Assembly: GCA_963723515.1 (NCBI GenBank)
Contig: CAVRQT010000002.1
Location: 416,001 to 480,000 of the forward strand
Length of the DNA: 64,000 bases
DNA from: Vulcanimicrobiota bacterium
GTDB lineage: Bacteria; Vulcanimicrobiota; Vulcanimicrobiia; Vulcanimicrobiales; Vulcanimicrobiaceae
Reading direction: 5' to 3'
A program made the position numbers and the translations under genes. Every line of letters starts with the position of its first letter. Within the stretch, counting starts at the first letter, position 1. This document shows, piece after piece, positions 1-64,000 of this stretch. The notes under the pieces were generated by a model. That model worked only from the letters and a program-made list of their open reading frames with translations, was not told the origin of the DNA and searched no databases.

Positions 1-109
1 GCTCTCGCAAGTATGCGTTGGCCCGCGCACGACTGTAGAGCGACGCTGACGCCTTCTTTCCGTAGTAGAGCAACATCTTTAGCGTGAAGCGATTATCGTT
101 TTGCCGCCG

Positions 110-1453
110 TCATTCCGTATCCGGCGGTTTCATGCTCGGACGGCGATTGAGAAAGTCACGTGCTTTCAAGCGCGTCGCGAACGGCGTAAACGGGCTCACC
201 GGTTGCGTGTAATTGAAGAAATCTGACAGATCATCAGCGCGGGCATCTGTTGCGCCAAGCGAAGGGATCTGGAGCGTCGTCTCCATGAAATGCAGGACGC
301 TGCCGAACTCGTGCTGGGCATGCGAGACGTAATGCTTCTTGACATATGGTGAGACAACAATCATCGGCACGCGAAAACCGAGTCCTTCAAAGTCGAGTTG
401 CGGCGGAGCAACATGGTCGTACCAGCCGCCCCAATCGTCCCAGAGGATAAAGATCGCCGTCGTGGGCCAGAATTGACTTTGCCCGATCGCGTTGACGATC
501 GATGTTACCCATTGCGGTCCCGTGTTGCTGCCGGCTCTGCCGTGGTCTGAATTCAAATAGTCCGGCGTGACCCACGTGATCGTCGCAAGATTGCCGGCCG
601 CAATATCTGAGAGCACTTTCGTTTCCGGCGAAATCACTTTTGTGGCCCAGTCGGGACCATAACGGATGTCCTTGATCGCATCGTATGCGGACCATAGGAC
701 GCCGATATCTTCATTTGGTCCGGTGAACGCCGGCGCATATGCATGCCAACTGATTCCGAGATGGTCGAGCTCATCGCCCATCGATTGATAGGTGTAGCAT
801 GGCGGCGGTCCGTTGATCACTTGACCTTGCGCATTGAATTGCAACATGTACGCGCCGGCAGGCGAATCGCAGCCCCAGGGAATGACGACCTGCGGCGGAG
901 TCCCCATCAAGGGCAGATCGATCGTGTTGTTTGATTGTCCCGCAATCAAATATTGATGCGCAACGAAACTAGCCCCGTCGTTTGATTGAAAGAGATCATC
1001 GGCCAGCGCATAGGAGGACGCCATCGCCCAATACGGCGCAATCTCCGAGCGATTCACATGCGCGTATGCGTAGTCAGGTTCGCTGCGCGGAAACGACACG
1101 TTCAAATCGAATCCGTTCATCGCGCCGCCGTTGTACGAGTAGAGAAAGTCTCGGCGCGAGTGACCGAGATCGTTGCCGTCTTCGAGGTTCACTTGGTGAA
1201 GCAAAACGGTGGTGCCGTCGTGCGCCTTGCCGCTTGCGGCCGTGTTTGCTCCCGGAAACCCGCTGAAGAGGTTATCGAAACTGCGGTTCTCTTGGATGAT
1301 GACGACGATGTGCTGAATCGGCGACTTCATTTGCGGCGTTGGCCCCTGCGGAATCGAGCTCGACGTGCCGCCGCCTGAACAGGAACACAATGCCGCAATC
1401 AGGGGAACGACCCCGGAAGAGAAAAAGAGATTTCTGCGTGCGTGTAATTTCAT
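110..1453 (-). CDS. Phosphoesterase / phospholipase C family (alkaline-phosphatase superfamily) lipoprotein
   Basis: Motifs IQHIVVIIQENRSFDN, WDDWGGWYDHV, GFRVPMIVVSPY; signal-like N-terminus with Cys-Ser-Gly-Gly-Gly; start re-set to ATG at 1453 (uncertain). Confidence 0.85.
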   Translation of the reverse strand: MKLHARRNLFFSSGVVPLIAALCSCSGGGTSSSIPQGPTPQMKSPIQHIVVIIQENRSFDNLFSGFPGANTAASGKAHDGTTVLLHQVNLEDGNDLGHSRRDFLYSYNGGAMNGFDLNVSFPRSEPDYAYAHVNRSEIAPYWAMASSYALADDLFQSNDGASFVAHQYLIAGQSNNTIDLPLMGTPPQVVIPWGCDSPAGAYMLQFNAQGQVINGPPPCYTYQSMGDELDHLGISWHAYAPAFTGPNEDIGVLWSAYDAIKDIRYGPDWATKVISPETKVLSDIAAGNLATITWVTPDYLNSDHGRAGSNTGPQWVTSIVNAIGQSQFWPTTAIFILWDDWGGWYDHVAPPQLDFEGLGFRVPMIVVSPYVKKHYVSHAQHEFGSVLHFMETTLQIPSLGATDARADDLSDFFNYTQPVSPFTPFATRLKARDFLNRRPSMKPPDTE

Positions 1454-3777
1454 GAATCGAGTGGCGGCGCAACGCTTGCTTCCGTACGTCGTCGCTGCAA
1501 CCTGCGGATTCTTTGCAGTTGCACCGCTCATTCTTGCAAGCGGCATCCCTGCGTACCAACACGATTGGTCGTTTCCGTTTACAGTACAAGGCGTGAAGAG
1601 CGGCCTCGTCGGCCACTTCGCCCTCTGGGACGAGACCGGCTTAGGTCGACCCAATCCGCTGGCCAGCGCGAATCCGCTGCTCGTGCTCCTCTCGGGCCTC
1701 GGTTTGATTTTTGGACCGCTCGCGGGAGCGAAGATTGCAATCGGGGGCGCGACGATCCTCTCCTCATTGACGGCTGCGTATTGCGCGCAACGCGTGATTT
1801 CAGGCGATCGGCTCGCAGCCGCGCTCGCCGGCATCTTATATGCGACATCACCGGTAATTTTTAATAAAATTGCCGCCGGGCAAGTGACGTTTTGGTATGC
1901 CTACGCACTTCTACCGCTGATCTTCGAGCGCTCGCGGGCCGCGCAATTCGGAAACCGTGCGGCGATATTTTGGACGGCACTGCTGTGCGCCTTAACAACG
2001 ATTCAGCCACAGTTCGCGCTGTTCTCTCCGATTGTTGCCTTAAGCGCTACGTTGCCACTGCGCAACACACGCACGATGCTGATCGTTCTTTGCGCTTCAG
2101 TCACAGGCGTGCTCATTGCACTCGCTCCGACCGCTTGGGCAATCTTCGCCGCGCGCAGCGACCTGCTCGCGCAATTTCCTTGGCCGCTCCAGAGCTGGGA
2201 GGTTGCGCACTCCGCACCGCTGCCACTCGCGCTGTTGACATCACATTACATCATTCCGTATTACGCTACGGCGCTGCATGGAATGACGACCTACGCATTA
2301 GCAGTCGCAGCAGCGGGCATTTTCGGTACGGTGCTTGCGATTCGCCGGCGCGATGGCATCCCACTGTTGGTCCTAATCCTCGTTGGCCTTTGCTTTACGA
2401 CGGGGACCGTCGGTCCGTTGAAGTTGCTTTGGAGTTGGATGTTCGCGCATTTCGAAGCGGCAGCGTCGTTTAGAGAACTCTACAACGCCAACGCCTTGAT
2501 TGCCCTTGCGTACTCGTTAGGTGCCGCGGCGCTGGCTCGTGAAGCGCTCATCGGCAAGTTGCTCGCGCCGGCGCTCGTCGTATTCTCGGCCGTGCCAATT
2601 CTTTTCGGCGGCATCGCATCGGTCGTACACAACGTCGTTGATAACGGCCCATCGTTTCGCGCCCAAATTGCAGCCTCGCCGCCGGGAAGAATTCTCTATC
2701 TTCCTTCTTTGACGCCACTCGTACGCAACGGACACGAACCTGGAGGCGTCGATGTCTTCGCAACGGGCGATTCAAGCCATCTACCAGCGACGGAATATCC
2801 CGCTCAGTTTCCCCTGACGACGATTGCGCTATCCGGCAATATCAAAGATCACTGGTGGCAAGAACGTCTTGAGAAATTGGGCATCACCGCAATCGTCATG
2901 CGCCCAAATTTACGCAGTGAATTCGATGTGGACACTGCGGGTACTCGTCCAGCGCCGAACTGGCGATTTGTTCAGGTCCGCGGGCGTCCGCTCGTCCAGC
3001 TTTTGCCACGCGCATCCTTGCAGACGATTTCTTTTCGTGAAGCGCTCACCCAATGGGGAGCTTGCTGACGACCTCGGCGTTCTGCCGCAGAAGCCGGGAG
3101 CTGCGGCCGTGATCTTGCCGAGCCCGAGTTTACAAACCGACAACCCGAATCAGGATTGGGTCGCCTTGGACCGCTGGCGCAACCTCGCGCCCGATCCGGC
3201 AAATTCATTGCGCGACGGTGTCGTGACGATGTCTCGCACAACGTTGACCATGACATTACCGCGCGGGGAATGGTGGTTGCTCGCGGCAGCACGCAAACCG
3301 CTTACGCTCTCAGAAAGATCGCAAGACCGGCAAATCGTTGCATCGCAAGCGCAATGGATTCCGTTGACGACGTCCGGCTCTGTGCTACGGATTCGCGCGA
3401 ACGGAGGGCCGGCGGCCGTTTACCGCATCGCTTCGGGGTCGAGCTTCTTGCCCCACGGCCCTTTCGCCACCGGCATCGCGGTTCGCGAGAGCAGGCCATG
3501 GCCGTGGATTACGCACGTCGCCTTCGACCGTATTCCGGGAAGGCCCGCACTGTTGATTTTTCGCGACCGCTTCTCTGCCGGCTGGCACATCGACGGCGCA
3601 CGCACGCTATGGCACGGCATAGCTGATGGGTATGCCAACGCCTTTCTCATCGCCGATGCGAAGCCGCAAATCTCGATTGTCTATGGCGCGCAATCGCTTT
3701 TCGCTATCCTTGCCGTGCTTAGCGCGCTTGCCTACGCCGCCACGATTTTTGCGATCATCCGATTGCATTACGCGTGA
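1452..3777 (+). CDS. Large polytopic membrane protein, GT-C-like (AftD/YfhO-like glycosyltransferase); one frameshift near 3050-3065
   Basis: Many TM segments in ORF 1365..3068; continuation in the 2824..3777 frame with FSAGW..HGIADGYANAF and a terminal TM helix; its stop overlaps the next GTG. Confidence 0.6.
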
Positions 3778-4982
3778 AAGTCGCCCTCGTCGGACCTTTT
3801 CCACCACAGCAGAAAGGTGAGGCCGAATACCTGCAGCGCTCCGCCGAAGCGCTTGCCGATTTTATCCCGCATGAGAACATTCAGATCATTTCGCAGTATG
3901 ACGAACGGCCATCGATCGAAAGCGTAGACGGTTTCCTCGTTCGGCGAGCGATCTTCGATCGAACGCGTCGACCATCGTACGCGCCGCAACGAGAGTTGCC
4001 GCAAGCGGTTCTGGCGAGCGAAGCGGACATCGTCCACATCCACTTTGGTCCCAATCAAGACTATGGCGGACGTTTGGGTGAGCCGCTCATCGGTGCCCTT
4101 CGGAGTTTGCAAAAGCGCGGCATCAAAACGGTTGTAACGCTGCATAGTCAGTGGAAACCCGACGATGTTATCGCCAGCCCGGCGACACGCCGGCTACCCG
4201 CAGTTCTGCGGCCCCTCGTGGTCCAATATTTCGGTGGCTTCGTGCGTCGATTGCGAGCAGGGTGCGATGCGTTTTTGTGCGTCGTTTCGGTGCCGCATTC
4301 GCCGCTCAAAGATGAGTTTGTGCGCGCCTATCATTTGTATGATGTCGGCGAGGAGCTCTTCAGCTGTCCAATTGAGTTCTCTGCGCTGCCGCGAAATGGG
4401 GAGCCGCTCATCTTCTCATTCGGCTTCTTACGACCTGAAAAAGGCTTTGAAGTGCTGATCGAAGCGTTTCTGAAATATCGCAATCGCAGCGCGAGGGGCA
4501 AACTCCTTATTGCCGGCACGCCGTTTAACGATGCGGATCGGCGCTACATCATGATGCTTCGCGCCCTCACTGATGGACATGAGTCAATTGAGCTGCGCGA
4601 AGGCTACTTGCCGCCGGAAGAAGTCAGATGCAACCTGCGCTCTTGCAGCGTCTTCGTTTTGCCCTACTTGAGCGCCGTCGGAAACAGCGCCCCACTGCAT
4701 AGCGCGATCGGCTTCGCGCGGCCGGTAATCGCTTCGGCGGTCGGCCCCAACGCGGCGCTTGGACAGGTTGTCAATCTCGTGCCGCCGGCATCCAGCGATG
4801 CGCTCGCGATTGAACTCGGACGGCTGCTCGATGTCCCGGGGGCTTTAGCGCAAGCCGCAAACCGCGCCCGGGCAGGCGCCATCGAGCGCAGCCCCCGGCG
4901 CGTTGCCGCCGAGCAGTACCATCTCTACCGGCGGCTGCTAGACCCTTCAGCGAATCGCGGACTCGAGCAGCACATCGAATAG
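3774..4982 (+). CDS. Glycosyltransferase family 4
   Basis: MKVALVGPFPP start, FGFLRPEKGFEVL, VLPY, RPVIASAVG. Confidence 0.85.
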   Translation: MKVALVGPFPPQQKGEAEYLQRSAEALADFIPHENIQIISQYDERPSIESVDGFLVRRAIFDRTRRPSYAPQRELPQAVLASEADIVHIHFGPNQDYGGRLGEPLIGALRSLQKRGIKTVVTLHSQWKPDDVIASPATRRLPAVLRPLVVQYFGGFVRRLRAGCDAFLCVVSVPHSPLKDEFVRAYHLYDVGEELFSCPIEFSALPRNGEPLIFSFGFLRPEKGFEVLIEAFLKYRNRSARGKLLIAGTPFNDADRRYIMMLRALTDGHESIELREGYLPPEEVRCNLRSCSVFVLPYLSAVGNSAPLHSAIGFARPVIASAVGPNAALGQVVNLVPPASSDALAIELGRLLDVPGALAQAANRARAGAIERSPRRVAAEQYHLYRRLLDPSANRGLEQHIE

Positions 4983-6059
4983 CTGCGCTGTTCGATCGAA
5001 CGAAAACGATCGCTCAGCGTAGCGCCGCGCTGCCGTGGCAACTTCATGAGAGTAAGAACCATCGGCGCGGTATCGGGCACGCGCGGCTTCGAGCGCTGCG
5101 CACCATGCCGCGGCATCGTCAGCATCTTCGACGATCTCTCCGCGCCCCTGTTCCGCCATCTCACGCATCGCGCCCGCGTCGGTTGCGATGATCGGCGTTC
5201 CGGCAGCGAGCGCTTCCGCGGCAACGATTCCGAAAGTCTCCCAGCGCGACGGAACGAGCAGAACGTGGGCACGGGACATCAGACCGGCGATCTCATTTCG
5301 GTCTCCGGAACGCGCTAGAGTGACATTCGCCAATGCAGAAAGACGCCGCACATCCTCAACGAGCGGCCCGCTGCCGATGACGATAAAGTGCATATCGGCT
5401 CCATAACGCTGGTGCGCAAGTTGAATAAGGTTGACCAGCCGATCGATTCCCTTTTGAAAATGGAACCGTCCGACGAAGAGCGCCGTGAACGTGTGGGGGC
5501 GCAAAGGCTGAGGTGTGAACGCGTCAAGGTCGATGGCGATGGGAACGACATGCACGTTCTGCGCTCCCACGGAGCGCAGGTATTCTGCGTCACGCGAGTT
5601 CAGCGCATGAACGGCGGCAAAGCGTTGCATCATCCGCCTTCCGACCCAATTCCAAGCCACGTCATGCAAGCCGCCGAATCGGATGACGGCGTGGTGTCCG
5701 GAGACGAGCGGCAGATTGATTTTCCTTGCAGCCTCGAGTACAACGACGTCTTGAAACGCGTAACCGTTATCGAAATAGCAAAGGTCGGCGCCCTCGATCG
5801 CGCGCGCCAATTGCCGCGCTGACGGCAATCGCCCTCCCGATCCGGGAAGCGCGGGCCCTTTGAGCGTCTGAAGCGATATTCGCGCGTTTTGCGGAAGGTC
5901 GAGATAGGACTCCTTAAAGCGCGACGGTCGCGTTCCGGTATGCACGATGTGCAGCATTGCATTTCGCGTTTCGAGATATCGAGGCCAAAAATCAACCAGC
6001 CAACTGCGAACGCCGCCCACTAAAGCGACATCAAGCGGCGAATAAAACGCAATTTTCAA
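4947..6059 (-). CDS. Glycosyltransferase family 4
   Basis: LFVGRFHFQKG, PSRWETFGIVAAEALAAGTPII. Confidence 0.9.
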   Translation of the reverse strand: MKIAFYSPLDVALVGGVRSWLVDFWPRYLETRNAMLHIVHTGTRPSRFKESYLDLPQNARISLQTLKGPALPGSGGRLPSARQLARAIEGADLCYFDNGYAFQDVVVLEAARKINLPLVSGHHAVIRFGGLHDVAWNWVGRRMMQRFAAVHALNSRDAEYLRSVGAQNVHVVPIAIDLDAFTPQPLRPHTFTALFVGRFHFQKGIDRLVNLIQLAHQRYGADMHFIVIGSGPLVEDVRRLSALANVTLARSGDRNEIAGLMSRAHVLLVPSRWETFGIVAAEALAAGTPIIATDAGAMREMAEQGRGEIVEDADDAAAWCAALEAARARYRADGSYSHEVATAARRYAERSFSFDRTAQLFDVLLESAIR

Positions 6060-6110
6060 GCAAACACTCCTCAGAGGGAACCAATTACGGGCAACGTATC
6101 ACGCACACCC

Positions 6111-7457
6111 ATGCTGAGTCCGGCGGCACATCGGTTCAAAGCGGAGCCTGATTCAACATCGCCTGCCGCGCACCGAACTGTCGCGGTATTCGCCGAGTAT
6201 TTTCCTCCATACATCGGTTCTGACCGGCGTCTGTTTCATCTGGCGCAGAACCTGCAGCGTTGGACGCCGGAGTACTTGATAACCCCGCCGTTGCGCGTCA
6301 TCACCCGGCGTTGTGAGCCGGCACTCTTTTCATACGCGAATAACTTTCGCGGTGCAGACAGCACCGTCTATTTCGGCGGCATCCGGGGCAGTTACCTCAG
6401 CGTGCCAAGCTTCGTTCATCATCTTTACCGTTGCGGCGGACTCCGTCTTCAGCTTGCATACGCGTTATCGATCCCAATACTCGTTCGCAAGGCGATGCGC
6501 CGAATTGCAACGATGCGGCCGGCTGCGGTCGTGGTCGGACACCCGAGCTTTATCACGGGAGTCGTCGGCATTCTTTGTGCCAAACTCGCCCGGCTTCCGG
6601 TGCTGCTCGATTGCCCTGATGCTTGGACGCCGCTTGCAATTGAAACATCTGGGCACAAGGGAACGTGGATCCCCAAAGTGATGCGGCGCATCGAACGATT
6701 CGTCGCTCGTGAAGCGGACCGTATCACCTGCATCACCGCGCTCCTGGCGAAGAGTATCCGCAAAGACGGTGCGACTGCGCCGGTAGCGATTGTTCCGAAC
6801 GGCGTTGACCTGCGCAACTTTCCCGAGCGCAACGGCGATGCCAGAACAGCACGAGAATTTCGCGTCCTTTACTCGGGACGACTCGAGCGGTGGGCAGGGA
6901 CCTATGACTTAGTCGAGGTCATCGATCGCGTCTGTTCCCGGATCGGCCATCGTGCGCACTTCATGTTCGTCGGCGACGGAGGCGGCGCAGATGATCTGCG
7001 CAGAGACATCACAGCGCGCAACCTCGACCGATATTGCACCTTCTTCGGCTTCCAGCCGTACGAAGCGATGCCCGGCCTGCTCGCACGGTGCGATGTGGCG
7101 GTGCTGCCGTTTCCGAACACCGATACAACCCGTGTCTCACTGCCATGCAAGATCTTCGAATACATGGCGATGGCTAAGCCGGTCATTACGGCGGACCTGC
7201 CCGGGATCCGTGAAGTCATCCCAAATCAGGCGGCAATCTGGATCAAAGACATTACCGCGAGCGCCCTTGCGGAAAAAATCTTGGAGCTCGAAAGCGATCC
7301 CGCGCAATGCAGCCGGTTGGCTGACGCCGGTTATCGGATCGTACGCAGCCAGTTTTCATGGGAATTGCTCACTATGGCGTTCGAAAAAGAGCTTGACACG
7401 CTCAGCCCCCAGCCGCTCGAACAACGCGCGCCCGCGCTGGAACTCGTTGCCTCCTAA
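6111..7457 (+). CDS. Glycosyltransferase family 4
   Basis: IVPNGVD, LYSGRL, PCKIFEYMAMAKPVI. Confidence 0.9.
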   Translation: MLSPAAHRFKAEPDSTSPAAHRTVAVFAEYFPPYIGSDRRLFHLAQNLQRWTPEYLITPPLRVITRRCEPALFSYANNFRGADSTVYFGGIRGSYLSVPSFVHHLYRCGGLRLQLAYALSIPILVRKAMRRIATMRPAAVVVGHPSFITGVVGILCAKLARLPVLLDCPDAWTPLAIETSGHKGTWIPKVMRRIERFVAREADRITCITALLAKSIRKDGATAPVAIVPNGVDLRNFPERNGDARTAREFRVLYSGRLERWAGTYDLVEVIDRVCSRIGHRAHFMFVGDGGGADDLRRDITARNLDRYCTFFGFQPYEAMPGLLARCDVAVLPFPNTDTTRVSLPCKIFEYMAMAKPVITADLPGIREVIPNQAAIWIKDITASALAEKILELESDPAQCSRLADAGYRIVRSQFSWELLTMAFEKELDTLSPQPLEQRAPALELVAS

Positions 7458-7473
7458 GACCGTTACCAAGCCG

Positions 7474-7938
7474 ATGCGCTTCTTTAGACTGCTCGCATGC
7501 GCCGTTGTCTGTCGTGTTCGCTGCGACGCAGGCCGGGTACGCGGACGAAGGAACGGTCGTCGTTGCGAAAGCCGGTGCTACACCGCTTCTGCTTTGGGAT
7601 GCCACGCCGGTCGTCACGACGATCGTTTCCAGCAAGCAAGAGCGGCAAGCAGCGTTACATCAGTCTCGAATCGCAGGCGATGCAGATCTTAGGCGAACGG
7701 GCTTCCACCCTGCGCCATGCAAAATCGTTGACGATTCGCGCGATCTACCAGAAGACGGGCACGGTCAGCCCCGTTTACGGCACGGCAACGTTCGAAGGCA
7801 TCGAACGCGTTTTTGAATTGACGGCGCCCGCAAACGATGCGCTGATCCAAATCGAAAGAGCTCGCCGACCAGCTTGCGCGCGGAAACGTGCCGCACGGCG
7901 TCATCCTTAACGTCACGGGTCAACTACCGCCGCCATAA
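7474..7938 (+). CDS. Secreted hypothetical protein, apparently split by about three frameshifts
   Basis: Signal-like MRFFRLLACAVV, then protein-like segments in successive frames (GTVVVAKAGATPLLLWDATP / LESQAMQILG..VYGTATFEGIERV / ELADQLARGNVPHGVILNVTGQLPPP-stop). Confidence 0.55.
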
Positions 7939-7941
7939 TTT

Positions 7942-9139
7942 TTACGGCACCAAATTGCGGTACACCGTCCCCGCCGCAGCCAACGACGGCGATGCGAAGA
8001 GCACCCAACCTAACGTAACGAAAACGAATGTAGCCGCGACGCTCACATAGTGTAGCGGCATCGATGCGCCCAACCGCGCAAGCAGCGCTTTGGGGACTGT
8101 CAGGCTGTACGCGCGATGAATCGCCAGTCCCGCGCCCTGAAAGAGTCCCCACACGACGAAGTGCCAGCTCGCGCCGTGCCATAATCCTGCGATTGCCATC
8201 ACAATCGTCAAATTGAAGAGCACTCGGCCGATTTTTCGGCGGCTGCCGCCGAGCGGAATAAAAAGGTAGTCGCGGATCCACGAGCTCAGCGAGATGTGCC
8301 AGCGCTGCCAGAAATTTGAAATATTGCGCGCCCAATACGGCCGATCGAAATTTTCGACGATCCGGAAGCCGAGCAACTCCGCGAGTCCAATCGCGATATC
8401 GGAGTAGCCGGTGAAGTCAAAGTAGATCTTTACCGAATACGCGAGCGCTCCCAGCCAGTAATCGCCGGTGCCGTAAGGCGCGCCCGGCGTCAGCAACGGC
8501 TGCGTCAGCGGGGTCATAGAATCCGCGATGATGCTCTTCTTCGCGAGGCCCATCAGAACGCGGTAAACGCCGGCCGCGGCCTGCAGCGAATGCACGTGCG
8601 CGAAGCGGCGAAGTTGCGGCGCAAAGTTCTGGAACCGCTTGATCGGCCCGGCGACCATCGTCGGGAAGAAGAGGGCGAAGACGAAGAACTCGACCGTCTT
8701 AAATTTCTCAATCTTCCCGTAATAGACATCGACGAGAAAATGGATGAACTCGAACGTAAAAAACGAGATCGCGAGCGGGACAATGAGGTTCGCAAGAACG
8801 CCGCCGCAGCCGGCGTGACAGACTCCGAGCGTCGTGCCGAAGAGCTTTCCGTACTTGAAGAAACCCAGAACGCCGACGTTCGCAATGATGCCAAGCGATC
8901 AGAATCAACTTACGTTGCGTGCGTTGCTCGGGCGCCGTTTTGACGAGAAGGGTCGCGCACAACCATGTAGCGACGGCCAGCGCGAGCACCAACAAGATGT
9001 AGATCGGGACGGAGGCGACGTAAAAGACGACGCCGGCGGCCATTAAGAACGCATTGCGCATCCAAATCGACCGGACGCGCGAATAAAGCGCAAAGACAAT
9101 AATCGCAAAGAACGCGAACAGCCAGGTGTTAAAAATCAT
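7942..9139 (-). CDS. MBOAT family O-acyltransferase (AlgI/DltB-like); one frameshift near 8895
   Basis: LGFFKY, PLAISFFTF, FFPTMVAGPI, YFDFTGYSDIA, ENFDRPY, FWQRWHISLSSW, GLWHGA. Confidence 0.9.
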
Positions 9140-9175
9140 GCCTAACGCTCGGGGCGATTAAAATGGTGCGCCAAC

Positions 9176-9418
9176 TTAGAAGTCGGTGTAGATGAAGTGC
9201 GATTCCGTCGACGGGCTCAGCAAAACCGAGGCGACGATAACGATGAAGAGCACGATTCCGAAGACGATCTTTCCGGCTATGCGCGATGATACGAGCGGCC
9301 AAATTCGGCTGCGCGTCAGATACCATGCCGCGCTCAGGGCATCGGCGGTGCCGACGTCCGTAATTGTCTGCGACGTCTCCCACTCGCCCTGCGAGCGCTT
9401 CGCGAATTCCTCGCTCAT
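9176..9418 (-). CDS. DltX-like small membrane peptide (putative acyl shuttle)
   Basis: 80 aa, single TM helix, ends FIYTDF (compare DltX FIYNEF, AlgI FIYFQF); directly upstream of the MBOAT on the same strand. Confidence 0.75.
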   Translation of the reverse strand: MSEEFAKRSQGEWETSQTITDVGTADALSAAWYLTRSRIWPLVSSRIAGKIVFGIVLFIVIVASVLLSPSTESHFIYTDF

Positions 9419-9495
9419 GCGGTCACGACGCCTTTTTCAGAAACGGCTTACATTCACCCGCAAGACGCGTGCCGCGCTAAAGAGAACGGTGCCGC

Positions 9496-10743
9496 ATGCC
9501 TAAGAGCATCCAGCGCCAGGAAACGATCGTTATCCACGCCGATGCGCCGCATCAAACGACGACGGCCGTCGCACCACCGATCTTTCAAACATCTACGTTC
9601 AAAGCGGAAACCGAGGACGAGTATCTGCGTATGGCCACGGAGCCGCGCCACGATCGTTTTTACACGCGCTACGGAAATCCGAATCATACCCAAGCCGCGG
9701 CAGTGATTGCGCGGCTCGAGAAAACCGAAGATGCGCTGATCTTTCCCTCCGGCATGGCCGCACTGAGCGCTGCAGCGATCGCGTTCTGCCGGCACGGCGA
9801 TCATGTCATTGCGCAACAACACGCCTACGCCGGAACGCACAAATTGCTCGAAGATGTGCTCGGTTCGCTGGGCGTCGATTGCACCTTCGTCGAGCAGACA
9901 AACCTCGACGACTTTGAACGGGCCTTTCGGCCGAACACGCGCCTGGTCATGGTTGAAACTCCGAGCAATCCACTTTTGAAGATCACCGATTTGCAGGCGG
10001 TCGCGAACTTGGGGCACGCTCACAGTGCAGTGACGCTTGCCGACAACACCTTCGCAACGCCGATCAACCAGCAACCGACCGATTTCGGCATCGATATCGT
10101 CATGCACAGCGCAACGAAATATTTGGGCGGTCACTCCGACATCTCCGCCGGCGTTCTCGCAGCACGTTCAGAATTGATCGAGCAGATCTGGCCCTACACC
10201 GTCAAACTCGGATTCGCAATAAACGCGTTCGACAGCTGGCTGCTGCTCCGCGGCCTGCGAACCCTCGCCTTGCGCGTCGAACGGCAAAATCAGAATGCCG
10301 AAGCAATTGCGGCGTTTCTAGCATCGCGTCCGGAAATTTCGGCGGTTCACTATCCAGGACTACGAGGGCACCCGGGACATGCGCTCGCCACGCGACAGAT
10401 GCGCGGCTTCGGCGGAATCGTGAGCTTCGAGCTCGCTGGAAGCGGCGAGCGAGTGGAACCCTTCATTCGCGCGTTGTCGTTGATTACGCGTGCCACGAGT
10501 CTTGGCGGCGTCGAATCGACGCTCGTCCATCAGAGCGCAATGTGGAGAAGTTTGATGACTGACGATCAGCTGGCGGCAAGCGGTATCTCGCCGACGTTGC
10601 TTCGCTTATCGACCGGCATCGAGCACATTGACGATCTCCTGGACGATCTGGAGCGCGCGCTGCAAACCAGGGGCGAAGCCCGCCTAACGCCAACCAACGT
10701 GCGACTTAAGCGACCCTCCCGTGCTCAGAAAGCAGGTCGATAA
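9496..10743 (+). CDS. Cys/Met metabolism PLP enzyme (cystathionine gamma-synthase/lyase family)
   Basis: YTRYGNP, SGMAA, ETPSNP, DNTFATP, HSATKYLGGHSD, SLGGVES. Confidence 0.9.
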   Translation: MPKSIQRQETIVIHADAPHQTTTAVAPPIFQTSTFKAETEDEYLRMATEPRHDRFYTRYGNPNHTQAAAVIARLEKTEDALIFPSGMAALSAAAIAFCRHGDHVIAQQHAYAGTHKLLEDVLGSLGVDCTFVEQTNLDDFERAFRPNTRLVMVETPSNPLLKITDLQAVANLGHAHSAVTLADNTFATPINQQPTDFGIDIVMHSATKYLGGHSDISAGVLAARSELIEQIWPYTVKLGFAINAFDSWLLLRGLRTLALRVERQNQNAEAIAAFLASRPEISAVHYPGLRGHPGHALATRQMRGFGGIVSFELAGSGERVEPFIRALSLITRATSLGGVESTLVHQSAMWRSLMTDDQLAASGISPTLLRLSTGIEHIDDLLDDLERALQTRGEARLTPTNVRLKRPSRAQKAGR

Positions 10744-10747
10744 CTCC

Positions 10748-12247
10748 ATGCGCTCCCGCTCGCGTCTCGTTTTCAACGGTTTTGCACTGCTCTTCGGTAT
10801 GCTGCTCGCTTTGGCGGCTTGCAGCAAGAATTCGAATTCGGCGGCGCCTACTGCGCCGACGCCGACACCTCCGACGAGCGTAACGTTCACGATTGCAGCG
10901 GGCGGAACATCGCAAGCCATTCCAGGCTCCTTTGGATACACCGGCACGGTCGCTTTCCCGCGCGCGACTGCGGGCGCCGGCACATCGTTTACGATCTCAG
11001 AAACCGGCACGGAACCTCCGACCGGCGCTCCGTCGCTCGGTCTTCCGAACGCGCCGCTGCTCTATTTCGATTTTGTAGCCGCAAAAACGGTAACCTTTGC
11101 CGGCTTCCCGTCCATCACGATAACGATTCCGAGCAATATCGTTACGACGGGCGAGCAGTTCTTCATCGCCTTCTTCGATCCGACGAATCCAGCCGCGGGA
11201 TGGATCACGAATTTTCGTGGGCCAGGGACGTTGAATGGCCAGACGCTCAGCTTCCCAGGCAATAGCACCCCGACGACATTTAAAGCGGGCGCCAGCTACG
11301 ACTACGTGCTTTACGCCGTCCAGCAGGGTGCAACGCCGAGCCCGCCGCCGGTCACGCGCTTCATCTACGCCTCGAACGGCTCAAACGCGACCGGATTACG
11401 CAACACCATTTTGATCTTTACTGCCAATTCGAACGGTAACGTGCCGCCGACGGCGACGCTGGCCGGCATGAGCACACAATTGAACCTTCCGAACGGAATG
11501 GCGTTTGGGGTTGGAACGACGGGCGGACGGCTTTATGTCGCGAACGGCGGCGGCACGATCACCGAATATGCGCAGCCTGCAATGGGCGACCAGGCGCCGA
11601 TTGTCGTGCTCGGCGGCGCGGGGTCGGCTCTGATATCGCCGCAATTCGTTGCCAGCGATCTTGCCGGCCAAGTGTACGTGACGCAGAATACCCAGACGAG
11701 CGGCTCCGATCGCGTGCTTGTGTTCGCGGCCAACGCAACGTTCGGCAGTCCGCCGAAACGCAACATCACCGCCGGGCTCCACATTCCCTACGGCATCGGC
11801 GTCGATGCGAGCGGCAACTTCTATGTTGCGAATCACGCGAGCAATAGCGTCGTTGAATTTAATCCGGCCGGCGCGCAGATCGGTTCCCTCTCGGGATCTA
11901 CGACAAAGATCAGTTCGCCGACTGGACTAGCCGTCGATGGAACGGGCGACGTTTTCGTCGCGAACGCGAACAACTCGATCCTCGTCTTTAAAGGTCCGCT
12001 TGCCAAAGGCAACAACAACGTTGCCCCGACGCAGACGATCAGCGGCGGCAGTACGCTGTTGAATTCACCGATGGAGCTGTGGCTCGATGGTCATATGACG
12101 CTCTTTGTTGCAAACAACGGCATGGGGGCAAACGCAAACTCGATCCTGACGTTCCCAAGCACGACGAGCGGCAATGTTTTCCCATTACAGTTCATCAACG
12201 GACCGCTGACCGAACTGGCGCAACCCTTCGGAGTAACCGCCTACTAA
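10748..12247 (+). CDS. Lipoprotein with C-terminal NHL/beta-propeller-like repeats
   Basis: Lipobox LAAC; repeats of the type P.G.AVD..G..YVAN...NSI. Confidence 0.75.
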   Translation: MRSRSRLVFNGFALLFGMLLALAACSKNSNSAAPTAPTPTPPTSVTFTIAAGGTSQAIPGSFGYTGTVAFPRATAGAGTSFTISETGTEPPTGAPSLGLPNAPLLYFDFVAAKTVTFAGFPSITITIPSNIVTTGEQFFIAFFDPTNPAAGWITNFRGPGTLNGQTLSFPGNSTPTTFKAGASYDYVLYAVQQGATPSPPPVTRFIYASNGSNATGLRNTILIFTANSNGNVPPTATLAGMSTQLNLPNGMAFGVGTTGGRLYVANGGGTITEYAQPAMGDQAPIVVLGGAGSALISPQFVASDLAGQVYVTQNTQTSGSDRVLVFAANATFGSPPKRNITAGLHIPYGIGVDASGNFYVANHASNSVVEFNPAGAQIGSLSGSTTKISSPTGLAVDGTGDVFVANANNSILVFKGPLAKGNNNVAPTQTISGGSTLLNSPMELWLDGHMTLFVANNGMGANANSILTFPSTTSGNVFPLQFINGPLTELAQPFGVTAY

Positions 12248-12248
12248 A

Positions 12249-14075
12249 CTGAGGACTCGCCCCGACATCCGCAACGTCGCGATCATCGCGCACGTCGATC
12301 ACGGCAAAACGACGCTCATCGACGCGATGCTCAGCCAAAGCGGTCTGTTTCGGACCGGGGAAAGAGTGTCCGTGCGTGTGATGGACTCAAACCCGCTCGA
12401 ACGCGAGCGCGGTATCACTATCCTGGCCAAGAATACCGCCATCCAACGCGGTCCCGTAAAATTCAACATCGTGGACACGCCCGGTCACGCCGATTTCGGC
12501 GGCGAGGTCGAACGCGTTTTGCAGATGGTTCAAGGCGTGTTGCTGCTAGTGGACGCGGTCGAAGGCGTGATGCCGCAGACGCGCTTCGTGCTGCGCAAGG
12601 CGCTCGAAGCGGACCTGCGCGCGATCGTCGTCATCAACAAGATCGACCGGCGGGACGCGCGTCCGGGTGAGATCGTCAACCAGGTGTTCGATCTGTTCAT
12701 CGATCTGGGCGCGACCGAGGAGCAAGCCGATTTTCCCGTTCTTTACACGAACGCAAAGCGCGGCATTGCGAAACGCTCGCCCGAGGCGGCCGAGAGCGAC
12801 CTCACGCTCCTTTTCGATTCCATCGTCCGCCATATCCCAGAGCCGCCCGCCGAAGAGGGCGGCTTCCAAATGCTCGTCTCGGCGATCGACCACAACAGCT
12901 ATGTCGGACGCATCGGGATCGGTCGTGTCTTCCGCGGAACGTGCAGCGTCAACGCGCCGATCGTAAAATTCGCGCGCGACGGCGAGCCTGAAGGCGGCCT
13001 GCGCTTGAGCAAGTTGTTGGCCTTCGCGGGTCTCGAGCGGATCGAGATCGAGCAGGCTGAAGCCGGCGACATCGTCTGCGTTTCAGGCATTGCCGGCTTG
13101 AACATCGGCGACACACTCGCGGGCGCAGATGCGCCCGAGCCGATCGCGGCGGTTGCAATCGACGAACCCACTGTGTCGATCTCTTTGAGCGTAAACACGT
13201 CTCCGTTCGCCGGACGCGAGGGAAGATTCCTCACCTCGCGACACCTACGCGAACGCCTGATCCGGGAACTGGAATCCAACGTCGCACTGCGTGTTGCTGA
13301 CACCGAAAGCCCGGACACCTTCGACGTCCGCGGCCGTGGCGAGCTGCATCTCTCGATCCTGATCGAGACGATGCGCCGCGAAGGGTACGAACTGGCAGCC
13401 TCCAAACCGCAAGTGATCCTCACCCAGCGTAATGGTGTCAAGTACGAGCCAATCGAGTACGTCGTGATCGACGTTCTCGATCGCTACTCGGGGCCGACCA
13501 TCGATGCATTGGGGAAGCGAAAGGCGACGATGTCGAACATGCTCAGCGTAGGGGAATCGCGCCGTCTCGAGTACCGAATGCCGACCCGCGCGATTTTCGG
13601 GCTGCGCAGTGAACTCCTTACGCTTTCCCGCGGCACCGCCGTGATGTCGCACACATACTACGACCACGAACCGTGGGAAGGCACGCTTCCGGGTCGCGCT
13701 TACGGCGTGCTGGTTGCCAGTGAGGGCGGCACAACGACCGGCTACGCAATGATGGGCCTGGAAGCGCGCGGACGTTTTTTCATTGGTCCCGGCACGGAAG
13801 TGTACGAAGGGATGATCGTCGGTCGAGCCAGCGACGACAAGGACGTCGCGGTCAACGCTTGCCGGGCCAAAAAACTCACGAACATGCGGGCCGCCGGCAC
13901 AGACGAAAGCGTCAAGCTTGCTCCCCCCGACGAACTTTCGCTCGAACGCGCGATCGAGTTCATTGACGACGACGAGCTGGTCGAGGTCACGCCGAAAGCG
14001 ATCCGCTTGCGCAAGCGTCTCTTGCGCGAAAGCGACCGCCTGCGCCGGCGCAAGCGCGCGCTCGCTCAAGCATGA
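12249..14075 (+). CDS. typA: Translational GTPase TypA/BipA
   Basis: IRNVAIIAHVDHGKTT upstream of the called ATG, ERERGITILAKN, DTPGHADFGGEVER, GRGELHLSILIE; probable CTG start. Confidence 0.95.
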   Translation: MRTRPDIRNVAIIAHVDHGKTTLIDAMLSQSGLFRTGERVSVRVMDSNPLERERGITILAKNTAIQRGPVKFNIVDTPGHADFGGEVERVLQMVQGVLLLVDAVEGVMPQTRFVLRKALEADLRAIVVINKIDRRDARPGEIVNQVFDLFIDLGATEEQADFPVLYTNAKRGIAKRSPEAAESDLTLLFDSIVRHIPEPPAEEGGFQMLVSAIDHNSYVGRIGIGRVFRGTCSVNAPIVKFARDGEPEGGLRLSKLLAFAGLERIEIEQAEAGDIVCVSGIAGLNIGDTLAGADAPEPIAAVAIDEPTVSISLSVNTSPFAGREGRFLTSRHLRERLIRELESNVALRVADTESPDTFDVRGRGELHLSILIETMRREGYELAASKPQVILTQRNGVKYEPIEYVVIDVLDRYSGPTIDALGKRKATMSNMLSVGESRRLEYRMPTRAIFGLRSELLTLSRGTAVMSHTYYDHEPWEGTLPGRAYGVLVASEGGTTTGYAMMGLEARGRFFIGPGTEVYEGMIVGRASDDKDVAVNACRAKKLTNMRAAGTDESVKLAPPDELSLERAIEFIDDDELVEVTPKAIRLRKRLLRESDRLRRRKRALAQA

Positions 14076-14081
14076 GAAGTT

Positions 14082-16724
14082 TCATTTTTTCCCCGCTTTC
14101 TCTAGGGCCGCGACGGGCCGTGGGTTGAAGCTCAGCGTCTCGCGCGCCTGATCGTAATCGATGTACACGTGCTCGCCGTCGTGAATCTCGGCAGCTAAGA
14201 TCTTGCGGCCGAGCGGCGTTTCGATCTCGCGCTGAATCGCCCGTTTGAGCGGCCGCGCCCCGTAGGTTGGATCGTAACCGGTGCGCACGAGATGCCGCTT
14301 CGCCGCATCCGATAACTCGATTGTGATGTGCCGCTGCGCCAACCGCTCCCGCAGCCGCGTCAACTGAATCTCGACGATCTCGCCGAGTTGCTCCTCGCTG
14401 AGCGCGTGGAAGACGATGATCTCGTCGACACGGTTGAGGAATTCAGGGCGGAAATGTTGTCGCAATTCATCGAGCACGGTCGCGCGCATGATGGCGTACT
14501 CTGCGCCGCTAAAATCGCCCTGATAATCCAAAATGCGGTGGCTGCCGATGTTCGAGGTCATGATCACGATTGCGTTGCGAAAATCAACCGTGTGACCTTG
14601 CCCGTCGGTCAGACGTCCATCATCGAGGATCTGCAGCAGCACGTTGAAAACGTCGCTGTGCGCCTTCTCGATCTCATCGAATAGAATAACCGCGTATGGA
14701 CGGCGACGCACCGCTTCCGTTAACTGTCCGCCCTCTTCAAAGCCGACGTAGCCCGGAGGCGCGCCGATCAATCGCGCGACGGTGTGCTTCTCTTGATACT
14801 CCGACATGTCGATGCGAACCATCGCATGCTCGTCGTCGAAAAGCGCGGCGGCTAACGCACGCGCCAACTCCGTCTTACCGACGCCGGTTGGTCCCAGAAA
14901 AATGAAGGAGCCGATCGGACGATTCGGGTCGGCCAAGCCGGAGCGGGAGCGAACGACGGCCTCCGCAACGGCGTCGACCGCTTCATCTTGCCCGATGACG
15001 CGCTTATGCAGCTCCTCATCGAGATGCAGCAGCTTTTGGACCTCGCCTTCGAGCAGCTTCGTGACCGGAATGCCGGTCCAGCGGCTAATGACCTCGGCAA
15101 TGTCTTCCTCGTCGACTTCTTCTTTTGAGAGTCTCGCCGCGCCGTCGCGCTCGCTAAGCGCCTGCTCCTGCGAATGCAGCTCTTTTTCGAGCTCCGCCAA
15201 ACGGCCGTACCGCAATTGTGCGACACGCTCCAGATCGTATTGACGCTCGGCCTGTTCGATCTGCACCTTCGTTTGTTCGATCTGCTCCCGCAAGGCGCGC
15301 AGCTTGAGTGCCGAGCCTTTTTCGGATTGCCAGCGCTGCTGAAGCTCATCGCGCTGTGGACGTAGGGCGCCGATTTCTTCTTCGAGTTTGTCAAGGCGCG
15401 CGCGGCTGCTCGCATCGGACTCTTTGCGCAGCGCCTCCCGTTCGATTTCCAGTTGCATCAATCGCCGCGATACTTCATCGAGCTCCTGCGGCATCGAATC
15501 GATCTCGGTGCGCAACTTCGCCGCCGCTTCATCGACGAGATCGATCGCTTTATCCGGCAAGTACCGGTCGGAAATATAACGGTTTGAAAGCACTGCGGCC
15601 GCGACAAGTGCCGAATCTTTGATGCGCACGCCATGATGTGCTTCGTACTTCTCTTTGAGGCCGCGTAAAATTGAAATCGTATCCTCGACGCTCGGCTGAT
15701 CGACGAAGATCGGTTGAAAGCGCCGCTCTAACGCCGCATCTTTTTCGACGTACTTGCGGTATTCGTCAAGCGTCGTTGCGCCGATCATGTGCAGCTCGCC
15801 GCGTGCGAGCATCGGCTTGAGGAGGTTGCCCGCATCCATTGCACCCTCGGCTTTGCCGGCGCCGACTACGGTGTGCAACTCGTCGACGAAGAGAATGATG
15901 TTGCCTGCGGATTGCTGGACATCTTTGAGCACCGCCTTCAGGCGCTCTTCGAACTCGCCGCGATACTTTGCGCCGGCGATCAGCGCGCCCATGTCGAGCG
16001 CGACGATGCGGCGATTCTTCAGCCCTTCCGGCACATCGCCGCGAACGATCCGCTGTGCAAGCCCTTCTACGATTGCCGTCTTTCCGACGCCGGGATCACC
16101 AATGAGCACCGGATTGTTTTTCGTCCGGCGCGAGAGCACTTGAATGACACGCCGAATTTCGTCGTCGCGGCCGATGACGGGATCGAGCTTGCCTTCTTCC
16201 GCCTCCGCCGTCAGATCACGGCCGTAACGCTCGAGGCTCTTGTACGTGCCTTCGGGATTCTGGCTCGTGACGCGCTGGTTGCCGCGGACTTGCCGCAACG
16301 CTTGCAATATTGAGTCTCGCGTCAGATTGAATCCGCGAAAGAGTTGACCGACAGGCCCGGTCGTCTGCGCCATGGCAAGCAAGAGATGTTCGATCGAAAC
16401 GTAGTCATCGCCAAGCGATCGCGCTTCAATGTCTGCGGCAGACAGAACGCGCGCCAATTCCGGTGAGATCTGCACCTGTGCGTTCTCCGCACCGGTTCCC
16501 GTCATCCGCGGAAGCCGCCCGATTAACTCATCTGTTTTGCGCGAGAGCGCACCGATGTCGGCGCCCGCACGCGCCAGAATATCGGACCCTATGCCGCGAT
16601 CCTGATCCAGAATCGCCGCCAGCAGATGCTCGGGCGTCGTTTGCGTGTTGTGTTCTGAGAGCGCTCGCGAATACGCGGCGTTGAGCGCATCGGCGACGCG
16701 CTCGGTAAGGCGGTCGGCGTTCAT
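14082..16724 (-). CDS. clpB: ATP-dependent chaperone ClpB
   Basis: Two AAA+ modules ([16 protein letters not shown]), coiled-coil middle domain, GARPLKR. Confidence 0.97.
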
Positions 16725-16801
16725 ACGTCCATCTTTCCCGGACCGGCGCGGGCCTCTTTTAAGTTTCGTTCCCTTTTAGTCTCTGCGCCGGGAGTCGATC
16801 T

Positions 16802-18679
16802 CTAGGAAGCAGCCGATATTCTTGAGCGCAGCATTCGGTAGTCGCCGCTGCGCACAGTGATGCCGCGCGCGTCAAACCACTCGAGCAACGGCACGGCATG
16901 CTTGCGCGACGTGCCGATCAGATCGCGGAATTCGGCCATCGTAATCTGCCGGCGTTCGTCGATCAGGCGCTCGAGCTCGCGGTTGATCTGCTGTATTTGG
17001 CTCCCACGATAGAGATCGTCGCCGACTTTGACAAGTGCGCCGGTAACCAGCAGCGTGTCGAAGGCGCGCGATAAGCCGGGAATGCGCGCTCCGCGCATCC
17101 GTTCGAGGACTGCACCTGCTGACGCGGGCTTGAACCGATCTTGTGAATCAATCGCCACCTCTTGTTCGAAGAAGGTACGTTGCTCGGCGCTCAATTGGGG
17201 CACGTGTTCGGTCGGAGCGTAGTAGCCGGCGCGATGCGCCACTTTGCCTTCCTCGGCAAACGCTGAGAGCAATCTCAATAGTAGCGGTTCAGCCATACCG
17301 AGCAAGCGCGAAAGGGCCAGCGATGTCATTCCCGTGCTCCACGGCTCGGCGCGCACGTGCGTTTGTAAGGCCGTCAAAACGTCTTGTAAGAATTTCTGCG
17401 CGTGAGTTGCTGCGACAAAGCCTTGCGGGCGGGACACTTGTATCACGTTGCCCTGTTCAACGAGCCGCTCCAGCGATAGCCGTATGACATCTTCTCGCAC
17501 GTTGACGCGAGCCGCAAGTTTTGCAGCGTCGATCGGCTCGACTCCTAGCGAATCGAGCACGGCTTGCGTTCGCTCGTCGATTTCCGCGCCCGCATCTGAT
17601 GGCTGGTCGGCGGAAAGCGACCCCAAGCCGCTGATCGTTCCGCCGCCAAGAAGCGTCTTCGGGGACATCCGCCGTACGACAAAATGCGTTCCGGGATACA
17701 CGATTGTGGGCCGCTGCAGATGCAGCGTTGCCGGCACGCTGGAACAATCCGTCGGAACTTCCTCAAGAATCAGTGAGCCGGCGGTTTCCGCCGAACCGAT
17801 GTATGCCTTGACGGCGATGCGGCGGCGTAGGAGCGGCAATGCTTCGGCGAGCGGTGCAAAGTATACGTTGAACGTCACGGCCGGTTCGAATTGCGGACTA
17901 GCAAGGACTTCACCACGTGCAATTTCGTTTACGGCGACGCTTGGAAGATTGGCCGCCACGCGAGCGCCGGCGGCAACGTATTTTTGGGGCGTGCCGAAAA
18001 CTTGCAAGCTTCTGATACGCGCTTTCTTGCCGCTCGGCTGAAGCATCAGCTGCTCGCCAACCCGCAGCGTTCCTTGCATTAACGTTCCGGTGACAATCGT
18101 GCCATGCCCCGGCAGCGCGAAGATACGATCGATCGGCAGATACGGCGGAGCTTGCACATTGCGCGGCGCTATCGACCGGAGTTCTGCCGCGATCAGGCCG
18201 CGCAACTCTTCGAGGCCGGCGCCGGTAACGGTGCTCGTCGCGACGATCGGCGCACCGTCGCTGATTGTCCCGTTCAACGATTCGCGGACTGTTTCGAGCG
18301 TCGAATCGACGACATCATCGGCGATCAAATCGATCTTCGTAACGACGAGGATCGTGCGCCGCACATTGAGATACCGCAGGATTGCAAGATGCTCGTATGT
18401 TTGCGGCTTCGGCGCCTTCGTTCGCCGCGACGACCAGCAAGAGCAACTCCATGCCGGCCGCGCCCGCGAGCATGTTATGCAGAAATCGTTCATGCCCGGG
18501 CACATCAACGATGCCGGCTTCTACCTGCTGCCGTCCAACCGCAGATGCGCAAAGCCGAGATCGAGCGTCATACCGCGCAGTTGCTCCTCGAGCCAGCGAT
18601 CAGGATTCGTTCCCGTCAGCGCTTGAACGAGCGCCGATTTTCCGTGGTCGACGTGGCCAGCGGTGCCGACTATGTGCAT
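16802..18679 (-). CDS. selB: Selenocysteine-specific elongation factor SelB; two frameshifts near 18525 and 18410
   Basis: [33 protein letters not shown]-terminal [15 protein letters not shown]; adjacent to selA. Confidence 0.92.
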
Positions 18680-18682
18680 GCG

Positions 18683-20023
18683 TTACTCTTGCGCGTGCAG
18701 CGCTCGTATGACGATATCGTCGTCATCCTCGGCGACCGTTCGCAAATCGAGCAAGAGGCGGCCGTTCTCTAGGCGCCCGATAATCGGCGGCGGCCATCTG
18801 CGCACCGCAGTTTCAATCTTGCCGTGCGGATCCGGTACGGCGATTGCTACGGATGGGATCGCTGTTTCCGGAAACGTTCCGCCTCCGACGTACGCCTCGC
18901 TCGAAACCGCCTCTACCAAAGGAAGATTCTCGGTGTAGCGCTGCGCCCGAAGCTGCAACTCTTCAACGGATCGTCCGAGCATCGCAAAGAGCGGAATCTC
19001 GCTCAGCCGCTCTTCGGAGGCATAGCATTGGAGCGTTGCCGCCAGCAACGCAAGTGTGACCTTGTCGACGCGCAGCGCGCGAATCAGCGGGTTCTCGCGT
19101 AAACGTGCCACATGCGCTCGCTTGCCAACAATGATTCCGGCTTGCGGTCCGCCGAGCAGTTTGTCGCCGGAAAACGCGGCTAGTTGGACTCCATCGCTGA
19201 CGGCTTCTTGCACTGTGCGTTCGTGCGGTAAACCAAACCGCTCAAAATTGAGCAGTGCACCGCTTCCCAGATCTTCCACGACCGGAATACCAACGCGGCG
19301 CCCTAAGGCTGCTAGTGCGCTGACGGTCACACGTTGCGTGAAGCCGCTCAACCGAAAGTTCGAAAGATGGGAACGAAAGATCAGCGCCGAGTTGGCGTTC
19401 AAGGCGCGCTCATAGTCGCGCAAATAGACCTTGTTCGCCGTCCCAACTTCAACGAGCCGGGCACCGCTTCGTGCAAACACATCCGGCAGCCGAAATTCGC
19501 CCCCGATTTCGATCAGCTCGTTGCGCGCTATGACGACATCGCGGTTGCGCGCAAACGTATCGAGAATCAGCACGACCGCCGCAGCACAGTTATTGACGAC
19601 GATCGCGTCCTGCGCGCCGGTCAACTCCCGCAGTACCGGCGCCAGGCGCGAGTACCGCGATCCGCGCCGGCCCTCGTTCAAGTCGTACTCGAGGTTTGTA
19701 TAGCCTGACGCGAGATCGGATGCGGCGCCGAGCGCAACGCGCGAGATCGGAGCGCGCCCCAGATTCGTGTGTAAGAGAACACCGGTGGCGTTGATGACGT
19801 CGCGCAGGGTCCGGCTTGCCGCTCGGTCGAGATCGCGCAGCACCGCTGCGCTCAAGGTTCGGTAATCGGAGGATGCGCCGTCAGCGCGTGCCCGATCCAG
19901 GACATCGGTTAGGACTCTCTTCACGTTTTCGTGACCGAGCGCCGGCTCATACGCCGCAATGCGGCGGTCAGAGAAAAAACGATGCACCGGCGGAATCCGC
20001 CGTCGTGCATCGCGATCGTTCAT
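18683..20023 (-). CDS. selA: L-seryl-tRNA(Sec) selenium transferase
   Basis: [50 protein letters not shown]. Confidence 0.95.
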
Positions 20024-20027
20024 CTTC

Positions 20028-20360
20028 TTAGGCGGCGGCTAAGTGCTTCGAGAGCATTGAGTTGATCGCCGAGTCCGATACATAGCCGACGATTCGATCG
20101 ACCGGCTGACCATTCTTGAAAAGAATCAAGCACGGAATTCCGGAGACCTGATAACGCGCTGCAAGATTCGGGTTGTCGTCGGTGTTAAGCTTCACAAATT
20201 TGGCGCGCCCGGTATGCGCGCCGGCAACCTTCTCGACGACCGGCGCCAGCATCTTGCACGGCCCGCACCACGGCGCCCAGAAATCAACGAGCACGGGCTG
20301 CGTGCTCGAGAGCACCTCATTGGGGAATGTCGCCTCTGAAACGTCGGCTAATGAACTCAT
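20028..20360 (-). CDS. trxA: Thioredoxin
   Basis: DFWAPWCGPC. Confidence 0.95.
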   Translation of the reverse strand: MSSLADVSEATFPNEVLSSTQPVLVDFWAPWCGPCKMLAPVVEKVAGAHTGRAKFVKLNTDDNPNLAARYQVSGIPCLILFKNGQPVDRIVGYVSDSAINSMLSKHLAAA

Positions 20361-20443
20361 CAGTTACTCCGTTCTCCTCCGATGTCTTAAAACTGACAGC
20401 GGCGGCGCGGTTGCGGCCGCTCTCGCCTTAGAAGTTGAACTGC

Positions 20444-22961
20444 TTAAACGAGGTCGACCTGCTGCGGCTCACCGGTGATTTCGGTCAGCTGCTTGCTTTG
20501 GACGCCGAGATTCGTCAGCGCGATGACCTCGTCGCCCGCTTGCAAACGTTGCAGGCGAACGCCCTTCGTCGAGCGTCCGACTTTGCGAATGCCGGACACC
20601 TTCAAACGAATGACCTGATTTGCGGAAGTGATCATCAAAATCTGGTCGTCCGGCTTGACCAGAATCTGATCGACGACGTGCCCGATGCCTTTCTCCCGCG
20701 CGAACGCCTTGACGCCTTTGCCGCCGCGTGCAGTATGCCGATAGTCGGAGATCGGCGTTCGTTTTCCAAAGGCTTGCGAGGTGACGATCAGCACTTCTTT
20801 GCGTTCTTCTTCCAGCACGTCCATCGCGACGAGCGTATCGCCGCGTTCGAGCTTCATCGCCCGCACGCCGCGCGCGGGTCGTCCCATCGGCCGAACATCT
20901 TTCTCGTTGAAGTGCACCGCCATGCCTAGCCGCGTCGCCAGAATGACGTCGCGGGATCCGTCAGAGAGGTCAACGGCGAGCAATTCATCGTTGGCGTCGA
21001 GGTTGATCGCAATCAGACCGTTGCGCCGGACATTCGCAAAGTCGCTCGAGCTTCGTCTTCTTGATGACGCCGTGGCACGTCACCATGACAAGGTATTGGT
21101 TGGCTTCGAAATTTCGCACGGGGAGGACTGCGGTCACATATTCACCCGGTGGAAGCGTCAGCAAATTGACCAGCGCAGTGCCGCGCGCTTGCCGCGAGGT
21201 ATCCGGAATTTCGTAGCCCCGCAGACGATAGACACGCCCGCGGTTCGTAAAGAAGAAGACATGTTGGTGCGTCGTCGCCATGAAGAAGTTGCGAACGACG
21301 TCCTCGCGTTTGAGGTTCGCAATGCCGATCACGCCACGTCCGCCGCGATTCTGCGAGCGGAACGTATCGACGGAGACCCGTTTGATGTACCCGCCGACGG
21401 TATAGGTCACGACGACGTCGGTGTCCGGAATGAGCTCCTCGATCGAGAACTCGTCTTCTGCCGGCGCGATTTCGGTGCGCCGTTCATCGCCGAAACGCTT
21501 CTTCAGATCGAGCGCCTCGCTCTTGACGATGCCCGCGATTCGGCGCGCGCTGCGCAAGATGTCTTGCAATTCGGCGATCGTCTTGAGCAGTTCCGTGTAC
21601 TCGCGCTCGATGCGGTCGCGTTCCAAACCGGTCAGCGTTCGCAGGCGCATATCGACGATTGCGTTGGCTTGAATCTCCGAGAGTTTGAAGCGCTGCATCA
21701 ACCCCGTGCGCGCCTCTTCGACGGTTTGACTGCGCCGGATCAGTTTGATGACCGCATCGATGTTGTCAAGCGCAATGCGGTAGCCCTCGAGCAAATGCGC
21801 GCGTTCCTCGGCCTTGCGCAAATCATAGCTCGTGCGTTTGGTGATGACGTCCTTGCGATGCGTGATGTAGCGTTCGAGGAGCCCGCGCAGTGAAAGCACC
21901 TGCGGTTCGAGCGCAACGGGCAAGTTGCTCGGCTCACCCTTTCGTTCCGCGCCGACCGGAACGAGGGCAAGCATGTTGAAGCCGAAACTCGATTGGAGCG
22001 GCGTATGCTTGTAAAGCTGATTGAGCACGACGTTGGGAGTTGCGTTGCGATGCAGCTCGACGACGACGCGCATCCCTTTGCGATTTGACTCATCGTCGAG
22101 CCGGACAATGCCGCCGATCCGTTTTTCCGCATGCGCCTCGGCGATTGCCTCGACGATGCGCGCTTTGGTCGTTTGAAACGGCACCTCGGTGATGATGACG
22201 CGCGTCTTGCCGCGCTCTTCAACGATCTCTGCGCGCCCGCGGACGATCACCGAGCCGCGACCCGTGCGGTAGGCCTGTTTGATCGCTTCGTGGCCCAGGA
22301 TGATTCCGGAGGTTGGGAAGTCCGGACCCTTGACGAGATCGAGCAAATCGTCCTCGGGGAGGTTCGGATCGTCGATCAGCGCCGCAATGGCGTCCACGAT
22401 TTCCGAGAGATTGTGCGGCGGAATGTTCGTTGCCATTCCGACTGCAATGCCGCTGGAGCCGTTAATGAGCAGCTGCGGAAGCTTGCCGGGCAGAACGGTC
22501 GGTTCGGTCCCCTGGTTGTCGAAGTTCGGAACGAACGGAACCGTTTCTTTATCGATATCGGCGAGGGCTTCGAGCGATGGCCGCGCTAGGCGCGCCTCGG
22601 TATAGCGATATGCAGCCGGCGGATCGCCGTCGATCGAACCGAAGTTGCCGTGTCCGTCAACGAGCGTGTAGCGCAGCGTGAACTCTTGCGCCATGCGAAC
22701 GAGCGCATCATACACCGAGCTGTCGCCATGCGGATGGTAAGACTTCAGCACCTCGCCGATGACACCGGCGCACTTGCGATGCTGCTTCGTGGGGTCCAGC
22801 CCCATTTCGCGCATGGCGTAAAGAATGCGGCGCTGAACGGGCTTGAGGCCATCGCGAACGTCGGGAAGCGCGCGCGAGGCAATAACCGACATCGCATAGC
22901 TGAGATACGATTCCCGCATCTCATCTTCGACGTTAATCTGCGAAATGATATCGTTGTTCAA
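20444..22961 (-). CDS. gyrA: DNA gyrase subunit A; one frameshift near 21040
   Basis: [39 protein letters not shown], GyrA-box QNRGGRG, C-terminal pinwheel repeats in ORF 20444..20983; probable TTG start. Confidence 0.95.
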
Positions 22962-22987
22962 AACGTTTGTATGATTTCGCCAATTCG

Positions 22988-23419
22988 ATGAAACGAACAT
23001 TCACGACAGAAGCCGCACTGACAAGCTTCGCGAGCGAATTTGCACGCCAATTGCAGCCTGGTGACGTCGTCGCATTCGCCGGCCCGCTCGGCTCCGGCAA
23101 GACGACCTTCGTTCGCGCCATCGTGAAAGGACGTCTCGGGCACGATCCGACGACGAGCCCGACTTTCACCTTCCGTCATCGTTACGAGCCGAAAACCATG
23201 GGAGACGGGCCGGCGATCGAGCATCTGGATTTTTATCGCATCAGGTGCTCGTCCGAGATCGTCGAGTTGGGGCTGGAGGAGGTGTTCGACGGCCAATCCA
23301 TCGTGCTGGTCGAATGGTGGCAGAAGGCGCCACACATTCTGCCAAGCCGGCGGTATGAAATCACGCTCCAGGGTGTCGGCAACGGGCCACGCACGCTACA
23401 GCTGCAGCCTCGCAATTGA
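22988..23419 (+). CDS. tsaE: tRNA t6A biosynthesis ATPase TsaE
   Basis: [22 protein letters not shown]. Confidence 0.92.
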
Positions 23420-24060
23420 AAATTCTCGCAGTTGACGGAGCGTTCGGCGCGTTCGCATGCGCAATCAGCATCGATGGCAAAGTCGTCGCGCATGAACGCG
23501 TGGAAGGCGGCGCGACGCTCGAGCGCGGACTCGAAGCTGTGCACCGCGCGCTGAGTGATGCGGGTGCCGGCGGCTGCGACCTCGCGCGCATTGCGGTTTG
23601 CACGGGCCCCGGAAGTTTCACCGGCTTACGCATCGCGATCAGTTTCGCGAAATCGCTCGCGCAAGGGTGGCGCAAACCGCTCGTCGGCGTCAATGCATTT
23701 GACGTGCTCGAGCTCGGCGTAAGCGCCATGCCGCGAGTCGCGATTGTCTGCGCACGCGAAGGGATCATTTCGACGCGCTTGACCGTATCGGATGGGCAAT
23801 TGCGGCAATCGGGAGCGACGCCGTCGGTTTGCAGATGGATTTCCGAGTGTTCGCCGGACGACAAATTGACCGCGATCGGTGCGCCGAAGGACGTGCTCGC
23901 TGCGCTTGGCGAACGCGGCAAGCTCGTGCAGAACTTGCAGCCTCCTTCGCCCGCGCTCGCAGTCGCGCAGCTTGCGCGAACGCGCGATCCCGCACGCAGC
24001 ATCCATGAAGTGCGGCCCGACTACGGCGAGATACCGCCGGTGCGTCCTGCGGCCGAATGA
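23416..24060 (+). CDS. tsaB: tRNA t6A biosynthesis protein TsaB
   Basis: GPGSFTGLRI; follows tsaE. Confidence 0.9.
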   Translation: MKILAVDGAFGAFACAISIDGKVVAHERVEGGATLERGLEAVHRALSDAGAGGCDLARIAVCTGPGSFTGLRIAISFAKSLAQGWRKPLVGVNAFDVLELGVSAMPRVAIVCAREGIISTRLTVSDGQLRQSGATPSVCRWISECSPDDKLTAIGAPKDVLAALGERGKLVQNLQPPSPALAVAQLARTRDPARSIHEVRPDYGEIPPVRPAAE

Positions 24061-24596
24061 AACTCGACCTCGCTCCCCGTCCTGCGCAGCCGCCTGAACG
24101 GCTCGAGATCGAGAAAATGGTTCTCGAAGATATTTCGGACGTGATGCGGATTGAGACGCTTTGCTTCCCCACGACGTGGCCGCAGAATGCGTTTTACAAT
24201 GAGGTCGAAGAGAACAAATTAGCGCACTATTTTGTCGGCCGTCTCGGCGATCGAATCGTCGCCTATGGCGGGGTCTGGGTGATTCTCGAAGATTCGCACA
24301 TCACGACGATCGCGGTTCATCCCGAATTTCGTGGACGCAAGTACGGCGAGCAGTTGTTCTTGCGTCTCCTCGACGAAGCGATCGAGCGCGGCGCATCTTG
24401 GATCACGCTTGAAGTGCGCGAATCGAACACCGTCGCGCAAAGCCTCTATCGCAAGTACGGCTTCACCGTGGTGTCGAGTCGCCACGGATACTATAGCGAC
24501 AATCGAGAAAACGCACTTGTGATGTGGGCCGGCAACGTCAAAGGACCGCTCTATCTCAACCGATTGCGCGCGTTGCGCACGGCCGCCCCGCAATGA
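24057..24596 (+). CDS. rimI: Ribosomal protein N-acetyltransferase RimI
   Basis: HITTIAVHP, LEVRESN, YYSDNRENALVM. Confidence 0.9.
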   Translation: MKLDLAPRPAQPPERLEIEKMVLEDISDVMRIETLCFPTTWPQNAFYNEVEENKLAHYFVGRLGDRIVAYGGVWVILEDSHITTIAVHPEFRGRKYGEQLFLRLLDEAIERGASWITLEVRESNTVAQSLYRKYGFTVVSSRHGYYSDNRENALVMWAGNVKGPLYLNRLRALRTAAPQ

Positions 24597-25408
24597 TCGG
24601 AACACCGCTCGTTTTGGCCGTCGCCGCGACGGTCAGCTCACCTCAGCCCAAAGAGCCCTTCGCGTACAACCGGTTGCGACTGGGCGAGTCGGTTACGACG
24701 ATGATCGCCGATGAGGGGCCGCCCAGCGTGCTTTCAACCGATGTCGGACACGTCTGGACTTGGGAGAAGGGCGGCGATCGCATCCGGTTGACCACGGATG
24801 ACGACGGCGTTGTGCGCATGATCGATATCTCGCCCGCACCGAACAACCACCTGGCTTTGAAACTGCCGGCGATTCCCGCGCGAACCGTTCGTTTCGGCAT
24901 GCTGACATCGGATGTCGCCGATGCGCAACTCGGTAAGGCAGCCGGTTTCAAAGGCTTAGGCAATTTTCCCGATAGCAGCAATCGCGCGGATTTTCGGGCG
25001 TATGCGCTGAGCCCGACTCAGTGGGCGGTGCTGCTCTTCGACGACGGGACGAAACGGTTAGCCGAGCTATTTTACGGTGATCGCAGTTTTTTGGCGCGCA
25101 GCGGCTTGCTGCCGGGCGCGCCGGAGAGCACTGCACCGCACTACAGCGCGCCGGTCTTACAGCATGAAGGGAACGCGGACTATCCGCCCACGATCAAGGA
25201 AGGCGATGCGTTTTTGCGCGTCTCCGTGGATAAGGACGGCACCGTTTCACATGCGGAGATCTTCGTAACCAGCGGCGATCCGCAACTCGATCGCGCAGCT
25301 GTCGTATCAGCAAAACACGATGTCTTTACGCCCGCGAACCTTGAGGGCTCCCCCATCGACGCAATCGTTTTCGTGCGAGAAGAATTTCGCCAATTACCGA
25401 CACACTGA
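24593..25408 (+). CDS. Exported protein with TonB C-terminal domain
   Basis: YP..EGDAFLRVSVDKDG..SGDPQLDRAA..FTPA; ATGA overlap with rimI. Confidence 0.7.
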   Translation: MIGTPLVLAVAATVSSPQPKEPFAYNRLRLGESVTTMIADEGPPSVLSTDVGHVWTWEKGGDRIRLTTDDDGVVRMIDISPAPNNHLALKLPAIPARTVRFGMLTSDVADAQLGKAAGFKGLGNFPDSSNRADFRAYALSPTQWAVLLFDDGTKRLAELFYGDRSFLARSGLLPGAPESTAPHYSAPVLQHEGNADYPPTIKEGDAFLRVSVDKDGTVSHAEIFVTSGDPQLDRAAVVSAKHDVFTPANLEGSPIDAIVFVREEFRQLPTH

Positions 25409-26004
25409 GCTTTGCTGAGCTGAGCCGCCGCGTTCGGCAGCATCTGAGCCAAGAGCATCGTTACGCGCACAGCGTGCGCGTGGCGCGATTTGCTGAAAAA
25501 CTCGCGTACCGGCACGGCGAATCGCCACGCCGTGCGCGGCTCGCCGGGATGTTGCACGATCTGGCCCGACTCTATCCGCCAGAACGGCTGCTCGCCGAAT
25601 GCGAGCAACGCGGCATGACGATCGATGCGCACGAACGTGAACATCCCACCGTCTTGCATGCGCGGCTTGGCGCCGAATTGGCCAAATCAATGTTCGGCGT
25701 TGAGGACGCGGCGGTGCTTTCAGCAATTCGCAAGCACACGGTCGGGGACGCCGCGATGTCGCGGCTAGACTGCATCCTCTACGTTGCCGATACCGCCGAA
25801 CCAGGACGCACATTTGCCGAGCGTGCATCCCTGGCATCCCTCGCGATGCGGGACTTGACCGAAGCGACACGTGTCGCGCTCTCGCTTTCGATGGAACATT
25901 TTCGAGAAAAAGGGCTCGAACCGGCACCCCAAACACTTGCGGCGCTGCGCGCTTTGCGCGTCACCGATTCTACGACGGACGCACTCTCTGGCCGATCTGC
26001 TTGA
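25405..26004 (+). CDS. yqeK: HD-domain Ap4A hydrolase YqeK
   Basis: RYAHSVRVA, LHDLAR, LHARLGA, AIRKHT, YVADTAEPGR; probable CTG start overlapping the upstream TGA. Confidence 0.88.
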   Translation: MSFAELSRRVRQHLSQEHRYAHSVRVARFAEKLAYRHGESPRRARLAGMLHDLARLYPPERLLAECEQRGMTIDAHEREHPTVLHARLGAELAKSMFGVEDAAVLSAIRKHTVGDAAMSRLDCILYVADTAEPGRTFAERASLASLAMRDLTEATRVALSLSMEHFREKGLEPAPQTLAALRALRVTDSTTDALSGRSA

Positions 26005-26326
26005 AACGGTGCGCCAAGCGGCGCTCGATAAGAAGGCCGAGGACGTTCAGACGATCGATTTGATCGGTAAGAGCATTCTCGCCGACACGTTCGTGATTGC
26101 GACGGGTCGCTCCAAGATCCAGACGCGCTCGATCGCCGACGCTATTGCGTTGGCGCTGCGAGAGCGAGGCTTTGGTGCAACTCGAATCGAGGGATATGCC
26201 GACGGCGGATGGATTCTGCTCGATGCGGGCAGCGTGATCGTGCATGTCTTTACACCGGAGGAGCGACGCTTCTACAACCTCGAGCGGCTGTGGGGCACTC
26301 CGGCACAGCGGATTGCGCAAGGCTGA
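25988..26326 (+). CDS. rsfS: Ribosome silencing factor RsfS
   Basis: ALDKKAEDV, WILLDAGSVIVHVF, FYNLERLW; start uncertain (CTG 25988 or GTG 26009). Confidence 0.92.
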   Translation: MADLLETVRQAALDKKAEDVQTIDLIGKSILADTFVIATGRSKIQTRSIADAIALALRERGFGATRIEGYADGGWILLDAGSVIVHVFTPEERRFYNLERLWGTPAQRIAQG

Positions 26327-26478
26327 TGAGCAAGAGGCGCAAGACGATGTACCAGCCGCGTTCGGCACGGATGCGGCGACAAGCACTGCTCAAAGCCGGC
26401 GTTTGGGTGTTTTTGGTGCTCTTCATCTTCAGCATCGTCGGCATCGCGCTGGTCGTCGTGCAGAGCACGAGCCGCTAG
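26326..26478 (+). CDS. Small basic single-TM protein (DUF4044-like architecture)
   Basis: TGATG overlap with rsfS; MSKRRK...GVWVFLVLFIFSIVGIALVVV. Confidence 0.6.
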   Translation: MSKRRKTMYQPRSARMRRQALLKAGVWVFLVLFIFSIVGIALVVVQSTSR

Positions 26479-26500
26479 AAACCTTGTGCTGCCTCGGGGG

Positions 26501-26515
26501 TACTATAACACCATG
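26501..26515 (+). promoter_or_regulatory. Putative leaderless promoter (TACTAT-N6-ATG)
   Basis: TANNNT box exactly 6 nt before ATG 26513. Confidence 0.5.
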
Positions 26516-27503
26516 AAATACTTCGGCACGTTTCTCATCACGATCGCGACTTTGGCAATCTTAGCGGTCCCCGCGCTTGCACGCAGCAGTTTCGTGCTCG
26601 ACGGCGCCGGCATGTTCAGCGCGTCAACCGTTTCCGATTTAAATACGCGGTTAACGAACTTCAACGCGCAGACGCATAAAGAAGTCTTGGTCGAAACGGT
26701 ACCCTCGTTAAACGGGTCGGCATTGACCGATGCCGCGCAGCGTGAATTCGCGCAGCAGCAAGTCAATGGCATCCTGATCTTCATCGCCAAGGATGACCGT
26801 CGGGACATCATTGTCCCGGATCGCGCCGGAGTGCAGGCAGGCTGGTTCGATGCGGAAACGCTGCGCTCGATCCGGCAAAGCATGGAATCCCAATTTAAAG
26901 ACGGCGACTTCGATGGCGGAATCACGACGGCGGTTAGCGGCGTGCTCGGGATCTACCGTTCGCATATGAGTTCCCTCAGCGGCGCGAATGGCGCCGCTTT
27001 GCCCGCGACGCGCTCGTACAACGGGAACACCTCAGCGGCTCCGGCGTTTCGTTTGAACGGCTTTTGGCTGGTGATCATTTTGATCGCCGCGTTCTTGGTG
27101 CTGCGCTCGATCATGCGCGCGATGTCCGCGCCGCGTTACGTCGGCACGCCGGGCAAACCCGGTGCTCCCGCCGCGCCTGGCGCGGCGCCCGGATACGGTC
27201 CCGGCTACTACGGCGGCGGAGGCGGCGGTTTTTGGAGCGGTTTGCTTGGCGGCCTCGGCGGCGCGTGGCTTGGTAACGAGATGTTCCGCGGCGGCGGAGG
27301 CGGCGCGCGGCGGCGGCGCAAGCGCCGGAGGCTGGGGCAGTGGAGATGCCGGCGGTGGCGGCGGAGGCGATGCCGGCGGGTGGTCTTCGGACGCGGGTCA
27401 AGCCGACGTCGGCGGCTCCAGCGGCGGTGATTGGAGCGGCGGCGGCTTCGGTGGCGGCGACGGCGGAGGCGGCGGAGGCGGTGATTCGGGCGGCGGCTGG
27501 TAG
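26513..27503 (+). CDS. TPM-domain membrane protein with Gly-rich tail; frameshift near 27305
   Basis: FVLDGAGMFS, NGILIFIAKDDR, FKDGDFDGGI, TM helix, terminal GGGFGGG..SGGGW in the shifted frame. Confidence 0.85.
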
Positions 27504-27536
27504 TTAATAGCAGCCGTTAATCGAAAAGCGGCGAGA

Positions 27537-30500
27537 ATGCGCAGATTGCTCGCCGTTTTTCTTTTTGCGGCTTTTCAGCTTGCGACGTCGCCATCGATTG
27601 CGTTCGCCGCAACTGTGCAAACCTCGATGTATTCGGGTTTGCATTGGCGCCTCGTGGGGCCGTTTCGCGGCGGCCGCGTACTCGCCGTAACCGGAGTTGC
27701 CGGGAACCCGGCGGTCTTTTATTTTGGTGCGGTCGGCGGCGGCGTTTGGAAGACGACGGACGCGGGACGGACGTGGACGCCGATTTTCGATTCACAGCCG
27801 GTCGCGTCAATTGGTGCGATCGCCGTGGCGCCTTCACAACCAAACGTCATCTACGTCGGCTCAGGTGAGGCCGACATGCGATCCGACATCATTCACGGCA
27901 ACGGCATGTATCGCTCCGACGATGGCGGCATGACATGGTCGCACATCGGCTTGTCCGATACGCGGCAGATCGGACGCATCGCCGTCGACACTCACGATCC
28001 AAATCGTGTCTTCGTGGCAGCACTCGGTCATGCGTATGCACCAAACGCCGAACGCGGCGTCTTTCGTTCGCTGGACGGCGGCCGGACATGGAGCAAAGTA
28101 CTCTACCAGAATCCGGACACCGGCGCAATCGACATCGCGATTGATCCCACAAATAGCAACGTCATTTATGCGTCACTCTGGCAAACGCGGCGACCGCCCT
28201 GGAACATCTATCCGCCCTCGAACGGACCGGCGAGCGGACTCTTCAAGAGCACCGACGGTGGAACCACGTGGCAACAGCTGCGTGAGGGTCTTCCGCAAAC
28301 CGGTGTCGGCCATATCGGGATTTCAATCGCGCGCAGCGATTCGCGCCGCGTCTATGCAATCGTCGACGCTTTACACGGCGGAGTCTACCGTTCCGACGAT
28401 CGCGGCGCGCATTGGTCGCTCGTCGACGGTGAACAGCGCATCTGGAAACGCGGCTGGTATTTTTCCAAAGTCACTGCGGATCCGCACGACCGCGACACAG
28501 TGTACGTCTCAAATACATCGCTCTACCGTTCAACCGACGCCGGCCACAGCTTCACCGCCATTAAAGGCGCGCCTGGAGGCGACGATTATCACATGCTGTG
28601 GATCGATCCAACCGATTCGAACCGGATGATCCTCGGGAGCGATCAAGGCGCGATCGTATCGCTCAACGGGGCAAAGACGTGGAGCTCCTGGTATAACCAA
28701 CCGACCGGCCAGTTTTACCATGTCGCGACGGACCACCGATTCCCGTATTGGATTTACGGTGCGCAGCAAGATAGCGGCGCGCTCGCGACGCCGTCACGCA
28801 GCAACCACCGGCAGATTTCGTTTCGAGATTGGCAACCGATAGCGGCGGGCGGTGAAAGTGGCTACATCGCGATCGATCCCCATGATTCACGAATGGTCTA
28901 CGGGGGAACGGTCGACAAGTTCGACTGGGTGACCGGACAAGATCAAGACCTCTCGCCCGAGCTTGCGTATCCGAACGTCTACCGTCACACGTGGACATTG
29001 CCCGTAACCTTTTCTCCGCGCTCACGCGCGCTGTACTACAGCACGCAGGTGCTCTTTCGGAGCGCCGACCGAGGTCACAGTTGGCGAATCATCAGTCCGG
29101 ATTTGAGCCGGCCGAATGGCGGCACGCCTTCGACGCTCGACGCAACGACTGCGCGAGACAAGCATGGCGGAAACCGGCAAGGAGTTATTTACTCCGTTGC
29201 GCCGTCGCCGCTGCGCAATGGTTTGATCTGGGCCGGTACCGACGACGGCCTCATTTGGATCACGCGCAATGAAGGCCGCGCGTGGCGCAATGTTACGCCG
29301 CCGGGGTTATCCGCGTGGAGCAAGGTCGGAAACATCGATGCCTCGGCGCACGATGCAGCGTCGGCATATGCATCGGTCGATCGTCACCGCCTCGACGATG
29401 ACCGGCCGTACATCTATCGGACGCACAACGGCGGCGCGTCGTGGACGCTGATCACGAGCGGCATTCCCGACGGCAGTTTCGTCAACGTCGTCAGGGAAGA
29501 TCCAGTACAGCGCGGCTTGCTCTTTGCCGGCACGGAAACCGGGGTCTTCGTTTCGTTCGACGACGGCGCAAATTGGTCGCCGTTGCAAACAGAGTTGCCT
29601 GTCGTATCGGTCCGCGATCTTGCAATTACGCAAGGCGACCTCGTTGCAGCCACGCATGGGCGCGGTTTTTACGTGCTCGATACGATCGCGCCGCTGCGGC
29701 AACTCGCCGCGCATCCGATCGTTGGGCCGCGGCTGTTTTCACCGGCAACGGCCATTCGCGTGCGCGGCGGCGACGATCAAGGAACGCCTCTGCCGCTTGA
29801 TTCACCGACCGCGGAAAACCCGCCGGCCGGCGCTGCGATCGACTACTACCTCACGAATAGTGCACGGACGCCGTTGACGTTGCAAATCATCGACGCTGCG
29901 GGACGCGTCGTGCGCCGATTTTCAAGCGCCGATCACCCCAAAGCGATCGATCCGAAATCGCTGGACATTCCAGCGATTTGGCGTCACGCACAGCCGGTTC
30001 CATCCGCGGAGCCGGGAATGCACCGCTTCATTTGGGACTTTCGGTACGCGCCATCGGAGGCAACCTCTGAAGGTCTCCTGGCGCCGCCTGGACGCTATCG
30101 GGTGCTGATGTTGGTCGACGGCACGCCTCAAGAGCGATCGTTTCTCGTGCGCAAAGATCCGCGCGTTAACGCGAGCAACGCAGACCTTCTCGCGCAGTTC
30201 GCCTTTGCGCGAGAAGCTGAGCGGCTGCAAATGCAAGCCTCGGCTGCCTATCATGACGCAGACGTCGCACGAAAGGGCATCAAGGATGCAAACGTTCTGG
30301 CCGGCCTCAACTCTGTTGCCGGCTCGCCTCCCCCATCAAGCCCCGATGATTCCGTCGGCGCTCCGGAAACGAACTTGCATTCATTGCACTATCTCTCCGA
30401 GGCGCTCGGACACGTGAAGGATGCCGCCGAAAGCGCGGACGCCGCACCGACTGCCCATATGCGTCTTGCGCTGCGCGTTTATTCCGCCCGATTACGGCAG

Positions 30501-30551
30501 GCGCTGCAGCAGTGGAACGCGCTCCAAGCGCAAGTGCGCGCTTCACATTAG
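27537..30551 (+). CDS. Secreted VPS10/BNR (Asp-box) repeat beta-propeller protein, glycosyl-hydrolase-like
   Basis: WRLVGPFRGGR, many S.D.G.TW Asp-boxes, ATHGRG. Confidence 0.85.
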   Translation: MRRLLAVFLFAAFQLATSPSIAFAATVQTSMYSGLHWRLVGPFRGGRVLAVTGVAGNPAVFYFGAVGGGVWKTTDAGRTWTPIFDSQPVASIGAIAVAPSQPNVIYVGSGEADMRSDIIHGNGMYRSDDGGMTWSHIGLSDTRQIGRIAVDTHDPNRVFVAALGHAYAPNAERGVFRSLDGGRTWSKVLYQNPDTGAIDIAIDPTNSNVIYASLWQTRRPPWNIYPPSNGPASGLFKSTDGGTTWQQLREGLPQTGVGHIGISIARSDSRRVYAIVDALHGGVYRSDDRGAHWSLVDGEQRIWKRGWYFSKVTADPHDRDTVYVSNTSLYRSTDAGHSFTAIKGAPGGDDYHMLWIDPTDSNRMILGSDQGAIVSLNGAKTWSSWYNQPTGQFYHVATDHRFPYWIYGAQQDSGALATPSRSNHRQISFRDWQPIAAGGESGYIAIDPHDSRMVYGGTVDKFDWVTGQDQDLSPELAYPNVYRHTWTLPVTFSPRSRALYYSTQVLFRSADRGHSWRIISPDLSRPNGGTPSTLDATTARDKHGGNRQGVIYSVAPSPLRNGLIWAGTDDGLIWITRNEGRAWRNVTPPGLSAWSKVGNIDASAHDAASAYASVDRHRLDDDRPYIYRTHNGGASWTLITSGIPDGSFVNVVREDPVQRGLLFAGTETGVFVSFDDGANWSPLQTELPVVSVRDLAITQGDLVAATHGRGFYVLDTIAPLRQLAAHPIVGPRLFSPATAIRVRGGDDQGTPLPLDSPTAENPPAGAAIDYYLTNSARTPLTLQIIDAAGRVVRRFSSADHPKAIDPKSLDIPAIWRHAQPVPSAEPGMHRFIWDFRYAPSEATSEGLLAPPGRYRVLMLVDGTPQERSFLVRKDPRVNASNADLLAQFAFAREAERLQMQASAAYHDADVARKGIKDANVLAGLNSVAGSPPPSSPDDSVGAPETNLHSLHYLSEALGHVKDAAESADAAPTAHMRLALRVYSARLRQALQQWNALQAQVRASH

Positions 30552-30555
30552 CGGC

Positions 30556-32064
30556 TTAGATTCCGGCGGCGGCGTCGTAGAAGCGGCTTAAGTCTCCCTT
30601 CAGCTTCGCAAGCGCTTGCGTGTGCAAATAGACCATGTGACCGGACTCGTAGTAGCCGTAAGTGATATGGCTTTGCAGCGCGGGCGGCAGACTCAGATGC
30701 GAGAGCGTGTACTCCGTGCCGAAAAATGGCGTCGCAAAATCGTAGTAGCCGTTGGCTGAGAAAACGCGTAGATGGGGATTCTTCGTCATCGCCTCTTGCA
30801 GATCGTCAGCGACGTTCGTCGCCGTTGGACGGCTGCGCTCTCCACGATTCCAATTCCAGCCGCGATTGACGACGTCGTAGTGCGTCGGATAATAATGCTC
30901 GTCGGATCGGTAATGCAGTGCGTTTCGTATATAGTCATTGAACGCGCCGACAAACGCGCCGCTGACCGCGACGTCCGAGGGATCGTAATCCGGCGAATCG
31001 CCCATCACATCGAGATCGTAGCCCAAGAAGCGTGCATCGAGACGGCCGAGCGTCTGTTCCGAACCGCGCAGCAACTCTTTTTCAAAGCGCTCGGGCGGAA
31101 TACGAAGCTTCGATTCGCGGATATATGTCTCGGGCAGGCCGGTGTAGCGATGCAGCGCCGCGACGATCGCATTCTGCTCGCTCGCTGAAAGAGCATCGCC
31201 GCGCATCAGCGCGTCAGCGTACTGACCGCCCGCGAAGCGACGCACTTCGGCCAAGAACCCAGCAAGATCACCTGGGCGCTGCGGAAGCCGGTCGTGATAC
31301 CACGCCGCCGCGGCTTGCGTCGGCAAAAACGAAATGTACGGCAAGTCGTTGCCGCTCTGTGGAATCAGCGTCGCGAAGTTGAGCACCGTCGAAAGCAGCA
31401 CGACTCCGTTGAACGCCATGCCGCGGTTCTGCAAGTAGTTGACGAGATTCGCGGAGCGAGTCGTGCCGTAACTCTCGCCGAAGAGAAACTTCGGCGAATT
31501 CCAACGCCCGTTTCGCGTCACGTATCGCTCGATGAATTGGCCGAACGCGGCGACGTCTTCATCGACGCCCCAGAACATCTTTCCGCTGCCTTTGCCGGCG
31601 ACGCGACTGAAGCCGGTGCCGACCGCATCAACGAACACAAGATCCGTCTTGTCGAGCATGCTGTAAGGATTATCGCGTAAGCCGAACGGTGCGGCAGCCG
31701 CGGCTTGAGCATCCGGCGTTACGACCCGTTTGGGACCGATCGAGCCCATGTGCAGCCAGATCGTCGATGAACCGGGGCCACCGTTATAGCAGAACGTGAC
31801 CGGACGGCGATCCGTCGGTGCGCCATCCTTTGTATAAGCGACGTAAAAGACACTGGCGATCGGCTCACGACGCTCACCGCGCAGCAAAATCGTTCCTGCG
31901 GTTGCGGTATACGGGATCGTCTGTCCGTTCAGGACGATCGCATGGTGTGTTGTGACGGCGCGTTCAGGCGGCACGGGTGCGGAACGCGGCGCTGCAAGCG
32001 CGCTTGCGGCGCAAGCAAAGACGATGAGTGCAGCGAGTGCTGCGGCGTTACACGTTCGTTGCAT
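30556..32064 (-). CDS. Secreted peptidase S10 (serine carboxypeptidase)
   Basis: NGGPGSS, GTGFS, GESYGT, YYDFATP, GHMVY; signal peptide. Confidence 0.9.
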   Translation of the reverse strand: MQRTCNAAALAALIVFACAASALAAPRSAPVPPERAVTTHHAIVLNGQTIPYTATAGTILLRGERREPIASVFYVAYTKDGAPTDRRPVTFCYNGGPGSSTIWLHMGSIGPKRVVTPDAQAAAAAPFGLRDNPYSMLDKTDLVFVDAVGTGFSRVAGKGSGKMFWGVDEDVAAFGQFIERYVTRNGRWNSPKFLFGESYGTTRSANLVNYLQNRGMAFNGVVLLSTVLNFATLIPQSGNDLPYISFLPTQAAAAWYHDRLPQRPGDLAGFLAEVRRFAGGQYADALMRGDALSASEQNAIVAALHRYTGLPETYIRESKLRIPPERFEKELLRGSEQTLGRLDARFLGYDLDVMGDSPDYDPSDVAVSGAFVGAFNDYIRNALHYRSDEHYYPTHYDVVNRGWNWNRGERSRPTATNVADDLQEAMTKNPHLRVFSANGYYDFATPFFGTEYTLSHLSLPPALQSHITYGYYESGHMVYLHTQALAKLKGDLSRFYDAAAGI

Positions 32065-33830
32065 AAAGATCGGAGATTTGCGAGGCAAACCGTTGTTCCA
32101 CGACACGCCGTTTCACCTTCAGCGTCGGAGAGAGCTCACCGCCTTCAACGGAGAGCTCTTGCGGGAGCACGATGATCCAGCGAACCTGCTCGAACTCCGC
32201 CAAGTCGCCCGTGTTGCGGCGCACTTGATCGGCGAGGAAATCGTGCACATCGCCGCGGCCTGCTAAGTCAGAGGTCGACACTGACTTATCGAGGCCCAAC
32301 TCAGATCGGACGAGCTCCCAATTCGGTGCAATCAACGCCGCCGGATGCGGCCGCGATTCTCCCACGACCATCGCCTGATTGACGAAAACCGAACGCTTGA
32401 TCGCGCTTTCAACGCGCGCCGGAGCGACAAATTTTCCACCCGACGTCTTGAAGAGCTCTCTCTTTCGATCCGTTATCCGCAGATAACCGTCGGAATCAAG
32501 TTCGCCGATGTCGCCGGTGTGATACCAACCATCGCGCAATGCAGCGGCTGTTTCGGCGTCGTTCTTGTAGTAGCCGCGCATGACGTTTGGTCCGCGCACC
32601 AAGACCTCGCCATCATCCGCAATCTTCACCGTGACGCCGGGAATCGGACGGCCAACCGTGCCGTAGCGGTTGTCTTTAAGACGGTTGACCGAGATAACGG
32701 GCGAACACTCGGTCGGTCCATAACCTTCGACGATCACGATTCCCGTCGCGAGCAGCGTCATTGCGATATCGAGATGCAGCGGCGCGCTGCCGCTGACGAA
32801 AAACTTGAGCCGATCCAAGCCGAGCACGCGTCGAATTTTCTTCAGGACGAGCACGCGCGCGAACATGTATTTCAACCGCAAGGATAGCGTAGGGGGCCGT
32901 TCTTTGAGGAGAGCCAGCATATAGTCGCGTCCCGCGTTTAAGGCCCACGGTACGAGATTCGCGCGTATCCCGCCGGCACGCATTGCGTTGCCCGCGATGC
33001 CCGCTATCACACGCTCGAAAATTCGCGGTACCGCCGTCATGAGGACGGGCCGCACGGACCGCAAATCGCGCAGCAGCTCGTCCGCATGGTGGCAAACGTA
33101 GTACTTTACGCCCGCCCGTAAATACCCGTACATGATCATGTGCTCGTAGATGTGCGAAAACGGTAATACGGAAAGCACCGGCTCATCGGGCCCGATGCTT
33201 GCAAACGCGTAATCGAACGACGAGGCGATCGTGAACGTTAGGTTATGATGCGTCAGCATGACGCCTTTGGGCTGTCCGGTCGTACCTGACGTGTAGATCA
33301 GGATCGCAAGATCCTCGGGAGCAACCTGCGCTTCATCGCGCGCAACGATCTGCGAATCTCCTCGCCGCGCTTGCTCGCCGCGTCTTTCGAGCGCAGCGAG
33401 CGAATGCTCGTCATCCGCATCAAAGATGAATAGCGGCGGAAGATTTGAAAGCGAGCGCAAGCGCTCTGCCGCGCAAGGCGTATCGATCAGGATCGCTTTG
33501 GCTTCAGAGTTCTCGATGATGTATCCGACTTGATCGAGCGCTTGCGTTGGAAATATTGGAACGACGACGAGCGCGCCGAGCAGAATCCCCAGATCCGAAA
33601 CGATCCACTCCACTCGATTCGGTGAGATCAGCGCCACTCGATCGCCGCGCTGGAGTCCGAGATCGCGCAGGCCGGCGGCAAGATTTTCCACGCGCGTAAG
33701 AATCTGCTCGGTCGACCACGATTGCCAACCGTCTTCGCACCGTTCGAGCAGCGCATCGGAGTCGGCGGCGCGATAACGCGCTGCGAACTAACGCCGTCAG
33801 CGTAGCGTCGTCCCGCGTCGTGCTCTGCAT
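32048..33830 (-). CDS. Long-chain fatty acid-CoA ligase; frameshift near 33765
   Basis: YTSGTTGQPKG, EGYGPTE, HTGDIG, ITDRKRE. Confidence 0.9.
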
Positions 33831-33872
33831 CGCTTCGCCTGGCTTCGAAGGAGCGCGAAGCCGCCCTTTGGC

Positions 33873-34481
33873 TTAGCGCGTTATCCGAACGAAAGGCGTC
33901 ACGGCGTCAATCAGATGCGGCGTCATGCCGGCGACGTCAGCCAGCTCGTCCAGCGAAGCGAAGGGGCCGTTCGCTTCCCGAAAAGCGACGATGCGCCCGG
34001 CTAGCTCTTCACCAATGCCGGGAAGTTGCATCAGCGTTTGCGCGTCGGCGGCGTTAAGATCGATGGGAACAATTTCAGTCGCCGCCCCTAGCGTTCGTTT
34101 GCGCCGCCGATGGCTGCGATGATGTGCGGTACGCGAATGCCGCGCGATCCGTTCCCCAACCAGGGGCGCGGTAATCTGCTCGCCGTCCTCGAGTTGTTCC
34201 GCAAGATTCACGCCGGCCGGATCGGCTAGCATCGTCAATCCGCCCGCCGCATGAACGGCGTCGATGCCCCGTGCGCCGGATGCAAGATGGTAGAGGCCTG
34301 GCCGAGCAACAGCGCCCGCGACGTAGACGACGATTTGCGAGGCTGGCGGCTGATGCTGACGCGTCGCGAAATAGTGCGGCGCCGGATCGCTTTGCACGAT
34401 CGCATGCGGTGAGCGCGACGGATGGAAGAGCAGCGCGATAACCGCAACCGCGATGGCCGCCGCGCCGGCGTAACGTCTCAC
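33873..34481 (-). CDS. comEA: Competence DNA receptor ComEA (SLBB + HhH)
   Basis: [53 protein letters not shown]. Confidence 0.88.
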
Positions 34482-34547
34482 GCGCTTTCTTTCACGGTGC
34501 GCAGTACTGATGCAAAGAGGGTTCGCTCCGGTACGTCCCGAGTTGGT

Positions 34548-37040
34548 ATGACTCTGATGACTACGGGCGGCGCTGCTCCCGCCGGCGCATACGATTTCCG
34601 GACGATCGAACGCAAGTGGCAAGAACGCTGGCAGCGCGAGGAGCTGTACCGCGCACGACGCGACAGCGCGCGTCAAAAATATTACGTGCTCGAGATGCTC
34701 CCCTATCCATCCGGCGATCTGCACGTCGGCCACGCCAAGAATTACACGCTGGGTGATGCAGTCGCGCGATTGATGCGCATGCAAAATTACAATGTGCTGC
34801 ATCCGATGGGCTGGGACGCCTTTGGCCTGCCGGCCGAAAACGCAGCCATCGAGCGCGGCGTTCATCCGGCCGAGTGGACGAAGGCCAACATCGCCAACAT
34901 GAAGCGTCAGATTCGCTTGATGGGAACCAGCTATGACTGGTCGCGCGAGGTCACGACTTGCGAGCCGGCGTTCTATCGTTGGAATCAATGGCTCTTCCTG
35001 CGTTTCTACGAGCACGGCCTCGCGTACAAGCGTGAAGCGCCGGTCAATTGGTGTCCCAACGACAAGACCGTTCTAGCGAACGAACAGGCCGAGGGCGGCG
35101 TCTGCTGGCGATGCGGCGCAAAAGTGGAACGGCGCAACCTTTCGCAATGGTTCCTGCGCATCACCGACTACGCCGATCGGCTGCTGAACGATCTCGATAA
35201 GCTTGCGGAGTGGCCGGACCGGATTCGAACGATGCAGCGCAACTGGATCGGACGCAGCAGCGGCGTCACCTTTTCCTTTGCGGTTGAAAATTCGGAGGCG
35301 CGTATCAGCGTCTTCACGACGCGAGCCGATACGCTCTTCGGCGCGACCTACATCGCGATAGCCGCCGAGCATCCGCTCGTCGAGCAGATCGTCACGCGCA
35401 AACATCGATCGGCGGTCCGCGCCTTTGCCGATGGGCTCAAATCCAAGAGCGAGCTCGAGCGAACGTCGCTGATGCAGAAGGACGGCGTCTTTACCGGCGC
35501 CTATGCGATCAATCCGCTTTCCAACGAACGCATCCCCGTATACGCCACGAATTACATCTTGGCGGACTACGGAACCGGCGCGGTTATGGGCGTGCCCGCG
35601 CACGACGAACGCGACTTCGATTTCGCGCGCACGCATCGTCTGCCGATCGCGCAAGTTATTCTACCGCCCGGCGAGTCGCCCGGCACACTTGACGCCGCCT
35701 ACATCGGCGAAGGGCGACTAATCGCAAGCGATGATTTCAATGCGATGTCGAGCGAACGCGCCCGTGAAGCAATCGCCGAGCGTCTGGTGCGGCTTGGCGT
35801 CGGCGAACGAAGCATTCAATATCGCTTGCGCGATTGGCTGATCTCACGCCAACGCTATTGGGGCACGCCGATTCCGATCGTGTACTGCGAACGCGACGGT
35901 GAAGTGCCGGTGCCGGACGATCAACTGCCGATTCTGCTCCCGACAGACGTCCAAGTCCGTGGCGAAGGATCGCCGCTGGCGCACGACGCCGACTTCGTGA
36001 ATACGACCTGTCCGCGCTGCGGCGGTCCGGCACGGCGTGAGACCGATACGATGGACACGTTCTTCGAATCGTCTTGGTATTATCTGCGGTATTGCGATCC
36101 GGACGATCGCGAGCTTCCCTTTGCACCGGAGCTCGTCAATGATTGGATGGCCGTCGATCAATATATCGGCGGTGCGGAGCACGCGGTTCTGCACCTGCTC
36201 TACTCGCGGTTCTTCTACAAATTCTTTTGCGATCGCGGTTGGGTGGCCGGTCCGGACGAACCGTTCATCCGACTTTTCAATCAGGGCATGGTGCTGCTCG
36301 GCAGCGAGAAAATGAGCAAGAGCCACGGCAATGTGATCGGCATCGATGAAACCGTCGAGCGTGAAGGCGTCGATGCGATGCGGTTGTTTCTGCTCTGCGC
36401 AACGCCGCCCGAAGATACGATGGAGTGGACGAAGGAGGGAATCAACGGGCGCGTTCGCTTCCTGAATCGTGTCTGGCGGGCGTGCGAGCCATTCTTGGAG
36501 CGTGCCAAGAGCATCGACCTGGAGCAATTGCCTGCTGCGCGGAACGACGAGGAACGGCAGTTGCTGCGCGCCGTGCACACCGCTGCGAAGTCCGCCATCG
36601 TTGAAGTTCAATCACGCCGCATGCATTTCAACACGACTGTCGCGCGGTTCGACGAATACGTCAACGCGCTGATCGCCCTCGGTCAAAGAGACCCCAATTC
36701 GCATGTTGTCCTGTATGCAGTGCACGCACTGCCTCTCCTCATCGCCCCATTCGCGCCCCATATCGCCGAAGAGCTGTGGGAACGCATGGGCTACGCGCAA
36801 TCCGTCCATCGGCGATCGTACCTTCGGCCGGACGAACGTGCGCTGGCGCGCGAACAAATCACGCTCGTGATTCAGGTCAATGGAAAAGTGCGCGGACGAG
36901 TGCAGACTGCACCCGGCATCGACGCATCAGCGGCCTTTGAACTTGCGATCGCGCAGCCACCCGTCAAGGCCCAGATTGACGGCAAGGAAATCCGCAATCG
37001 GATCTACGTTCCCGACAAGCTCCTGAATCTCGTCGTTTAG
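34548..37040 (+). CDS. leuS: Leucine-tRNA ligase
   Basis: [43 protein letters not shown]. Confidence 0.97.
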
Positions 37041-37984
37041 GAACCCGCTTGCCCGGGAGTTTGGCGATGCCGAAAATACGCTACGGTTTCGCGCATTCCG
37101 TCGATTAGATGGGTGCGCGGCTCCCAGCCTAATTCGTGTTTGGCGAGCGACGCGTCGAATTGAGCGTTGCGCGCATCGCCCGCGCGTCGCGGCGCATGCT
37201 CTACGGGCGCCGTAAATCCCGTTAGATCACATAGCGCCGTGTAGATTTGATTGACGCTCGTGCGCTTGCCGGTCCCGATGGCGAACGCCGATCCGGAACC
37301 GCGCTCGAGTGCAGCGCAATTTAACTCCGCAATATCTTTGACATAGATGTAGTCGCGAGTCTGTTCACCGTCCCAGTCGATGCGGACCGATTCGTGCGCA
37401 AGGAACTTGTTGATGAAGATCGCGACGACGCCCGCCTCGCCGCTCGGGTCTTGGCGCGGTCCATAGACGTTGCCGTACCGCAACGCGGTGAAATCAAGAC
37501 CGTGCTCGTTCTTGTAAAAACGAAGGTACTGTTCGCCCGTCATTTTCGTGATGCCGTAGGGTGAAATCGGGCGCAGCGGCGTCTCTTCATCGATCGGCAA
37601 GCGATCGACGTTTCCGTATACAGCGCCACTCGATACGTAGATGATCTTGCGAACGTTCGATCGCACGGCGTTATCCAAGATATTCAAGAGTCCGACGACG
37701 TTGACGGCGGCATCGTACTTGGGGTCGCGTGCTCCTATCGCGACGCTGTGCTGCGCGGCGTGGTGCGAGATCGCTTCCGGTTTGAAGTCACCGAAGATGC
37801 GCGTCACACCCTCGTCACGTATGTCCATGTGAACGAATGTTGCGCGCGACGGTACGTTCGTGCGACGTCCGCCGCCGTGCTCCCAGAGCGAATCGAGCAC
37901 AAGCACATCGTGCCCGTCTCTTAAGAACGCTTCAGCGACATGTGAACCGATAAAGCCGGCACCGCCGGTGACGATGATTCGCAC
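37037..37984 (-). CDS. NAD-dependent epimerase (UDP-glucose 4-epimerase-like)
   Basis: [16 protein letters not shown] (YxxxK), [12 protein letters not shown]. Confidence 0.9.
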
Positions 37985-38072
37985 CCACGCATCTTTCTCG
38001 CTCAAGCCGTAGGCAGCCCTCGAAGGATACCGGCGCTTGCGGTCTTTCACGGCCGTAACAGTTACTTCTTCA

Positions 38073-40383
38073 ATGGATCGTGCGCCGCTCGTTGCGCTCG
38101 CGATCGCGGCCGGCGTCGGCACAGCGGCCGCTTCGCCGCTCACCTTCGAGCAACAAATCAGTTGCCGTGGTGGTGGCCGCGGCGCTTTGTCTTTGGTCAA
38201 TCGCTCGTCCGGCGCGCAAATCGCTCGAGTTGGCTCTGATCGCTGCGTTGCTCATCTCTTATGGTGTGGCGCGACTTCATTTGGCACATCGCATCGAACT
38301 GCGTGAAGGCCATACGAAGCGCTACGTCGCGACGATACTGGCCTCGACGACTGCAGCGATCGGCGCCTCAGAAACGACGCTCCAGCTCGATGACGGCAGC
38401 GTCTTGTCGGCAACGCTCCGCGAGCCGCCGCCCAAGACCGGATTGCGCGTCATCGTGCGGGGAAGAATTACCCCCTTCGACCCGCCGCGCAATCCCGGGG
38501 AGCCGGATCAGCGAACGCTCGAACGGGAACGCGGTTTCGACGGGATGCTGAGCGGCGCCATCATCTTGCGAACGCTCCCGCAAACTCGCGCATCGCCGCA
38601 AATTTTTTTGGCGCGGTTGCGCGCGCTCGCGGACGAACGGCTGCATCAGACGATCGAAGAGCCGTACGCGTCGATTCTTGCGGGGGAACTTTGGGGTCAG
38701 AAATCCGCCCTGCCGCCGGCATTGCGTGCAGAATTTCAGGACAGCGGAACGGTGCACGTGCTCGTCACTGCCGGCTTGCATCTCGGCATCATCGCGTGGC
38801 TTGCGATTCTGTTTACTACGTGGCTCCAAATGCCGCGGATTTACGCATGCGGGATCACCGCGCTGATCGTGTGGGCGTATGCGGTCTTCAGCGGCTTTCA
38901 TCTACCGGCGATGCGCGCCGCAACGATGATCACGTTTGCCCTCGCAGCGCGCGCTTGTGGCGCCAAGGCGCTGTCGTGGAACGCTTTAGGAGCCGCTGCG
39001 ATCGTTGCGCTCTTGTACGATCCGCAAAGCGTCAGCAGCGCGTCTTTTGCGATGTCCTTCAGTTGTGTCGGATCGATCTTCTTGACCGCGCCGCTGATCA
39101 AGCCGGCATTGGAGAAGCTCGCGGCGATTCCGACGATCGTTGTGGAAGCGCTGACCCTCTCGATCGCAACCCAGATCGGCGTGTGGCCGGTCACAGCCGC
39201 AACCTTCTTGCTCTTCGCGCCGTATTCGATCTTGGCAAATGCAGCGGTCGTTCCGATCGTCGGCGCGACGATGGTAGCCGGCACGTTGCAAATGCTCCTC
39301 GCGAACATTCCGATGCTGGGGTACGCGGTTGCAAACTTCAATACGTTGCTCTTGCAGTTCGTCGTCGCCGCTGTACAAGGTGCCGCGACGCTGCCGTTTG
39401 CGCACGTCGTAATGACGCCGCCGCCGTTGTGGACGATCGCGGTTTACGATGTCGCGTTGATCGCGGCTGTGTGCCTTTTGCGCCGCAATGCACGCACTGC
39501 GGCGTGCGCGCTCGTCCTCGTGGCTGCTCTTCTCGTCGTGTGGCCGCCGCGCGCCGTTGATGCGCGGCTGAAAATCACCGCGCTCGATGTCGGCCAAGCC
39601 GATGCCATCATCGTTCGGACCCCTGCCGGTCATGCGCTCTTAATCGACGCGGGCGGTCGGCTGGAACGCGGGCCGCAAACTGCAGGCGGTTCGATGGCTG
39701 AACGTGTCGGCGAGACGGTCGTCGCGCCGTTTCTGATTCGCGCCGGCGTGCATCACCTCGACGCAATCATCCTCTCTCATCCCCATGGCGATCATGCCGG
39801 CGGCGTGGCCCCTATTTTGCGATTGTTGCGTGCCGATACGTTTGCCGACAGCGGTCAGCGCTACGGCGGCTACGCCTACAATGATGCTTTAGCCGTCGCC
39901 GGCGATGAGGACGTTCGGATCGTTAGGCCGGCCGTGGGAGCTGTTTGGCGAACGGATGACGGCGTCTCATTAACGTTTCTCGGCCCGACGCGGCCGTTCA
40001 TCAGCGGGTCACGCAACGACATCAACAACAACTCGCTCGTCTTCATGCTGCAGTACAAGTCGTTCCGCATGCTCTTCACCGGTGATGCGGGCGCTGAAGC
40101 AGAGCAGCGTCTGTTACATGAAGCCGTTGATCTGCACGCCGAGGTGTTGAAAGTCGGCCATCACGGAAGTGCTTACAGTTCTACGCCGGAGTTTATCGGA
40201 GCGGTTCATCCGAATGACGTGATCATCTCCGTCGGGCGGCATAATCTCTTCGGCCATCCGGCGCCTTCCACACTGGAGACGCTGACGCGCTTCGGCGCGC
40301 GGATCTATCGCACGGACGAGAACGGTGCCGTCTCAATTATGTGCGACGGAGCAGCTTACACGGTAAAGACAATGCTTCCGTAA
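38073..40383 (+). CDS. comEC: DNA uptake channel ComEC/Rec2; frameshift near 38140-38160
   Basis: RNPGEPD, HVLVTAGLH, LDVGQAD, SHPHGDHAGG, LKVGHHGS, FGHP. Confidence 0.92.
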
Positions 40384-40385
40384 TT

Positions 40386-40661
40386 TTACGAAAGCCGCTT
40401 CTGTAAACGGATCTGAACGCCGTCGCCCGCTTCTTTGCCGATCGCCTTACGAAGGTCGTTCTTGATCGGGAGTTTGTGCGTTCCATCGCCCAGCGCCATG
40501 AATGAGCTCCGGAACGAAACACCGTCTATGGCGCCGGAGATCTTCACGAGACCGCGCGTTCCGAAAAAGGCGGCCGAACCAGGCATAACGACATAGGTCC
40601 AGCCGCCTTTTGCCGGCGATTTTTGCAGCTTAGCGCGAAATTGTTTCTTCAACTCCGCCAT
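40386..40661 (-). CDS. DUF1905-like small protein
   Basis: [35 protein letters not shown]. Confidence 0.75.
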
Positions 40662-41077
40662 TACGGCTTGGCTGCGATCTCCTCGCGGGTGCGCCGTTCT
40701 AAATCTTTGATTTCGGGCGTCATTGCCGGTCCGAAATCTTCTGCCTCGAAGATCTGACGAATCTCGACCTGCCCGTCTTCGAAGGGCGCGCGCTTCATCC
40801 ACTCGACCGCTTCATCTTTTGATCGGGTGCGAATGACCCAGAAACCCGCAACCAATTGCTCCGTTTCTGGAAATGGGCCGCTCGTAACCGTGCGCTCCGA
40901 ACCGGAAAATTTGATGCGCGCACCGCTTGAACTGGCTTGCAAGCCTTCACCCGCGAGCATCACACCCGCTTTGGCCATTTCTTCATTGAAGCGGAGCATG
41001 TTGGCCAACATATCGGCGCTCGGAAGAACGCCCGATTCAGAATCCTTATTCGCTTTGACGATTACCATAAAGCGCAT
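40661..41077 (-). CDS. YciI/DGPF-domain protein
   Basis: [30 protein letters not shown]. Confidence 0.85.
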
Positions 41078-41490
41078 TAAAACGGCCCTCCAATTGTCAT
41101 CATCCACTCGATGCCGAAACGATCTTGAACAGTTCCAAACTTGCCGCCCCAAAACGCATCTTCAATCGGCATCGTTACCTTGCCGCCTTCTGAAAGCGCA
41201 TTGAAAACGCGTTCCCCTTCGCCTTCTTTTGTCGAGAGCGCGAGCGAGATGTTGCCTTCCTCGGGATCGACCGTCTTTACGTCGCGGCCGTCGGAGGCGA
41301 AGAAGCTCACACCGGGAGCGGTGAACGACGCATGCATGACGCGGTTTTGCGCATCCGGCGGAAAATCGCCGGCCATCGGCGCGTCTTTCATGCGCTGAAG
41401 CTCGTAGTCACCGCCGAGCGCCTTCTTATAGAAATTCAGCGCCTCTTCGCATCGGCCGTAGAAAAACACATAGGGTTTGAGTTGCATCAT
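41077..41490 (-). CDS. VOC/PhnB family protein
   Basis: PYVFFYGRCEEALNFY, VMHA, FWGGKFG..DRFGIEWM. Confidence 0.85.
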   Translation of the reverse strand: MMQLKPYVFFYGRCEEALNFYKKALGGDYELQRMKDAPMAGDFPPDAQNRVMHASFTAPGVSFFASDGRDVKTVDPEEGNISLALSTKEGEGERVFNALSEGGKVTMPIEDAFWGGKFGTVQDRFGIEWMMTIGGPF

Positions 41491-41499
41491 CTCTCCTTT

Positions 41500-41991
41500 T
41501 CAGTTTGTGCCGGCGTACGCGCGGCGCAGCTCTTCGAGGTCGAGCTTCTCCATTTGCAGCATCGCCTTCATCGCGCGCTGCGCTTTCTCAGGATCGGAAC
41601 CACCGAGCACGTCGACTAATCCGGCCGGAACGATGTTCCAAGAGAAGCCGTACTTGTCACGCACCCAACCGCATGGCAACTTCTCGCCGCCTTCGGAGAG
41701 CTTATCCCAAAGGTGGTCGACTTCGCCTTGTGTCTGGCAATCAACGAACAATGCGATGCCGCCGACTTGCATGTCACCGGCCTTCTGCGAATCGCCGAAG
41801 CCGTTGAGCGCCATGAATTCTTGGCCCTCGAGCTGGAACTCGACGACCATGGCAGCGCCTTTTGGGCCAGGGCCCGCGTCGCCGTAGCGGCTGACGTTGT
41901 CGATCCTCGAGTCCTTGAAGATCGAGACGTAAAAGTTTGCGGCTTCTTCGGCTTGGTCGTTAAACCACAAAAACGGAGTGATCTTCTGCAT
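41500..41991 (-). CDS. VOC/PhnB-like protein
   Basis: MQKITPFLWFNDQAEEAANFY, CGWVRDKYGFSW. Confidence 0.88.
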   Translation of the reverse strand: MQKITPFLWFNDQAEEAANFYVSIFKDSRIDNVSRYGDAGPGPKGAAMVVEFQLEGQEFMALNGFGDSQKAGDMQVGGIALFVDCQTQGEVDHLWDKLSEGGEKLPCGWVRDKYGFSWNIVPAGLVDVLGGSDPEKAQRAMKAMLQMEKLDLEELRRAYAGTN

Positions 41992-42381
41992 TAAACATTT
42001 ACCTTTCGTGCAAACAATGGTGCAAAGTATGCGCGCAGCGGCCACGCGACGATAAACCACAGGATCGTGACGAGAATCGGGAAGGGAATGAGCGCTTGCG
42101 GCCACATCGTGATGTGGAACGCCAGAATATTCACGATAACGGCGCCGAGAAGGACGAGCGCAAGCGGCACATACTGATCCAGCAAGAGTAACAAACCGGC
42201 CGACTACCTGAACGCCCGACGGAAGATAGGTGTAGTGCGAGCTCAGCATCGCGCCGGAGAACGCGCCTGCATTTCCCGGAATGTGCGGCGGCGGCGGAAG
42301 GAACAGCAAGAAGCCGTTCAGCCCGAAAACGACAAAGAGCAAGCCGAGCAGCAGTCTTGCGAGCGGGACGATGATGCGCAT
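41991..42381 (-). CDS. DoxX-like small membrane protein; frameshift near 42200
   Basis: ARLLLGLLFVVFGLNGF, then LLLLDQYVPLALVLLGAVIVNILAFH in another frame. Confidence 0.7.
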
Positions 42382-42398
42382 GGGTTTTGCCTTTTACC

Positions 42399-42782
42399 CT
42401 ACGGCACCACGAGACCGACTGTGTGGCCTTCGGGATCCTGGAAGAGCGCGATCACCGGTCCGTTTGGAACCTTATCGGGTCCCATCATCTTCTTTCCGCC
42501 GAGCGATTCGATCTTACGCAGCGCTGCATCAGCGTCATCAACGGCCACATAAAACGTCACGTGACCGGAGTAGCCTTGCGGCGCTTTGCCGATTCCGCCG
42601 TCGATGCTCATGCCGGGCGGTTCGGGACGCCGATCGCCGATCGGTTTAACGATCGTGTAGTCGATGTCGCCGGCGCCGGCAACCGGAGACTCGATCTCCC
42701 AATCGAAGGCATCTTTATAGAAAGAACGCAGCCGCTCAGGGTCTTTGCCGACAATCTCAAAGTGGACGACCGGATTTCCCAT
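42399..42782 (-). CDS. VOC/glyoxalase family protein
   Basis: MGNPVVHFEI, FYVAVDD, FQDPEGH; AAGGAG RBS. Confidence 0.88.
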   Translation of the reverse strand: MGNPVVHFEIVGKDPERLRSFYKDAFDWEIESPVAGAGDIDYTIVKPIGDRRPEPPGMSIDGGIGKAPQGYSGHVTFYVAVDDADAALRKIESLGGKKMMGPDKVPNGPVIALFQDPEGHTVGLVVP

Positions 42783-42822
42783 TTCATTGCTCCTTTCAAC
42801 TGGCTTTTGTTTGGAGGTACCG

Positions 42823-42890
42823 CGCAGTATAGCGCGTACACTTGTAAAAAGCAAGTACTGTTCATAAAAGAAATAATGCGCTATACTGCG
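42823..42890. promoter_or_regulatory. Divergent promoter pair with a central operator
   Basis: Perfect 13-bp inverted repeat CGCAGTATAGCGC/GCGCTATACTGCG giving TATACT on both strands; ACTTG-N7-CAAGT at 42840-42856. Confidence 0.65.
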
Positions 42891-42893
42891 AAC

Positions 42894-43535
42894 ATGCCGG
42901 TGCGCAGCTACGGGCAGTATTGCGGCTTTTCGCGGGCCCTTGAAATCGTCGGGGAGCGATGGGCACTTTTGATCGTGCGCGATCTGCTCGTGGGGCCGAA
43001 GCGCTTCAGCGATTTACAGCGCGGTCTGCCCGGAATCCCAAGCAACATCCTCACCGCGCGTCTGAAAGAACTGGAAGAGGACGGCATCGTGCGGCGCCGG
43101 CTTCTGCCGCGCCCGTCGGGCGCCATCGTCTACGAGTTAACGGAAGCCGGCCGGCAGCTGGAAGAACCGGTCATCAGCTTGGGACGCTGGGGCGCTAAGC
43201 GACTTGGCGATCCGCGCGCCGATGAAACGGTCACCGAAGATTCGATCGCTTCTGCGTTGCTCTCGACTTTTCGGCCGCAACATGCAAGCCGCACGAACGT
43301 CAGTTATGAGCTGCGCCTTGGGCCAATCACCGTCAACGCGCAGATTCATAATCGAAAACTGCGCGTCGGAAGAGGCTCGCTGGCGAACCCGGACCTCATA
43401 ATCGAAGCGGGTCCGGCGATTCGCGCGCTGATGGCGCGCGAGATTTCGCCGGAAGAAGCGCTCAAGAAAAAAATCGTCCGTGTGAAAGGCGACAAGCAAT
43501 TGCTGACGCGCTTCACCCAGATGTTTCAGATTTAG
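42894..43535 (+). CDS. HxlR-family winged-helix regulator with SCP2-like C-terminal domain
   Basis: YGQYCGFSRALEIVGERWALLIVRDLL.GPKRF, YELTEAG. Confidence 0.88.
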   Translation: MPVRSYGQYCGFSRALEIVGERWALLIVRDLLVGPKRFSDLQRGLPGIPSNILTARLKELEEDGIVRRRLLPRPSGAIVYELTEAGRQLEEPVISLGRWGAKRLGDPRADETVTEDSIASALLSTFRPQHASRTNVSYELRLGPITVNAQIHNRKLRVGRGSLANPDLIIEAGPAIRALMAREISPEEALKKKIVRVKGDKQLLTRFTQMFQI

Positions 43536-43539
43536 CGGC

Positions 43540-44013
43540 TTACTTCTCGATCAAGACTTTCGGCGGAAGCAGCCACAGCAGTTTCCCGCGCGACGAATCT
43601 GCATCACGCAATTCGAAGCACGCCACACCGCCTTTTTTGAGATCGATGTCGCCTCCGCCGATCACGCGGCTGATCGTCTCGCTCATGCTTGGTTCATGAC
43701 CGACGAGCATGATCGCGTCCGCGTCGCGATGATCTTTTAAAATCGCCTGCAGTTTCCGCGCATCGAGATCGACGATCCGCTCATCGTCTGAGACGCGCAT
43801 CTTCAGCGCTTCGGCGACAATCATCGCGGTCTGCCTCGCGCGCAGAAGCGGGCTCGTCAACATCTGATCCAACTTGAGCCGCATTTCTCCCAGCGCGCGT
43901 CCCTCAAGCGTCGTGCGCTCACGCCCTTCGGCGCTCAGCGGACGCTCCGCGTCATCTCCTTGCCATGCTTTCGGGTCGCCGGCATCGCCATGCCGCAAAA
44001 AGTACACCTTCAT
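43540..44013 (-). CDS. sixA: Phosphohistidine phosphatase SixA-like
   Basis: LRHGDA, RPLS, SPLLRARQTA, LVGHEP. Confidence 0.85.
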   Translation of the reverse strand: MKVYFLRHGDAGDPKAWQGDDAERPLSAEGRERTTLEGRALGEMRLKLDQMLTSPLLRARQTAMIVAEALKMRVSDDERIVDLDARKLQAILKDHRDADAIMLVGHEPSMSETISRVIGGGDIDLKKGGVACFELRDADSSRGKLLWLLPPKVLIEK

Positions 44014-44023
44014 TCGATCACCT

Positions 44024-45471
44024 TTAAGAGCGGCTCAGCCAATGTGCAAAGCGATGATCTTTTCGGAGCGCGTCAAGCCGTGCATCTTCCGAAAAGAGAC
44101 GGCGGCTATCGGGATCGACGCGCGCGAGCCACGCAAACGCCGTATCGGCTTGATGCTGAAAGGCGAGCGTGGCGGCAATTGAGATGATCGTCGAAGGGTT
44201 GCTGACGCCGCCGATTGCCTGCAGGGCGCGTTTCGCGGCCAAAAACTCACGCGATGCCTCTGCCGCCTTTCCATCTTGCAGGTAAAACAGCGTCAGCAGC
44301 GCCCGTGCGCGAAGTGCGGCTGCGGCATCTCGAAGTCGCGTCAAGCGGTTGAAGCGTACGTTCTGCCGCAACGCGCTTATGCGATTGCCCTTCCGCAAGC
44401 GCAAGGACGAACATCGCTTGCGTGTCTTCCGGTGATTGCGTGAAGGATTGTCTCGCATACGCTGCTGCCTCGCCGTAATTGCGTCGGAGATACGAGAGGA
44501 GCGCAAGGTCGTCACCGGCGTCCGTCCACGAGGAATTCGCCGCGAGCGCCGCGCGCAGTTGACCGATCGCGGCGTCGATGCTGCCCTCACTCATCAAGTG
44601 TTCGCCATACCATGTGCGAGCTTCAGGAGAATTCGGATTCAGTTGAACGGCGCGGCGCAGCTCGGATCGGCCCACTCGCGGGATCTCCAAAAACGACCTG
44701 CGCCTGACCATAAGCCGCATGCGCTTCCGACGAAGTGGGGCCGATGGCGATCGCTTTGCGCGCGGTCTCGATGCCCGCGCGGGCATCAGTCGTGCTGCGT
44801 TTGATATCTGCTTCTCGCAGTGCCAAACTGATGTACGCGTCGGCGAGTCCGGCGTAGCCGAGCGGATTGTGTGGTTCTTCGGCGATCGCGCTTTGGAAAA
44901 ACGGAATGCTCTTGCGGACGTCCGCGATGCTGCGCGCGGTGCTCCACAGGTAGTATCCCGCCGGATAAGAGGGCGGCATCCCGGACGAGGCGCCCGATCT
45001 CAGACTCATAAATCCGAAACCGGCGGCAACCGCGACGATAAGGACCAGCGCGACGGCTGCTGCAAGCCGGCCGGTCGTGATCCGGTGTAGTCGATGCCCG
45101 TTGACCGTAAGGCGATAGCCGCGTCGCGGAACTGTCTCTAAGACGATGGATCGGTCCCAGTTCCCGAGCGTCCGGCGCAACCGATAGATGCTCTGCGTGA
45201 GGTTTGCCTCATCGACGTCGCTGCCCCATACCGCCGAAAGCAAGCGTTCTTTCGAGCAGACCTCGCCTTGATGGGCCGCAAGCACGCCGAGCGCCTCGAC
45301 CGCGCGGGGCGGCAGCGCGACGATGTCGCCGTTGCAGCGCAGCGTCCGCTCATCCGACTGAAGGATGAAGCGCCCGAATCGGTACTCTATGGCGCTTGCC
45401 CTTCTCGTTTCAGGCTTCGATGACGATTCATTGAGGGATTGATTCTGGATTCGCGCCGCCGTCCCGTGCAT
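44024..45471 (-). CDS. OmpR/ToxR-type winged-helix + TM + TPR regulator; frameshifts near 44670 and 44350; start uncertain
   Basis: YRFGRF..LLSAVWG..EANLTQSIYRLRRTL..ETVPRRGYR, TM helix, TPR motifs (YAGLADAY, AVQLNPNSPEA). Confidence 0.75.
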
Positions 45472-45493
45472 GCTGAAGACTAAAAGGAGCACC

Positions 45494-46171
45494 ATGCTAC
45501 GCAAAGTGTTTGCTGGGGCGGCGCTTATCTTGCTGGCCGCCTGCGGCGGCGGCGGTTCGGGATCCGGCGGGACGGCCATGCCGCTCGGGATCGGTCCGAC
45601 GCCCACGCCGAATCCGCAGGCCAATTTCTACGAGCCGCTCGCGCTCGGCGATTCCTGGACCTACACCTGTAAAGACATCAAAGGCGGCGGTGAAAACGGC
45701 GGGAACCCGTTCACGATCACGGACTCGGTCGTCGGGACAACGACCACCGCCGGCAAGACCGTCTTCGAATTCTCACTGCAGATTCCGCAAGTTCCAAGCA
45801 CGCCGTTACAGATCGTGACCGAAATTCAGCTATTGGCGAACGACGCCGGCGGCAATGTCACGCTCTACGGATATCTCATCAACGGCACGGTAAAATCCGT
45901 TACGCCGACGCTGGTCGTCGCCGCAAATCCGCCCGGCCAGCAACACAAAGCCTTCAATTATCCCGGCCCGAACGGTAACACGATCGACCGCGAGTACGTT
46001 GGATTCGAGCCGAGCAATCCAACGCCGCTCGGCACGTTTGAAGTCGCGCCGTACTTTGAAAGCAACGCGACGCATAACTATGGCTACGCGTTAGGCACTG
46101 GCATCGTCGAAGAGGATCACGGACCGAATTTTGAAGTGGATTGTCTGGTTACCGCGGTGACGTTGCATTAG
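45494..46171 (+). CDS. Hypothetical lipoprotein
   Basis: AAAAGGAG RBS, lipobox LAAC, YEPLALGDSWTY. Confidence 0.75.
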   Translation: MLRKVFAGAALILLAACGGGGSGSGGTAMPLGIGPTPTPNPQANFYEPLALGDSWTYTCKDIKGGGENGGNPFTITDSVVGTTTTAGKTVFEFSLQIPQVPSTPLQIVTEIQLLANDAGGNVTLYGYLINGTVKSVTPTLVVAANPPGQQHKAFNYPGPNGNTIDREYVGFEPSNPTPLGTFEVAPYFESNATHNYGYALGTGIVEEDHGPNFEVDCLVTAVTLH

Positions 46172-47383
46172 CGAGATCAAGCGCGCTGTCGTCGCGGTCG
46201 TCTGCGCGGTGCTGGCAGGTTGCGGAGGTGGCGGCGGCTCCGGCGGTTCATCGCTGCCGAACAATCCACCGCCTCCACCCAACGGTTCGTCGATCGATCA
46301 GATCATCGCGCAGAACTATCCCGGCGGCTGGGGCGTCGAGCTGGCGATTTTCAAGAACGGACAGCCGCTCTACGTTCATGGCTACGGCTTGCGCGATCGC
46401 GGTTTACCGGATTCGTTCGGCGATCACGATATTTGGCGTCGTGCCGCAGCCGGATAAAATCTATAATTTGCCGCGCGGCCAATTCGCACCCGACGCGAAC
46501 ACGCGTTACGATCTCGCGTCGGTAAGCAAGGCGATCACCGCCGGCGCTGTTCTGTTGCTGCAGCAAGACGGCAAGCTGTCCGTCAACGATCCGCTCTCAA
46601 AGTACTTCCCCGCCTTCTCTTATGGAAACCAAATACCGCTGCGTCTACCTTTTGCAGCAGCGCAGCGGGCTTGAAGACTATACCGTCAATCCGGCTTTTG
46701 GAACGGCGTATCGGCAGTTCTTGGCAAGCGGCAACACCGATTACCAAGCGATCGTCAACATGATGGCGTCCTTTCCGCTGCACTTCACCCCCGGCTCCCA
46801 ATACGAATACGACAATTCGAATTATCTGTTGCTTGGACTGATCGTGGCGATGGTTTCCGGCGAACCGTTCGGTACATTTGTGCAACAGCGCATTCTCGCG
46901 CCGCTGGCGATGACGCAAACCACGCAAGGCCTTCCGCCACCGCCGCAAACCGATATTGCGCTCGGTTATGGCGACTTCGGCGGCACGCCGCAACGGATGT
47001 GGCAAGCAAATTTGGCGTGGACACTTGGGGCGGGCGGGTTGGTCTCGACGGTCGGTGATCTAGAGAAATGGGATCAGGCGGTGCGACATCTCGGCATCTT
47101 TACGGCGGCATCGCTCGCGCAGATGTTCACGCCGAACGGATTTCCGCAATCGTTTGGAACGTATGCCGAAGGCTGGGTCATTGCCACGCTCGATGGACAT
47201 CGCTACATCTGGCACGATGGCGAGCTGGATGGCTATATGACGATGAACGCGACGTTCCCTGACGACGGGATCGACATTATCATCCTCACCAACCGCGACT
47301 TAGCCAACGGCCCGTATTTTATCGTGCCGGCGATATTTCCGGTCGCGCTGACGCTCTCAACCTCAACCGCCGCTAAGCGCTAG
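46167..47383 (+). CDS. Serine hydrolase (beta-lactamase/PBP-like) lipoprotein; frameshifts near 46435 and 46650; start uncertain
   Basis: Lipobox LAGC, SxxK (ASVSKA), YxN (YDNSNY), HxG (WHDG). Confidence 0.75.
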
Positions 47384-47477
47384 AAGCCGCTGCGCGTCCT
47401 ACAGAACGTGCAAGAGCGGGATTTCTGTGCACGGCTCGTAAGACGCAATGGCAAGCTTCTTTACACGGAGGTTTCTT

Positions 47478-48047
47478 ATGCACATCGGAAGCAGCGCAGC
47501 ACGCTTTGCGGCAGCGGCATCGATTTTTTGGCTGGTAACGGCCAATGGAAGCGCCCAGCCGAGCATGCATCCTCAGGTTCAACCTGCATCTTCGCTCGTG
47601 AAGGTCAGCGCTTGTAGCCCGCAGCGCCACGGCGACCAAGGCGGCCGTTACTTCGGCTATACGCCCGGTACGGCCGGCCCCGGAAACCTCTATTGGGGAG
47701 ACGCCTACGGGTACAGCTACTACCAACCGCCGGCGTCGCCGTCAAACCCGCATCTCAACATCGCGTACATGAACGTTTCGCATAAGAAGATGACGGCGGT
47801 CGAATTTGGCCTACTCGCTAATGAGATTCTTGTTGGCGAAGTCCGCGACACCGGCACGTTCTCGCCGGGCGCGGAAATCAAACATAAGCTCGGCTTAAAC
47901 CTGAAACTCTTTCCGATTCCAGCCGGTCCCGAGCGATGCGTTCCGCTTCGGATCACCTTCGCAGACGGTACGAAATGGCGAAGTCCACACCTACCGCCCA
48001 AGGGCCACGCCCTCTATTACAATCCGACGCCGCGCGCGACGCCTTAG
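47478..48047 (+). CDS. Secreted hypothetical protein
   Basis: GGAGG RBS, signal peptide, two Cys, VRDTGTFSPGAEIKH. Confidence 0.65.
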   Translation: MHIGSSAARFAAAASIFWLVTANGSAQPSMHPQVQPASSLVKVSACSPQRHGDQGGRYFGYTPGTAGPGNLYWGDAYGYSYYQPPASPSNPHLNIAYMNVSHKKMTAVEFGLLANEILVGEVRDTGTFSPGAEIKHKLGLNLKLFPIPAGPERCVPLRITFADGTKWRSPHLPPKGHALYYNPTPRATP

Positions 48048-48063
48048 CGGACCGCGCTACGCC

Positions 48064-49518
48064 TTAAAACAAATTCCAAAGGTACTGATTGTAAACTTCG
48101 TGGTGGTACTGCACCTCTTGCGCTTTAACCGTGGTGCCGAGTAGCCGCGGGCAGCGGTCCGCGCTGGCCTGTTTGAGATCCGCGTAGCGCTCTTTGACGT
48201 CCGCCCCTAACAGTTGCGTCGTCCACTCCGCTTTGCGGAAGTTATCGAGCGCATCGTAGATGTTGTCCGGCAAGCAGCGATCGGAGCGCCGCAGGTTCTT
48301 GTCCTCTCGGATCGCGCCTTCCAAACCCGTCTTGAAGACGGCCAGCATCACCATGTAAGGATTCGCATCCGGCGCAACGGTGCGCACTTCGATGCGCGCG
48401 CTGCGCTCGTTGCCGATCGGGATGCGAACCATTGAGCCGCGATCGATCGGCGATGCAATCAGCTGATTGGGCGCTTCGAAATGTGGATCGAGCCGGCGAT
48501 ACGCGTTGACGCTCGAGTTGAGCATCAAGCAGATGTCGTTGCCGTGGCTCAAGATCCGATCGACGAACTCCCACGCGAACTTGCTCAGTTTTTCTTCGCC
48601 CGCCGGATCCCAGAAGACGTTGCGGCCATCTTTGGCGACCGAAACGTTGGTGTGCATTCCGCTGCCGTTGACGCCCACGACCGGCTTCGGCAAGAAGCTC
48701 GCCGTTAAACCGAACCGCGTTGCGACTTGCCGGCAGATCAATTTGTATAGCTGAATTTGATCGGCGGCGGCGACGACCTCGCCGTACCCGTAGTTGATTT
48801 CGAATTGCGATGGCGCGACTTCCGGATGATCTTTTTCATTCTCAAAACCCATCGCACGCTGAACCTCAGCGACCGTATCGATGAACGTGCGCAGTGGATC
48901 GCTCGGCAGCGAATGGTAGTAACCGCCGGTATTCACATATTCGAACTTGCCGGTTTCGTGATACCGCCGTTCAGCGTCGAGACCCTGGAAGAGGAAACCT
49001 TCGATTTCATTGGCGGCATTGAGCGTGTAGCCGGCTTTTTCGTAGGAGTCGGTTGAGAGTTTCTTGAGCATTCCGCGGATGTCGCCCGCGAACATCGAAC
49101 CATCGCGGTCGATCACGTTGGCAAAGACGAGCACTTTGCCGGGACCGAAGACGTCGCCCGGCGCCCAATAGAAGGCGCTCCAATCCAAAATGAGCCGCAG
49201 ATCGCTCTCGCGCTGCGCCGTGAATCCGCGAATCGACGAACCGTCAAACGTCAGGTTGTCGCTGTTTTTCAGCAAGAACTTCTTGTCGTAATCCAGCATG
49301 TGCAGGCGACCTTCGAGGTCGCTGAAGAGCACCGTGACGGCTTTGATTCGCTTCTCGTCGTTGAGATAGCTCAAGCGCTGCTCTTGCATCTGCGATGCAG
49401 TGACGCGTTCTTTGCGCTGTCCTTTAGCGCGCAGATTCAGCTCTTCCAGCTCGTCATACGGCAGCATCAGGAAATCGCGCAGTTGGGCTGACGTCTCACG
49501 CAACTCGGTCGGCATCAT
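48064..49518 (-). CDS. glnA: Glutamine synthetase (type I-like)
   Basis: FDGSSIRGF, HPEVAPSQFEI, FLPKP..NGSGMH, NAYRRL, RIEVR. Confidence 0.9.
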   Translation of the reverse strand: MMPTELRETSAQLRDFLMLPYDELEELNLRAKGQRKERVTASQMQEQRLSYLNDEKRIKAVTVLFSDLEGRLHMLDYDKKFLLKNSDNLTFDGSSIRGFTAQRESDLRLILDWSAFYWAPGDVFGPGKVLVFANVIDRDGSMFAGDIRGMLKKLSTDSYEKAGYTLNAANEIEGFLFQGLDAERRYHETGKFEYVNTGGYYHSLPSDPLRTFIDTVAEVQRAMGFENEKDHPEVAPSQFEINYGYGEVVAAADQIQLYKLICRQVATRFGLTASFLPKPVVGVNGSGMHTNVSVAKDGRNVFWDPAGEEKLSKFAWEFVDRILSHGNDICLMLNSSVNAYRRLDPHFEAPNQLIASPIDRGSMVRIPIGNERSARIEVRTVAPDANPYMVMLAVFKTGLEGAIREDKNLRRSDRCLPDNIYDALDNFRKAEWTTQLLGADVKERYADLKQASADRCPRLLGTTVKAQEVQYHHEVYNQYLWNLF

Positions 49519-49520
49519 GT

Positions 49521-49559
49521 CCTAATCTCCTCGGCGGCGGGGTATGGGCCGAGGTTAGG
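49521..49559 (-). promoter_or_regulatory. RBS-sequestering hairpin in the glnA leader
   Basis: mRNA CCUAACCUCGGC...GCCGAGG-AGA-UUAGG-ac-AUG; stem covers GAGGAG. Confidence 0.5.
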
Positions 49560-49655
49560 CCGCGCTCCACGTGCGCCTTTATGCATTTGGTAAGACGCAG
49601 GGCTGCGCCACGCACGGAATGGCCTGTGTATAAGGAAGAGCGATCTAGCCGGCCA

Positions 49656-49712
49656 CCGAACGGTCGGCTCACTTCCGGCCAAGATCGGTCGCTGCGTCCT
49701 CGAGAGGTGAGC
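49656..49712 (+). promoter_or_regulatory. Structured amtB leader (tandem hexaloop hairpins, anti-SD)
   Basis: CCG-AACGGT-CGG, GGCC-AAGATC-GGTC; GCTCACTTC can pair with GAGGTGAGC. Confidence 0.4.
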
Positions 49713-49715
49713 GTT

Positions 49716-50966
49716 ATGAGCACCGGCGTCGTGCCACTGAACATCGGCAACACGGCTTTCATGCTGATCTGCGCGAGCTTGGTCATGCTGATGACGCCGG
49801 GCCTCGCCTTCTTTTACGGTGGCCTCGTCGCACGCAAGAACGTGCTGACGATCATGATTCAGAGCTTCATGTCGCTCGGCTGGACGACCGTATTGTGGTT
49901 TGTGTTCGGATATTCGCTCTGTTTTGCGCCCAATTGGAACGGTCTCGGAATCGTCGGCAATCCGTTTCACTACGCGTTCTTGCGCGGCGTAACGCTGCAT
50001 ACGATGTTCACGGGCAACGACGCGGGCATACCTCTCGTCGTACACGTCGCCTACCAGATGATGTTCGCGATCATCACGCCGGCGCTGATCACCGGTGCAT
50101 TCGCCAATCGCGTGACCTTCAAGGCCTACTTTCTCTTCCTCACCGGCTGGCTGGTCTTCGTATACTTTCCGTTCGTGCACATGATTTGGGCCTCCGACGG
50201 TTTGCTTGCAAAGTGGGGCGTCGAAGATTTTGCCGGCGGCATCGTCGTTCACGCGAGCGCCGGCTTTGCCGCGCTGGCGTCGGTCCTTTTTATCGGCCGG
50301 CGTTACGTGCTGGAGAATAAGCCGCACAATGTGCCGCTGATCGCACTTGGAACCGGACTATTGTGGTTTGGCTGGTACGGTTTTAACGCCGGCTCGGAGT
50401 TGCGAGTCGACGCGGTGACCGCGTCGGCGTTCCTGAACACGGACCTCGCCGCTTCGTTCGCCGCGATCACTTGGCTCTTGGTCGAATGGGCGCACGGCCG
50501 GCAACCGAAGTTCGTCGGTTTGTTGACCGGCGCGGTAGCGGGATTGGCGACCATTACGCCGGCCGCTGGGTACGTTGCGCCGGCAACGGCAGTGCTCATC
50601 GGCATTCTTTCCGGCGTCATCTGCTACTATGCCGTCGCGCTCAAAAACCGGCTGCGCTGGGATGATGCGCTCGACGTTTGGGGCGTTCACGGAGTTGGCG
50701 GTTTCCTCGGCATCACGCTGCTGGGACTCTTCGGATCGCAGGCGTGGAATCCGAGCGGTTCAAATGGGCTTTTCTTCGGCGGCGCGTCGTTCTTTGGAAA
50801 GCAACTCACTGCCGCGCTCGCCTGCAGCGCGTGGGCATTTGTTTTTACCTACGGCATGCTCTGGTTGATTGGCCGGGTCACGATCACGAAGGTCGATCGG
50901 TTGGCGGAAGAACGCGGGCTCGACATGGAACTGCACGGCGAGGAGGCGTATCCGCTCGGCGTCTAG
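49716..50966 (+). CDS. amtB: Ammonium transporter
   Basis: LMTPGLAFFYGG, YQMMFAIITPALITGA, DFAGGIVVH, GWYGFNAGS, DDALDVWGVHG. Confidence 0.95.
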   Translation: MSTGVVPLNIGNTAFMLICASLVMLMTPGLAFFYGGLVARKNVLTIMIQSFMSLGWTTVLWFVFGYSLCFAPNWNGLGIVGNPFHYAFLRGVTLHTMFTGNDAGIPLVVHVAYQMMFAIITPALITGAFANRVTFKAYFLFLTGWLVFVYFPFVHMIWASDGLLAKWGVEDFAGGIVVHASAGFAALASVLFIGRRYVLENKPHNVPLIALGTGLLWFGWYGFNAGSELRVDAVTASAFLNTDLAASFAAITWLLVEWAHGRQPKFVGLLTGAVAGLATITPAAGYVAPATAVLIGILSGVICYYAVALKNRLRWDDALDVWGVHGVGGFLGITLLGLFGSQAWNPSGSNGLFFGGASFFGKQLTAALACSAWAFVFTYGMLWLIGRVTITKVDRLAEERGLDMELHGEEAYPLGV

Positions 50967-50972
50967 CGCATC

Positions 50973-53348
<2,376 letters not shown>

Positions 53349-53371
53349 CTATCTAGAATGACGCTAGCAGC

Positions 53372-53797
53372 GTGGATCGCAGCGTGAGAGCGCCCGCTAG
53401 CAAGCGGTTGCCGCACAATTATGGGCTGATCAACGACATCGTTCACAAACAACGTCGCGGCATCCATCTATCCGTTGCGGATGTTTACGCGCTGGCCAAA
53501 GGGCGCCGTTTGGGCATCGGCTTCACAACCGTTTATCGCGCCCTGACGAGATTGCGCGACCTCGGCTTGATCTCCGAGATCCGTTTACCGGGCGCCGACA
53601 GCGCCTACTATGAAGCCGCAGGTGAGGCACATGCCCACTTTCGCTGTGACCTCTGCGGTAGTATTCAAGACATCGCCTATGTACCATCAAAACGCGTCGT
53701 CGGCCAACTCGCCGAAGATCACGGCATCGAAGTCAACGATGTGCTCGTGAGCCTGCACGGCCGCTGCGCAGTTTGCCGAGAAAGAGAGTCAGCATGA
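53372..53797 (+). CDS. Fur-family regulator (PerR/FurA-like)
   Basis: HLSVADVY, TTVYRAL, HAHFRCDLCG, GRCAVC. Confidence 0.88.
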   Translation: MDRSVRAPASKRLPHNYGLINDIVHKQRRGIHLSVADVYALAKGRRLGIGFTTVYRALTRLRDLGLISEIRLPGADSAYYEAAGEAHAHFRCDLCGSIQDIAYVPSKRVVGQLAEDHGIEVNDVLVSLHGRCAVCRERESA

Positions 53798-54735
53798 AGT
53801 CCGCCCTCCTGAGCGTCTTATTTGCATTCGGCGCCGTCTTTTCGTTCAGCGCCATCGGTGCAAGTGCACAAACACCGGCCTCGAGCTTTGACGTCGGTTC
53901 GATTCACGTCGACAAATATGGTTCGGGCGAGCCGGCCCTCATTTTGATTCCCGGATTAACCGACAGCGCTGCCGTTTGGACCGGCACGATCGCCCGTTTC
54001 GCACCGACGCATACGATTTACGCGGTGACGCTCGGCGGATTCGGCGGGAGACCGGCGCCTGCTGCGCCGCTGCTCGACAAGGCAGATGCCGACCTTACGG
54101 CATTGATCACGCAGCAGAATATCAACCGGCCCGTCGTGATTGGCCACAGCATGGGCGGTTTTCTGGTGCTTCGCCTCGCGGCCGAACACAGCAATCTGTT
54201 GCGAGGCGTCGTTTCGGTCGATGGCACGCCGGTGTTGCCGGGCTACGAAAATCAAACAGCGGCGCAGCGAAGCGCCGCTGCGGCGCAAATGAGCGGGCCA
54301 ATCCGATCGATGTCGGCAGCGCAGCTTGAGGCTGCCGGACGTCAAATGATGCTTCCTTATCTTACTCAGCCACGAAATTTGGATGCTGTCGCCGCGGCCG
54401 GACATGGCGCGGATCCGGCGGCGACCGCTCAATATTTCGATGAATTGTATGCCGCCGATTTGCGCTCCCAGCTTTCGAACATCACGGTTCCGGTGCTCGA
54501 GCTGATGCCGTTTGATGCCTCGATCGATCCGCAGAATCCGACCAAACCCTTTCGGACCGCGGCGCAAAAACGGCAATACTACATGGGACTGCTGGCAAAT
54601 GCGAAAACCGCACGGATTGCCGTCGTCAACAATTCGCGCCACTTTATCATGTACGATCAGCCGGAGCAGTTTTACGCGCTGGTCCAGAACTTTTTGGGAC
54701 AGCTTGCGCTTGGCTGGTTGCCCGCAGCGGCGTAA
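53794..54735 (+). CDS. Secreted alpha/beta hydrolase
   Basis: Signal peptide, LIPGL, GHSMGG, SRHFIMYDQP. Confidence 0.85.
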   Translation: MKSALLSVLFAFGAVFSFSAIGASAQTPASSFDVGSIHVDKYGSGEPALILIPGLTDSAAVWTGTIARFAPTHTIYAVTLGGFGGRPAPAAPLLDKADADLTALITQQNINRPVVIGHSMGGFLVLRLAAEHSNLLRGVVSVDGTPVLPGYENQTAAQRSAAAAQMSGPIRSMSAAQLEAAGRQMMLPYLTQPRNLDAVAAAGHGADPAATAQYFDELYAADLRSQLSNITVPVLELMPFDASIDPQNPTKPFRTAAQKRQYYMGLLANAKTARIAVVNNSRHFIMYDQPEQFYALVQNFLGQLALGWLPAAA

Positions 54736-54776
54736 CCTGAGCCGCACAGAGAGGCGTTTAAGAATATAGGAGACCT

Positions 54777-55832
54777 ATGCTGACCCTCGACCCGGCTCCG
54801 TTCCCGAAGCCGGACCTCCTTTACACGCCTGCCGTTGCCGCGGAAACCGCGGTGCTCTTCGAACGCGTCTCGCGCATTATTCCGGCCGTCGAGTGGCCGA
54901 TATTCGCGCCGTTCATCGCAGAAATCAATCGCTTGAAACGGGAGCGTAACGCCGTTATTTTGGCGCACAACTACCAAGTTCCGGAGATCTTTCACACCGT
55001 CGCAGACATTGTCGGAGATTCGCTCGGCCTTGCGCTTGACGCCGCCAAGACGAATGCCGACGTGATCGTTCTGTGCGGAGTCCATTTCATGGCCGAAACG
55101 GCGAAGCTGGTCAATCCATCCAAGACGGTGCTCGTTCCGGATTTGCGCGCCGGCTGTTCGCTCGCCGAATCAATCACCGCCGCAGATGTGCAATTGATGC
55201 GGCAACGCTATCCGAAAGCGCCGGTCGTCACATACGTCAACACGTCAGCGGCGGTAAAAGCAGAATCGGATATCTGCTGCACGTCAGGCAATGCCGTTGC
55301 AATCGTGAAATCGCTCGGTGTACCGCGGGTGATCTTTCTCCCCGACGAATATCTTGCCAAGTACGTCGCCTCGCAACTTCCCGACGTCGAGATCGTCGCT
55401 TGGAAAGGGCATTGCGAAGTGCACGAACGCTTCACCGGCGCGGAGCTTCGCAAATACCGCGAAGACGACCCGACGATCCGGGTGCTCGCGCACCCCGAAT
55501 GTCCGCCGGACGTTCTCGCCGAGGCGGACTTCGTCGGTTCGACCTCCGCAATGAGCCGCTATGTGTCCGGTCTCGGAAATCAAGCGGTCCGATCGCCGCG
55601 CGTCGTCATGATCACGGAGTGCTCGATGGCGGACAACGTCGCTGTCGATAATCCGCACGTCGAGTTCATTCGACCGTGCAATCTGTGTCCGCACATGAAG
55701 CGCACCACGCTCCCTAAAGTGCTGCATTCGCTCCAGACAATGCAGTATGAGGTGACAATCGATCCGTCCGTCGCCGCGCGTGCGCGCACCGCTGTCGAAC
55801 GGATGCTGGAATTCAGCCGCCCGAAAGCATGA
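54777..55832 (+). CDS. nadA: Quinolinate synthase
   Basis: [37 protein letters not shown]. Confidence 0.95.
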
Positions 55833-57379
55833 AGCAGCCAACCCTCCGCACCGATGTGGCCATCGCCGGTGCCGGCATTGCCGGTTTGATGACGGCGCTG
55901 AAGCTCGCTCCGCTCAAGGTAGCGGTCATCTGCAAGCAGCGCTTGGGCATCGGCGCCGCGACACAGTGGGCGCAAGGGGGAATCGCCGCAGCGGTGGGTC
56001 CCGACGATTCGCCCGCGCTGCACTCGCTCGACACGCGCCGCGCAGGCGCAGGCTTATCCGATGAAGTCGTCGTCGACATTTTGACGCGTGACGCACCGGC
56101 GCGCGTTGAAGAGTTGCTGGCTCTCGGCGCACATTTCGATCGCGCGCGCAGCGGCGAGCTCGCGCTCGGCCTCGAGGCAGCGCACAATCGGCGGCGGATC
56201 GTCAAAGCGGGCGGCGACGCGACAGGGGAAGAGATTCTTCGCACGTTGATTGCCGCGGTGCGCAGCGCGAGCTGGATCAACGTCTATGAAGATGTCATTG
56301 CGGACGATCTGATCGTGCAAGACTGTCAGGTTGTCGGCATCCGTGCGCACTCTAAAGAGAATGGCGCCTTTGATATCCTTGCCGCTGCAACGATCGTTGC
56401 AACCGGCGGGCTCGGCCAGGTTTACGCGTGCACGACGAACCCCTCACAAGCCACGGGTGATGGCGTCGCGATGGCTGCGCGCGCGGGTGCAACGCTCGCG
56501 GACATGGAGTTCGTGCAGTTCCACCCGACGGCGATCGACATCGGCGCCGATCCGATGCCGCTCGCGACCGAAGCACTCCGCGGCGAAGGGGCAACGCTCG
56601 TTCTGAGCGACGGCACGCGTTTCATGGAGGGTGAGCACCCGAACGCCGAACTGGCACCGCGCGACGTCGTCGCACGCGCGATCTATCGGCGGCTCGCTGA
56701 CGGTGACGCCGCGTTCTTGGATGCGCGCACGGCAATCGGTGACGGGTTCCCACGACGATTTCCGACCGTCTTTGCGGCATGCACGAGCGCGGGAATCGAT
56801 CCGCGCAACCAGTTGATTCCTGTTGCGCCGGCTGCGCATTATCATATGGGCGGCATCGCGGTCGATCGTTGGGGCCGAACGTCATTGCCACGATTGTGGG
56901 CGTGCGGAGAAGCAAGCGCGACCGGAATCCACGGCGCGAACCGCTTGGCAAGCAATTCACTGCTCGAAGCCGTCGTCTATGGCTCCCGCGTCGCGGAAGA
57001 CGTCAAGCGACAATACGAGCCGGCTCCCGCGCGCATCGTCCAGCACCGGGCGCCGCCGAGGATCGCAACACGACCCGAAGGACAAATTGTGAATTCGTTG
57101 CGCCAGCTGATGTACGAGCGTGCCGGCGTCATTCGCAATGGGAAGGATCTGCAAGCGGCCCTCGATACGATTGCGCAATTCGAATGCGACGCCATCGAGA
57201 CGCGAACGCGCAACCTATTGACGGTCGGACGTTTGATCGCAACGGCAGCGCTCGAGCGGAAAGAGAGCCGCGGCAGCCACTACCGTGAGGACTATCCGGC
57301 GACGAATCCGACGCTTGCCAAGCGTTCGTTCATCAACGCTTCAGAGCCGCCGCACGTAGAGAAACCGTCGATTGCCTAA
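55829..57379 (+). CDS. nadB: L-aspartate oxidase
   Basis: [49 protein letters not shown]. Confidence 0.95.
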
Positions 57380-58223
57380 TGATCTGCTGAACGAGCAGAT
57401 CGTGCGCGCCGCCCTCCTTGAAGATATCGGCCGCGGCGGCGACGTCACCACCGATTCTATCGTCGGGGCAGAAGTCACAACGCGTGCGGCTATCGTCGCG
57501 CGGAAATCGGGTTTCGTCGCGGGCCAGGATGCATCACGCTCGACATTCGCGCTCTTAGACGGTCGAGTGCAGTACGAGATCCTCGCTCCGGACGGTGCCC
57601 AAATCGGCGCCGGCACCGCGATCGCACGGCTCAGTGGCCCGGCGCGCGCAATCCTCACCGGCGAACGCACGGCGCTCAACTTCTTAGGACATCTCTCAGG
57701 AATCGCAACGGCTGCGCATACGCTCGTCGAACGCGCCGGCGCTTATCGCGCGCAGATCGTTTGCACGCGCAAAACAACGCCGGGGTTGCGGGCCTTGGAA
57801 CGCGCCGCCGTTGTGGCGGGGGGCGCAAGCCTGCATCGCTACGGTCTGGACGACGCCGTTCTGGTCAAAGACAACCATCTGATGCTCTCGGGCGGCATCA
57901 CGCAAGCCGTTACCGCCGTGCGCCGAAGGATTGGGCACATGCTGAAGGTTGAAGTTGAAGCCGATACTCTTGAGCAACTGCATGAAGCACTCGAGCTGCC
58001 GATCGATGCAGTGCTGCTCGACAATATGACGATTGAAACGCTGCGAGAGGCGGTGTCGATCGTCAACGGGCGAGTGATCACCGAAGCCTCAGGCTCCGTG
58101 ACGCCGGAGAACGTGGCAGAAATTGCAAGTACGGGCGTCGATTTGATCTCGAGCGGCTGGATCACGCACAGCGCGCCGGCGCTCGACTTCGGCCTCGACA
58201 TCGATCCGAGAGGCGCCGGTTGA
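57372..58223 (+). CDS. nadC: Nicotinate-nucleotide pyrophosphorylase
   Basis: EDIGRGGDVTT, TRKTTPG, KDNH, LLDNM, EASG. Confidence 0.95.
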   Translation: MPNDLLNEQIVRAALLEDIGRGGDVTTDSIVGAEVTTRAAIVARKSGFVAGQDASRSTFALLDGRVQYEILAPDGAQIGAGTAIARLSGPARAILTGERTALNFLGHLSGIATAAHTLVERAGAYRAQIVCTRKTTPGLRALERAAVVAGGASLHRYGLDDAVLVKDNHLMLSGGITQAVTAVRRRIGHMLKVEVEADTLEQLHEALELPIDAVLLDNMTIETLREAVSIVNGRVITEASGSVTPENVAEIASTGVDLISSGWITHSAPALDFGLDIDPRGAG

Positions 58224-59122
58224 TGCTCGAAGTCGACCACGTTCGAAAATCGTTCGGCGATGCGCTCGCGGTCGCCGACGTCGCCTTTTCGATCCCCAAA
58301 GGGACGACATTCGGTTTGCTCGGTCCAAACGGCGCGGGCAAGACGACGACGATGCGGATGATCTTGGGAATCCTTGCGCCTGATGGCGGTTCGTTGCGCT
58401 GGAACGGCGCATCGATCGACGGTTCAGCGCGGCGCCGCTTCGGCTACCTTCCGGAAGAGCGCGGGCTCTACGGAAAGATGAAGGTTAAAGATCAGATCGC
58501 ATATTTCGGACAGCTGCACGGCTTGCGGAAGGCAGACAGTTCACGGCGCGCGTCAGAGTGGATCGAGCAATTACAGCTCGGCGAATATGCGGATCGCCCC
58601 GCCGGCGAACTCTCGAAGGGCAATCAGCAGAAGGTTCAAGTCGCGTGCGCCGCGGTGCACGACCCGGAGCTGCTGGTTCTCGACGAACCGTTTTCAGGTC
58701 TCGATCCGGTCAACGCCGAGATGCTGTTTTCTATGTTGCAGACGCAGCAGTCGCGCGGTACGGCGCTCGTGCTTTCAAGCCATCAGATGTGGCAGCTCGA
58801 GGAACTGTGCAGCCGTTTCTGCATCATCGCCGATGGAAGGAATCGCGCCGCAGGAACTCTGAGCGAGTTGCGGGCGCAATTCCCAACGCGCGTCTTGCGC
58901 GTTTCGCCGCCGACGGACGCAGTAAGCAAGGTCCTCGATGCGTTGCCGGACACGCAACGCCTGGGCATGCAAGACGGCGCTGTTGATTACGAAGTGAAGG
59001 CGGATGCGCCCTTGCCGAGCATTCTGCGCGAGCTCGTGGCATCGGAATCCATCACCCGCTTTGAAGCGATCGAGCCATCGTTGCAAGATGTCTACCTGCG
59101 AGCGATCGGAGATATGGCATGA
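58220..59122 (+). CDS. ABC-2 transporter ATP-binding protein (NatA/YhaQ-like)
   Basis: GPNGAGKTT, GYLPEERGLY, LSKGNQQK, LDEPFSGLDP. Confidence 0.9.
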   Translation: MMLEVDHVRKSFGDALAVADVAFSIPKGTTFGLLGPNGAGKTTTMRMILGILAPDGGSLRWNGASIDGSARRRFGYLPEERGLYGKMKVKDQIAYFGQLHGLRKADSSRRASEWIEQLQLGEYADRPAGELSKGNQQKVQVACAAVHDPELLVLDEPFSGLDPVNAEMLFSMLQTQQSRGTALVLSSHQMWQLEELCSRFCIIADGRNRAAGTLSELRAQFPTRVLRVSPPTDAVSKVLDALPDTQRLGMQDGAVDYEVKADAPLPSILRELVASESITRFEAIEPSLQDVYLRAIGDMA

Positions 59123-60318
59123 ACGAATTCCGAACCGTCGTCGCCGCGGAGATCATGCGCCGGATCCGCTCCCGCGCCTTCAAGGTAGGGCTTGTGCTCG
59201 GCATCGTCGCGGTCGCGCTCGCGATCAAAGCGCCCCAACTCGTGGGCGACGCGATGAACCGCGCCAGCCGCTCGATCGTCGTGGCCGGAGATCCATCGAT
59301 CGTCGATCGGGCCGCCAAATTGCTTTCCAAAGATTTCGCGATTGAAGGCGTCACCAATGTTACGGGATCGCAGAGCGCTCGGATGCTGGATGCGCACCGC
59401 AATGCGGGCGCGCTGGTGGTCGTTGCGCGTAGCGGACGGGGCGTGAGCGTCTCGGTGTACGCGCGGGACTTGAGCTTCGTCAAGACAGCCACGATCAGAG
59501 AGGACTTGATGCCGCTCAACTTGGCGCTGGCGACGTCCGCTTCGCAAACTGCCATCGACCGCTACATGAACGTGCCGATCACGCTCCACAGCATCAACTC
59601 GAAGTTCGCGAGCTCCGGCGCCGCCGATGCCGCAAAAGCGCTCGCTTATGGCCTGCTCTTCTTCCTTTATGTATCGATCTTACTCAACAGCCAGTTGATC
59701 ATGACGTCCGTCGCTGAAGAGAAGACAAGCCGCATCGCGGAGCTGCTGGTGGCATCCGTTCATCCCTCCGCGCTATTGGCGGGAAAGATTGCGGCGGCTG
59801 CTGTCTTGGCGGTCATTCAAATGGCCTCGTGGCTTGTCGTCGCATACCTCGTCAGCGGTATCGGGGGCGACGGCTCCGGATTTGCGTCGATCCTGCGAGT
59901 CGTGACGCCACTTGAAGCACTCGCATTTGCGGTGTACTTCATCCTTGGCTATTTGCAACTCTCGACGCTCTTTGCGGCAGCCGCTTCACTCGTCAATCGC
60001 ACCGAAGACTTGGGCAGTCTTTCCGGACCGCTCGTCATGCCGGTCGTTTTCGCGTTGTTCGTCGCCATCTATGCGTTAGGGTTTCCAAACGCACCGCTGG
60101 TCACAGTTACAAGCTTCATTCCGATCGTCGCGCCCTTTACGATGTTTGCCCGGATCGGCGTAAGTAACGTGCCCGCGTGGCAAATCGCGCTTTCTGTCGC
60201 AATCAATATTGCCGCCGTCTGGGCGTTCGCTGTTCTCGCCGGAAGAGTGTACCGCGTCGGCATGCTGCTCTATGGCCGGCCGCCCAAGTTATCGCAACTC
60301 TGGGCGACGCTGAGATGA
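59119..60318 (+). CDS. ABC-2 transporter permease (NatB/YhaP-like)
   Basis: SVAEEKTSRIAELL, multiple TM helices, GRVYRVGMLLYG. Confidence 0.88.
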   Translation: MNEFRTVVAAEIMRRIRSRAFKVGLVLGIVAVALAIKAPQLVGDAMNRASRSIVVAGDPSIVDRAAKLLSKDFAIEGVTNVTGSQSARMLDAHRNAGALVVVARSGRGVSVSVYARDLSFVKTATIREDLMPLNLALATSASQTAIDRYMNVPITLHSINSKFASSGAADAAKALAYGLLFFLYVSILLNSQLIMTSVAEEKTSRIAELLVASVHPSALLAGKIAAAAVLAVIQMASWLVVAYLVSGIGGDGSGFASILRVVTPLEALAFAVYFILGYLQLSTLFAAAASLVNRTEDLGSLSGPLVMPVVFALFVAIYALGFPNAPLVTVTSFIPIVAPFTMFARIGVSNVPAWQIALSVAINIAAVWAFAVLAGRVYRVGMLLYGRPPKLSQLWATLR

Positions 60319-60352
60319 GCCGCAAGTAATATAAAGGCGACGCTACAATACC

Positions 60353-60462
60353 TGTCACGCTGAGTTTATCGAAGCGCCACGATTACGGTTGCCCTCGATC
60401 CTTCGACACTTCGATAAGCTCAGTGCAGGCTGCCGCTCAGGACAACTGAGCTCAGCGTGACA
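60353..60462. repeat. Nested palindromic REP/MITE-like element (CTGAG..TCGAAG family)
   Basis: Perfect 12-bp terminal IR TGTCACGCTGAG/CTCAGCGTGACA; internal CTTCGATAAGCTCAG and CCTTCGACA..GCTCAGGACAA copies. Confidence 0.75.
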
Positions 60463-60468
60463 CAGATG

Positions 60469-60489
60469 AAGCGCAGCGACCGCTGCCTT
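60469..60489 (-). promoter_or_regulatory. SECIS-like hairpin
   Basis: AAG-GCAGC-GGUC-GCUGC-G-CUU beginning 11 nt 3' of the in-frame UGA. Confidence 0.7.
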
Positions 60490-60749
60490 TAGTGGACCGT
60501 TCAGCCTTGTGGCGGATTCCCCCAACCCGATTGAATGTACTTGCCGTCGACGACGATCGCCGGCACCGTCGGGTCGTCGCCGGTATATGAAAACATCTTT
60601 CGGCGCTCAGCCGGATCGTTCTGCGCATCGTGCACGACGTATCGTGTGCCCGCTGCATCGTAGTGTGCCATCGCGGCTTTACAATATGGACAAGCCGGAC
60701 TGATGTAGAGCTCTAGGGTGCTTCCGGCGGGAATCCGTTCAACGTCCAT
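60489..60749 (-). CDS. Glutaredoxin-like selenoprotein (CPYC, C-terminal G-U-T-V-H), Uxx-star-like
   Basis: CPYC and TVP glutaredoxin motifs; TGA 60503-60501 followed by ACG GTC CAC TAA and a SECIS-like hairpin; selA/selB in the window. Confidence 0.8.
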
Positions 60750-60763
60750 TGGTAATACCGATC

Positions 60764-61597
60764 ATGCCGCTCACCTTCGTACCCACTCCGCTTGGGAATC
60801 TACGCGACATCACGCTGCGGGCACTTGACACCTTGCGCGATTGCGACCTGCTCGTCGCCGAAGATACCCGCGTGGCGCGCAGGCTCCTTTCCGCTTTGAA
60901 GCTGCCCGCGAAGCCGCTGCGCAGCTATCGCGAACAGAACGCCGCGAGGGTGACGGAGAAGATCATCGACGCCGCGCACACGCAGCACGTTGCGGTCGTC
61001 TCAGACGCCGGAATGCCGGCAATTTCGGATCCCGGGGCCGCGTTGATCGCCGCTGCGCGTCGCGACGGAATCGCGATCGAGGTGTTGCCCGGGCCGAGCG
61101 CGGTGCTCAGCGCCGCCGTGCTGAGCGGTTTCGATGTGCGCGAGTTTGCATTCAGCGGATTTCTCCCACGCAAGAGCGGCGCTCGCCGAGCGGCCTTCGA
61201 GGCGCTTGCAAAAAACGGCGGTGTTACGACGGTGTGGTTTGAATCACCGCAACGAATCCGCGCAGCGCTGCGCGATCTTGATGCAGTCGATCCGAAACGG
61301 CGGTGCTTCGTTTTGCGCGAATACACGAAGATGCACGAACAGCAAATCGCCGGCACTTCGAGCGAGGTAGCCACGGCGCTTCCGGAACCCGTGCGTGGCG
61401 AGATTGCCCTCGTCGTTGAAGGCGGCGCAGCGAAGCAACCGCCCCCGATGGACTTCGAGCGCGCCGCGGATGCGCTTTTTGCGAAACGTGCGAGCGTCGC
61501 GGCGATTGCAAAGGCGTTGGCGCAGCGCGGATATGGCCCGCGGAGCGAAGTCTATAACCGCCTTCTGCAACGCAAAGAACGCGAGAGACAAAGGTGA
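60764..61597 (+). CDS. rsmI: 16S rRNA C1402 2'-O-methyltransferase
   Basis: VPTPLGNLRDITLRA, AEDTR, VSDAGMPAISDPG, FESPQR, REYTKMHE. Confidence 0.95.
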   Translation: MPLTFVPTPLGNLRDITLRALDTLRDCDLLVAEDTRVARRLLSALKLPAKPLRSYREQNAARVTEKIIDAAHTQHVAVVSDAGMPAISDPGAALIAAARRDGIAIEVLPGPSAVLSAAVLSGFDVREFAFSGFLPRKSGARRAAFEALAKNGGVTTVWFESPQRIRAALRDLDAVDPKRRCFVLREYTKMHEQQIAGTSSEVATALPEPVRGEIALVVEGGAAKQPPPMDFERAADALFAKRASVAAIAKALAQRGYGPRSEVYNRLLQRKERERQR

Positions 61598-63123
61598 CGC
61601 GCGCCTACTATGTGACGACGCCGATCTACTACATCAACGGTAGTCCCCACATCGGCCACGCCTACACGACGATCGTTGCGGACGTGCTTGCACGTACGGC
61701 GCGAACTCGCGGTGACGCGTTCTTCTTAACCGGCACCGACGAGCACGGCCAAAAGGTCGCGGAAGCGGCTGCGGCGGCGGGAATGTCGCCGCAGGAGTGG
61801 TGCGACCGGCTGATTCCAAAGTGGCAGAACCTCTTCGCGCGCTTCGACATTTCATATGACGACTTCATACGGACCACGCAGCTGCGTCATGAACTCGTCG
61901 TACAGCGCGTCTTCGAACGGCTGCGCGAAACGGACGACGTCTACCTCGGCAAATACGAAGGCTGGTATTGCTCGAACGACGAGACGTTCTGGCTGGAATC
62001 GAAACTCATCAATGGACGGTGTCCCAATCCGGAATGCGGTCGTGAAGTGCAATGGCTCTCCGAAGACGATTGGTTCTTCCGGCTTTCAAAGTATCGGAAT
62101 CGGCTGCTGCAGCATTTTTTGGAGCATCCCGACTGGGTGCGTCCGCGTTCCGCCTACAACGAGATGCTCGCCATGCTGCAAGAAGGCCTCGAAGACTTCA
62201 GCATTTCGCGCAGCACCTTTGACTGGGGCGTGCCGATCCCAGGCTACGGCGGTGTGATCTACGTTTGGTTCGACGCGCTGTTGAACTACATTTCGGCGAT
62301 CGATTGGTCGCGCGACGAGGCGCGCTTCCACAAATATTGGCCGGCATCGGTGCAATTGATCGGCAAAGAAATCATGCGCTTTCACACGCTTGTATGGCCG
62401 GCCGTTCTTTGGGCGCTGGGCGAACAAGCACCGCAACTCGTCTTCGCGCATGGCTGGATCACGCTCGATGGACAGAAGATCGGCAAGAGCCTCGGCAACG
62501 CGATCGACCCGTTCGTCTTGATCGATCGTTTCGGATCGGACGGCGTGCGGTATTTCTTGCTGCGCGAAGGACACTTCGGAAGCGATTTTTCCTACTCCGA
62601 AGCGAAGATCGCGCAACGGTACAACGACGAGCTCGCGAACGACCTCGGCAATCTTTTTCGCCGAACGCTCTCGATGCTCGAACGCTATCGCGATTCACTC
62701 GTTCCGCAACCGGGCGAATCGGTTTTTCCGGAACGCTTTACCGAATTGCCGTCGCGCGTGCAAGCGCTGATCTTCGACTTGCGTTTTCGCGATGCGCTTG
62801 AAGCGATCTGGGAGCTCGTAACGGCGCTTAACCGCGAGATCGACGACCGAAAACCTTGGGATCTGTACAAAGCCGGGAACGCGCGTGCGCTCGATGCGCT
62901 GCTCTACGATCTCTGCGAAGGCCTGCGGTGGCTCGCCGTCATGCTGGCGCCCTTCTTGCCTGAACGCACCACGTTGATGTGGCGACAACTCGGTCTCGAG
63001 AGCGGCTTGCACGATGATTGGCGGGAGGCCCTCGTGTGGGGCGGACTCGGCGCCGGAACGCAGACGTCGCTCGGTGACGCGCTCTTTCCGCGCTTAGAAA
63101 TTCCCGCCGCGGGCTTGCCCTGA
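61594..63123 (+). CDS. metG: Methionine-tRNA ligase (short form)
   Basis: TTPIYYINGSPHIGH, GTDEHGQK, YVWFDAL, KIGKSLGN. Confidence 0.95.
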   Translation: MTRAYYVTTPIYYINGSPHIGHAYTTIVADVLARTARTRGDAFFLTGTDEHGQKVAEAAAAAGMSPQEWCDRLIPKWQNLFARFDISYDDFIRTTQLRHELVVQRVFERLRETDDVYLGKYEGWYCSNDETFWLESKLINGRCPNPECGREVQWLSEDDWFFRLSKYRNRLLQHFLEHPDWVRPRSAYNEMLAMLQEGLEDFSISRSTFDWGVPIPGYGGVIYVWFDALLNYISAIDWSRDEARFHKYWPASVQLIGKEIMRFHTLVWPAVLWALGEQAPQLVFAHGWITLDGQKIGKSLGNAIDPFVLIDRFGSDGVRYFLLREGHFGSDFSYSEAKIAQRYNDELANDLGNLFRRTLSMLERYRDSLVPQPGESVFPERFTELPSRVQALIFDLRFRDALEAIWELVTALNREIDDRKPWDLYKAGNARALDALLYDLCEGLRWLAVMLAPFLPERTTLMWRQLGLESGLHDDWREALVWGGLGAGTQTSLGDALFPRLEIPAAGLP

Positions 63124-63136
63124 GCCTGTCGAAGGG
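63115..63136 (+). repeat. Single arm of the same palindromic repeat family
   Basis: TTGCCCTGAGCCTGTCGAAGGG matches the arms at 60353-60445. Confidence 0.6.
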
Positions 63137-63933
63137 TGATCGACACGCACGCGCACGTGCACGACCGCGCATTCGATCGCGATCGCGGCGCTGTGGTCGA
63201 GCGCGCGAACCAAGCGGGCATAGCGGAGATCGTTACGGTCGGCTGCGACCTCGAGGATTCCCAACGCGCGATTGCATGCGCAGAGGAGTTCGGACTTTGG
63301 GCCACGGCCGGCATCCATCCGCACGAAGCGAAGGATGCGCCGCGCGATATTGAAGCCGCGTTCGCGCCGCTGCTGGAGCACCCGCGCGTGATCGCGATCG
63401 GAGAAACCGGCTTAGATTACTACTATGACCATAGCGCGCGAGATATTCAGCAGGGTTGTCTGCGCAACCAATTGCGTATCGCGCGGGATTGCCGCATGCC
63501 GGTCATCTTTCATCACCGCGACGCGTTTGATGATTTCGTGCGCATTCTCGAAGAGGAATGGCGCGATCAGATGTGCGGCGTCGTGCATTGCTTCACGGGC
63601 GATACGCAGCAAGCGCGAGGCTACGTCGACCGCTTCAGCTTAAAAATCGGCGTCGGCGGTATTATCACGTTTCGCAATGCCCAGCCGATTCGCGATGCGA
63701 TCGCCGCGGTCGGGTTGAGCGCCTGTGTCTTGGAGACGGACTGTCCTTACTTAGCCCCCGTGCCGCATCGTGGGAAGCGAAATGAACCCGCATTCGTCAG
63801 CGATACGGCTCGCGCACTAGCCGAAATCGTCGGAAAACCGCTGCCGGAAGTGCTGGAAATGACCGACCAGAATGCGCGCACGCTCTTCGGCATGCCGCTA
63901 GCCGGCGAACCGCTTCGCGTGCCGCCAGGTTGA
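63136..63933 (+). CDS. tatD: TatD family DNase
   Basis: IDTHAH, GIHPH, IGETGLDY, HCF, LETDCPYLAP..RGKRNEP. Confidence 0.93.
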   Translation: MIDTHAHVHDRAFDRDRGAVVERANQAGIAEIVTVGCDLEDSQRAIACAEEFGLWATAGIHPHEAKDAPRDIEAAFAPLLEHPRVIAIGETGLDYYYDHSARDIQQGCLRNQLRIARDCRMPVIFHHRDAFDDFVRILEEEWRDQMCGVVHCFTGDTQQARGYVDRFSLKIGVGGIITFRNAQPIRDAIAAVGLSACVLETDCPYLAPVPHRGKRNEPAFVSDTARALAEIVGKPLPEVLEMTDQNARTLFGMPLAGEPLRVPPG

Positions 63934-63999
63934 ATCGAAGCGCGCCTGCAGTTCTTTGCAGACGTGCGCATCTTTGATTTGCATGCCCCAATCGATTTG
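63898..63999 (-). CDS. 3' end of a gene running in from outside the window (possibly PLD-like)
   Basis: Open minus frame QIDWGMQIKDAHVCKELQARFDSTWRHAKRFAG-stop, convergent with tatD. Confidence 0.4.
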   Translation of the reverse strand, partial: QIDWGMQIKDAHVCKELQARFDSTWRHAKRFAG

Positions 64000-64000
64000 A

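Follow-up and report, generated by a model that had tools for sequence, protein, structure and literature searches.

In Escherichia coli fdhF the SECIS has an 11-nt spacing, and mammalian thioredoxin reductase carries its selenocysteine (Sec) in a C-terminal Gly-Cys-Sec-Gly arm. Among the bacterial proteins with which the locus described here is best compared, UXX-star families 1 and 2 and the HUGP/GUXX-star fusion are given as predicted selenoproteins in PMC13188914, in which true Sec glutaredoxins are described as having Sec in an N-terminal U/CxxC motif. For SaoC, a UGA-UAG pair followed by a 7-bp stem with a GGU loop has been described as a bacterial SECIS lying beyond the coding sequence (bioRxiv 10.1101/2022.07.06.499078). 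Both the Uxx-star family and the post-stop bacterial SECIS are thus known already; what is new here is an unannotated branch, not a new kind of system.

The window, a stretch of 64,000 nucleotides from a Vulcanimicrobiota bacterium (contig CAVRQT010000002.1, positions 416,001 to 480,000 of the forward strand), contains a small gene that is best explained, with a probability we put at about 0.88, as encoding an obligate selenoprotein of the Uxx-star group, in which an in-frame UGA would specify Sec and the SECIS would follow the stop codon. Its features are the following.

60489..60749, minus strand: full putative selenoprotein gene; 86-aa thioredoxin-fold, Grx/NrdH-like product, MDVE...CPYC...TVP...GWGNPPQG-U-TVH-stop
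60749-60504, minus strand: ORF up to the first TGA, 82 codons from the ATG at 60749; TGA at 60503-60501
60681..60692, minus strand: CPYC active-site motif, residues 20-23; CPYC in 113 of 114 loci and CPYS in one, the search pattern having admitted these two motifs only
60561..60569, minus strand: T61-V62-P63, presumed cis-Pro loop, the cis assignment being taken from the fold
60501..60503, minus strand: in-frame UGA, predicted Sec83; Cys aligned in relatives
60489..60500, minus strand: codons of the Thr-Val-His tail, then TAA as true stop (60491-60489), ACG GTC CAC TAA
60469..60489, minus strand: putative SECIS hairpin; upper stem 60486-60482 with 60477-60473, loop GGUC at 60481-60478, one base within the stop codon

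The sequence agrees with the initial annotation in that an 82-aa ORF ends at TGA and is followed by ACG GTC CAC TAA; with TGA read as U, the translated end becomes ...GWGNPPQG-U-TVH*. The 86-aa protein matches Glutaredoxin (PF00462) in Pfam with an E value of 1.5e-12, and its best NCBIfam match is NF041212 Uxx-star (E 2.5e-15), for which it scores 56.5 bits where 66 would be needed; another four members of the branch reach 51.5-59.3. It shares with NF041212 proteins a small Grx-like fold, an N-terminal CPxC and a Gly-Sec/Cys just before the stop, and its Sec aligns with the Sec/Cys of passing members in an invariant column (alignment A4), bearing out the link to the C-terminal-Sec "Uxx-star" families drawn in the initial annotation. 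Whereas the family name, read literally, stands for two residues past Sec, the window protein has three and the sister clade four; since L035, L032 and L146, with three or four such residues, score above the cut-off, the model does not require two. The branch differs further in a GWGxPPxG loop before Sec and an N-terminal extension of 10-14 residues. The sister clade passes NF041212 with 71.1-76.8 bits, and in a tree of 75 columns, rooted at the midpoint and carrying no clade test, the branch (96/95) groups with it at a support of 84/91, a weak placement, though consistent with Uxx-star membership. Related models are NF041114, NF041211, NF047338 and NF045501; against UXX-star families 1, 2 and 3 and the HUGP fusion the protein scores 35.2, 26.6, 20.5 and 26.6 bits, with cut-offs of 72, 100, 97 and 325, respectively. 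Judged by these alignments, the protein is a homologous and presumably alike-working Uxx-star branch of Eremiobacterota that falls formally under the model threshold, and NF041212 misses this branch.

SaoC and KCU-star (NF033934) resemble the window protein in their near-terminal Sec and post-stop SECIS but are unrelated proteins with CU motifs; compared with them, the Uxx-star branch offers more than 100 natural variants of an uncoded hairpin. True Sec glutaredoxins differ in that their Sec belongs to the U/CxxC motif, whereas that of the window protein lies in the tail, and no C-terminal-Sec glutaredoxin was found in passages of PMC2398784. Our literature search found no account of the Eremiobacterota branch; the main family source, Haft and Tolstoy 2025, was outside that search and may describe it.

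The UGA codon and the hairpin in related loci

A close orthologue occurs in 12 of 41 related genomes, each ending G-U-T-V-H/Y-stop. A profile search of 301 genomes of the phylum gave 125 matches, all 125 with one in-frame TGA, although 56 of them come from one genus and many alignment rows represent close kin; within one family of soil bacteria, 123 of the 206 genomes sampled carry the gene. Genome loci were pooled with metagenome loci, drawn from the best 80 of 490 matches, and identical 60-nt segments were collapsed, giving 114 distinct loci. The Sec codon is TGA in every one of them, and also, judged by eye, in loci L188 and L193, which lie outside the search pattern. The codons that follow change almost exclusively synonymously, the Thr codon after Sec being ACG in 74 loci, ACC in 28, ACT in 10 and ACA in 2, and the tails read TVH (64), TVHD (39), TVY (6), TIH (4) and TIIPD (1). 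By contrast with the constant first TGA, the true stop, 3-5 codons further on, is TGA in 46 loci, TAG in 35 and TAA in 33. Such a pattern is what Sec read-through, as first proposed for this gene, would leave behind. Each of the unpublished genomes G022 and G272 accounts for a single row of the carrier counts, and G022 appears in alignments A1 and A3 as well; the likewise unpublished G020 and G036 figure in the tallies over 41 genomes and in the tree. No claim depends solely on these four, and their publication requires the depositors' permission.

In none of the homologues is the Sec site occupied by TAA or TAG. More distant relatives (30-37% identity) have Cys in the Sec column, and three of them, when tested, passed NF041212; the expectation of Cys orthologues thus held at that distance but not inside the branch, for which no Cys form was found among the best 120 of 187 database proteins, the 114 loci and the top 37 of 150 representatives. 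The prediction that gene callers would truncate the protein proved correct, the same best 120 of 187 database matches all stopping at the Gly that precedes the Sec site. Entries of the branch at NCBI and JGI, all truncated, are named "glutaredoxin", "glutathione S-transferase N-terminal domain" or "hypothetical", and HEX6717839.1 (Pyrinomonadaceae), which NCBI names Uxx-star and which is 59% identical over 71 aa, also ends at the Gly before the site. The protein is cut short in every database entry examined, an annotation that the present analysis corrects. One entry, P0140, was rejected as a garbled artefact.

The hairpin, AAG-GCAGC-GGUC-GCUGC-G-CUU, begins as initially described after an 11-nt spacer from the UGA, with 19 nt from the UGA to the loop, and all but one base of it lies past the stop codon, in keeping with the proposal that the SECIS would be almost wholly free of the coding region. 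It is the MFE fold of its 21-mer (-8.9 kcal/mol); compared with shuffles, it has a z of -1.8, 10 of 200 shuffles being equally stable, and longer regions of 44-104 nt fold no better than shuffles. An Rfam search returned two chance-level matches and no SECIS family. Taken singly, the window hairpin is weak evidence for a SECIS. Its geometry fits the bSECIS consensus given, with an MFE limit of -7.5 kcal/mol, in the legend of Fig. 2A of PMC13188914: the loop is GGUC, 5 bp are followed by 3 bp beyond a bulge, and the spacing is 19 nt. The 5-bp stem by itself reaches -6.9 kcal/mol, and the energy falls below the limit only with the bulged extension. An uninterrupted hairpin within these limits is present in 95 of the 114 loci.

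The comparison with ordinary stops is more telling. A stem of at least 5 pairs with a C-GGUC-G loop that begins 17-22 nt past the UGA occurs in 56 of 74 short-tail loci and after none of 310 ordinary TGA stops of the host genome; by a looser hairpin criterion the counts are 95 of 114 loci versus 14 of 310, and over the whole host genome the family loop-and-stem pattern follows 13 of 59,049 TGA triplets. Over an alignment of 44 loci, 85% of stem cells are paired, compared with 73% in shuffled and 33-48% in slid pairings, and double-sided changes number 24, versus 5.7 in shuffles, the scored structure having been drawn from those same sequences. Conservation among relatives extends to the upper stem, to the loop and to the loop-to-UGA distance, but not to the lower AAG/CUU pairs or to a spacer of exactly 11 nt, and the initial expectation of a conserved hairpin is upheld to that extent. 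On these sequence grounds, the post-stop hairpin is, in our reading, the SECIS, and Sec insertion in the family may be regarded as nearly certain.

In the sister clade, which has the longer tail, the loops are of the C-CGUGC-G type at +21 to +22. An AGUU-type loop, as in the host formate dehydrogenase hairpin (G000:C3 1002362), occurs in L049, L050, L051 and L137, so that at least three loop types appear functional in the lineage as judged from sequence. In the 46 loci in which the true stop is itself UGA (e.g., L018, L021 and L023), it lies 12-15 nt past the Sec UGA, and the hairpin starts only a few bases further on; a single SECIS here accompanies two UGAs that are apparently read differently. 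These double-UGA ends, together with the uncoded SECIS variants, make the spacing and loop rules of SelB directly testable.

Two further groups were encountered beside the branch. L027-L030, L032, L035, L037 and L038, from a second family of the same class, encode a different Uxx-star selenoprotein ending GFGGx-U-x-I/V-H-stop, with its own hairpin bearing a C-GUG-type loop; two that were tested pass NF041212. The Cys-form relatives (GxxGRGC; L024, L025, L026, L033, L034, L036, L039 and L040) form a separate clade, and several of them, by eye, run into a hypF-like N-terminus, which hints at a link to hydrogenase maturation.

Predicted fold and chemistry of the tail

With Cys in place of Sec, AlphaFold2 gives a Grx/NrdH fold at a pLDDT of 96.8. 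The initial annotation had envisaged an 86-aa product with a CxxC and a mobile Sec tail; length and motif stand, but the model shows an ordered tail (pLDDT 97) held by a beta-bridge, residues 61-62 and 83-84 being assigned to strand or bridge. When the same 19 sequences were remodeled minus the last four residues, the pLDDT was 95 and the assignment at 61-62 was lost, the T61-V62 beta-bridge appearing only in the full-length model. The cis-Pro loop binds substrate backbones in thioredoxin-fold proteins, according to PMC8405906. The tail is accordingly predicted to be docked on the presumed cis-Pro loop rather than mobile, a docking read from DSSP strings without coordinates and with Cys standing for Sec, and we infer from the model that Sec83 would sit in the substrate groove beside Cys20. 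The closest structures, 1h75 (NrdH), 3zij (BC3987) and 7c10 (cGrx1), match with Z of 9.2-9.6 and rmsd of 2.3-2.4 A over 68-69 residues; the NrdH and dithiol Grx structures differ from the window protein in sequence (13-23% identity), and their alignments stop at residue 80, with no counterpart of the Sec tail. No solved structure spanning the tail was found, residues beyond 80-81 being unaligned in 49 of the 50 chains listed.

The designation "glutaredoxin" holds for the fold but not in the sense of a glutathione-linked enzyme. Glutathione synthetase (gshB) was found in 0 of 41 genomes, and the protein is therefore probably not glutathione-dependent; gshF was not found in the 88%-complete host genome, nor was bshC in a search for host low-molecular-weight thiol genes, and the score against the Grx3 model TIGR02181 is 38.6 bits, below its cut-off of 90. 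Since gshB was not found in these genomes and trxB is present, the best guess is a Cys-to-Sec relay fed by thioredoxin reductase. In the predicted mechanism, SelB bound to the hairpin, with its G-rich loop about 20 nt past the UGA, would deliver Sec-tRNA, and the ribosome would then add Thr-Val-His and terminate. The product would act as a small thiol/selenol oxidoreductase. Its tail would run back against the cis-Pro loop, the edge at which proteins of this fold usually bind their substrates, and would thereby bring Sec83 beside Cys20. The host thioredoxin reductase system, rather than glutathione, would reduce the CPYC pair; by way of a Cys20-Sec83 selenenylsulfide, electrons would move on from CPYC to Sec83, and an oxidized target would then be attacked by the selenolate. 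We regard this relay chemistry as tentative, somewhat short of an even chance. More speculative still is the reading that the U-T-V-H tail occupies the glutathione/peptide groove, forming the Cys20-Sec83 selenenylsulfide, so that a tethered selenol may stand in for glutathione in bacteria seemingly without it, the natural variants of the gene then serving as a coding-free SECIS library in which one hairpin may serve a UGA read as Sec and then a UGA read as stop. If true, the tethered selenol would supply a mechanism for the whole Uxx-star group, for which no tested function was found. With 86 aa and a near-terminal Sec, the protein would be an easy model for Uxx-star function.

The arm of mammalian thioredoxin reductase offers a parallel in having a C-terminal Sec near a dithiol center and a possible electron relay. 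The window protein is, however, non-homologous to it, has neither a Cys adjoining Sec nor a flavin, and its tail is modeled as docked, not swinging.

The main rival to the relay is metal binding, in which Sec, together with Cys20/Cys23 and His86, would be a ligand for a metal or metalloid (Hg, As, Cu or Ni). Docking beside the CxxC is compatible with either role, a His or Tyr is retained three residues past Sec, some Cys homologues appear, by eye, to adjoin a hypF-like gene, and Sec in the UXX-star family may bind metal according to PMC13188914. On the other hand, CPYC and TVP are intact, the best fold matches are dithiol redoxins, and the 1.5-3 kb flanks of both clades contain no metal-resistance genes among the neighbors, which were named by eye; we therefore consider a metal-binding role unlikely, though worth bearing in mind beside the relay.

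Probable selenocysteine decoding in the host

The host genome is 88% complete in 4 contigs. Both selA and selB, said initially to be in the window, are there, selA intact but selB broken by two frameshifts.

18683..20023, minus strand: selA, Sec synthase; TIGR00474 at 507 bits, above cut-off; intact, trans-acting, 40 kb distant from the selenoprotein gene
16802..18680, minus strand: selB, Sec elongation factor; broken by a frameshift near 18525 and an opposite one near 18412, a TAG lying in between

The remaining genes of the pathway, selC and selD, sought in the light of the initial annotation, were both found in the genome: tRNA-Sec (selC) scores 69.4 bits and lies 13 kb before the window, and selD (G000:C2 780199-781126) has its own in-frame TGA within a CAGU motif and a frame change near its 3' end. 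The host formate dehydrogenase also has a TGA and a hairpin.

The state of selB might suggest that, in a family of genuine selenoproteins, this host has lost functional SelB and makes only the truncated form, and the frame change in selD points the same way. Against such a loss, the assembly itself is rich in indels: of 77 non-overlapping genes (at least 80% identity, from 22 close-relative loci) that are open in close relatives, 7 span more than one frame in the host assembly, one of the 7 resembling an antisense shadow. Those in more than one frame include argS, prfA and thyX, and gyrA (about 21050 in the window) is broken too. Because these genes are broken likewise, the selB frameshifts are probably assembly errors, and because essential genes are frameshifted in this indel-rich assembly, pseudogene calls in the host genome are unreliable. 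In addition, selB is open in the same-genus genome G001, and the host keeps selA, tRNA-Sec and three Sec codons. Loss of SelB is hence improbable, and Sec insertion in this organism remains highly likely, if a shade less so than in the family.

Among carriers, selA is present in 122 of 124 genomes, versus 15 of 20 among the first non-carriers listed, kin not being independent in these counts. Two fragmented carriers, G231 (200 contigs) and G265 (280 contigs), retain selD, without an in-frame TGA, together with an intact UGA and hairpin, and selA, selB and tRNA-Sec were not detected in them; an assembly gap is the likely cause, the alternative being a recent loss of Sec decoding.

That the TGA is an ordinary stop, ending an 82-aa NrdH-like redoxin, with the hairpin acting as a terminator or 3' stabilizer, is how every database calls the gene, and the truncated protein still folds in the model, while the window hairpin alone barely beats shuffles. 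This reading is very improbable in view of the constancy of TGA over 114 loci, set against a downstream stop that uses all three codons with mostly synonymous changes in between, and of the Cys aligned at the site in relatives; as to a terminator, a U-tract follows the hairpin in 0 of 114 loci, and a promoter and terminator scan called nothing. Decoding of the UGA as Trp or another residue by an alternative genetic code can hardly be entertained, as the one database entry with Trp at the site (P0125) is a gene-caller artefact in which the true UGA stop is likewise read as W and the frame runs on, 46 of the 114 loci use UGA as their true stop, 310 long host ORFs end in TGA, and relatives have Cys at the aligned position.

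Neighboring genes and gene starts

The gene lies back to back with a divergent neighbor.

60764..61597, plus strand: rsmI-like methyltransferase, from PF00590 and its position before metG and tatD; its start is 14 nt from the selenoprotein start

By eye, Eremiobacterota loci have the rsmI-like gene and metG upstream, and the sister clade is flanked by peptidase-like and rhodanese-like genes; no operon partner common to both clades was found in flanks of 1.5-3 kb, and these surroundings point to no particular substrate.

In 34 of the 74 short-tail loci (e.g., L015, L019, L020 and L088), the selenoprotein and the rsmI-like gene have their ATGs within a single common CATG palindrome, which stands 69 nt ahead of CPYC and leaves zero intergenic DNA, so that both promoters must sit within the opposite gene; leaderless transcripts at these starts are our guess. 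In the window (at positions 60749-60766) and in three close loci, the selenoprotein start is shifted by 16 nt, out of frame, and an 8-codon ORF lies over the start. In the sister clade L146-L193 (tail TVHD), an additional Cys stands two residues past the cis-Pro (TVPC), and the gene adjoins a small divergent Cys-rich ferredoxin-like gene, with a peptidase-like gene downstream.
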